Below are positions 1 through 64,000 of a stretch of DNA of 64,000 nucleotides, one piece after another. How positions within the stretch are numbered: position 1 is the first letter of the stretch; each line of letters opens with the position of its first letter. The notes beneath the pieces were generated by a model, which worked only from the letters and a program-made list of their open reading frames with translations, was not told where the DNA came from and made no database searches. Origin of the DNA: Felis catus (taxonomy: Eukaryota); the NCBI RefSeq assembly GCF_018350175.1, contig NC_058383.1, forward strand, positions 39,060,001-39,124,000, written 5' to 3'. A program made the position numbers and the translations under genes.

Positions 1-340
1 TTATCCCGGATTACCCAGCTCGGCCCAATATAATCACAAGGGTCCTTAAAAGATGGAAGAAAAGGAGTCCAAGTTCAGGGGAGACAACACGGAAAACACA
101 ACTGGCCCGCACCGGCTTTGCAAAGGCGGGATGCCACGAGACAACCAGTGTAGACGGCATCCGGGAGCTGGACATAGAAGATTCCCCCAGAACCTCCAGG
201 GACAAGCAGACTCTGCCACCGCTTTGATTTTGGCCCGCAAGGCCTATTCCTGACCCCGACCTCCAGAGCTGCAAAACAAAGGTGTGTTCTTTTGAACCTC
301 TAATCTGTGGTAATTTGTTACAGGGAAAGAAAACTAACAC
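1..340 (+). mobile_element. MaLR LTR fragment (MLT1-like)
   Basis: Carries motifs typical of MLT1 LTRs: 'ttatcc..gattaccc...ggcccaatataatcacaagggtccttaaaaga' and terminal 'gtgtgttcttttgaa...tgtggtaatttgttacag...aaactaacac'. Confidence 0.7.
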
Positions 341-899
341 GGGAGGCCCTCCTGTGGCCACACAGAAACCGGGAACCCACGGGGACAAAAGGAGTGCCTA
401 CACAGGGTGCGCTTCTGCCTTCTAGATGCACTTGTGCATCTGGGCCCCCAGAATTCCTTGCGCGTCACTCCACGGTCCCTCCTCCTCAGGGCGGTTGGGG
501 TGCTGGGATCCCCCACTGGTCCGTGGTGGGATCTGCTTAACGTTACGAAGCATCCATCTTGGAGAACACGGAGCACCTTGCTAAAATAGTGACACATTTC
601 GATGTGTCCCCACCCAGGGAGCTTACCATTTCATGCTGCTTCACTAGAAAATACCGAAGAGCAGAACAGTATCAAAAGTACAATTCCAGTTCATAAGACA
701 AATCAAGACATAAACGTAGGGACAGGAACAGGATCACGTTGGAAGGATCACACCAAGCTCTTCATGGTGGGAGACTGAGAGGCAGGCAAGGCTCAGAGAG
801 GGCCACCGCTCAGGGCACGGGGCTGCCCCCCACCCCGGAGCTGCCTGCGGACGACAGGGGCACATGGAGGAGGTCCCAGGGTCTAAGCAGAGCCGACCC

Positions 900-1930
900 C
901 CATTCACCCTCCTGGTGCCACACCTCCTCCCGTACCACCCGCCCCGCCCCCCGCGACCCGGAGCAGGCTCCGAGCTGGGGCGAAGCTGGGACAGGCAGTG
1001 GAGCCTGCCCCCAACTCCCCAACGCCAACGAGGGCGGGGAGAGAAGGGGCGCAGAGGGGGGCGGAGAGGAGCCGTGGGGCAAGAGGGATGCACATGGGCG
1101 CGACTGGAAGGAGAAAGAAGGGGAGCGGCGAGGCCGGAAGGCGTGCGAAGAGGTAGCCGGGCAGCTTGGGGCGCAGTGGGGTCCGCGGCTCGCGGGGGCG
1201 CCGGGGCCCTGGCCCCCGGCACTCCCCCCCCCCCCCCCGCCCCGTGCAGCGCAGTCCGGGGCTCTCGGCTCCGGGTCGGCCCTTTAACCGGTACTGGGTC
1301 AGCGAGCGACGCGCGTCCCGGCTGCTTTGCCGCGACTCTTCCCTCCGCAGAGCAATCCTGATTGGCCCCGGCAGAGGCCCGCCCCTTCTGACACTTCAGA
1401 GCCCGCCCCCCAGGGAGGAGCCCCTCCCACAGCAAGAGAGATTCCCCCCGCCCCCCCGCCCTGTGCGCCGCACCTCTTACGGGAGCAGTAGGTCCGCGTA
1501 GACCCGGCTCCTGGGCCGCAGGCCGCCCCGCGGCGGAGCGGGTCGGACCGGACTCACTGCGCACGCTCTGCCGTTCGCGGCCAGCCCCTGTTCGGGCGCG
1601 GTTTCCCCCCACCCTTAGGCCGCTTCTCCGGTCTGGACCACCCAGATCCTCTGCACGAATCAGCGCTGGGACCCTGCGCTCGGAGCCTACGGAGACCGAA
1701 GCTTCGGAAGGGACGCCTCGGCGCCTGGACTCGAACCTGTATGCACTCTGAGCAGTCCAGGACCCTCAAGTGGATGCCTCTGTAGTGTTCAGGTGCGGCC
1801 GCCAGGCGGCCCTCGCCCCACTCCGCGGACTCACGACGCACCCGCCCCTGCATCGGGTCTCGCCACCACTGGGCCCTCTGTTCCTCCCACTCACGTACAA
1901 CACAAAGCAAGCCACGAAGGAGGTACGGAT
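900..1930. promoter_or_regulatory. CpG island with CCAAT box, GC boxes and an NRF1-like motif; no coding exon attached within the window
   Basis: High CpG density; ctgattggc at ~1358-1366; several ccgccc motifs; tgcgcacgc at ~1558. Confidence 0.6.
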
Positions 1931-2649
1931 GGCGCGCCAGGTCACCTCTCCAAGGACCCCACCTCAATGAAAGTCACCCCCACCCATCAGTGACTCAGCA
2001 CGCCCCCCCCCCCCCCCCGCAGCGTCCGGGTCTACACCCACACTAGAACAAGTACGTTTCCACTTCACTTGTCTCCAGCCCCTTTGCCACCCTAGAGCCA
2101 GTCCCTCAGGGTCTTCTTGCTGGGGGTCTTACTTAAAATGGCAGCATATCTTCTGTTCAAAACCCAGCAGCCTCAGACTCCAAAGTGGCATGGTGGGTGC
2201 CAGGGCTAGAGGAGGGGTAACAAGGGTTAATCTAGTGGGAACAGAGCTGCTCTGACGGGCGATGGAGACGTTTTGGAGGCCACGGTGGTGATGACCACAC
2301 CCCTTTCTGGCGAGGGTGGCCGACTGTCCCACCCAACGCACTAAGCCTCTGCCACTGGATCTCTGTGGGGCGGTTCCCCTGGCCTGGGTGCACGTGCCAA
2401 CCAGCACCGGCCCCTGCCATCCCTGGTGTCACCCTTGCGGACCAGTAGCACAGTTAGTCCTTCCCGGATGCTCCAGCCAAGAGTCAGCGTGCCGACAGGT
2501 TTAAGTGAGGCCCCCCGAGCTGAGCAGGCCAGGCCAAGTCCTCGCTGCGGCACTCACCAGCTCTCGAACCGGTAGCCCCACTTTCCCCATCCGAGAATGG
2601 GGAGGACTCCTCTGGATGTCTGGCAGAGAACGGGTTAACACTGGCAATG

Positions 2650-3373
2650 CACGTGGAATAAAACCTAGCACCAAATAAGGCAAGTGCCCACTGCTCAGCC
2701 TCTAACGTATCTGGGAGCACCGCCTGCTCCCTCCCACCAGGGTGAGCTCAGGGAGACCCGCCCTGCCCCTGGATCACTGGTGCAGCCGGCGGGCGCTGGC
2801 ATGATGCAGGAGCTGGTCAGTCACCTGTTAGGTCTGTGATGTCCCTGCTGCCCACAGGCATGTGGCCAGAGACCCAGCCCCTTGGGACACCGAGAGGTGG
2901 CTGCTGTCCCAGGCCTTTCCTGAGCCCTGCCTTACGGTGTTGGCTCTTCCCAGACTGTTCACTCAGCCTAGAACACAGCTGGGGCCAGAGGCTGTTTTTG
3001 TCACTTTGGGCCTGGACACGCTTTCTGCAGTGGGCTCTGTGGCAGAGGCAAAAGGGACGGTTGCCAAGCCACACGAGATGGTGACCTGGGACATTTGCCT
3101 TTGACCTCCTATTCCAAGAACTTCACCCATTCAAAAGGGGGAAGGCGCAGCCCACCCCAGCACGCAAACGGGGACAAAATCAATCCCAGGGCTGGGGCTA
3201 CGCCAACCCTGGATGTCTGATTGCCACATCGCGGCTGCCCTCGTGACCTGCAGGGCTCCCCAAAGCCCACTTGCCTCAAAGCGGCCCTATCAGCCCCTGC
3301 TCCCAGTGCGGGGGCACTGCTGCCGGGCCTGGGGGACATGGACGGCCGCGGGATGACACTGACGGGCAAATAG
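2650..3373 (+). pseudogene. CEMP1: Disrupted CEMP1-homologous sequence, antisense to and downstream of the AMDHD2 3' end
   Basis: Collinear peptide blocks resemble human CEMP1 as I recall it: HCSASNVSG..CSLPPG* (stop 2743-2745); WLFPDCSL..FLSLWAWTRFLQWALWQR (2836-3084 ORF); SKGGRRSPPQHANGDK (~3131); GDMDGRGMTLTGK* (3332-3373). There are internal stops, a frame change and no start ATG. The position is syntenic. Confidence 0.65.
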
Positions 3374-3901
3374 TTGCAGGGCTCCAGACACTGGTGATCC
3401 CGAGCTGCCCACCAGCACCAGGCAGGGTCACCCACAGCGGTGCAACCCAGGGGGCACGTGGGATCCCCGGGCCCACCTGGGAGTCGGATGAGGAGAAGGG
3501 GATGTTCAGAAAAGGCCCCAAAGGAAGCCGAGCCTTGATTACCCCGAGGGCTCAAAGAAATAGGGCTGCGGGCTGGGCAAGGAGCGGTGGCCAGGGTCAC
3601 CTCTGGGCCCCTCGGCCACTGCTTCCGACGCTCAGAGCCAGGCAACCTGGAGTCCTCTTGAAGGCCGAGGAGAAACAGCTCGCAGTGTGCTCAGGCCCAG
3701 CACCATGGCCTTGGCCTCTGCTTCACTGGCCCAACTCTAAAGGGGCAGAGGGGAGCCCGTGGGCCATCCTCACACAGCCGGCCTGGCCTCCAAATGCCCT
3801 GCACGGCCCACCCGAGGCCCCTCCCACATCCAAGTCCCCCCAGCCCCAGCTCCTAATTGTCCCCACAATCAATTCTCCCACTTAAAATCCCAGAAAGCAC
3901 T

Positions 3902-4069
3902 GGGGCACCTGGGTGGCTCAGTCGGTTAAGGGTCCGACTCGATTTCGGCTCGGCTCACAGTTTCACAATTTGCTGGGATCGACCACCAAGTCGGGCCTTT
4001 CACTGACAGTGCAGAACCTGCTTAGGATTCTCTCTCTCTGCCCCTCCCCTCCTTCAAAATAAAATTTAA
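3902..4069 (+). mobile_element. Can-SINE (tRNA-derived carnivore SINE)
   Basis: Head 'ggggcacctgggtggctcagtcggttaag', (CT)n tract, A-rich tail, TSD-like aaaatccca on both sides. Confidence 0.85.
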
Positions 4070-4415
4070 AAATCCCAAGAGTACCCTTTTCCTCTATCCC
4101 CCGACATGTAAACTTCTGGAGCCCTCCACACTCACCGTCCCCAAGCCCGTTCCTGTCCGCTTTACAACCTACGACCCAGGACTTTCCCCTCCCGCCCTTC
4201 ATTTCCAACCAGCACAACTGCGTGTGGGGCTGCAGGCCTCAGACTCGACTGTCCAACAGAGAGGGGCCCTGTCACCTTCACTGGGGCCCCTCAAGGCTGG
4301 GATCAGCTAGAATCCAGCCGCTCTCCTCCCCACCCCACCCAGAGAGCCACCGAGGGAACGGCGCTCTGCCTTGAAGCAAAACTCAGACACGAGACAAGTC
4401 CCTGCGGGGCGAACA

Positions 4416-4421
4416 TTTATC
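4416..4421 (-). terminator. Candidate non-canonical polyadenylation signal (GATAAA) for AMDHD2
   Basis: GATAAA lies ~135 nt after the stop codon and is followed by a GU/U-rich tract (cttgtctcgtgtctgagttttg). Confidence 0.4.
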
Positions 4422-4553
4422 CAGCTGCCTCCACCTGGCAGGCCTCCACCTGGGGCAGGGCTCCCACTCGCTCCCCGGAGACCAGCTCCTCGACGGCTCA
4501 GCCCTGACAGTGTCCAGCTCAGGCTGGTCGTCCCTTCCAGCCGTGGTCCTCAG

Positions 4554-7500
4554 TCACTGCCTGGCTTCCTCCGCCTGCCACACCAACTCGCCCGAGATGT
4601 AGGTGGCCCGCACGTGGAGGGAGTCATCGAGCACCACGAAGTCTGGGTCAGAGGCGGCCGGTGAGACAGAGGCAGGGGTGGGTCCACCACCACCCCACAC
4701 CCATCCAGAAGCTGGTGGGGAAACTGAAGCCTGGGACACGATCTGGGCACGGCCACCCCACCCCATCGAAGGCTGACCAAGGCCCTGGAACCCATGTTCC
4801 TGGAAGCAGGGCACAGGAGACAAAGACCCCAGCTGCCCCTCACCTGACCCGACGGGAAGAGGAACCCGGGCTGAGGTTGGTGGCCAGGTAAGGCCACCTG
4901 GGCACAGGGAAGATCCCACCTGCCCTGGCACTGTCCCGAGTCCCCGAGCCCTCCCGAGTCTTCACTGGCCCGGGTGCCCACGTCGGGCCCTGACCTGCGT
5001 CAGCCCCGAAGTCCAGGGTCCCCTTGTGTTTCTCCAGCCCCAGCAGCTGCGCGGGGTGCAGGGACGCAGCCTCCAGGGCCAGCTCCACACTGCAGCCTGC
5101 TCAGGGGACACAACCGGGCAGTCACCCCCCATCCCTAGCTGGTTCCGTGGGCAGCCTCTCCCCCAGCCCCAAAGCTCCAAGTCCCAGAGAAATCCCAGGT
5201 CTCTGCAGCAGGCTGACAAAGCCCCACCTTCCCCCTCATCTGAGGACACTGCCAGGTACCCTTTTCCTGGTCACTCACCCATCCCAGCTCTGCAGGGCTC
5301 CCCGCCTCACTGACAAATGCCCTGGACCCAGATGGCCGCAGGCCCCTCCTCCTTCCGGGTCCCGGGAAGAGCCCCCCAAAAAGAAGCAGTAGCCTGGGCA
5401 TCAACGAGGCCACCTGGTCTTGGCTTTCCGTCCCTGCTCCCTCTCAAGAAGCCACACGACCAAATCCTTTTTCTTCTGTTCCCTACCTCACCACCCCTCC
5501 CCCCAACAGCCAGCCTACAGCCATTTCCTGCCTCCTGGCCTGTCTCCCTGCTGCTCTAAACAGCATGTTGAACCCGGGCACCCCCCAGGTGACACCCCAG
5601 CCCTGGGCACTGCCAAGAATCCCGCAGGGCCCGGCCAACCACAGCCTCTGCCAAATACCCCTCCCTGCCCCCCCCCCCGGACACGCCTACCCCCTCAACA
5701 AGCCTGAAGCGCTGCTCCGACCGCCCCCCTCCCCTCCCTAAAGCTCCGTACCCACGGAGTCCTGCGAATCCACAGGCCCCAGGCCGAGGGCCTTCCCGTG
5801 GGTACGGTGAGCACCCTTTTCTCGGTGCCTTGGCCTCACTGCCTATCACCCTGGGTCCCAGCCACATGCTTGCTCCTCGCTCTCCGAACCTGCCCCTGAG
5901 CTGCTGCAGGGGGCCTCAGCCGTGTTCCTGGTGCTCCACTCCTAGGAATCCCATCCCACAAGGGGTGTCGCTGCAAGAGCCCAGGGGTCTCCGTGCTTCC
6001 CTCCAACCTCCCCCCCCGACACATATGTGCACACGCGCGCACGCGCGCACACACGCGCGCGCACACACACACACTTGCCCCCTCCAGCCTCACCAACCTG
6101 TAGCCTGCAGGAAATGCCGGACGCAGACATCCATCGGGGCTATGCTGCCGCTCAGTGTCTTGGTGCCTTGAGAGTGAGAGAGCAGGTTCTGGGGGGACCA
6201 GGGGCTACTGGGCACATGGGGGGTGGGGGGCCCACAGGCCGGCGGGGAACGCTCAGATGTCTGCGTCCCACAAGAGAGGCCAAAGGGCCGTTGTCGAGGA
6301 GTCAGCGGGACGAGAGGGTCACTCACCGGCCACATAGGCTGTCAGCCCGTCCACCTCCACCTCCTGCTGCCCCAGCGTGTGACGCCCATTGCCCAAACCC
6401 AGGGCGGGAACGGCGTCAGTGACCAACACCAGCCCTGCGGAAGGAAGGGGACTCAGGAGCTGCCCGGCCGAGTCCTCCCACCGGGCCCCGCCCCGCCCTG
6501 CCGCTCACCCTGGGGATGGGCCCGGTGGGCGATGCGCAGGGCGGCTGGGTTGGTGTGCGTGCCATCCGCGATCATCCCGTAGAAGATGTGGCGGCCGGGA
6601 GGCAGCCGGTCACTGGTCAGGAGCCCCACGATACCGGGGTCACGGTGGTGGAACTGGACAGAGATAGGAGGGCAGCTGAGCGACGGCAGGAGCCCTTGCG
6701 CCTACCCGCCCAGGGAGTTGCGGGGGGGGGGGGGCCGCACGGGGCACTCACAGGCAGCATGGCGTTGAAGAGGTGGGTGATGAAGGTGGCCCCACTCTGC
6801 ACGGCTTCCTCCGCGGCCTGCAGGTCGGCCACCGAGTGTCCTGCATAGGGGACCTGGACTCAAAGTGTGCACCCAGCCCAGGACCCCACGCGGGCCCAAC
6901 CCTGGAGGTGGCAGTCCTCACCTAGGGACACACAGATGCCACGGGCTGTCAGCGCCTGGATCACCTCGTGGCTTCGGCCCAGCTCGGGGGCCAGCGTCAC
7001 AATGCGGACGTTGTCCAGGGGCCCGTAGGTGGCCAGCACATCGTGGAAGGCGTTGGCCTCAAAGGAGCGCAGGTGGGCTTCGGGGTGTGCACCTCGCTTC
7101 TCCCGGCTGATGAACGGGCCCTCCAGGTGCACCCCTGGGAGAAGAGGAGGGGACAGCTCCAGCGGGCCTCTGGCCCTGCAGCCCCCGCCCTGGCCCGTCA
7201 CCTGCCCGACCTCCCTCCCCAGTTGGGCCTCTGGAGGGGGAAGGGCTGCCAACAGGTCCCCAAGGAGCCTCCCGGGGTGGGGGCAGGGAGAGGGGTCAGC
7301 CACTCACCGAGGACCCCTGCCCCATGGGGACCACCACTCTTCACAGGGATCTGAGGAAGGACCTGGGGGGAACCAGCTGTTAAAGCCCTGCCCCCTACGG
7401 CCCAATGCCCAGAGATCACAGCCCAGCCGAGGTCAGAGGTCAGAGGTCAGAGCCCAGCCCCCTGATGGCCTTCCGTCAGATAGCAGAAGGTAGTCGAAGG

Positions 7501-10500
7501 CCCCCAACCAGAGTCAGGGAAGGCACAGCGCTAAGAACCATCAGGACGCGGAGGAACACGCAGGGGCGGAAGGCCAGCTGCCAGCAAGGAAAGGGAAAGG
7601 ACAAAAGGGACCTGACCTGGCCCCGCAACGTGGCCAAAGGGTCTGGACCCAGCCAGACAGGGGAGCGGGCCCGGCCTCCTGAGCTGCAGGACCGCACACA
7701 CGGCCAGGGTCAAGAGGAGGCGTGCAGTCCAGGCAGCGCGAGCACAGAAGCGGGGGCTCGGGGGCCAGAGAGGTCGGTGCACACGGGGCTGGGGGCTCAG
7801 GCGTCAAGGGCACAGCCACACGGTGCCTGAGCCGAACACAGGTACTCACATGACCCGTCCTGGAGGCGGGGCGAGCTGCCAGAGAAAACTGCCGCCCGCC
7901 GAAGGGCCCTGGGGCACCCCCACCCCAACCCAGATACAGCGATGCGTAAAGAGGCTGAAACCCGGGGAGCCTGATGGGCCGACACTGGGCAGGTGTGGGC
8001 AGGGGCACGCGGTGGAGACACCGAGGAAACAGGCAGCGCCTTGAGAAGCGGGGTCGGGGGCGGGGGGAACCAGAGACACCATTAAAGAGCAGCTGGGCCC
8101 TGAATGTGCCCTGCCAGCAAACCGGAAGGGCTCCAGGCGAGGGGTGGGTGGAGGCACCCCCCCTGTGATTAGGTTAACACTGTCAGCACGGAGCCAGTGA
8201 GGCTGTCCCCTCGGCCCAGGGACCTCAACTAAGGGCGCCCCCAGGAGCCCGCCCCAGTCTCGGGGCTCCCAGCAGCCTGCTGGCGCCTGATCTCAAACAC
8301 AGCCGACGGCCAAGGCTCAGTGGCAGCTCGGGGAAACCTTGGGGAGACAGAGGACGAACAGGGCAGGGCCGGCAGGGACGGGAAGACACGTGAGGAGTGG
8401 TCCTGCACCCGTGAAACAAGAAGACAGGGTCAGAAAAAAACACTGAGAGAGAAAGCAAGCTCTTCCAATGAAAAGTATGTGAGGGACGCCCGGGTGGCTC
8501 GGTCGGTTAAGCATCCAATTCTTGATTTCGGCTCAGGTCGTGATCTCGCAGGTCATGAGATCAAGCCCCACACGGGGCTCTGCACTCACAGTGCAGGATT
8601 CTCTCTCTGCCTCTCCCTTGCTCACACTTGCTCTCTCTCTCTCTCAAAATAAGGAAACAAATACTTAAATAAGAAATAAAATAAAAAAATACAATACAAC
8701 TTGAGCAATAAATAAATAAGAAAAAAAAAAAAAAAAACCCAAGTCAAGAACCAGAACATAGAAATACAGGAAACATTCAAGAAGCAGAGTCGCAGAAAGA
8801 ACCAGAGACGCCATCCAGGAGGCCCAACCATGGAATAATGACTCCCAGGAAAGACGATGGAGAAACGAGGGAGAAAAATCACACACGCGCTGTGATCAAG
8901 GAACGCAAACAAAACCAAAAACCAAACTTCAGACCGACAGGGTGTGCCAATGGACGGCACAATAGGTAAATTCCCCACAGGCCCCACACGTGTCACCCTC
9001 AGACTTCAGAACCCGAGGCCAAAGGGAAGATTCCACGAGCTTCCAGAGGGAAGAAATAAGTCATGCACAAAGTATCAGAGGTCAGGTGGCTTCCGACTTC
9101 TCACCAGCAACCCTGGAAATGAAAAAACAATACAGCAACGCCTTTAAGAATTCCAGGGGAAAGTCACTTCTAACCTACGCCCAATCAAGAGAATAAAAAC
9201 CTCGTTAGACCTTCGAGATCTTGAAAACTTTGCTCTCTGCGCCCCCGTCTCTAGCAGAAGCTGGTGGATATGCTCCAAAACAAACGCAAAAACCAGCAAA
9301 GACAAAGGCACGGGAGAGGGGATAGAGGCCCAGCAGAAAGACGCCAGGGGACCCCCCCCCAGGTGACGGGAAGGAGCTCCTAGGACAGCTCGGTCCAGGG
9401 AGGCCGGCAGCCAGGGCCGCGGAACAGGTCCCTAAAGCTGCCGAGGGAAAACGACATTGATAGAGCGCTGGGCGCACCCACACGTCCCGCAAGAAGAGTG
9501 AAAAACGGGCAGAGGCGGGGAGTGGAGTCGCCAGCTGAGAGAACAAACAAGGAGTCCCAAAGACACAGGGCAGACGGGTAAGAAAACGGGTCAGCACCGA
9601 GTCCTTCGCCCAGTCCTGCCGGCGGGTCTCCCCAAGTCGGCAGGCTGCTACCCGGGGAGGGCGGGGGGCCGGAAACCCACAAAGAGGAGTCTAGCCTCAG
9701 CTCCGCTGGTGGAAGCAGACACCCCTGTTCACTGCCCTAAACCGGCCTGGAGCTTAGACAGGCGAGAGCAAATTCCAAGGACCAGCTGAGCTGAAGGTGA
9801 CCGTCTCCAGGTGGGAGCTGGTGGGGGCAAAGGGCTGCTGTTTTTCCTAACAAGCCAGGAGATTCGTGTAAGTTCGCTAAAAATTAAAAGCAAAACAAAC
9901 CAAAAGGGGCGCCTGGATGGTGCAGTCGGTTAAGCGTCCAACTTCAGCTCAAGTCGTGGTCTTACAGCTTGTGAGTTCGAGCCCCACATCGGCCACTGTG
10001 CTGAGGATGTGGACCCTGCTTGGAATCCCCCCCCCCCCCCCGCCATCCTCCCCTGCTCTCTCTTTCAAAATAAATAAATAAACTTAAAAAAAAAAAGGTA
10101 ATGGCTGAGTTCTTCGGGAACAGATTTTTTGCTCGCGAACACACCCTCTCGAGCCTCGCCCTCAGCCCATCTGTGGAGGACAGGCCCACGTTCCACCAGG
10201 CGACCCCGTCATGCCCAGTGTCAGGTCCCATCCCGAAGCTCTCTCCAAGTCTCCCAAGAGAGCTCGGTGCCAGACACGGGGCTACGGTCAGACGGCCGGG
10301 GAGGGGATACCCCAGCCCACGGGGCAGATGAACTTGTGGGTGAATCTCCGGATCCCGTCTTTCCGGGGAGCCCGCCTTGTGACACGTTCTACGGGGTTCT
10401 GCACGCGGTCCGCACGGGGACTCCCGCACAGGGAGAGGGGCCCCTCTCGATGCCGTGCCCGTCACTGGCTGTTGTCCCCACCCAGTCTCACAGGTGCCAC

Positions 10501-13500
10501 TCTCACGCGGATGCCTCCAGGAAGGTACGCGGCCCAAGTCCAGGTCTCATGTTCTGAGCCCGAGGTGAGGTCTGAACCCGATGCACGGGGTTCACTTCGT
10601 ACTTCGAAACAAAACTGAGTTTGACGAGGGAGAGACAGAGAGCGCTAAGTAGGGAGAAGGCAATGAACGACAGCATGGACGGCAAGAGAATGGGAAAGGT
10701 CAAAGTGCAGAGGGCATGGTGAAAGCCTGGCTGCCGCCTGAGGAGGTAGCAGGTCTCGGCTAAGCACACGATGGACCAGAAGCCGAGAACACTCCAGCCA
10801 GAGCTTCCTCCTGGGAGGGTATGAAAGGGTACGACTGAAAGAGGCCCTCCAAAAGAGCAGGTGGTCTCAATGGGCCAGAACACGATGCTAAGGGATCCGG
10901 GTAACTTCTGACAGAGCAGCAATCCAGTTCTGCCCAGTGTGAGCCAGCCCTGGAAGAAGGTGGGTGGACGGGAGTCGGGGAGATACCTAAGCGAACGGCC
11001 CCGTGGCGTCTGAGATGACACTGGATTAAATTTCCACATTCACAGCCTCCGAGATTTTACTTTCTGCTGTCCAACGCCTTCATCCTGCGAGTGTTTGTGG
11101 AGACTGAAAAGTAGCAGCAGGAAGCCATAAACCAGAGAGGTGCCTGGGGGGCTCGGTGGGTTAGGCATCCGGCTCTTGCTTTCGGCTCAGGTCACGATCT
11201 CACGGCTTGTGAGGTTGAGCCCCACGTCGGGCTCTGTGCTGATAGCACGGAGCCTGCTTGGGATCCTCTCTCTCTCTCCCTGCCCCTCCCCGGCTTGTGC
11301 ACCCACGTTCTCCCTAAATAAGTAAATAAACATTAAAGGAAGAAAAGAAAACATAAGCCAGAAATCCTAGTGACCAGAAACTCCCTGTCCTAAAAAAAGA
11401 GGTCTCACAACCTGTATCACGATGGTCAGATGTGCTGTCGAAGCCACGGGCACAGCAGAGTCACAGCTCCAAAGAGCAGGCAACAGAGACAACAAGATAA
11501 AACAGGGCAGAAGGCCTGGGAACAGGAGAGAGAATGGCCCAGAATGGCTGGACCATACGTGGGGAGAGGGCCGAGGCTGGGGCGGCTAGGGAGGGACTGC
11601 TCAGAAGGGTAAAAAGGGGGTGAGGACGCCTGGGTGTCTCAGTCAGTTAAGCGTCCGACTTCGGCTCAGGTCACGATCTCACGGTTCGTGGGTTTGAGTG
11701 GTTAGAGGCCCGCGTCGGGCTCTGTGCTGACAAGTGCTTCGGATTCTGTGTCTCCCTCTCTCTCCGCCCCCTTCCTGCTCACGCTCTGCCTCTCTCTCTC
11801 TCAAAAATAAATAAACATTTAAAAAAAAAAAAAAAAAGAAGGATAAAAGGTGCGGGGCTGAGTGATGTGCTATGCCCTGTCCCCTGGGAAGGCCGCTGCG
11901 GCAGGACTCAGAGCAGGGCCGGCAGTTGGGAGACTAGGCAACAGTCAGGAAGCCTCACTGGTAGGTCCCGGGAAGGGGGAGGACAGCAAGGCGGGCGCGT
12001 TCCCAGATTCCAGACAAGAGAAATCAGGGATTGATGACCAAGAGAAAAAAAACACAGAACCAGGTGGCTTGAAGTAGGAAGATGAGCTTAGTTTTTAACC
12101 TCTGACTTTGTGATGGGAGGCCTGGGAGAAATTTCCAGAAAGATGTCCACACATGACAGCGTACCGAGTGTTTAAGAGGTACCGCACACAGCGCTGCCGG
12201 CCCCACAACCCCAGGAGACGGACGTGGTGCTCATTCCCAACTTGGATTCGAGAAAATGGGGGCTCAGAAAAAAGTAAGGATGGTCTCGTGTCCCCCAGAT
12301 GACAGATGAACTTAGGGGACCAGGACCCAATCCCAAGCCCACACTCAAACTCCCGCAACACCCAACTCCAACTGTGCGTCCACACACCCAGGAGGGACCT
12401 CCCCACCCATGGCCGGCAACATGACCCACAACTGCAAAAAAAGCCCTGTACTGGAGAAAACAACAACGCTGGGGGCGGGGAGGGGAGGTTAAAGGGTAAC
12501 TGCTGCCCTTCCCCAACTCGACTCAGGTAAGGGGACGTCCACGCTTTTCAAAACCCACTAAGCATCAAGCGGTAAAGAGGCATGATGAATACCACCTGCT
12601 TTCTGGCGGTTACCATGTAAAGTCACCGCCCCAAAGAAACCCAACAAGATGGTGGGGTGAAGAATAAAACCGGAGAGCCCGCCTGGGTGAAAACGTCTAC
12701 AGGGCCATGCAGAGAAGAGAGGAAGTGGAAGGGTGGTGTGGGGGCCACAAGAACAGCAGCGGGGACGGAAGGGGGCGGCAGGGGCAGACAACGAGCTGCC
12801 TTCTGGAAAGCACATTCAGTGGAGTCACACGGCACAGACAAGTTGGGGGGGATGAACCTGAGACGGTACAAATGTGGCAATCCAGAAAGTCCCAGCAATC
12901 GGTTTCTGGAGCCAGGAGGTGGCCAGGGTGCGAGACGGAGAGGACGTCTAGCCCCGAAGACGCCTCAACAATAAACATGAAGGCCTGTGGGAAGGGCTGC
13001 AGAGGCAGTGACCCCCTGCGGGCGGGGGAACACCAAAGGAGAGCCTAGGGGCAGGACCCCGGACCCCAGGCCCCAGGGGGTGGGGGAGGCTGAAGGGTGA
13101 GGCCAGACCCAAGGGCCAAGGGGTTTGTGGCAGGAAAAATTTGAAAATTAAAGGGGTGCTACTGTTGAAGCCCCCTTCCCTTGAGACCGGAAGCCTGACC
13201 TCACCTTGTGATAAACCTCCGGTGGCGAGGTGACCAAAGTGGGGCAGAAGGAGGTGACTCCATGCGACAATATCCTCTGGGCCACCAGGGCGACCCCCGA
13301 ACCCACGTCCTCCGTGGCCTGAGAGAAGTCAACGCCAAATCCACCTACGGCCACAAAGAGGAAGGTTGCACGGTGCCCGGACCACCTTCTTTGGGTCCCT
13401 GTCCCCTAAGCCCTAGACCGCACCGTTGATCTGCACATCGATGAAGCCAGGCGCCAGGATGCAGCCCCCGCAGTCCCGCTGCTCATCCGCCATTCGCCGC

Positions 13501-14447
13501 TCCTCGAAGAACAGCTTCTCCGGGTCCAGAATGCGGCCTCCGCGCACCCACAGATCCTCCCTGCGGCCAGAGCCGGACGGAAGCTAGGATGGCCGGTCCC
13601 TGGGCCCACCAGAACGGTGCCTGAGCCCGCATCCCGACCCCGCACCCGGCTCGGCTCCGGGCCCCACTCCAGCACCGCGCGACCCCTCACCCCGCGCCCC
13701 CACTTCAGCAGCTCCCGCACCCTGTGCCCCACCCGGCCCCGGGCCCCACTCCAGCAGCTCCCGATCCCCCGGCCCCGCGCCCCACCCGGCCCCGACGCTC
13801 ACTCCAGCACCTCGAACCCCGCGCCCCGCCGGCCCCGGGCCCCACTCCAGCAGTGCCCGGCCCCGCGCCCTGCCACCCATCCCAGCAGCTCCCGCTCCCG
13901 CATCCCGCGCCCCACTCCGGCAGTGCCCGGCCCCGCATCCCGCGCCCCACTCCACAACTGCCCGGCCCCGCACCCCGCCGGCCCCGCACCCCGTCCAGCA
14001 GCTCCCGCACCCCGCGCCCCACCCGGCCCCCGGGCCCCAATCCAGCAGCTCCCGACTCCGCATCCCGCGCCCCACCAGCCCTGGGCCCCACTCCAGCAGT
14101 GCCCGGCCTCGAGTCCTGCGCCCCATCCCAGCACTCCCGATCCCGCGCCCCACCGGCCCCACGCTCCACTCCAGCAGTGCCCGGCTTCGCGCCCTGCGCC
14201 CCACTCCAGCAGTGCCCGGCCCGCCGGCTCCGCACCCCATCTAGCAGCTCCCGTCCCCGCACCCCACGCGGCCCCGGGCCCCAATCCAGCAGCTGCCGGC
14301 TCCGCACCCCGCGCCCCGCCCGGCTCCCGGGCCCACCCCCGCAGCGCCTGACCCCGCACCCCACCTGAGCAGCGCCCGCCCTCGCAGGATGCGGCAGTTG
14401 GTGAACTGGAGCACCGGGGCCCGCCCCTCGCCCTGTGCGTCGCGCAT
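4554..14447 (-). CDS. AMDHD2: N-acetylglucosamine-6-phosphate deacetylase, 409 aa, 11 coding exons
   Basis: Exons 14447-14365, 13560-13424, 13344-13205, 7362-7308, 7134-6922, 6840-6752, 6653-6509, 6434-6327, 6166-6098, 5096-4995 and 4642-4554; all GT-AG; total 1230 nt. NagA motifs [33 protein letters not shown] and TLSGS are present. Confidence 0.97.
6019..6074. repeat. Alternating purine-pyrimidine (CA/CG)n microsatellite in AMDHD2 intron 9
   Basis: acacatatgtgcacacgcgcgcacgcgcgcacacacgcgcgcgcacacacacacac. Confidence 0.85.
8483..8690 (+). mobile_element. Can-SINE
   Basis: Head 'gggacgcccgggtggctcggtcggttaagc', (CT)n tract, A-rich tail. Confidence 0.85.
8750..9250 (+). mobile_element. Old LINE (L1M/HAL1-like ORF1 region) fragment in AMDHD2 intron 3
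   Basis: 'gacttctcaccagcaaccctggaa...caatacagcaacgcctttaagaattcc' resembles the L1 ORF1 C-terminal coding region; A-rich strand bias. Confidence 0.5.
9906..10096 (+). mobile_element. Can-SINE
   Basis: Head 'ggggcgcctggatggtgcagtcggttaagcgtcc' and polyA tail. Confidence 0.85.
11137..11340 (+). mobile_element. Can-SINE
   Basis: SINE head and body 'ctcaggtcacgatctcacggcttgtgaggttgagccc', (CT)n tract, A tail. Confidence 0.85.
11623..11838 (+). mobile_element. Can-SINE (feliform type)
   Basis: 'gcgtccgacttcggctcaggtcacgatctc...gggctctgtgctgaca', polyA tail, TSD-like agaagg.taaaa. Confidence 0.88.
13620..14350. repeat. GC-rich minisatellite/VNTR filling AMDHD2 intron 1
   Basis: About 20 degenerate copies of the core 'cccactccagcag(t/c)(g/t)cccg' with ccccgc/ccggcccc spacers, period ~30-45 bp. 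Confidence 0.9.
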
Positions 14448-14559
14448 CGTGAGCCACCGGAGCCCCACCGAGCGGGCGCCGCCCGGAGCCCCGCAGCCGA
14501 AGCCCGCTCTCCCGCTCTCCGCGCGCTCGGCCGACTGCGGGCCGCCGGGCTCCGGCCGC

Positions 14560-14635
14560 AGCCACGTGACCCTCAGCTGACTGAGGCGTGCCACGTGACC
14601 GGCCGGTCCACGTGATAGGGGCGCCCACGTGACCG
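14560..14635. promoter_or_regulatory. AMDHD2 promoter: cluster of four CACGTGA E-box/CLEAR-like motifs
   Basis: CACGTG at 14563, 14592, 14609 and 14626, each followed by A; 115-185 nt upstream of the ATG; GC boxes at ~14670. Confidence 0.75.
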
Positions 14636-14741
14636 GCACGCCCCTGGGCCGGCAGGGCCGCCGCGGCCGCCCCCGCCCCGCCCCCGCCGGGCCCGGGCCC
14701 ACACAAGCGGTCCACACAGGCGTCCAGTCACAACCGAGAAC

Positions 14742-14747
14742 TTTATT
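14742..14747 (-). terminator. ATP6V0C polyadenylation signal AATAAA
   Basis: tttatt on the plus strand ~505 nt after the ATP6V0C stop, followed on the minus strand by GU-rich ttgtgactgg...ctgtgtgg. Confidence 0.8.
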
Positions 14748-15251
14748 GGACACGGCTCGGCTCCAGGACCTCGCAGGCCCAGCACACTGGCCCGCGGCCC
14801 CCGACAGCCAGGGCTGGAGGAGGGTGGTTCGATCCAAAGAGTCTCGGAGCAAACGGCAACCCCACAACGCAACACTCGACCTAAGATTACTATATAGTTG
14901 GGGACGGAGGGCTGCTCCACAGACGTATGAACAGATCAAATCTTTATAAATAAGAAACATCCAGTGAAGAGAAAATGACAACTCTAATTCACCCTTCTAC
15001 AGAGCGCTCTAGGGCAGATGAGTGGGGGCGGCCGGAGGCCCGGATGGGTAAGGAGTGGGCCCGGATGTCCACGGCACGGGGCGGGGCGGGGGCGAGGCCG
15101 GGGTAGCAGACAACGGGCACTAGGACACTGCGCATTTACAAGACCGACTACTGGGGGGGCGGCGGCCCCGTGCGTGTGTGTCAGGCTGTTCATTTCGGAA
15201 TGAGGGGTGGTCTTTACATCGTGTTCTGTGGCTGGTGCGCTCGGAGAGGGG

Positions 15252-18200
15252 CTACTTTGTGGAGAGGATAAGGGCAACGATGAGACCGTAGAGGCCGAGC
15301 ACCTCGGCGAAGATGAGGATCAGGATCATGCCCACGAATAGCCGGGGCTGCTGGGCAGTGCCACGCACACCAGCGTCCCCCACGATGCCAATGGCAAAGC
15401 CAGCTGCCAGCCCGCTGAGGCCCACGCTCAGGCCAGCACCCAGTTGGAGGAAACTCCTGGGGGAGAGAAGACACCGGATAGACGTCAGCCACCTGCCAGG
15501 GGAAGCAAGTCACCAGCCCGACGCCCCCTCCCCAGCCCTCCCAGCCCCGTGCAGTGGCCTCGCCCGAGGCAGGACATGACCTATGGGGAGGGGCCCGGCA
15601 CTCACCTGTAGAGAGTGATGCCATCATTCAGGGAATTAGCGATGAGGACGGCCACCACCAGCCCGTAGATGGCGATGATACCAGCCATGACCACTGGGAT
15701 GATGGACTTCATGATCAGTTCTGGCCGCATGACAGACATGGCCGCGATGCCAGTGCCACTCTTGGCTGTACCGTAGGCGGCACCCAGGGCTGTGGGGAGG
15801 GGGCAGGAAAGGCAAGGTGAGCTCAGAGCACCTGGGGCCAGGACCCTGGGGGTAGTAGCTGTGGCACAGCCGAGAGACGCCGTAAGTTATCACCGACAAG
15901 GTGAGATGAAGCTGGCACCCAGCTCAGGGCAGGAGGTGGCCCTCGGGGGCAAGAGCTACAGCTGGGCATGCAGGGAGCTCAGGCAGCTGTCTCCTTCCTC
16001 CAACAGAGGCCCTTAACGGCAGTCCCGCCTATCTGGGCTCCTGCTCCGCTGTCTAACCTTGGCCCCAACGTCCCAGAGACCCCAGTACAGCTGCCCACGG
16101 CCTAAAAGGTGGAGCTCTGACAGGCCCAGCAGAGGAGCCCAGTCACATGGAGAGACAGCTGAGGGCATCCTCAGGCACACAGCAGGACTAGGCTCTCAAG
16201 TCTGGAAAGAATCCTCTCTGCCATCACCCAGGTGGACCATGAGGCCTTGACAGACCTCCCAGAAGCACGCCTGCATGCACAGAGGCCTTGGGCTCACAGA
16301 AGCCTAGATTTCCACCCCCCCCAAGACCTCCAGCAACGAGGCGTGGGGGAACGGGAGGACGTCCGGTCTCCTCTGATGGTACTCCGCCTCGCTCTTGCCA
16401 GGGTGTGCTGCCTTCCTCCAATCTCCCTTCTCCTGGCCTCCACGCATGGAGTAACTTTTGCACAGAATAGAGCCACAGCGGGCCCAGGTGGCTCTTCTGA
16501 CTCCCGCCCTCCAAGGTCTTGCTGCACCGCTTGAGCAAAGGATAACATGGCTCATGGGTTTCAGAAAAGACGTGGACACTCCTGACCATCCCTCTGCATG
16601 TTTTATTCACCTATTTGGGCCACAAAAAATGCTTCCTCTCTGTGCTCATCACCGAGCAGGGAGGAAGTCAGAGGAGCTCTGGCTTCCCGGGGCTCCAAGC
16701 CCGGTGAGGAAACACACATGGCCGCTCCAAGCACAGCAACACGTTCTAGAAGAGTGGGGAGGCCCGTGGGAGTGGGGGAAGGGCTCCATAGAGAAAGTGA
16801 CGTTTGAGGAAGAGGCTTGAGTGAGCAAAAATGATTGCAGACAGCACGCACAAATGGAAACGTCCCCCAACGAGGCATCACACTGGGAGCTAGCAGAAAG
16901 AGAAAAGAAGTAGGGGTGGGAGCAGAAGGATTTCCACTCCAACACGCCTAGACACTCGGCACCTTTAACCTGGGGCTCAGGGCTGGTCTTCAGGCAGCTC
17001 TTCCGGGAACTCTCCTGGTTGCAGTGCATTCTGGGGGCTGCTACTGCAGGCCCCGCACCACATCGGGCTACGTCAAGTGCATGCAAGGAGCCAGTGCCAT
17101 GGTTTGTCACTCAAGCGGGAGAGCACAGGTGATGAGTGTCACTGAGTAAGGCACCGATTACTGGGAAGTTAGCATCCCAGGTAGCAGGACACGGCCAGAG
17201 GTGGAAAGTGAGCGGGGCCCTTCTCCAGAAGGCAGCAGGGAGATCGTGTGGCTGAGGGTGGGGCCGCCACGACAGGAACAAAGGGAAGAAACAGGGCTGA
17301 CCATCAGGATGGAAAAGCAGCCTGGCCTGGGCAGCAGCAGGTGTCCCGGAAAACCCTGGATGCCAGCTCTGGAGGCCAAGCCTCACCAGGTCCCAGATCG
17401 AGCAGGGAACAGAAAGAGTGCAATCAGGAGGCAGTTCCAAGAACAAAGCACCAAACGCAGGGTGCCTGCCAGCCGGGAGGAAGTCAGAGATTACGGTAAA
17501 GGAGCAACTGACAAACTTGTGGAAGACCTGATGAAGAAAGAGTTGACAGGACTTCTGTCACAAGAAAAAAGGGGAAGCAGGAAGGAGATCAGGCCCCACA
17601 GGAGCAGGCAGCACCAATCCTCAGGGGCCTGGGGCAACAAAAAAGCCCTAGACCAGTGATACCCTGTTCTCAGTAGCTTCCAGAGACCTGCTTTCTGATC
17701 AGGCTCCATCTGAAAGTATCAAGTTAAGTTCCAGAAAAGGAAGAGATGTACCTGATGACTAGAGCAGGCCAGGAGCTGGGTACAGAAAAAGGGCCCAAGG
17801 GGCAAACTCAGGGCTTCGGGAACAAGCAATGACAGCCAGAATTCAAGGAATTCTGGGGCAGGAATGTCTTGTTTTGTTCACTGATGTTCCCCTGTGCCTG
17901 GCACACAGTAGGAGCTCACTCGACATTTGCTGAATGAAAGAATGACAGCCATAGGTAACAACGCACACATGGCCAGGCACAGTAGGATCTCAAGAACTGT
18001 GGAGGCAAAGAGCAGAAAAGGGGTGGGGGGTTACAGCAGCCTGTCCGTCCGGAAGTGCTGGAAAGCAGACAGCCCCTTAAGATGTGGAAAGAGCAGAGTT
18101 AGCTGGGAGAGAAGGGGAAGTCCAGACCACTTCTCCCACCACAAATGACCCCTTATGTGCACGTGATGGGAAGGGCAGGGTAGGGCTCACTCAGCAACTC

Positions 18201-19583
18201 ATGACTGGCAGACAGGCCCAGGCAGAGGGCGGCCCTCAAGACAGCAGAGTCCCCAAGCCCCCACCTCACAAGTGTTTACAGACAGCACAGGCTGTTTGGA
18301 GTTCAAACCCGCCACATACTTGCACAGGGAGCCTCCCCAGCCCACCAGGTAGGGTGGGGCAGGGCGGGGTCATCCAAACCAAAAACCAGACCTACCTAAG
18401 GAGGCCCAGAGGAGACCAGGCCAGACCAGTCTACAGGCTTGCAGCAGACTAGGACTCACCTTCCTGGGTCCCACATTCTTGGGCCTGACCCACGTGCCTT
18501 TCTCTCAGGTAGACCAGTTTTCACCGAATTCAACACCCATTACCGTCAAGACCTAACTTCAAAAGCAGGGTGCCATCAAGAACCTGGAAGGCCCCTTCTC
18601 TTTGCCTAGGGGAGCCCTCCCAATTTCGGACCTGGGAAAAGGGAAGTCATTCATTCATTCATTCATTCAGGCCTAAACGAGACGACTCCCTCCTAAGGAC
18701 AAAGACCCAATAGGACACTCTATGCCACTCTCTCATTCACCCAGAAGTAGACCCCCGACAAGCGTGCACACACATAGCACTGATGCTGGCCTGCTTCCCA
18801 AACACCCGTCCTTCGCCCTTAGCCTGTCCAGACCCCTGCCCCAAACCACACAATCCTAGCCCTGGGCTCCTGCCAGCTGTCAGGACCAACCCCTCTGCCC
18901 CATTTTCCCAAACAACCCACACATCCCACAGGGCTACGGGGAAACAGTGACAGGCCGTAACCGGAAGCACCTGCCTCTGGGTACAGACCCACCTGACCCC
19001 CGTCGGGGGCGGGCCGCCACAAGGGCGAGAGGTGTGTACCAAGGAGGGGAGCGCCAGGGCCTCATCCCCCGACACCCCAGCCGAACAGGGGGAGCTTCCC
19101 GAGGTGTGATGTCACACCTGCCCGCAGGATGGCGGTGGGGGGTGCGGAGCAGGCGCAGGACCGCGCGCCCCCACCCCAGCCTCCCTCCCGCCTCTCCTAG
19201 GGCTAAGATGGCAGCGGCGCCGCCGCCCCACCCCCGCACCTACACTGACGGCGGCAGGGCTGCCGGCCCAGGATCCCCGGGAGACCCGTGAGACCCGCAC
19301 CCCCGCCCAGCCCGCAGGCCCTGCGACTCGCAGCCCTCGGGGCCCCGACCCCCGCCCGCGGTCACGTGAGGCTGGGGACCCCCCCCAACAGCTCGGAATT
19401 ACGTCAGCGTGACGTCACACCAAGAACCCTAGGGCGACGCGGGCATAAGCTCCGCGAGTCCCGGCGCCCCCAGCCTCCCGAGTCCCTCCTGCCTCGGCGC
19501 TCACCGCTGAAGACCATGGCGGCCGAGGCGCCCATGACCGCGAAAAAGGAGGCGTACTCGGGGCCGCTCTTGGCCTCGGACAT
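15252..19583 (-). CDS. ATP6V0C: V-type proton ATPase 16 kDa proteolipid subunit c, 155 aa, 3 exons
   Basis: Exons 19583-19505, 15789-15606 and 15456-15252 (468 nt). Protein reads [38 protein letters not shown]...[21 protein letters not shown] and includes the proton-carrying Glu. Confidence 0.98.
17850..17945 (+). mobile_element. L2 LINE 3' end fragment
   Basis: 'ggcaggaatgtcttgttttgttcactg...gtgcctggcacacagtaggagctca...atttgctgaatgaa' is a typical L2 terminus. Confidence 0.65.
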
Positions 19584-20230
19584 GTCTGCGGGTGGGGAGA
19601 GGGCGAGTTCAGCGGGCCAAGACGGGGGCGAGGACGGGCCGGGCACGGCAAGCGAGCGCAAGGAGAGCAGTCAGGCGGCTGCGAAGGCGACCCGGCCCGT
19701 CAGCGGCTGCGCTCTAAATACCAGCACCGCAGAACAAAATGGCGGCCGCAGCCGTGTCACATGACCCGGGCTCCGCCCCTTCGGGCTATACCACTTCGTG
19801 CAGGCGGGGGGCGCCACGGCTTGGTACGCCCTAGCGGCCCTCTGACTGCTCCTGCACCGTGCCGCCGTCCAAGCGACCCGGACTCAGGCGTTCTGCCCCA
19901 CGTCGGCCTCCGCGGACGCGGAGCCGGGCGCTGGCAGCTTCTCGCACCCCTTGGCGTTGGGCCCGTCCGGCTCCCGGGCGGGGGCGGGGCGGTGGCCCTC
20001 GTATTAGCATATGGGGCGGGGCGTGGGGTGCCCCGCCTCCTCTGCGGCTGCGAGGCGCCAGCTGGTGCGGCTTTCCTTTACGTTCGCCGAGTGGATTCGG
20101 CGGCGAGGTTCTCGCGGCCTTTCTCCGGGCACCCGGGACCGAGGTCTCCCCGGGAAGTCTTCATACTTCAGACGGAGTATGAACAGACGGAGCCGAAATC
20201 CCGAGGCCTGGGCGTCGTCCTTTTCTTCTG
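18990..20230. promoter_or_regulatory. ATP6V0C CpG-island promoter with YY1, CLEAR/M-box and CRE motifs
   Basis: AAAATGGCGG (YY1) at ~19737; GTCACATGAC at 19756-19765; GTCACGTGA at 19361; TTACGTCA and TGACGTCA at 19399-19417; GC boxes. Confidence 0.75.
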
Positions 20231-22539
20231 CTCCGGTCCCCAGGAAAGCCCCTACCCCACCTGTGAACTCCTGGCCTCTCTTCGCAGCCCTCCTGTGCCC
20301 CCAGGTCGCCCCACCCCGACCATGTCCCCAGTCTCCTCCAGACACAGACCTACCGGCCCCCGTCCCAGCTATTGGTGACTTCTCTCCTGGCTTCTGAGGA
20401 AAAAGAGCCCCCTTCCTGGCATCTGTCCCCTCCTTTGCATCAGGGACCCACCCTTCAGTTGGGGGGCTGTCTCTACCCCCTCAAGATGTAAGCCTGGCTG
20501 GTTTGAAACCCTATCAGTGCTGCGACCTGTGGATGATTCCCCAGATTTCTGCATATTCTGGGATCCATTTCCTCCAGCCTGTCCTCACGCAAAGCTGACA
20601 CCTGCAGGGCTGCATTTATTTCTGGAACAACAGCCAAGTGGTTCCTTCCCATTCTACCCGGCAGCTTGGCCTGGGGTTGGAACTGTCCTGCTGATCCCAT
20701 GAGGGGTTATCGGCACCCCGACTGGCCGCCTTATCTCTCCCCACCAGCTGTGGTTCCCTTTGCCCTCTTCTTCCTTGCCTTTCAGAACTACCTGGTCCTT
20801 GGTCTTCCTTGAGCTCCTGGCCCTGGTCCCAGCACTAAAGGGTTCTCCCTGGAAGTCCTGGGTGGCAGCCTTCTCCATGTGGGCAGTGTGGGGTCAGCAC
20901 CTCTGCCCACCACCCCACCGGACTCAGCTCCACCTTCCACAACAGCTTCCCTCGTGGCCCCTTCCCATTGGCAAGACTGGGTCCTCCACCATGCCAACTG
21001 GCAGCCTGCAGATGTGTCTGGTCTGTCCTGTTTCAAAAGGGAGGAGGCTGCCGTATCCCCGGAGGCCTCTCCACCTTCCTCCGCCACCCTCTTCCCAGAC
21101 TCTGACTTCTGCAAAGAGAAATCTTCACTCGATGTCTCCACTTCACCCACCCTCCCTCCCAACCCCTTGCCTTTGCCAAGGTCACCTGGGACTTGCCGTT
21201 TCTCTAAGCTGAGAGGCGTTTGTCAGGCTGTATGGGGGGGCCTCTTTGCTGCATGGCCCGCTGCCCACTCCACCACACCCCTCCTCTCTCTCCAGCTCAC
21301 CTCCTACAGCCCGACGCCCTCATTCCTTCTTCCTGGGGTCACAAGGAGGACCGAGGACAGGCCCAGGCCCCGCAGCAGCCTGGCGTCCCTGCAGGTGTCT
21401 GGTGAGCCCAGGGTTCCCGCCACCCGCCCTACCCCTAGGCGGTCACTTCCAGCATCTCGCACCGTTCTGTCCCAGCCCTGATGGCGCCCAAGTGCCTGCC
21501 ACAGGCCTGCCCCTCACAGCTGCAGGCATTTAGGGTGCAGGGCAGGGAGCCAGTGCTGGTTGGGGGAGTGTGCAGGGGGAGACTTCAGACCAGAATTCCT
21601 CCGCCAGGAAACCACACAAACACCCAGAGGTGGGCAAAACACGCCCCCCGCCGCCCCCCCGTGGCTGAAATCCTAAGACCCAGGGTGACAGTTCCCTCCT
21701 TGGGCTCAGGGAGTATGTCATCGACGCTCACTGTCATCTCATTTTCTGCGCAGGGTGAGGGGGTCACACCAGGTCTCTGGGGGGGGGGACTGCTGACACC
21801 TCCAGCCAGCATGTCTCAAAGTGAGCTCTCCCCACCCCCACCTGCTTCCACTCTGTTATTTCCATTTCGGGCAAAAGACGCTCAAACCCGCAGCCTTGAG
21901 TCACTCCACTGCTCACTCTTCGTTACTCACCGAGCCCTGAGCTGCTGCTGCTTCCTGGCCGCTAGCTCTGCCCTGCCACCCTCCCCCCCCCCCCCCCCCC
22001 ACCGCACTGCCCTCAGATCGGGCCTTCCCTCCTGGCCTGGGTCTCCTCACAGCCTCTAACCGGGTCCACCTGCTCAGTCTTAGCCTCCCTCCCCGCAGTG
22101 CATTCTTCATCCTGAAGCCGCAGGATCTTTCTAACTGGCACACCTGACCAGTCTCTCCATTCCTGGAATCCTTCCTGTCGCAGGCTGGAGCCTTTGGCGG
22201 TCCCCTCCCTCTTATCACCAGCTCCAACCGCCCCCCCCCCAATCTCATCCCAACATGCTGCTCCTTCCTCCCCTGTGCCCTGAGCCTGTATCCCTCTCTG
22301 CACCAACTACTCTCCTTCCCTTCTTGCATAAGGAGTGCTACTCGGATCTTTAAAACACCACCTCCTCCAGGAAGCCCTCCTGATCTCTCTTCCTTCCTTC
22401 TCAGACCCTTTCTTCATCCCTCACACTCCATCGTTATTTTTTTTTTTTCACTCACTACCTCCTCTACTGAGGGTCGCTGTGCCTCTTTTTCTGTATCTCT
22501 GATCCCTGGTAGGGTCTCTGGCACATAAAGCTAATGTTT

Positions 22540-22730
22540 AGTGGTCACCAAGTGTGTGCCACGGCTGTCCTGAGCCTTTTTAGGGTATTATATAATCCTC
22601 ATAAAGACCTTTTGAGGAAGATGCCACCATGACTCTCATTTTGTGGACAAGGAAACGGGCCTAGGAAGGTCAAACTTCTTGCCCTGGTCAGCCTGCTAGA
22701 GAGGAGTGGAAGTGAAACCCCAACTCCTGG
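22540..22730 (-). mobile_element. MIR SINE remnant
   Basis: Degenerate MIR core 'taatcctcata..gacc.tttgagg...ctcattttgtggacaaggaaac.ggc'. Confidence 0.5.
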
Positions 22731-23579
22731 CTGGGCCGAGCTGGTGTGGCTTTCCTCCTCCTCTCGTCTCCTCACAGGGGCTCAGGGAGCATCCAGTGAT
22801 CAGTGAGAAGGCCAGAAGGGACCCAGGGCACTTTCCCTTTGGCCTCTGAGCACCGGGCAGGTGCTCGGGGCTGTGTGGTGTGTGACCAGGGACACACGTC
22901 CCTGCCTTCCCCCTCACAGCTAGGTCCCCAGCTTGAAATCACAGCATTGTTAGCCCCTGGCCTGTCATTGCACAGTGGGGATTTTCAGAAATAAAGGGCG
23001 GGCTTTGGGGAACTCAAGCCAGAAATCCCAATAGGGAGAGATTTAGATAGATGGGGTGGGGGTCGGGAGTGTCCTGCGCCCCCGAGGATTCTAATGAGGA
23101 TAAAAGGACCCACGGTCCCCACCAAAAGATGGTGGGAGAGGGAAGTCCAAGGGGACTCGACAGAACCCTGAGGGAGGGGAGGGGGACAGGTGGGGAGATA
23201 AAGACCAGGGATAAATTTCCAAATGATGGGAAAGATGAACTTATCCCAAGGAAGCAATTTCAACAAAGAAAGAAGTGAGTCTGGAGACGGTGGCAGCAGC
23301 CTTATCAAGAACGTGAGGAAACTGCAGACAACGAAGCCTGTCACACAGCGTGCCTTCTCCCTGGGGACAGTGCCATTCTTCCGAGTCACAGTGACCACAT
23401 GGCAAAGGCACAGCGCTAAGAGATGTGGCACCCTCCTCTCTTGGCTCGGCTGGACAAGAGCTCCATGTGGCCCAGGCGAGACAGGGGTGAGGTGAAATGG
23501 GACCGCAGTAGTTCCACGGGAGGGGAATGAGCAAAGGCCATTTTTCTTCTATGACTGAAAAAAATTAGGGCTTCTTTTT

Positions 23580-23660
23580 GGGGCAGTGGGGCACACAACT
23601 CTTGATCTCTGCATCATGAGTTCGAGCCCCACGCTGGGTGTAGAGCTTACTTTTAAAAAA
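23580..23660 (+). mobile_element. Short Can-SINE
   Basis: 'caactcttgatctc...catgagttcgagccccacgctgggtgtagagcttact' followed by an A tract. Confidence 0.7.
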
Positions 23661-25852
23661 ATAGGGCTTATAAAATGACAAGATTTTTTTTTTTAATAAA
23701 AAGTGTCCAGAAAATAAATTTCAGATGTCCTATGGGAAAATGGAGCAGGTACAACGAGGACCCGACTCCCACCGCCATCACTGGCACAGGGAGCCCGCAG
23801 GCCGCACCTGACCGCTGGGGGATGGTGTGCAGCCAGGGCCTGGCACCCGGCCTGGCACAGGGTTCTCAGAAAGGGTGCCCACAAAGGGGATCGCCCGCCC
23901 TGGACCCTCCGCCCGGTCTGGGCTCACTCAGCGTTTGCCTCCACCAGTCGGGGGTTACGACGCCCTCCGACCCTCAGCCACTCATCTAATATTTATCGAG
24001 CCTCTACGGTGTACAGGCAGCAAGCCAGGCCCTGGCGAATACGGAATCAAGGACGAGGGCTCTTACCCCCAGGGTCTCGCAATCCAGTGGGCACTGGCTG
24101 TGCAGACAACGAGGTCCCGACGCTAAACCAGAACTGTGGTTACTGGACACACAGATGACGGGAAAGGGGGGAGGGGCCAGGTGGCTCGGACGGCCCCCGC
24201 GGGGTGATCTCTGAACAAGGTCTTAAGAGATGAAGAGGGCTGGGAGCCGGGGAGAGGCACCACCCGGTTTGTACTGGCCTCACAGAGTACGACCACCACG
24301 GGGCACAGGGCAGCTGCCGCACTGGGAGCGGGTGTGCACGTCTGCGTGGACGGTTCCTGAAGTGGTCAAGTGACAAGCAGGCGGCTGAGGAAGGGTACAC
24401 AGGCGTGTTCCCTGAACAGGCACGCAGACGCCACCAACAGTGGTGACCCCGGGGTGGGGGGCGACGGCGAAGATGTCCCTCGTGGACATTCCGGGACCGT
24501 ATTGCTTTTCTGCCTGGTGCACACTTTACCCTTTGAGAAACTGTGAGACGGGAAGGAATGGGAAGCAAGTACCCAGGGGGCACGGGTTTCCTTTCGGGGG
24601 CACAACTAGGTGGCCTGGTGGTTGCACAGCCCTGCGAATGTACCACGTGCCACCGAGTTGGGTCACTTCAAAATGGTTAGGCTCAGTGTGAAAAAGGCCA
24701 CTAAAACAAAGCCCTTCCATGGCCGCCTAGAGGTGGGGACACAAGCTGGGACACGGCTACCGTGGACCAGGCCCACGAAGGGGCCCACGTGAGGGCAGGT
24801 GGTGGGGGGGAGTAGGAGACGAGGGCCCCGGGGAAGACACCGGTCACCGAAGCTGACCCAGCCGAGGGAGGGCAGGCGTCTGAAACGTCAGAGGCCAGGG
24901 TCTCAGTGTCAGTCACAAAACGGTGCTAAGCACCCTTACGGAAGAAGTTGTTGCCGCAGGGAGTTTGGGGACATCCCCCAACCGTGGGCCCCAGAAGCCT
25001 GGCTCACCCCGTTTCCCGTCCAGAACCACCCTGGACTGGACACCGGCCGCACGGGGACTCCTGCTCAGGGGCTGACGGTCTCGAGGGGAGGGGATGGGGG
25101 GGCTGTCTCCGTCCTGGGGCAGGGGCACCCCAGCCTACGAGGGCTGCGAAACCGCAAGCTGTGTAAGGGTCCGAGGCAGCAGAGGAACTGGAAACAGCCC
25201 ATGCCAGACAGCCGGCGGTGTTGGAGGCCAGTGCAAACCCCGGGCGGCAGCAGGAAAGTGGGAGGGGTGCGGGGGGGGCGGGAAGGGGGGGGCGCCAGGA
25301 CCCGCACCTGCCCGGTTGCGTTTTTTCTTTAGGGGATACAGCTGCACCCAACGGAAACGCCAGGGGTTAGAAAAGGCATTAATGTTGACTTATACAGACT
25401 CGCAGATAGAACAGTCTCGTTTTTGAACGAGTAGGACTTTTTGATACTGGGCTTCACGTGTGACAGGGACCCGTGCCATTCTGGACTGAGACTTTGGACC
25501 GGGATTCCTGACGGCCGCTCCCCTCAGTGCTCACACCGGCGGTGTGCGTCCTCGTGATGGGTGCTGAGAACAAGCATAAACCAGATCAGGAAGGACTCGG
25601 TTCGCTCCGGCCACCGCACCAAGTGCGGGAGGGGTGTCTCCTAAGGGAGAGAAACTTCTCTCTCAGGATCAGCTAGCGCAGGCTTTGAAAGTCGCCTTCA
25701 AGGGAGTAATCCCCCCTTGTCCTCCCAGCTCGCCCTTGTCCTCCGCGACGTCAAGGTAGTCACCCCCAGAGATGACGCACCCACGATCCCCCAGACCACT
25801 GACACGTTTTCACACCAAATATTTCAGTGTTGTCCGTTAGCTCTCATTGATT

Positions 25853-25905
25853 TTTATTTAGGACTCAAATGAACACTGACCAACCACGTTACAAAATCCT
25901 TTATT
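25853..25905 (-). terminator. Tandem AATAAA signals, probable end of the ~4.2 kb TBC1D24 3' UTR
   Basis: tttatt at 25853-25858 and 25900-25905 in an AT-rich patch. Confidence 0.5.
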
Positions 25906-26779
25906 TTCACTCTTCCCAACTTAGACTCTGCCGCAAAGCCGACGTCCGCTCGCCACACGCCAGCGTATTTTCACTTGGCCTCACGATTCTTTGTGACACT
26001 CGTTCAGATGCTCCATTTTCCAGCCAATAACCGGCCTGCGCAAGAATGGAAGGTAAGATCATCCACACGACTTCCTCCTCTTCAGTCGTGAGCTCGCTTG
26101 CTTTTGCTGAGGTGAGTCCTCTGCGAGTCAGCGCACCTCAGCGTGAAGTCGAGCAGGGCCCACTCCCGGCCTTCACGCGGCCACGGCGTCCCCGGGCCAG
26201 ACCCGACTTGCAGGCCCCCACGGTCAGCGGTGCTTCTCACCGATGAAATGGCTTCTAGGTGCCCAAACTAACTGGATAACTAGGGAACACGCTGTGGATT
26301 CAGCAATCCGAAGCAGGTTTTTAACAGCTGGTGCGTCTCCGAGGCACGTCACGGGTCAGCATGTCTGCGTGACCGCGTGTCCACTGATTTTGCTTCTTCG
26401 GTCGCAAACACAGTGTTAAATTCCATGCGGCTGGGTCAAGTGAGCACGTCTGCAAGTGTGTGAGGCATTTCATCTTTAGCAGCGAATCACGTGACACCGT
26501 GCCTAACTTCAGGGCACAGTCTGACACTAACCTGATGAAGATCGTGATTCTGTTTTGTGCCAGGTTATTTTTGAAGATCCACACGCTTTCCTGCCTAACT
26601 TAGACGCTGCAGGGTCACGCGCTCGTGAGGTGTCCTTGGTGCTCCTGGCTTCACCGGGTAACTTCCCCACGCAAACGGGGCATTTGGGCGAGGACAACAG
26701 TCAAGATGTGAATCCATGTTTGAGACCGGGGGTGTGCTGGCTAATTTATTTTTTTGACCAGTGTTTCGTCTTGTGAATT

Positions 26780-26963
26780 TTTTCTTAATGTTTATTTTTG
26801 AGAGGGGAGGGAGAGGGACGGAGAGAGAGAGGGAGACAGAGAACCCAAAGCAGCCTCCGTGCTGTCAGCGCAGAGCCGGATGTGGGGATCGAAGTCACAG
26901 GCTGTGAGATCATGACCTGAGCCAAAGTCGGACGCTCAACCTACTGGGACACCTAGGCAGCCC
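26780..26963 (-). mobile_element. Can-SINE
   Basis: Reverse-oriented: polyT, (GA)n, 'gagatcatgacctgagccaaagtcggacgctcaac'. Confidence 0.85.
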
Positions 26964-27571
26964 TCATCCTATGAATTCTGAAGTCACTCTGGATTTAATA
27001 AAAATGTAAATATCTATACAAATTAAAACTATTCCTGGTACAGAGAAAGGGCTGTGGGAAAACTCAAAGAATCTGATTAAATCTGTGGTTAATAGCATTA
27101 TATCCCAATATTCATCTCTGCTTGGATACATGTGCTGTACGAGGCCTCTGAAAGCTTGGTAGGGCCCATGGAAACCCGCTGGGCCACCTCTGCATCTCAT
27201 CCATAAATCTAAAATTATTTAGAATGAAAAGTTACAAAACCCAAATCTGGTAAATAATAAATACTAAAAGACACTATACAGGCCTTATGGCTTCAGGAAA
27301 TGGATAAGAAATTTGAAAGCCTAGAATCTTCAGAATTTTCTGCAACAAGTTGCCAGGAGAAACAAAAAATTAAGCACCCCGCTTATAAAAGTAGGAAAAG
27401 TTGAAATATTAATTTCAATTCAGCAATTAAAACTCTGAAAAATTCATAATACAAATGCCTTACTCTTGTATTATAAATTACTTTTAAAAAACTGACGTTC
27501 TGAAGCCCTAAACGCATATAGTCCACTTCAACAAATTAACTTAATGAACTGATTCAAACTATGTTCTGTTT

Positions 27572-27685
27572 TCTTTTTAAGTTTTATTTAAGTAGTCTCT
27601 ACACCCAGTGTGGGGCTTGAACTCACGACCCCGAGATCAAGAGTTGCACAGCACACTCTTCCAACTGAGCCAGGCAGGCACCCCT
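27572..27685 (-). mobile_element. Short Can-SINE
   Basis: 'tctctacacccagtgtggggcttgaactcacgaccccgagatcaagagt...ggcacccc'. Confidence 0.8.
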
Positions 27686-30036
27686 CAAAATAAACTTCTA
27701 AATGTTTCTAGAAAAACGGGTGATAATTCATCATGCAATTCCATAAAAATTTGGCTATTTTTAACATCAAAAGCTAATTCTAGGTAATCAAGAAGAAACA
27801 ACAGAGAATATTAACAAAACGTGTTCTATTTGGGAACACCTGACATCGCACAAGAATAAATAAGAATTAAAAATGAAGGTAATAGTCACATACCTTTTAG
27901 TTCAGCAGGACAGCTCGGGCGACAACGTCAAAGTGGAAGAACCTGGGCACTACACGTGCACACAGAGACCGCACGCTATAGACAGAGACCCCGTGACTAA
28001 GCCATCATCTCCCTCCTGGGCTGGATTTCTTCGAGGGCCAGGTAGGAGCCTCAGGGCAGCCACAGGGACTCCTCCAGACTCACTCACCAGCAAAGAATTC
28101 CCCAGGCTCCAGAAGTTTGCAGAGGGAGCCACGCAAACAGTGCTTGGATATACCTCCAGTGGCTTACAGAAGGCGGTATTCAAAGGCCCTCAACACTCCA
28201 CTGGTGACGCAGACAGGCATCGTGAAGGTGCAGCCTCCTGTGCCCCATTTGGTGGCCCACCCAGGGGAGCCCCTGGAGGCCCCTCTGGTTGAAGAGACCA
28301 GACTTGGACCCTCAGAGTTCATGTAACAAGACCGTGTTTAATGAACACCAAAGTTGCGCCACAGGAGGGCTGGGGCTGAGGGGGCAAGGGCTGCCGTGGT
28401 GTGCCGGGGGGGAGATGAACTGTGATACTGCCTCCCGGCACCTCTCCACTCACTGGAGACTCACGCGGTCCCCCTCAGAACCTCTGAACAGTCCCACGGA
28501 GACAGCGGTGCAGGATGACTGGCCCCTTTTTACGGTTGGGGAAAATGGGTTCCAGACAGGTCCACAGGCTTGCCCAAAGCCACACAGGGCTCCTGGTCCT
28601 TCCTCCTGCGCCACGGCGGCCCGGCTCAGAGGAGACTGAACTAGGAGGGCCAGTGCCCCACAGGAGGACCAAGCAAGATGGAGACAGCAGAGGCATCACG
28701 CGTGGGGACACCGAGAGGCTGGCTGCAGCCACGTGGGGGCCAGGACCCCAGCACCTGTGGCCCAGGCTGCCAAAGCCCCCAGCACGGCTGCTTGGGTGTC
28801 TGTCTGTCTGCTCCCCCCCTCCCGCCCCCTCCCCGGGTGCCCAGGCCCTCAGGACCAGCTGAGGGAGGGCATGGGGTGGGAGGTCACTCCCCACAGCACC
28901 CCCTGGCAAGTCTGCACGTGGTCCCTACAGTCTGCAGGGCGTGTGCAGAGCCAGGTGGGGCAGGGAAGTGGGGGACAGGCCGCAGCACGAGGGCACCACA
29001 CTGTGTAGCCAAACACAGGGCTGTGAGAGGCGCACAGAGGGGCATGTGGTGAAGGCGCCGTGTGGGAAGGATCTGGGGAGGGGGGGCCCGGCAACCTGGG
29101 GCCCGTGGGGATGGACAAAGACGAGCATGCCACGCTGAGGAGTCTGGACAGGATCCTGGGGCCACTGCAGGGACCGAGGGGAGCAGAGGAGGCCCCCCCT
29201 CCCCCGCAGAGAGGAGGAAGGCTGAAGAAACCCCCAGGGGTCTGGGTTTCTCTGGACAAGCCTGTGGAAATGCAGCTGGCGGGTTTGGGGTCAGTGGCAG
29301 AGGGCCCGTCCCTGGGCCGTCCTGGGCAGCCTCTCCAGTTGTGAACCCACAGAGAGGCCCCGCAGGAGCGTCAGGCTCTGAAACACGAGGACACATAACG
29401 TCCTCTCCAGCCCTGCATCATTCCGGCTCTCCCTCCCTCAGGAGGGGCCCAGATCCTGCCCTCACCTCTTTCACCTTGCAGCTCCTGTCCAAGAGGCGGC
29501 CACCAGAGGCCAGCACCAGAAGAGGACACTGGGTGAGAAGCCCTGGACAGTGGGAGGGGATATGGACAGGGGGCAGCCGCCAGGGCGTCTGTTCTCCCGG
29601 GGGGCCTTCAGCAGCCCACCAGGTGGCAGCCTCAGGGCTCCGTTCAGAGCCGTGCTAACAGGCCCCAGCAGGGGGCGCCATGGACCCACACTTGCCGGAA
29701 GGTTGCTTCTGGCTTTCGGAGTCCCCACCTCCGCACCAAGGGACTAAGACTCAGGGGCTGCAAGATGTAGCCCCTTCCAGGCGTTGGGCACAGGATGCTC
29801 CACAGAGAAGCAGAGCCTGAATCCAAGCAAGTCTGCATAGGTCTGAGTAGGGCAAGGCTCAGCCAGCTGAGGCCCGGGCACCCCTTCCCAGCCCAGCACC
29901 AGAGCCCCAGCTGCACCCACATGCTGCCCACCACACGGAGGGGGGGTTCTTCCTTTACTGCCTGCCCCATGAAGAGGGGGCCACTGCCCCACCCCCACCC
30001 CACGGTGACAGCTCCGTCCCCACGTGCGCAGGCCTG

Positions 30037-35506
<5,470 letters not shown>

Positions 35507-35644
35507 CTAAATCCCCCAGCCCCGTCTCCTAGGCTTTGCTGCTGACCTCTTTGCCATCCTGTACCCTGTCGGATTGAAAGTCAGGCTTAATGTACGCATA
35601 GGTTATATATTAACCATATACGACAGTTCACATTTTTTTTAATT

Positions 35645-35854
35645 TTTTAAATGTTTTTATTTATTTTTGAGACAGAGAGAGACAAAGCATGAGCAGGGGA
35701 GGGGCAGACAGAGAGGGAGACACAGAATCCGAAGCAGGCTCCAGGCTCTGAGCTGTCAGCACAGAGCCTGACGCGGGGCTCGAACTCACAGACTGTGAGA
35801 TCGTGACCTGAGCCGAAGTCGGACGCCCAACCGATTGAACCACCCAGGCGCCCC
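35645..35854 (-). mobile_element. Can-SINE (young, feliform type)
   Basis: Near-consensus body; TSD agttcacatttt at ~35625 and ~35858. Confidence 0.92.
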
Positions 35855-35936
35855 GAAAGTTCACATTTTAAAGAGCATGTTTTTATTTTCATTTTTCTAT
35901 GAAGTATTAGGAGGGCTTCTACTTAAAACAAGTGGA

Positions 35937-36165
35937 GGGGCACCTGGGTGTCTCAGTCGGTTAAACGCCTGACTGTTGGTTTCAACTCAGGTCATGATCT
36001 CGCGGTTTGGGGGTTCAAGCCCTCCGTCAGGCTCTGTGCTGACAGCTTGGAGCCTGGAGCCTGCTTCAGATTCTGTCTCCTCCACTCTCTGTTCCTTCCC
36101 GTTAGCTCTCCCTCCCGCCCTCTCTCTCTCTCTCTCTCTCTCAAAATACACAAACATTTAAAGAA
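35937..36165 (+). mobile_element. Can-SINE
   Basis: Head ggggcacctgggtgtctcagtcggttaaa, (CT)n tract, TSD-like aaaacaag. Confidence 0.88.
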
Positions 36166-36989
36166 AAACAAGATGAGTGGATATTTTGAGAAGTCACTAT
36201 GAACTCTGGAGTAGAACTTCTTTTCATGCAGTTACTGGAGTAGATCACACAGATTCTGAGTAATGAGAGCCTAAGGCTCAGATCCCAGAAGGGCTAGGCC
36301 AGCCAGATCCTGCTGAAGACAACTCTCTGCCGGGTGTGGGCGGGCCCCCCAGCCCTCCTTCCCCACCAACACCGGGGCGGGGGGGCTCGCTGGACAAGAG
36401 CACCCCAGCCAGTTAAGAGCTGCCCAGTGTCTACTCCCTAAGGCTCCGGGCCTCTGCAGCTGCGCCGAGCACGGCACCACACAACTGCTCTGCCCCACCG
36501 GCCCTGGGTCAGAAGCCACAGGCCAGCCCTGAACTTTCTAGAAACGCCAGCTGAGTTTCAGGTAGGCCTTCCAGAGAAGACTTGCTGTGGGGGAGTAAAC
36601 GGGAGGGCTGAGAAAGAAACAGAAGGTGTCACTGCTTCAAAATTAAGACATTTCTGGGTCCACAGGAGCCAGAAGTATCACACTGGGGGGTCTGGTGCTG
36701 TCTCTCCATTACGGGAAACTTGTGAGATCCAGGCGGACGTTGCACACAGCGAAGGTGTGCTGACACACCCAAGAGCAGCATGTGCCCACGCACCTCAGAC
36801 TAGCCTTTCCGCCTGGGACAGTACAGGGTCCAGAGACGTCATAACGGTTTGCTTCAGCAAGTTTCAGTAGATGGCCAGATCATTCCAGTTTCTCCTGCAT
36901 CTGTAACATTCATCTGAAAATACAAAAAGGAAATAATACCTTAAAAACGTGGAGTGGAAATTAAAGAATTATAGTCTAAAAGCTGTATA

Positions 36990-38100
36990 TGTGAGAAGCC
37001 CCTCGGTGCAGTGTGGCTTTTCTCACTGTGGGAAAACATATGTAGAATTACCAGGGTAACCGTCTCTGAGTCTACGGAACCGTGGCAGGAAGTGCAGTCA
37101 CACTGTGCCCTCACCACCACCGTCCCCACAACTCTTTCGTCTTCCCAGCTGAAACTCTGCCCCCAGGACGCATGGACTCCCCCTCCCCCAGCCCCTGGAG
37201 CCCACCCTTCTCCTTTCTGTCTCTACCAAGGCAACAACTCTAAGAATCTCACAGAAGTGAAATCACACACATTTGTCATTTTGTGACTAGCTTATTTCAC
37301 TGAGCATAATGCCTTCAAGGTTCATCTAGGTTATTTTTTTTCAATTTTTTAAAATGTTTATTATCTATCTATTTTTGAGAGGGAGAGAAAACAAGTGGGG
37401 GAGGGGCAGAGAGAGAGAGAGAGGGAGACACAGAATCCTAAGCAGGCTCCAGGCTCTGAGCTGTCAGCACAGAGCCCCATGAGGGGCTCGAACCCACGAA
37501 CCATGAGATCATGACCTGAGCTGAAGTCAGACACTCCGACTGAGCCACGCAGGCACCCTGATTCATTTACGTTTATAGCATACATGTATCAGGATTTTTT
37601 TTAAGATTATTTTTTAGAGCAGTTGCAGGTTCACAGAAAAGTTGAGAGGAAGGTACTGAGATTTCACACATACCCGCTCCCTCGTCAACACCCCCCAGGG
37701 GAGCGGGGCATCTGGTCCAGCTGAGAAACCTGCATTAAGACGTCATCATCACCTAAAATCGGCAGATTCATGAGGGTCTGCTCCCAGTGTGCATTCTAGG
37801 AGTTTGGACAAATGTGTACGACACATATCCTCATTACAAAATCATACAGAGTAGTTTCACTGCCCCAAGATACCTCTGCACTCCACCTACGTGTCCTGCC
37901 CCCCCATTTACCAGAATTTCATTCCTTTTTATGGCCAAATAATACTCCATTGTGTGACCAGAACACATTGTGCTTACCCACTCATCTCTGAGTGGACGCG
38001 GGCTGCGGCCACCTCCTGGCAATTTGTTGTAAGTAACACTGTGAACACCGGGTGCCCAGGTCTGGTGGAGTCCCGGCTTCTGGCTCTTTTGGATACATAT
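36990..38100 (-). mobile_element. Old L1 (L1M-type) 3' region fragments interrupted by a SINE
   Basis: 'ttttgtgactagcttatttcactgagcataatgccttcaaggttcatc' and 'aatttcattcctttttatggccaaataatactccattgtgtg' match L1 3' sequence. Confidence 0.65.
37340..37558 (-). mobile_element. Can-SINE
   Basis: PolyT, (GA)n, 'gcaggctccaggctctgagctgtcagcacagagccc'. Confidence 0.88.
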
Positions 38101-38119
38101 CAGTTGACACTGCTCTTTA

Positions 38120-38330
38120 TGTATTTTTTTTAATGTTTACTTATTTTTGACAGAGAGACAGAGCGAGCGTGAGTGGGGGAGGGGCAGAGAGGCAGACACA
38201 GAATCTGAAGCAGGCTCCAGGCTCTAAACTGTCAGCACAGAGTCCGATGTGGGGCTTGAACCCACAAACTGTGAGATCATGACCTGAGCCGAAGTCAGAC
38301 GTTTAACGCACTGAGCCACCCATGTGCCCT
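38120..38330 (-). mobile_element. Can-SINE
   Basis: Consensus body; TSD-like tgaca(c/a)tgctct. Confidence 0.88.
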
Positions 38331-38341
38331 GACAATGCTCT

Positions 38342-38975
38342 CTTTTTCTTTTTAACTTGTTTTATTTTTTATTTTTTAAAATTTACATCCAAATTAGCTA
38401 GCATATAGTACAACAATGATTTCAGGAGTAGATTCCTTAGTGCCCCTTACGCATTTAGCCCATCCCCCCCCAACCCCTCCAGTAACCCTCTGTTCTCCAT
38501 ATTTAAGAGTCTCTTCTGTTTTGTCCTCCTCCGTTTTGATATTATTTTTGTTTCCCTTCCCTTGTGTTCATCTGTTTCGTCTCTTAAAGTCCTCATATGA
38601 GTGAAGTCCTATGATATTTGTCTTTCTCTGACTAATTTCGCTTAGCATAATACCCTCCAGTTACATCCACGTAGCTGCAAATGGCCAGATTTCATTCTTT
38701 TTGATTGCCGACCAATACTCTGTTGTACATTATACCACATCTTCTTTATCCACTCATCCATCCATGGACATTTGGGCTCTTTCCATACTTTGGCTATTGT
38801 TGATAGCGCTGCTATAAACATTGGGGTGCATGTGTCCCTTCGAAACAGCACACCTGTATCCCTTGGATAAATGCCTAGTAGTGCCATTGCTGGGTCGTAG
38901 GGTAGTACTATTTTTAGTTTTTTGAGGAACCTCCATACTGTTTTCCAGAGTGGCTGCACCAGCTTGCATTCCCAG
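38342..38975 (-). mobile_element. 5'-truncated carnivore LINE-1 (ORF2 C-terminus + 3' UTR + polyA)
   Basis: ORF 38642-38959 reads QPLWKTVWRFLKKLKIVLPYDPAMALLGIYP...CTPMFIAALSTIAKVWKEPKCP, the L1 ORF2p C-terminus; T-tract at 38342-38378. Confidence 0.92.
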
Positions 38976-39354
38976 CCCCATCACTGCTCTTATAGGAGCT
39001 TCCCCATAGGGAAGATTAACTAAGGTTTTGTGACAACACCCATTTACCAGGTCCCAGCAGAAGCGCCTAGTCCACAGCAGGAAACTAAGGTTTTGTGACA
39101 ACACCCATTTAACACATCCCACAGCAGGACCTCATCCACAGCAGGACCCTGTGTGGGGCTGGGCTGGAGTTTCCCTGCGCAGAAGAAAGGAAGCTTTAAT
39201 GGGAGCCTGGGTGGATCCTAGGTGGGAAAGTAGCCAGGGGCACTCCTTTCTCCCCAGGCCCTGAAGGTTGGGCCTGTGTGAACCCCCAGAGCCACACCCA
39301 GGCTGCACCCCACAGTCCCCATGTGCAAACTACCTATACTTTTCGTATGTATGT

Positions 39355-39452
39355 ATGTACTCATTCATTCAAAGTAATCTCTACACCCAGTGTGGGGCTC
39401 GAACTCACAACCCCGAGATCAAGACTCTTGCGACGGAGCCAGCCAGGCGCCC
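39355..39452 (-). mobile_element. Short Can-SINE
   Basis: 'taatctctacacccagtgtggggctcgaactcacaaccccgagatcaagact...ccaggcgcccc'. Confidence 0.8.
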
Positions 39453-42400
39453 CACCTGTAGGGTTTCCATCCCTCATTCTAGGCTCTGAGCCCATTACCC
39501 TCTAAAGGGGACCCCAGGCCCTCCCTGTCTGCGTGAAAAGCAGCAGCTTCCTCTGGGGGCAATAAACATGTTTATGAACAGAACAAGATCCAGGCAGGAC
39601 GGCACCAATCCTCATTCAACTGGCCTCACATCCGGGTTGAATATTAAACTGGAAACTCCAAAAACCATTATCGCACCTACAAAGTTCCTTCAGAAGGACC
39701 TTCAGCGAGAAGCAGACAAAGCGTTACAGCAAGTAACCCAGGGACACTCTGGATTCAGGGCCTCCGAGGCAAGGACATGTTCAGGAGACCCCGAAAGTGC
39801 TCCCTGGACCCCAACAGGCCTCCTCCTAAGATCCCCACCCAAAAAGAGACCTTGGCATTTCTGGGGCCGGGCAAACAAGGTTTGCGGTGACATCTTCAGG
39901 CATCTGTAAGACCAGCTCCAGGGTCGTTTCCTTAGTTGTTGTTTTTAAAATAAAAAGGCAAATAATACGAAATTACAGAACAAAAATGTCAAGTCCTGTT
40001 TCAGCTATCCCCCCAACTGTCCCTGCTCTTGTACCGGAAGAGAATCACTACTCACATTTTAGCGCATATCGCGCAAAGCCCTTTCCTTCGATTGACAGAT
40101 ACACTCATTCACAGCCAGGCTCCGCTGTTTAAGCTTGCCGCTGGGAGGGAGAAGCCAGAGGGCAGGAGACAGACCAAAAATTTAAAATCGAGTCGAACAT
40201 CACGCTCTGGAGGTCAGTTTTGGAGCTGTTGCGCCCCCTCCGCAGGGACCCTTCCCCATGCCCCCCTGCACCTGTGGCTAACCCCCCTCCCCCCTCCCCA
40301 CAGGAACCAGGCCACACCTGCTCCCCACGCTTCCACATCCCTTCCACGTCCCCCATCTGTACCCGGCGGTCAGGGGCAGAGAAGGGAGGCAGGAGCTAAC
40401 GCAGAGACCATCCGGTTTTCGGTCAGTCAGGCCTGGCTTCCAAGTCCAGCTTTGGTGCTTGTTTGCAGGAACCTCACACAAGCCATGCCTCTTCCCCAAA
40501 CGGCGGGTGCCAGTGCGAGACAGGGAGCCGACGGATACCACCACCTCGTGCAGCCCCTGCTGCTCACCCTCAGGGCTCACTGGCTGGGGTGTGAGGGCAC
40601 CGTGCAGACAGGCACACCCCCACTCACTTCCTCTCATCCGTCTGTGCTCTGGCAGCCCGGGGAGGGGGGCGGGGATGGCCAGCAGGTGCCCTGGAACCCC
40701 GCCTTCCTTGGGCCTCCAGATGGGGAGGGAGGTATGCTCTTTCACCAGTAACACTGCACTCGCCTAAAGGCCACCCCCCCACCATTCTCGGCAGGGGAAT
40801 GAGGTGGGGGCGGGGCTGGCTCTCTGAGGGGACACCTCTCCATCAGCCCTGTTGGAGGGGGCTGACCCCAGCTGCCTGCAGCTCCCTGAACTTGGAATGG
40901 AGGCAAGTATTTTGTGTGTCCTGTCCTCGGTTCCGGGCCTAGTCTGCAATTCCGGGAAAAAAGAAAAAATTCCACTCATCATCCTTTTAGACTCACAAGA
41001 AACGCAGACAGTGATCATCTCAGACACTGGGGACACAGCACGTCTGGAGGGTGACAGCTACTTTACTAGGGTGCCCGGGGTGGACCTCTCCCAATTTGAG
41101 CTGAGGTGACGAGAAGGAAGCAGCCGGGAGGGCAGAGGAAAGGTCACCATGCACAATGTGGAGAGCAAAGGCCCTGAGGCAGGACCAGGCTGGTGTGCTC
41201 CAGGAAAAGAAGGGCGTCCAGTATGGCCGGGGCACAGCAAGCAAGGGGAAGAGCCCAGAGACATCCAGGGGCCGGATCGTGCACGGGGAGGAGCCTGGAT
41301 TTTCTTGTAAGGGGAGCCAGAATTGGGGAAGGGAGGCGATCCAACCCATGTGCCAATTGTGGTGAGGATTAACTAAGTTGGCTCAGAGAAAGCACTCCGC
41401 CTAGCCTGGCACGCAGGGCAGCTCAGATGTCCCTGGGGCTTCTCATTACCGCCCCACAGGGTCTCCTGGCTTGGCACGGGCTCAGAGCCATTTGGATAGT
41501 GACCGGGACCTGGTGGGTCAACACGCGATCGGTCCTGCAGGGGGGCCCAAGTATGGCTCCTCCTTGTGGGGTATGTTCTTCCACAGCCCCACACAAGTCC
41601 TCTGCTCTCTCTTCAGGGACAGTCCCTCCAAATGGCCTGCTTCCCCCACCCCTAGAAGCCCCTTCTTCCGGTGCTCTCACTTCCCTTTCCCTCACACACA
41701 CCGGGCCTGTTTTCAGAGTTCAGCTGTAAATGGGAAGCAAGAATTTCTTAAACGGAAATAAAACACAACTCTCAGTGGAAACGTGTGACCTCTCTTTCCC
41801 CCAAATATTATATTGCTATGTTGGTGACACTTTGGTCCAGCTCCCCTTCCTGTCGTGGTGACCACCATACCCTTGGGCCACGTACACCATCCTGAGTGCC
41901 AAGTCAAGTTCACATCAGGCTCCGGTGGATCCGCCGCACGGGGGGGGGGGGGGGGGGGGGGCCCTTCCCACAGGCCCCGGGGCCAGGGTGGCTGTTCCTG
42001 GGGAAGGAGCTCCTGTGAAGCAAACACCCTCACTGGGTACACCTCATGGAGTCAAATCAACTCCGCCCTCCAGGGCAACAGGAAGAGAAGGTGCTGGCCT
42101 GGGGTGGAGGAGCCCAGGCACCCCAAACCTGTGGGCTCTGGTCTGTCGGGTACACGGTGGCCCGGTGGACAGGAGCTGGATGAGAGGGGAGAGCAGACAC
42201 GGCGGGAGGGACGGCGGGGTAGGAGATGCCCAGCAGCAAGCCCCTGGCACCACCTGTTCAGGTAGGACCCATCCCACCCGGGTCCTCAGGGGCCACAGCG
42301 GCTGGCTGCCAATGGCTTCTGCTTTGCATTCCTATGTCCCTTAACCCTGACAAGTCAGCAGTGTGGGGAGTGGCTCCACGTTATGGATGAGGACACCAGG

Positions 42401-43159
42401 CACAGAGAGGGGCCCCTGAGTCCTCCGCACAAGGTGGTCCATCCCAGGTCTGTCAGCCTCCGGGGAGCTCCCAGTGACCCTGCTGTGCCCACCACCCATC
42501 TCCCACTTCAGGAGTGGACAGTCACCTGGAGGGTCAGCCCCACCCAGGCTCCCTCCTCAGCACATGCAGGGCCAGCTTCTCAGGGTCTCACTGCTGTCCC
42601 CAAACACCACGCAGGATCTGATGAGTCATGAGATCTCTGCATTTCCCACCTCTCGGGTGGGGAACGTGATTTTCCACAACACTTGGATATGACAAACACA
42701 GCTGTGCACACGAAGCCCAGGTGATTCCATCGTAACCACTCACTGACACTGGGTGCTGTGCCTTCCTCCCAGGCCGTGCCTCCCAGGGGTCCAGCACACC
42801 ATGACTCCCCTCACCCCAAATTTTTATTCATTTGACAAACTTGTGTTGACATGACTCTTCTGTGCCATGAGAGGCCAGGCAGGGCAATGGGAGATGACCG
42901 AGGCGAGGTGTAGACTTCACACGAGCACAGCAGCAGGGGCGATGGTACCCCGAGTGTACAAAGATGGGGAGTCAGCCAGGTGCAGGAATGGGGACGGGCA
43001 CATGGGGCAGCTGAGGCAGGTGGTGGTGAGTGGCCAGGGCTGAGATAAGAGGGGGCTGGCCGATGGCCCTGCGTGCCACCTGCACTAGGAGACTGGACAT
43101 CACCCCATGCAAGGGGGACCTCTAGGAGAGTCTCAGCAGCAGGTGGCATGATCAGAGCC

Positions 43160-43588
43160 ACTTTTCTTTTTTTAAACATTTATTCATTTTTGAGAGTGAG
43201 AGAGACAGAGCATGAGCAGAGAGGGGCAGAGAGAGGGAGACACAGAATCCGAAGCAGCTCCAGGCTCCGAGCTGTCAGCACAGAACCCGACACGGGGCTC
43301 GAACTCACGGACCGTGAGATGGTGACCGGAGCTAAAGTTGGACCTTAACCGACTGAGCCACCCAGGCGCCCCAGAGCCACTTTTTTTTTTTTTTTTTAAG
43401 TTTACTCATTCTGAGAGAGCGAGCGAGCATGCGCACACTCAAGGGCAGGGGAGGGGCAGAGAGTGAGAGAGAGAATCCCGAGCAGGCTCCACCCTGTCAG
43501 CACAGGGCTCGATTCCATGAACATGAGATCATGACCTGAGCTGAAACCAGGAGTCAGACATTTAACCAACTGAGCCACCTAGGTGCCC
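43160..43588 (-). mobile_element. Two adjacent Can-SINEs (43160-43372 and 43381-43588)
   Basis: Two reverse-oriented SINE bodies; the first is flanked by TSD agagccacttt. Confidence 0.88.
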
Positions 43589-45068
43589 GATCGGATCCAC
43601 AGGCTGGAAAAAAAAAACCCTGGTGGCTGAGAAAGGAGGGCAGAGTCCAGAGAAGAGGCATGAGAAGGAGTGGGATAAGGCCAGCCCCTGAGTGGACCCA
43701 ACACACTGCCCAGGAGTGGACTCCACCAGAAGAGGTGACCCAAGGCAGATACCCAAGCCAAGGACAGGGAACCTGGCCCAAGGCAGGGGTGAGTTGGCAG
43801 AGCAGAGGGAAGTAGGCACTCACCAGAATCCTGACCCACCCCCCACCGCAGAACAGCTCAGGCTGCCAGGGCTGGGCCTGCTGGGCCTTAGTCACCGTGC
43901 ACAGGACAGGGTGGCTGGTGTCACAGCTGTGTCTCAGCTCTTCCTCCACAGCCTGAGCAATCCCACATCTGTTCAGGGAGCGGAACCAGGAAACAAAGGA
44001 CGGAGAAGGAGGAGGCTGTGGCCCCAGCTGCGTGTGCAGGCGCGTGCACGGATGCCCTGAGTCCCAGGAGAGAAAGGACGGCAGGACGGGGAGGGAGAGG
44101 CAGTGACGTACTTGGTTCTGGGCCTGCGGAGCTCCACGTGACAGGGAACTGCTCCCCTTCCCAGGCAGTGCCCCCGAGTGGAGTTCAGAGCTTTCCCCAT
44201 CTCTAGGTGGCTCCTCAGCCTTAGAGATCATCATTCCCTCTCAAGGTGGCGCCTGCAAAAAGGCCAGGGTGCAGCAGAACCAGGAGCCCCTCGACACGTT
44301 CTTGGCACCAGAGCCGGGCACGCAGAGGTGACACCGTCCCTCTCCAGCCCCCCCAGGGTGTCTGGACCAGAAAGACAGAACCATCACGGGGCGTGTTTGC
44401 TGCCTGAGACGGAGATGCTCCGAGTGCAGAGGCCACCGGGCCAGGCAGGGAAGACAAGCCGCGTGGGAGGGGAAACAGAGCCTCCGGGGAAGGAAGAGGG
44501 AAGGAGGTGGGGGGGTCACGACATGTCCCCGAGACTGTCTGGCTCACACAACCCAAAGGGGCAGGGATAGGCCTGGGCACTGGAGCAGGCCTGGAGTGGG
44601 GCATATTCCAAGGTGGGCGATGACTATCGTCTCCCACTACTCTGGAACATTCTTCTCAAGTGTGAGTCAAATCTGACTTCTTCACAAGGTCCAGTCCTCC
44701 CACCCGTCTGTTGGGAGGCCAGGAAATGCCCCGTTCCCCCCCAGGAATCTGCCGGAGGCCACGGGGACAAAGCTGCAGGACACTGTCTGGGACCTGGGTG
44801 GGCCACACTCATCTTCCCATCTTCGCCCTCAGCTGTAGAAGGACTCCCGATCGTGCAGATGGCTGGCGGTGACAGCGTGGCCCACTGGGGAAACCACGGT
44901 CACCGACCCCCCACATTCCCTTACTGTGCTGCCCCGCATTCACCCACCCGACTCCCACCTCTTCTTGCTCTGGAACTTGTCTGTGACACACAACACCCAA
45001 CTCGTCACCCTCTCCCCGAATGTACCCTTTGTCCTTCTGGCCAGAGGGGACTCCCCCCTGACCTTAAC

Positions 45069-45373
45069 CCCTCTGTCTGGGCTCTCCCCGGACCCTGCCC
45101 CCTCCATCTGGGTTAGACATGACCCCGCCCTCAATCTGGACTCTCCCAGGACCCTCTATCTGGGCTCTCCCCAAACCCCACCCCCTTCTGTTTGGGCTCT
45201 CCCCGGACCCCACCCCCCTCTATCAGGGCTCTCCCTGGACTCTGTCCCCTCCATCTAGGCTCTCTGGACCCTGCCCCCCTTCTATCTGGGCTCTCCCTAG
45301 ACCCATTCCTCCTCTATCTGGGCTCTCCCAGGACGTAGTCCTCCTCTATCTGGGCTCTCCCAGGACCCTGCCC
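45069..45373. repeat. Pyrimidine-rich minisatellite, ~10 copies of ~31 bp (ctctatctgggctctccc.ggaccc..ccc)
   Basis: Repeated 'tctgggctctccc' core visible directly; located in TBC1D24 intron 1. Confidence 0.85.
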
Positions 45374-48300
45374 ACCCGCACTCATCCCAGCTCAAAGCCT
45401 TTGCTGCAGGGCATTAGAGGGCAGAGTAGGCACTCATAGCTTGATGATCCCCAACTTTAGAAGCCTTTACATCTCTAACGTTTCATCCACATCTTGGTCA
45501 GCCCTGAAACGGCTCCACCCAGAGATGGTGTGTCACCAGCACCCTACTCTCGGAACCCCACCCAAGCGCTCTTTACTGTCTCCCCCCCCCCGCCCCCACA
45601 CGTCGTGACTCCATCTCCCCTCACCCAGCAGCCCCTCTTCGATCTACTTCCTCGCCCACTCAGCCTAGACCTGCCCGCCGAGCCCCTGATGCGCTCTCTC
45701 AGGCGCCAGGCACACCTACAGGAGGAGTCGGCCCTGCACACCATCCGTAGAGGGAAAAGATGATGCTGCCTTGGTCACGGCCCTCAGAGCCACCGGCCGG
45801 CACCCTCTTACCCTCCACACTAGCCGACAGCTGCACACCGCCTGTGGCCCTCGCCCTCCTGCTGTCCCTCCTCTCCACCTGACTCTGCATCCCGCAGCTT
45901 GGCCCTGGATCTCACCTCCTGGGCACCCCAAGTCACCTGCCTCCTTAGCGCCCCCTTTCTGCTTTAAGAGCCCCTGTGCAGTTCCAGCTCCGTCTCCTCT
46001 TCCTTCCCTCCCAGTCAGGCTTCTGGAGAGAGCAGGGTGCACCCATCTCCCACCCCTCCCTTCTCGCAAGGACACCCTTGGGCTCTTATCTCCCTGAAGC
46101 AGGCGCGGGGGACCCCACGGCTCTCATCTCTCCTCTCCCTCCTGTGTGCGTCCCCTCCCCTCTCAGCTCCCGCTATCGTTCCTCCCCGTCTCTTAAATGT
46201 GGCTTTCGCAGGGGTCCACACTCCTCTCAGCCTGAAATCGTCTTGTGAGCTCAAGTCCTGTGACTCCAACTGCTTTCCTAAGCGTCTCTACCGCTGTTGA
46301 GCGACTCGCAACTCACCTCTGGACGGCAGCGGAGAGGCTCCCCGGCCGCACCCTCCCGCGGGACCCAGCCCGGTGCACGCGCCCTGTTGAGAAGGGGACC
46401 AGGCAGGACACACTGACCTGCTTCCCGCCTCTGCCCGAATGCCCCCTCCTTCACGGGCTTTCTCTGACCTCCCAGGCAGGGCCGAGGGCGCCCTCACTGA
46501 ACTCAACCCCCTCCTGGCATTGGCACGCTGTTGTGATGACCTACCTGCTTAGGAGTCCAGCTCTTCTAATACACGGTGATTTTTGAACCTGGGTACCTCA
46601 CACCACACCCAGCGTCCCCAAGAAGGAGGAAACAAGAGAAAGCAACATGGAGACTCAGAAAAACCCCAAACTGCTTTAGCCCAAGAAGAAAATTTAATTC
46701 TAAATAACAAGAGGGAGCATTTGCCAACTTGTACGCGTGTGACCTTCCCAGCAGGCATGTTCGCACGACAGGAGAGCGGGCTGCGCTCTGTCGCAGCCTG
46801 GAGACACAACACAGGGATTTTTCAAATATTAATGGCAACTGGCATATTGCACAATGACCGCCGGGCGGCCAGGGACTGGGGAACTTGATAGTGGGCGCTT
46901 TGCTGCTGGCACACAACAGAGGGCACGTGCCAGGTACAAGGGGTGTGACCATTCACGAGGCGTTGATCTTAGCACAGCTGGCTGGCCTGTCTGCCTGTCT
47001 CCAGGCAGAAGTTCAAATGCAGGTCTTACCAACGGCATCTGAGCCTGCGGCATGGGACAAGGAACAGGTCCCTGTTGGCCACTCAAAACAGTTCCCTGTG
47101 TCCCTGGGGGGGCAAAACACCTTTCCCCCAGCCTGGTCTGGTCTGCCCACAGGCAGGGGCTGAGGTTCGAATGGGGCTCTGTTAATTCAGGATCTTTACC
47201 TTCTGAGCAAAACAGGGTTCTCCCAACAGGTCTGGGAAAACACCCCCAGGGCACATGGTAAATAAGCTAGCAGCACAGAGTGAGAAGCAGAAGAGAGCCC
47301 CACCCCCGTCAGCAGCATCAGAACTCTGACTGGTCTGAATTCCAAACACGGTGCCTGGGACAGTTGTGCCTTAGACGACTGGCCACCGAGCAGGTACTCA
47401 GCAAGTATTTTTAGACCTGACAACAAAGCTGGGGCAAGAGGGAGTCCTGCAGCCACAATGATTTAAATAGGTATTCAAAACACTTCCTGGGCGCCAGACT
47501 ACCCAATGCTAGAATACAAAGATGCAAATTCTCAGCGAGCTTCTGCCTGTGGGACCACGAGAACGGACTGACCACACCAACCCAGGCACAGGCGTGAGGA
47601 GAGGAAAGCACAGAGAGTCTGGGACCTCAGCTGGGTCCTGAAGGATGAGGCAGCCCTGGCCCAGGAAGCAGCAGCAACGGCACAGGCACAGGACAGGGCC
47701 TTGGAACACAGCCGCTGCGGGGCCAGTGAACCCCTCAGCTGTTGAAGAGGGCAGGGCAGGGATCGTCACTCACAGCCTGGATGACAAGACAGCTCTACAG
47801 ACCAGCCATACAGGCTCCAAGAAGCCAAAGGGCCCAAGAACGAGGCCTGGGGTTCACTGGGAGGCACCTGCTCCCCTGTGCTGGACAGCGAGGGGTGGGC
47901 CAGCCCGGAAAGGAGAGAGAAATTAAGTCATAAACCTGGATCCTTTAGGCCGGCAGCTCTACCAAGATACGAAGGCTAGAAGGATCCTTGTTGGAAAAGC
48001 AATCACTGAAAATGACTAGGGAATGCTGGCAAAATGATACAAGCAAAGGCTAAAGGGGCAGAGAGGTGAGGTGAGCTTTTGGCGGGAGCAGCCAAGGAGC
48101 TCCATCTAGAACACTAACAGTAAGGCACTGATTGGTGACAGAACACCCACAGGTAAACGACAACCCTCACTGCGAGGGGTACCCAATTAAAAGTGTGTAA
48201 CGATTAGGCAGACACAGTTTCAGATGATGGGAAACAAGCCAAGCCGTGCATAGTGCGTTCCCAATCATCTGTAAAAGAAGAGGGCACGCTTGGGTGGGAT

Positions 48301-51300
48301 GGAGGGAGAGCCCATGAGTGCTCGCACGTGACCTCTGCCAGCAGATCCTTGTGCAATACTCAGGGGAGACCGATAAGGTCCCACAGCCAGGCAGTGGGGG
48401 ATAGAGCTGCACAGGACACATCGAGATCTTGTCTCCGGTGCCCTAAGTGAAGAGCATGTTCCGTCAGAGGCAAAGATAATGGCTAACAGCCCCCTGTGCA
48501 TTTATCCAAAGGCCAGCCCAGCCCTAGGGGGGCCTACGCCTCCAGCCCGGTGGGGCCACATGACTCCTGAGGGCAGGTAGGGGCTCCTTTTGCAACACTG
48601 GCCTTTCCCCACCCTCTCCCCCTCAGCCCCCAGGTGTGGGAGGCAGCACCATATACATGCCCTCTGCATCCTCAACAGAGTCTTTCCCAAGTCCCGCTTG
48701 CTGCCAATGCTGATGTAACACACAGAAACCGGGGTCCCAGAAGGACAGCAGGGGGACCCTGAGACTTCTGTAACTTTGAATGCATCTCTGGATCTGAAAA
48801 ACACTTTCTTCAGCATTCTTCATGGTTAGAAAAAGTGTTTTTCAGAGATCTAACTGTAAAGAATGCTCCAAGAGGACCAACCCTTGGTCTAGAGACAAAC
48901 GAGTCTTTTGAGATGAGTGACATCTGGAAGTTTCCCAAAAGGCAACTAAACACCAGGAAGGCCCTTGGAATCAATCATCTGACTTTGCACCTCTAGACTC
49001 TCACATTTTGCTGAGATCATTCGTTCGTTCTAACTAGCAAACTGGGGCTCTGTGACAAATAAAAAGCCCACTATCCTGCCCCCAGGCCCCAAAAGGCAAG
49101 CGGTTATTGATTAGACTTCCATTGTCACCTCCCCGCTGCTGTACGAGAAAACACCAGCTGTCTCCAGACTTCCTTCTCTTGCTTACTCCACACACTCTCC
49201 TGGTGAGGCCCACCCCAGTCCACATGGCTTCAGCACCATCGGAAGGAGTCCCCAAAACACGGTCGAGCCCAGGACGTTCTCCCTGGCTCTGGATCCACAT
49301 ATACCCACCTGCCACCGGGAGGCCTTACTTACTGGGAAGTTCAGCATCTGCAAACTCAATGTCATTGCCTGCCCCCAAGCCAGCCTCCTTCCGGCACCCT
49401 CTGCCTGTATCATGGCAATGGCAAATGCTGTCACCCAATCTTGGGAGTGTTCCCTACACCTTCTTTCTCCCTGACCCTCCCCAGCCCTGAAGCCACTTGT
49501 CCCAGGGGCCCGCTCTCCTTTCTGTCCCCCACCACTCTTCCTCTGTGCTGGGCCTACGTTTCAATAGGTGGGCAGCTTCCAACTCCGTGCCACCCGTCGC
49601 CAACCCACCATGGCCATCGACGCCCGGTCACCCCTGGAGGACACAATCTGATCAGTCACACACAACCCCGAGATATCCTGGTGGCTTCCCACTGCTCTCA
49701 GGGTAAAATTCACACTTGGGCCTGGAACTCAAGGCCTCTTCCGACCTGCCACCAGCCTTGCTTTCTCTGGCCTCACCTTCCTCTCTTCGCTCCACCTACT
49801 GGAGTCCCCACCACCCTTCTTGCAACAGCAGGTTGTGAAGTAGCTGTGCCCTTGTGACTTCAGGCAGGCATACGCTGCCCCCTCGCCCGGAAGGCCCTTT
49901 CCCTCATGTGGCCTTGCCACATCCATCATCTCCATCATCTCCTCGTTCTCCAAAACGTAGCTCACGTCCTTCTCCAGAGTCCCTACCAAAGGCCAGCAGA
50001 AGGCTACCCCTCTCTTTCCATCGCAAACCCCAGTCCACCTCTGGCAGCGCGCTGGCCACCCAAACGTGTAGCCACAGAATATGGGCACACGGCTTCCTCA
50101 GGTGAAGTACGACTTCGGTAAACCTGCGCTGAAAGCTTAATGAAAGTTACCAAATAAAGAAATTCAAGTGGATTCTTCATAAAATGCCCTGGGTTTTTTT
50201 TTTTTTTTTTTTTTGGTCTGTTTGTTTCCTTTGATATTATCTCCATTTGCAAAGTGACACTTGAAACAGCCACTGAAGCTGCTGCTTTGAATCGGAAAGG
50301 GCTTCTTTCTTCCACAAGCGGAGTTGTCATAACAGGAAAGGTATGCCTCAGCAAGTAAAACATTGAACAGGGTGAATGTTAAGTGCTTTTTTATAACCCG
50401 CTTCATTGTTCTTATGTACTTTAAAGCAGAAACCATCTCAAAGCAAACACTTAAATCCGTCTTCTGAGGCTAGCTCAAATGGTAACGAGAATTAGGAGCA
50501 ACACGGTGTGCCCAAGGTCACTCGACCTGCCAGACAGTCCTGGCAGCAGTGGTCAGTGTAAGCCCACGAGGCCCACCTGCACAGGAACTTGCGGATTCAG
50601 GGGGGTGAATTTTATGACTGTTGTGAGAAGCCTGCCTAGATGGCGTCTGCGTTTCCCCGAAGGTCACCCTTAACCCACACGAAAACTAGTTTTAGCATCT
50701 CGGTTCATTTCACAGCCTTTCAGAGAAACCCCCCCGCCCCCCGGCCCATTCCATGCCAGACAATAGGGGACCAAAGATGAATGTGACATGGCCCTCGCCC
50801 TGTCCACGGGGAGAGGCAGGCTTTAAACAGAGCACTTGCCATCCGATAAGCACTTCGGGTAAAGGCTTTATCTGAGGGCTGAGAAGATTAGATGAAGGCC
50901 GACCTCCAGCATGAAAGGAAGTGCACATGAGGGTCATACCACTGGCCAGAGAGAACTGTTAAACCTTTGTGAGATTTCTTCATCTCTTCTTATCTGGGGT
51001 GGTTTCTCCCAGACTGGATCCCCTAAAATGAACAGACCTTGCAAGCTGGTCTCCAAGACAGTGAAGCAAATGTTTGCAAGCAGCTGCTACGTGCCAGGGA
51101 CAGAGAGGGAAGATGGAAACCCCGCTCTCCAGTGGAGGAAACAAGCTACATCTGCCAAATAAAGGGGTGTTTTATTTTTTCTGCATTTGCCTGGAAGTCC
51201 CTGCCGACTCCAGAGCAAACATACATCAAAATAACAAAAACCACCTTGGACTGCCTCTATTGGCCCTAGAAAGGCAGACAGACTCCTGGCTAGGAATCGG

Positions 51301-51899
51301 AAGCTGGGGAAACACGGAAATGGCGGCATCACAGCCACGAGGCCCATGCCTCCTGAGCACGCGGCTAACCTAACAGTCTACCTGTGCCTCCCCGCAGTTC
51401 AGGTGGCTCTTAGACAACCTTTGGCCTTTAATGTCAGGCCAACGAGTGGCAATCCAGGAGACCCAAAGCGACCCTTTCTGCACTGAGTGAGGTCATCAGT
51501 GAAAACCTCTTGCCAAGCCACCAGCACCCCTGCCGCCAAAAACCATGACCAGGTGCAGCCTATCCCCGCCCTCCAGCTGTGCTTACTCAAGGCTCAGGAA
51601 AGCACAGCGCCCGGGGCCCTGTGGAAATGCTTCCTTCTGCCGGCAAGGCCTGCAGGACAGCTGCCGCCTGGCACAGCAGCCCAGCCAGCCGAGGGCTCCG
51701 AGGCAGGGTAGACACACCAGTGGCAGGTGGGCGGGCGTGTCATCCTGGGGCAAACCGAGGGCCCAGAGGAAAGCACTTGCAGGTCTTCAAGGGCAGAACG
51801 TTATCAGAGAATCTGTTGCAATTTCGAGTCCAGAAGAGGACTTCCTACCCCCGCAGAGCCGGAAAGTGCCCGGAGAAAAAGCCTGACACAGAACAGCTC

Positions 51900-52700
51900 T
51901 TTCCGACGCTTTGCCCCGGGCCGGCCACCCACCACGCGGCTTATTGGGGGGGGGGGGGGGCGCCGGCCCTGCCCCCCGAGGTGGGGGTCCGGCGGGGCCG
52001 AGGTCGGCCCCGGTCCCGCATCGCGCCCTGCCCGGCGCTCGGTCCGCGGGGTCCGGCAGGGGATGGCGGGCACCGCCAGGCGGACGGCCGCGGGCCCGAG
52101 AAGCGCGGGTTCCGGACCCCCGACCTGAGCCGCGGCCGGCCCCCGCGCCCCGCCTGGGACGGAGGCCCAGAAGCCCGGCACCACCTCCCCTCCCTCAGCA
52201 CTCCCCTTCCACCGTGACAGCCGGAGAACCGGCCCCGTGCCGGGCCGTCACGCCCCCCGCCCGCCGCGCCGGCCGCGCACCCACCTCCGCCCGCCGCGCC
52301 GCTTCTCCTCAGCTCTCTGTGCGACTGAGCGCGGGCCGTTCTGCGCACGCGCGCATGCGGCCCCGCCCCCGCCGAGCACGCGCCGCCGGCTGCCCACCCC
52401 GGGCGCCTGCGGGTCTCGGCCGCAGCGGGCTCTGGGCATGCGCGCTGGCGCCCCGCCGCGGGGCAGCGGGAGCTTGCGGCCGCCAGAGTCGGGTCCCGGC
52501 ACAGGGGAGTGTGGGCTCGTGAGCCGAGTGGGCGGGGGATGTGGGGTCCAGCCAAACGCAAGGTTGGGGGCGTCGGGAGCCGAGAGGGCTGCCAGCCAGA
52601 GCCGCCGTCCGGCCGGGTCACGCGTAGACCTGGGAACGCGCGTCCGCGTGGACACGACGTCTAGTCCCGAGCGGGCGGAGGAGGGGAGGAGGGGGTCCTC
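51900..52700 (-). promoter_or_regulatory. TBC1D24: TBC1D24 CpG-island promoter and probable non-coding exon 1 (donor at ~52284)
   Basis: CpG island; NRF1-like tgcgcacgcgcgcatgcg at ~52342; gcggag|gtgggt donor; likely exon 2 acceptor at 35565. Confidence 0.65.
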
Positions 52701-53608
52701 CGGGAGCGACCCGAGAGGAGGAGCCCGGAGACCGAGAGAGACAGCCGGAGACAAGACAGGGACACAGCAGGCCGAGAAAGGGGCCGAATACAGGCAGAGA
52801 CGCAGCGGGGACAGGGACACGGACGTCCAAGCGGCAGAGACAGGGCAGGCAGAGGTGACAGGCGTGACAGACCCGGACCAGAGGCTGCCTTCCTCGCTGG
52901 GGGAGGAGTCACAGCGCCCTCTGCGGGTCCTGGCAGGGGGCGGGGGAGCCAGTGTCACCGAGCCCCATGGGGGTCCACAGGCGTCTGTGATGGCCACAGT
53001 GCCTCCTGGGGAGGAGTCAGACCACTCCCTGAAGATCAGAGTCCGTGGGGGTTGGAGCCACCGCGGCCCTGGGGGTGTTCTCAGACCTTAGATGGGTCCT
53101 GGCATCACAAAGGGGTTCATATCTGTTGGGAGAGGGTCACAGTGCTTTTTAGGAAGGTGAAAATGCTCTCTGAGGGATCACGACATCACGGGTGTGTGGG
53201 GGGGGGGGCTGGGGGTCACAGCGTCCCTTAGAGTGTTCTCAGAGCCTCGAAATGTTGTTCGGCCCCACAGGGGGTTCACAGCCTCTTCGACCATCACAGT
53301 GCCCGTAGGAGGGGGAAGATAATGCGAGGATGGCGGGCAAGGAGTCCGTTGGGATGACAACTGCCCAGTGGATCCCTGAAGCAGCTCTTTGGGGCTATCA
53401 CATCCCTGTGTGTCGGCGCGGGGTGTCCCTACATCGGTCACACCCCTCTTAGGCATGGGCGCGTGGCATCTAGGGAGTCGCTGGGCAGGGTCGGGGCGAG
53501 GGCCCAGATGGCGACGCGCGCGACGCCAGCAAAGACTCCTCTGCAGGCAGATGCACCGGCTGAACGTGCGCCTCAACGTGGAAGCAGCGCCCCGCCCGCG
53601 CTGCGGGC

Positions 53609-56007
53609 TCAGGCCGTCCCGCAGCGCCCCCGCCGCTCGCGCCGCTGCAGTCTCCGCAGGCGCCTCGTCCACGCATCGCGCCAGGGCAGCACGAGGCTCC
53701 CGCGGGCAGCGCTGAGCCCGGGCCCCCGGCCCCCGACCGCGGTCCCCGGCCCGCCCCCCAGCAGCAGGTAGCGGCGGCCGGGCAACAGGCGCGGGCAGCC
53801 GCAGGCCGCGTCCCGCGCCGGCACCCACAGCGCGCTGCTCCCTCGCCTCGCGCGCTCCTCGCCGCTCCGGAACACTGCAAGCACGGCCACCGGGAAGCGC
53901 GTCCACGAGCCGCGCGCCTCGCCGCGCGCGCCCACCGCCACCTGCACCGCTGAGGGGGGCGGGGGGAGGGCGAGATGGGGCGGGGTCAGGCGGGGCGGAG
54001 CCGGGAGGGGGCGGGCCGCGCGGAGGAGCTCCGGGCGCCCGCGGTGTGGGGAGGGGGGCACAGAGAGGGGACGGGGGGGGGGGGTGACAGGGCGGGGCCG
54101 GCGACAGGGGGAGGCCCAGGGAGGGTCAAGGGACGGTGAGAAGGTGACGGCAGGAGGCCTACCGTAGTCTTTCCTGCAGAACTTCTTCAAGCTGATGCGG
54201 TAGCTGCCGCGGGCTGGTTTGCAGTGCACGTCGCAGTCTGGAGGGGGTGTGGAGGCTGGCACAGATCCCTCCCTTCTTACCCCGCCCTTTCCTCCTCCCC
54301 CTCCTTGAACCCCAAGCCCCCTTCCCCCACAGTCATGCCAATCTGGGCCCCTGTTCTGTGTCCACTCACCCTGGGGTTCCACAGAGCTGCTCTCCTCAGT
54401 GGGTCCAGGGACAGGCGTCTCTGCGGACAGGGTGAGAGAGCCGCCTGCATTTGAGGGGGAGGATTCGGAGGGCTCTGGGGACAAGCAGGTAGCAGCGGGG
54501 AGGGGGGGGGTGGGGAGGGGGAGTGTGGAGAACTGGTGTGGTTTCGGCTGAGGTGGCGGAAGCAGGGCAGGGTCACTCACTAACGCAGGGTGCCACGGGA
54601 GAGCGGCTCTGCTGGAAGCCGGGGGCGCAGCGATTGCAGGTGAGGCCCGTGACACCATCCTTGCAGGGACACTGGCCTGTGGTCTGGTTGCAGGTTTTGC
54701 CAGCAGCACCAACAGGGTGACAGTCACATGCTGAGGACAGAGATGGGACGGTCAGAAGCCCATCTGGGGAGGTGGGAACCCAGAGGGTGAGGACGTGCAG
54801 GCAGCCGGCGGCAGGCTCACCCCTGCAAGCGCGGCGGTCACTCAGGGCACGGCCAGGGTCTCGATAGAAGCCCTCCCGGCAGTAGTGGCAGTGGCGGCCG
54901 GCCGTGTTGTGCCGGCAGTTGAGGCAGACCCCGCCACTGCGGCGGCCGGATAGTCGGTACAGCTCCATGTTGAAGCGGCAGCGGCGCGCGTGGCCATTGC
55001 AGGAGCAAGCTGCAGGAAGGGATGGGTCAGGGGCAGGCTGGCCCAGTCCAGGGTCCCCAGGCCGCCCTCCAAGGCCTCACCAAGGCAGGCGTGGGCTTCC
55101 CGGGCCGTGGCCCGCTGCCACGGCCTGTCGCAGTAGAAGGGCTTGCAGCGGCCGCAGTCGGGGCCCTCGGTGCCATGCTGGCAGTCGCAGATTAGGTGGC
55201 CCTGGGTGTCCAGCAGGCACCTTGAGGCATGCCCATTGCACTTGCAGCGCCCGCCCACCTGGAGCTCAGTCGCCGAGTAAGAGTAAGGGACCATGGCCAC
55301 GGAGTCCCTGGTGTCCCCCAGCACGGCAGGCCTTGTGAGCACTATTCGAATGTCTGTGGCAGTCACCCAGTCTTGGAGCACTGGGCTGCTGTCCAGATCC
55401 AGGCCTGGTGGGCTTCCGTCCTGCACGCTGAAGGCCAGAAGGCCACCACCATCGGGCTGGGCCTGGGGCTCCGGGAAGCACAGAGCTTCGGGCCCTGGGC
55501 CTGGTGGGCCATCGGCAGGGACAGGCAGGCGGCCATAGTCCAGGCCACAGCGGGAGGAGAAGAAACCCAGTGGGGCCCAGCTGCGGCCATGGTCCTGTGA
55601 CTTGAGCAGAGCCACCGAGGCAGGGGGCGCAGAGCAGAAGCGCAAGCTCACGAACACCAGCTCAAAAGCCTTGCCCAGAGGCACTGTGAGGGTCACGTTG
55701 AAGGGCGCCTGCGTCAGTGAGTCCGAACGCCAGCACACAGGGCTTGTGGTGCTCCCTGCAGAGGTCAGGAGGGCGGCCGGGTGTGCCCGCCTCGGGTCGG
55801 AGGCATCACAGGCCCGCGTGGCCGGCCGCCCACACGTGCTGGACGCCAGTACCTCGCGGCCCAAGGCGGCGTTCACCAGGCCCGGCACGCAGCCGCGGGG
55901 CGCGCCCCCCTCGTCATGGCAGGGTCGGCGGGCGCCGGCGGCCCCAGGCTCAGAGCGGTCGAAAGCGTGCCCGCGGTCAGCAGCAGCCCCCAGGGCCAGC
56001 CGGGCAT
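53609..56007 (-). CDS. NTN3: Netrin-3, 6 exons; 1-nt deletion at ~55922-55924 in this sequence
   Basis: Exons 56007-55081, 55009-54821, 54730-54581, 54420-54370, 54237-54163 and 53949-53609. Signal peptide [10 protein letters not shown], laminin N-terminal domain, three LE/EGF repeats and NTR domain. Exon 1 is 927 nt but needs 3n+1 nt for the phase-1 junction. Confidence 0.93.
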
Positions 56008-56899
56008 GGCCGGAGTCGCGGTAGATCCGCCGGCCCGCCGGGCCCCACGCTGCTGCCCTCGGGGTGGGGGTGGGGGGCGGAGAGCGAGCCCGGGTCCGAG
56101 GCTCTGCCCGCTGGCCCGCAATGCCAAGCAATCCCGGGCGGCCCCAGCCGAGGCCCAGAGGTGGGAGCAGCCGCGGGCACGCCCCGGGCCAAGCGCAACA
56201 GCGGGGATGCTGGCGCGTCCTCCCGCTGGGCCTGGAGCGATGACAGGAGTCGCCCCCGCTCCCGGCGCCTCCGCCCGCGGAGGCCCCACCCGTCGCCCGC
56301 CGTTGCACTCACCCACAGAGGGCCGGGTCGAGCAGGTCTCCCGGCCTCCCAGGAAGGGCCGAGGGCGGGCGGGGCCTGGGGCGCCCCGGCCGCCGCCTCC
56401 TCCCGGCTCTAGCGACGACGGGCGAGCTGTGCCAGGAGGGGGTGGGGGGCGCAGTAGGCGCAAGCCTGGGCCCGGCCGGGGGCGGGGCTGCTCGGGCCGG
56501 GAAGGAGGGAGGAGAGGGGAGGGGGCCTCGTCGGCAGAGCCGGAATCAGAAGCAGATTCAGACACTGGCGGGGCCAGCGGGGGAGGGGGCTGGGAGGCCC
56601 GCGAGCCGGGGGAGGGGCCGGGGAGCCAGGAATGCGGCTGGCGGGAGGGGTCTGGAGGGGGCCGCTCAGCCACGCAGCCCGTGGGGGACCACCCAGCAGG
56701 GTCCCCGGCCTGCATCCAGGCCCTGACTGCTCCTGGGGCTGTGCCACGTGCTGGGCGGGGGTCTGGCCGCCTCCTCCCTCAGGCCCATCTGGCAGACTGG
56801 GCTCTGGATCTGAAGGCTGGTGCCCCGATGCTCCCCTGGGTCCCTACAGGGAACACTCAGGGCTGGAGGAGCCAAGCAGAACTGGTGGTTATGGGATGT

Positions 56900-57110
56900 C
56901 CCCAAGGCAGTGGTGTGCACGAGCAGAAAAAAACCGCACCTTTGGGACCAGGTCTGATTTTGAATCCAAGCTGCTCCGACTTCTAGTCCTGTGGTTCAGG
57001 TTCCTTAACCTGAGACTGAGTGTTTTCACTGGACAGATGCCTGTTACTCAACTTTGCTGAGCCATCGGGGAGGTTTGATGAGCTACCTAGGTATCGGACT
57101 CAGCCAGGGC
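56900..57110 (+). mobile_element. MIR SINE remnant
   Basis: 'ggtctgattttgaatccaagct...ccttaacctgag.ctgagtgttttcact' resembles MIR. Confidence 0.45.
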
Positions 57111-58358
57111 CTCTACAGACTGGAGTCTCTCCTGCTTTATGTTCAGGAAGGATGCATCCTCCCCGTCTGACCTGAGCTTACCTAAGTGATGAAATTGGCA
57201 TACCCCCTCCACCCCCAACCCCCAGATCAGGCCAAACTCTTGTCCCAAAGCATCTCTGGGTCTCTGTCTGATTGCCTCGCCATGATGGGTCCAGCCCCCA
57301 GAGCTGGCAGGGAGAAAGTGAAGCCGTGTGTGGGGGCCGGGGAGCCCACTAGGTAATAGGGTTCCTTGGGGTTCAGGGGCTTGGTCGGCAGTTGAGGACC
57401 CCTGTGCAGGGTAGGGAGTGGAGTCTGGTCCATGGGGAGGGCTTGGTCACAGACGGCTCAGCGTCAGAACCCCTGAGCCTGGCCCACTTCCCAGCAGGTC
57501 TGGGTAGAGAACCTGAGGTGGGAGCCCAGCTGGGCAGCCTGGTCACCAGGTGGGGAAAGGGCAGCTGCAGCTGACAGTGACCCAACCAAGAGAGACCAGG
57601 GATTGCTCTGGATAGAGACCACTTCCCCTGTTAGGTCTTTGATGGACAGGGCCAAGCATCCCAGGAAGGGGCAGCTGCGTGCACGGGGGCCAGGGAACAC
57701 AGGGACATGTGTGACCTGAGAGAAAGTCTGAGTCCTGAAGGTTCAGATGGGAGGCTCACCTCTGGCCAGGCCCTGTAGCTGGCGGAGGACGAGGACGCCA
57801 TGCAGATGCGTCTGTGTGTGCAGAGCCTCGCTTGCAGCCAGGCCAGAGAGACTGCGAGCACCCACAAGGAGAGGGTAGGGGGAGGCAGAACCTTCGTGTT
57901 CTTCGGGAGGGGAGGGACAGGAGGACGCTGGGACCTCCCCTGGGAAACCAAAGGAGAAGAGGAGAGAGCAGCATGAAGACAGGGTGATGGGGCACCTGAA
58001 GTGACAGGCACCCTCCAGCACAAATGCGGGGGGGGGGGGGGTTGGTGGAGGGGTTGATGAGATCACAGGAGACTTGGGAAGGATTGAGCCAGAGGGGCTG
58101 CTGGCCTCTCTCCCTTCACCTTTGGCAGCAGCAGGGAGTCTGCGGGTCCCCTCTGCCCCACAGAACAGGTGCCACGGTACCTCACCTCAACTTCCCGATA
58201 AAAAAATGCGCCCCTCAACAACAGATAGGTGCACGAATAAGGGAGCTGACAGCACATCCTGCTCCAGAATGAGTGACATTTGGAATTGGCACCTTCCCAA
58301 CCACCCCCTTCAACATCCCTTCTGGTCATCAGCGTCCAACTCAGCCTGGGATGAGCAG

Positions 58359-58416
58359 AGCCCTGGCAAGAGAGTAGAGGCTGCAATAGCCCTGGCAAGA
58401 GAGTAGAGGCTGCAAT
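58359..58416. repeat. Perfect 29-bp tandem duplication
   Basis: agccctggcaagagagtagaggctgcaat x2. Confidence 0.9.
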
Positions 58417-59313
58417 AGAACCTTCTGGGTGACTAGCTGGCCACGGTGGGGAGACGTGCCCAGGCCCAACATGCAGGTTCCACAGAGCCTGAGACAAGCT
58501 TCCAGGGAGCCCCTGGCTGAGTGCGCTTCAAGACTCCTGGCAAGAGGGAAGAAAGGAAATCAGGGAGCAGGCTCCCCTCCAGCTTCGGGCCAGCCTGTGC
58601 AGGCTTTGTCTGCAGCCCAGCTTCCTCCTGAGTCGGGCGAGGGGCTGCAGAACATCTGGTGGTTTCTGGTGTGGGTGGAAAGAGGCCCCCAGGGCTCAGC
58701 CTGCTGCCAGTGTTCATCCCTGTTAGCAAGCCGGGAGTTGCGGGCCCAGAGGGCGGCGGTACCACCAGCTCCCTGGGGAGGAGGCTGCAGGCAGCCCCAC
58801 CTCTTCCCTGCAATGACCACCCCCCTCCCCCCCCCCCCCCCCCCCCCCGCCTGCACAAATTCTCTTCTGGCCCCTAGGATGGCCCTGGCAGATGGCCTGA
58901 TGAGAGTTAAGCCCAGCCCCCAGTGCAGGCTCAATGGCTCCGGAGGGCTGGCCGACCTGTCCCCAGCCTGTCACACCTTCTCAGCCGGTCCTGCCCCATT
59001 CTGGCACCTTAGAAGAAGCTCCGCCTCCCTGCCCCCCCCCCCCCCCCGGATCTTCTCAGGCCACTACAGTCCTCCCATCCCCACCGCACGGTCCCCCGCC
59101 CCCACCCTGTCGGAGTGACAGCTGCTGGCTTTGGGGCAGGCAGGGAACCCATCTGGGGGAGAAGGGGCCCAGGGGGCCAGATGTCCCAGGCCTCAGGGGG
59201 CTGGGGTCTCTCCCTTAAAAGGCCAACTGATCTAACACTCCCGGCCTAGCCCAGGACCTACTGTCCCCTCCAGACCTTTGCAAGCCACAACTCGTTCACA
59301 CATAGCACAAACA

Positions 59314-59319
59314 TTTATT
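59314..59319 (-). terminator. AATAAA polyadenylation signal for the TMEM100/PIRT-like gene
   Basis: ~445 nt after the stop; followed by GU-rich tgtttgtgctatgtgtg; embedded in an L2-like 3' end motif. Confidence 0.55.
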
Positions 59320-59762
59320 GAGCGTCTATTATGCCGAGAGGGGCTTCCAACCCAGCAGTGAGGACAGACAGCAGGGGGAGGGGCGTACGGCACGCTGCGC
59401 CTCGACCCGGGAGGGCGGCCCCCGCCAAGTCCGTGGCCTTCTTGCACCCTGCATCCCCGGCAGGGCCCCCGTGCCAGGCAGACTCTCTCTGTGGTCGCCA
59501 CCCGCTCTGCACGCCAAGCAGAACACTGAAAAGCAACATTGGGAGGAGGGGGGAGAGGCGAGAGGGGAGAGCACAGGGAAATGTCTCGTAGCTCGCACGC
59601 CCTTGGCCTCCTAAGGGCTTGGGAAGAAACGGTCGAGGGAGGGGGCCTCCGCGACCCGCCACCCGCGCGCTGCGCTGCGCGCGCCCAGCCGTGGTGAGGT
59701 CCGGAGGGAGGAGGCGCCCGGCTCGCGGTGACTTCGCTGGGGAGGGGGCCGCCCGCGCGGGC

Positions 59763-60101
59763 TCAGGACGTCCCCGGCTCCCGCTGCCCCGCGCGCCCGG
59801 CCCGCCGCCGCCGCCGAGCGTGCCAGCACAGGAAGGCGGCGGCCAGGAGCCCGAGGCCCGCGCCCAGCGCGGCCAGCGCCACGCCCTGCTCCGGGTCCAG
59901 GCGAGGTCCGCGCAGCGAGAAGGTGATGGCTGTGGCAGCGGCGCCGGTCACCAGGGCCACAACGCCGAACGGCAGGACGCAGCGCGGCCAGGAACCCCCC
60001 ACGCCGCCGGTGGCCAAAAGCAGCGCTCGCAGGGCCCCGGGGGGTTCGGGGGACGCGAGGGGCTCGGCAGGGGCCGCGGGTGGGGGCTCGGGTGCGCTCA
60101 T
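59763..60101 (-). CDS. Putative TMEM100/PIRT-family two-transmembrane protein, 112 aa, single coding exon
   Basis: LLLATGGVGGSWPRCVLPFGVVALVTGAAATAITFS...ALAALGAGLGLLAAAFLCWHARRRRR aligns by eye with TMEM100 (LMAATGGTELSCYRCIIPFAVVVFIAGIVVTAVAYS...LLASSALCWKVRQR, from memory). ATG context ggcATG; lies in a CpG island. Confidence 0.72.
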   Translation of the reverse strand: MSAPEPPPAAPAEPLASPEPPGALRALLLATGGVGGSWPRCVLPFGVVALVTGAAATAITFSLRGPRLDPEQGVALAALGAGLGLLAAAFLCWHARRRRRAGRAGQREPGTS

Positions 60102-60169
60102 GCCGCCGACGCGGGGGCCGCGTTCAGGGTGGGTGTGGGAGCCCGCGCAGACCCCACTCCCGTCCTCGA

Positions 60170-60280
60170 CCGCCACGTCAGTGCGGATTGGCCCGGGATG
60201 CGGTGACGCCACCGGGACGCCGAGGAGAGGAGTTCGCTGCCGCCTCCTGGCTTGGCGTTGAATCTGGGTGGGCGGGTGCA
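60170..60280 (-). promoter_or_regulatory. Candidate promoter of the TMEM100-like gene (CRE/E-box-like TGACGTGG, CCAAT box, GC box)
   Basis: ccacgtca at 60173-60180, attgg at 60186-60190, gggcggg at ~60270. Confidence 0.45.
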
Positions 60281-61164
60281 ATCTAGAGGGGGCGCCTACC
60301 CAGACCTTTGCTCTCATCCTTCCAGACGCTACGGGGGTCACCTCCCTGCCCAAGCGCGGGCAGGACAGCCCTCCACAAAGACATCACCAGGACTGGTCCT
60401 GATAGGTGGGTCATGGAGTCCACAACCTTTGGGCACCCATCTGGGCCTGGCCAGGGATCGAGGTGGACTGCACCCCTGCCCTCATGGGGCAAAGGTCCAG
60501 TAGGGAAGGTGCATAATAAACCAAGTGAACTGGTGGATTAAATAATTTTGGTGGAGGCCACTGGTTATGGAAACTAGTTTTCGGGTGGCCAGTGACAGGG
60601 TGGTGGTGGGACTCACCCTGGATATGAAGGGTTCCTCAAGATCAGAGTAACTGGGCATGAGCTCTGGAGACAGTGATGACAGTGGTCAGGAGAGGGGGGT
60701 GGCTGTCCCCAGGCTCCCTATCTCTTGGCTTCCCTTCTCTGTTCCTGCCCTGGGCAGTGGACATTGCTATTCCAGTCCCTAGAGGCCCCTCAGTACAATG
60801 AGGAGTGGTTTAGGTTTCCTACATTGGTCTATCATCTGGTTCCCAGCAGGCCACAAAACCTGGGATTCCATGTTCAAGGTTTCTGGCCTGTGGGACTGCG
60901 GGGGCTTTTATAAGAAGGACTTCCTGCTGCGGCCCAGAGCTATCTCGGGGCTGCTTCAACATCACTCGGTCCTTCCCCCATACCTACTACCCCTCATCGG
61001 CTCTCAGGAAACCAGGGCTTCTCCAGGGGTTTCCTGGGTCTGGATCCCCCTGGGGCAGAGGCTGGTTTTATTCCCTAATTGCTCATCGCTGTCCACACAA
61101 AGGGCCAATGCCCCAGCTCTGAGGATCTTGCTCTGCACAGGTGATCAGTAATGGTTTTTGTTTA

Positions 61165-61349
61165 ATATAATGCTTATTTTTGAGAGACAGAGAAGATGAG
61201 CGGGGGAGGTGCAGAGAGGGGGACAGAGGCTCTGAAGCCGGCTCCATGCTGACAGCAGAGAGCCGGATACTGGCCTTGAACTCACAAACGATGAGATCGT
61301 GACCTGAACCAAAGTCAGATGCTCAACCGACTGACCCACCCAAGCACCC
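61165..61349 (-). mobile_element. Can-SINE
   Basis: Reverse SINE body; TSD-like cagtaa.gg. Confidence 0.85.
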
Positions 61350-62726
61350 TCAGTAAAGGCTTAAAGAACACCAGATTCCCAGGCCTCACCAGGGCCCAGC
61401 ACTGTGTAATCTGTCCTCACCCCCGACCCAGCGGTAATAACCACTGCTGTGGGTGCGCGGGCTCCTTGGGAGCATCCGGGTGTCATCTGAAACTGGCCCC
61501 CACGTGCAGAGGGCAGGGAGAGACTGAAGAAGGAGGCAGGCCACTCCAGCCGGGTGGGTGGCAGGGTCAACAAGCAAACGGGCCTTACCTACAAGACGCG
61601 CCCACCAGAGCTTAGAGGCTGATGTCTCGGGAGGCCCTCAGCGGGCTCAGCCGTGTACCCCGTGCAGGTGTTTAAAGTATCACATCACTACCTCAAGGCT
61701 GTGTCCTCGGAACAGACCCTGGGAGTGACGAGGCAAGTGGAACCCACATTCCGAGGACAGGGGAGGGGGCGAGGAGCCTCCCGCTGCCCAGATCCAGCTC
61801 ACGGGTCAACGGGTGGTCACGTCTCTTCAATTACCTCTCCCAACAACTAACCCCAGAATGACAGTGAGGACAACACTGGGCCCTTGAGAATCTTGCTAAA
61901 AGTCCCACAGCAGCAATTAAGAGTAAGCCCAACCCTGTGACTGGTTTAAACCCAGAGGTCATGACCTTGACCTGTAAGTTGTTTTTTTGTTCCACAAAGC
62001 AAGGATTCCTTCAGCAGGGGAGGCAGGGGGGAGGGTGCCCATGCTGGCCACAGCAACAGCTGTGGGGTTGGTGAGCACAGATGCCACGCGGTGCCCACCC
62101 ACTCTGATATAGGCTTGTGGCTTTTGTGTTTTCCCATGAGCCCAGTACAGTCTAGGGGATTGGAGGGAGGGGTTTCAGGTGTGCTGGGGTCAATGCTGGC
62201 AGAAGTCCCCAGTCCTGCTCGCCTTCAGTGGCCTTTCCCTCCCTTCAGTATGTGTTCTCAGTGAATACACCTGATGCGTCTCGGTGAGCAAAAACACGCA
62301 TCAAGTCCCATCTTAGTGTGATTTCAATATACGTACTTGCTAAAGTAGTGTTAATGTCACACAAGTGGCTTATAGATCTAACGCGAGAAGAAACAGAAGT
62401 ACTACAAAAAGCCCCAGAAAGGCCTCCGGTCTCAGCCTGGGGAAGGCGAAGCCAAGCGGAGGTCTGACTACTCGCTTTAGCTGCTGTGAGAAGGGCCCTG
62501 GGTTCCTCAGGAAGAGCCAGGGGACTGTCCTCAACCACCTGGGAAAGCTGGTTTACCAGGGTGGGTACACCATCTCTGCATTGGAAATCCTCTCAGTCCC
62601 AGTTAACTAGTGGGGGGCAGGGAGTGGTCTCCCAAGAGTCTCAGTGTCCGAACAAGGTCACCCTCATGCCAGGGTCCTGAGGCCTGGGAACGGGGCTCGG
62701 GGGTGGCAGCCGGCCACAGGAAAGGT

Positions 62727-64000
62727 TCAGTCGGCAGGTTCATCTCGAAGGACGGTGAGGAAGCGCTCCCCTCCCTCGCAAAGCAGGCTGTGCACAGCTC
62801 GGCAAAGCGCTAGCCAGTGTGGCCCCTGTGTGCCCACCAGGGGGAGGAGTTCCGCCATCAGGACCTGAGGGGTAACAAAGAGTTAAGATCTCAGGAGGGC
62901 CCGGGCCCTGTCCAGGGAGGGCTCACAGAAGGCCCTGAATTGAGGCAATTCCAGGGCGGGCTTCAGGCGTGTGTTCCCGCCCCTCCCACCTTCTAAAGCT
63001 CTGCCCCTGGGCCAATGCTGTGTCAGCATGCACACAAGCCCAGAAGCCCCATCTTCAGATGGACCGAAGCCCACGGCTCCCCCGTCGCCCAGTCTCCACG
63101 CCCCTACTCCGGAAGTACCTTTTCCAGGTGGATCTGCTGGTCTAGCATGGCCACCCGCAGCCTCAGGGCCTCTAGAGTCTGCAACTCCTGGGTGCTGGAG
63201 TAGAGAAGAAGCTGGGGGCTCCAGATAGGGTCTGTTCCTCCTCCGCAGGGCAGTGAGGCTCCGGGGCGTCTCCCCACAGGCCACGGCCCCAGCTGCTGTC
63301 CCGCCACTGCTGTGAAGGCAGGGGGAGGTGGACTCATGGGGTGGCAGCCAGGGACCTCCTCCCCATCTGCCTCTGGGGGGGGCAGTGCAAAGTCAAAGGT
63401 TTGCCTCCTAGATGAAGCCTCGTTATCCGTGAAAAATCACCTCTAGTGACACAAAGCAAGCCAGGGGCCGGTATGTCTCTGCTTCTCACACGCCACCCTC
63501 AGTGACTAGGAAAATAAGCTGACTGTTCGCAGAGCCAGGGCCCGTCAGGGGAGGGGCGCGGGGGGGGGGGGGGGCAGGTCTGGCTGGTCCCGTGGGACAG
63601 TTCAGTGGGGGGGGGGGGGGGGGGGGGGGCTCCAGAAAGGACCTGTCCTGAGTGTCCTTGCTCCTGAGCAGCTGTTAATGGTGCCTTTTGGCTCTAGGAC
63701 TTCGACCACTGACAAGACTTCAGCACATACTGAGGGGTGTGTGTGTCGGTGGGGAGGGGGTCTCACCTGCACGCAGCTCCTGCAGCCTGTGGAGACACTG
63801 CTCCGTGATGGCCTGCAGCCCCTCCAGGGTAAGCAGGCAGCGGTACTCCTGCATGCAGTCAGCAGGGTCTATGTAAAAGTCAAGGGAGAGCATAGGTCAG
63901 GTCCACACCAGTCCCAAGCCCTCCCTGGCCCAAGACACGCAGCAGGGCCCACTGACCTGCTGAGAGCACTTCCTCCATTCGCCGTCTCAGCAGCGAACAG
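62727..64000 (-). CDS. TEDC2: Tubulin epsilon and delta complex protein 2 (C16orf59), last four coding exons (partial gene)
   Basis: Exons (>64000)-63957, 63868-63767, 63309-63119 and 62864-62727. Peptides MQEYRCLLTLEGLQA, SPQLLLYSSTQELQTL..LRVAMLDQQIHLEKVLMAELLPLV and WLALCRAVHSLLCEGG; syntenic with NTN3. Confidence 0.88.

Follow-up and report, generated by a model that had tools for sequence, protein, structure and literature searches.

The minus-strand open reading frame (ORF) of 112 codons located between TEDC2 and NTN3 in the window, i.e., the whole 64,000-nucleotide stretch of Felis catus DNA that was analysed, appears to be a genuine single-exon protein-coding gene and the mammalian representative of a vertebrate-wide TMEM100 paralogue, here called TMEM100-like, a reading to which we assign a probability of about 0.8. 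Profile searches and trees placed the predicted protein in the TMEM100 family, within a clade distinct from TMEM100 proper. It is a conserved but uncharacterised member of this family, known so far only through automatic names. The link to PIRT and the function proposed in the initial annotation were not supported by the analysis.

The coding sequence, 112 codons followed by TGA in a single exon, occupies positions 59763-60101, with the ATG at 60101 and the stop codon at 59765-59763, and is uninterrupted. Its assignment draws on the ORF itself, the match to the Pfam family PF16311, mammalian conservation and identity to L001, a ruminant-like locus. The initial annotation was silent on the strand, which is the minus strand. 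All the motifs that it had listed for an intact 112-residue frame were found in the sequence, namely a Pro/Ala-rich N-terminus, the block ATGG-x4-W-x-RC-x2-PF at residues 30-45, two hydrophobic helices appearing as hydropathy peaks centred near residues 50 and 83, and LCW followed by HARRRRR. The family signature A-T-G-G ... S-W-x-R-C ... P-F-G (residues 30-46, positions 59964-60014, minus strand), defined by invariant columns and by the alignment with TMEM100, is located at the predicted cytosolic entry of helix 1. Structure prediction with AlphaFold2 on an alignment of 27 mammalian sequences returned a short helix at residues 22-30 and two long helices at residues 42-64 and 70-105, with a mean pLDDT of only 60. 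Combined with the hydropathy profile, these data suggest a first transmembrane helix at residues 42-64 (59910-59978) and a second one at residues 70-93 (59823-59894), which ends with an invariant C-W pair. Residues 94-112 (59766-59822) make up a putative polybasic juxtamembrane tail that aligns with the basic tail of TMEM100 and consists of an Arg-rich run in every mammalian orthologue, while being Lys/Arg-rich in other vertebrates. Throughout the TMEM100-like clade residues T31, G32, G33, S37, W38, R40, C41, F45 and G46 were invariant, as were C92 and W93. Glycine, alanine, arginine and proline together account for 56% of the mammalian protein.

The predicted protein matched the Pfam TMEM100 family (PF16311) with an E-value of 9.1e-18 and a score of 64.6 bits, the curated gathering cut-off being 34 bits, over profile positions 42-117 of 133. 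Among 5.8 billion proteins, a word-indexed search identified 26 further mammalian homologues, 57-94% identical to the window protein. The alignment of these 26 sequences with the window protein showed an invariant M1 and exclusively in-frame insertions and deletions, while the in-frame sequence 5' of the methionine was not conserved. The same R-E-P-G-x-P terminal region was present in all but a few of the sequences, with P0011, P0013, P0018 and P0027 continuing beyond it. Frame-shifted or truncated mammalian versions were also observed (P0078, P0083, P0080, P0089, P0027, P0103 and P0107), each on single contigs, and might be due either to assembly errors in very GC-rich DNA or to lineage-specific loss.

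When 1.84 billion cluster representatives were scanned in full by HMMER with the mammalian profile, 68 family members were retrieved. All 23 members of the clade matched PF16311, and the hhalign comparison of the mammalian alignment with the TMEM100 clade returned a probability of 98.5% and an E-value of 3.3e-15, with the ATGG / RC / PFG block and the C-W-basic tail appearing as invariant columns aligned with TMEM100. The 1338-residue protein P0051, with 18 short matched stretches and scattered pieces of Pfam families unrelated to TMEM100 (TOM6, phage G protein and EF-Tu), was chimeric or artificial in appearance and did not resemble a family member.

Two maximum-likelihood trees separated TMEM100 proper, carrying S-C-Y-R-C, from all the other sequences with support values of 99/99 and 100/100. 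The window gene fell outside the TMEM100 clade in these trees and is thus not an orthologue of TMEM100 proper. The mammalian sequences formed one group (100/99-100) that joined quail, gecko and tortoise at 97-98/100, and the clade around mammals and sauropsids also held elephant shark, bichir and two teleost groups, all sharing S-W-x-R-C. The mammalian stem branch was very long, with 1.27 changes per site and a skewed composition, and an AU test, which asked only whether mammals can sit at the family base, did not reject a position there, between the two clades (p 0.22). The loop is longer by two residues (G-P-x-x-D) in both mammals and sauropsids, which also share an E-P-G tail. The probable orthology of the sauropsid genes with the mammalian one relies on the free tree, the longer loop, the E-P-G tail and the synteny. 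Both paralogues were found in one species, Anabas testudineus, and named entries for TMEM100 proper exist for teleosts, Amia, birds, crocodilians, turtles and tuatara. The presence of both genes in a single species and the breadth of the clade therefore indicate an old duplication, which dates back to bony vertebrates or further and, provided that elephant shark is correctly placed, would go back to jawed vertebrates. The proposal of an ancient paralogue made in the initial annotation was correct as far as an old, vertebrate-wide clade is concerned, with both genes present in Anabas, but the partner is TMEM100 and not PIRT. We take the paralogy between 16p13.3 and chromosome 17 to be plausible, with TMEM100 again as the partner in this case instead of PIRT.

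The comparison with TMEM100 itself returned about 42% identity over 72 aligned profile columns within the same Pfam family. The two proteins share the ATGG...S-x-x-RC...PFG signature, two helices joined by a short loop, the C-W pair ending helix 2 and a basic tail ending near R-R-E, and both genes have a single coding exon. However, the window protein belongs to a separate clade (99-100% support), carries W in place of C within the signature (S-W-x-R-C) and is devoid of the long S-Q-T-A-L-V...F ending of TMEM100, while its gene, unlike TMEM100, adjoins TEDC2 and NTN3. Non-mammalian members of the TMEM100-like clade showed a Met-Gly-Cys start and an E-Q-(G/C)-x-L end and were not GC-skewed; in placental mammals both ancestral ends have been lost and the terminus occurs about 7 residues earlier. 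Many TMEM100 proper proteins exhibited a precomputed Pfam match to Neurensin (PF14927) besides PF16311, a hint that neurensins, rather than PIRT, may be distant relatives of the TMEM100 family.

The location of the gene between TEDC2 and NTN3, as initially proposed, was confirmed by the Pfam domains of both flanking genes. The last coding exon of TEDC2, the upstream neighbour, spans positions 62727-62858 on the minus strand, with its stop at 62727, and matched PF15764 (DUF4693) at profile positions 242-285 of 285 with an E-value of 7e-19; earlier TEDC2 exons were located at 63107-63337 and 63723-63893. On the downstream side, an NTN3 exon at 54845-56308 (minus strand) encodes the laminin N-terminal domain (PF00055 Laminin_N, E 2.6e-38) and a laminin EGF domain, and the NTR module of NTN3 lies within 53612-54727. 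TEDC2, the 112-residue ORF and NTN3 are all on the minus strand, with the ORF 2.6 kb downstream of the TEDC2 stop.

We take CCNF, TEDC2 and NTN3 to be neighbours in human as well. Two fused gene models from other vertebrates bear on this arrangement. The elephant-shrew RefSeq protein XP_006893950.1 (P0043), a homologue of C16orf59 (TEDC2) by name, contains a TEDC2 domain followed by a TMEM100 domain, the latter without the C-W pair and the basic tail. A polypterid model of 747 residues (P0071) consists of a TMEM100 part, 96% identical to a bichir-family protein, followed by an F-box and a cyclin domain corresponding to cyclin F. Both fusions are probably annotation artefacts, and they would support conserved synteny. 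Papers on goat and dog list CCNF, TEDC2 and NTN3 together for this chromosomal region. The polypterid cyclin F fusion and this grouping of CCNF, TEDC2 and NTN3 thus suggest that the gene of the TMEM100-like clade already resided in this neighbourhood when ray-finned fishes originated.

The presence of a CpG island belonging to the gene itself, as previously suggested, was verified. The island spans the exon and about 200 nt upstream (~59500 to ~60300), with a CpG observed/expected ratio of 0.85-0.96 and a GC content of 0.68-0.83, and it has a sharp edge, the ratio decreasing to 0.26 and then to 0.0-0.15 past ~60300. A candidate core promoter was delineated at 60175-60275 on the minus strand, comprising TGACGT (60180-60175), CCAAT (60191-60187), GCGTCA (60209-60204) and a GC box (60275-60270). 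These elements occur 74, 86, 103 and 169 nt before the ATG on the gene's strand, in agreement with the CCAAT/CRE/GC motifs formerly placed 70-170 nt upstream. All four elements except the TGACGT site are conserved in the ruminant-like L001, and the region may act as a promoter. On the opposite side of the gene, a predicted 3' untranslated region (59297-59762, minus strand) showed 69% identity to L001. The AATAAA signal anticipated about 445 nt downstream was indeed present at 59319-59314, beginning 444 nt past the stop codon and with a GT-rich tract (GU in the RNA) behind it, and L001 shows conservation of both the signal and the adjacent sequence. A further block at 59191-59233 (minus strand), 65-105 nt past the predicted poly(A) cleavage site, was near-identical in the window and L001 and could function in downstream processing or in the distal regulation of NTN3.

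Transcription was evaluated on sequencing runs, which offered sparse evidence for it. In two oligo-dT RNA runs from the same species, about 2% of each of which was read, not a single read fell on the gene or on the sequence reaching to the SINE at ~61.2 kb. The gut metatranscriptome X2 covered the gene and the intergenic DNA evenly, thus indicating that its reads derive from host DNA. Run X1 amounts to 162 million letters, a size below that of whole-genome DNA, and is probably RNA. It yielded a contig of 2026 nt extending from 59296 to 61321, which starts 18 nt past the AATAAA, with almost nothing further downstream, so that its start at 59296 looks like an RNA 3' end. In the upstream direction the contig reaches the SINE, 1.2 kb beyond the ATG, and the next contig begins at 61294, toward TEDC2. 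Thirteen further small runs (five studies, including that of X1) contained 74-88% of the sampled words. The SINE itself (61170-61400), a carnivore-type tRNA-derived element in the TEDC2 3' region, accumulated thousands of multi-mapping reads and contig breaks in all four runs, and it identifies the species of the window as a carnivore.

These profiles leave room for a second interpretation, in which the ORF is coding but resides on long TEDC2 transcripts, either read-through products or ones with an extended 3' UTR, its translation being rare or restricted to this bicistronic RNA, and does not constitute an independent gene. TEDC2 is on the same strand with its stop 2.6 kb upstream, and canonical poly(A) signals in the interval from this stop to 59319 are limited to those at 61166 and 61072. 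The X1 contig is unbroken from 59296 to 61321, where it overlaps the contig starting at 61294; however, contigs merge overlapping transcripts, and continuity does not amount to one molecule. Similarly, the elephant-shrew RefSeq model joins TEDC2 and the TMEM100-like ORF, but such a fusion must read past the TEDC2 stop, and the polypterid gene adjoins cyclin F instead of following TEDC2. Moreover, the ORF lies at the centre of a CpG island with sharp boundaries, and conserved CCAAT and GC boxes are located 86-169 nt before the ATG. The bounded island and the conserved boxes would favour a promoter of the gene's own, and we regard the dependence on TEDC2 transcripts as unlikely.

An independent gene encoding a TMEM100-like protein was further examined in terms of selection on its coding sequence. 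L001, a locus of goat/sheep type with an ORF of 108 residues, was the sole orthologous locus recovered from the metagenome scan, and all dN/dS values rest on this one pair; a tblastn search of a phage collection gave no match. The ratio between the window and L001 was 0.39 overall, 0.22 for residues 24-93, corresponding to the two-helix core, and 0.74 for the two ends. Changes were distributed over the first, second and third codon positions as 12, 10 and 24, and the synonymous excess in this single comparison was significant by Fisher test both in the core (p 0.0002) and overall (p 0.0017). Only 19 amino-acid changes were observed, versus 27.9 +/- 2.6 under random placement of the same substitutions (P 0.0004). 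Identity to L001 was 87% in the coding sequence, 68% in the 5' flank and 69% in the 3' UTR. As obtained from a single species pair, these data are indicative of purifying selection acting on the two-helix core.

The same results bear on the possibility that the mammalian sequence is a decaying relic, retained as a CpG-island regulatory element or simply through slow decay, without a functional protein. The long mammalian stem has a GC bias, 56% of the protein consists of Gly, Ala, Arg and Pro, and the ancestral Met-Gly-Cys start and E-Q-x-x-L end are gone. Frame-shifted versions occur on some contigs, the elephant-shrew copy has no tail, the two poly(A) RNA samples gave zero reads (at ~2% of each run read), and a curated entry was not found. 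On the other hand, a regulatory element would not preserve the reading frame, which over 27 sequences showed an invariant start, a common stop region and in-frame indels, and all the family-invariant residues are retained. The core dN/dS of 0.22 holds across two mammalian orders and is accompanied by an excess of third-position changes (12, 10, 24). We thus consider a relic decidedly improbable in comparison with a functional TMEM100-like gene.

The initial annotation had proposed a joint TMEM100/PIRT family, with the window gene as its third member, and had suggested a profile search against both. The outcome differed for the two names, as the TMEM100 half was borne out by the 64.6-bit match to PF16311 (cut-off 34) and the hhalign probability of 98.5%, while the PIRT profile (PF15099) was not matched by the window protein at E<=10. 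Among the clade members, PF15099 was touched by 4 of 23 with a best E-value of 0.052, ranking under DUF202, LapA and other unrelated two-helix families. The resemblance to PIRT concerns architecture only, both being small two-helix membrane proteins with a basic C-terminal tail, and occurs without a significant sequence or profile match. When TMEM100 clusters were excluded from a language-model comparison with the ESM Atlas, a PIRT cluster was the nearest named one, with 178 of 256 features in common, which amounts to a lead only; its score of 0.85 is below the bar of 0.9, and agreement with PIRT occurred in just 1 of the 10 best matches. Membership of a PIRT superfamily, with the protein working as a phosphoinositide-binding TRP regulator, would fit the identical architecture of two helices plus basic tail and this nearest Atlas cluster, but the profile results and the sub-threshold Atlas score speak against it, making it a very doubtful proposition. 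As judged from the profiles, the window gene is a second TMEM100-type gene rather than the third of a PIRT/TMEM100 set.

Other frames overlap the ORF in the same stretch of about 80% GC, including frames of 195 and 177 residues on the plus strand and a 196-residue extension of the 112-residue frame, so that the length of the ORF is not beyond chance. Long frames being common here, a chance ORF in GC-rich DNA was contemplated, but it is practically negligible as an explanation, since the significant Pfam match is confined to the 112-residue frame (none was found for the 195-, 177- and 196-residue frames in the Pfam scan), homologues occur in 26 other mammalian sequences and in a vertebrate-wide clade, and the substitution pattern versus L001 is of coding type. 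The Pfam match and the cross-species conservation lift the TMEM100-like ORF above chance at the level of sequence comparison.

Concerning existing records, the earlier statement that no named gene lies at this position has to be amended, as automatic names exist in several species, although neither a paper nor a curated symbol was found. RefSeq and UniProt entries labelled "transmembrane protein 100-like" or "TM100" were retrieved for dog (XP_005622143.1), dingo, Dipodomys (kangaroo rat), Marmota, goat and sheep and, beyond mammals, for quail (A0A8C2U7W9), tortoise, elephant shark, bichir and a teleost (LOC117153126). These entries are orthologues or co-orthologues of the window gene, the mammalian ones having the same start and stop, and none of them carries experimental annotation. 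While the dog and kangaroo-rat proteins are present in RefSeq, several sequence clusters, each occurring on dozens of contigs, had no NCBI or UniProt record, and the case illustrates how very GC-rich single-exon small genes escape annotation. A study or a curated symbol for the TMEM100-like gene was not found in the literature searched, where the sole trace was a chicken locus labelled "TMEM100-like" among the differentially expressed genes tabulated in PMC8088581, matched by label only.

The mammalian branch, with both ends lost, a GC-reshaped sequence and a constrained core, provides a test case for how much of the protein is needed. TMEM100 itself has been studied in vascular development and, through the TRPA1-TRPV1 complex, in pain. 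A conserved sister gene could mean either redundancy or a separate biology relative to TMEM100, and knock-out and expression studies of TMEM100 have apparently been conducted without regard to it.

As for the mode of action, the TMEM100-like protein would form a helical hairpin in the membrane with both termini in the cytosol, a topology suggested by the positive-inside rule and by the acylation-type Met-Gly-Cys start of the non-mammalian orthologues. The Arg-rich tail would be cytosolic by its net charge pattern and the N-terminus by the geometry of the hairpin, while C41 and C92, both invariant, would be placed at the inner leaflet as candidate palmitoylation sites. Our best guess, made by analogy with TMEM100, is that the protein may act as a small membrane adaptor whose basic tail engages acidic lipids of the inner leaflet, a membrane protein as its partner, or both; a role with TRP channels or lipids is something that we only infer. 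The mammalian branch has lost the N-terminal Met-Gly-Cys and the C-terminal E-Q-x-x-L and has become enriched in Gly, Ala, Arg and Pro in a very GC-rich region. More speculatively, placental mammals might possess a second functional TMEM100-type adaptor, expressed from its own CpG-island promoter between TEDC2 and NTN3 and absent from the curated catalogues of the best-studied species, which would tune TRP-channel or ALK1-type receptor complexes through its Arg-rich tail in some tissue; we put this forward as a tentative suggestion, and a rather doubtful one. According to PMC7081373, citing Weng et al. 2015, a C-terminal KRR triplet governs the effect of TMEM100 on the TRPA1-TRPV1 complex. The matching position is occupied by R-R-E in most mammals, by R-Q-E or R-E-E in sauropsids and by K-K-E in fish. 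The window species and its nearest relative carry Q-R-E, and the middle R of the triplet corresponds to Q in the window species.
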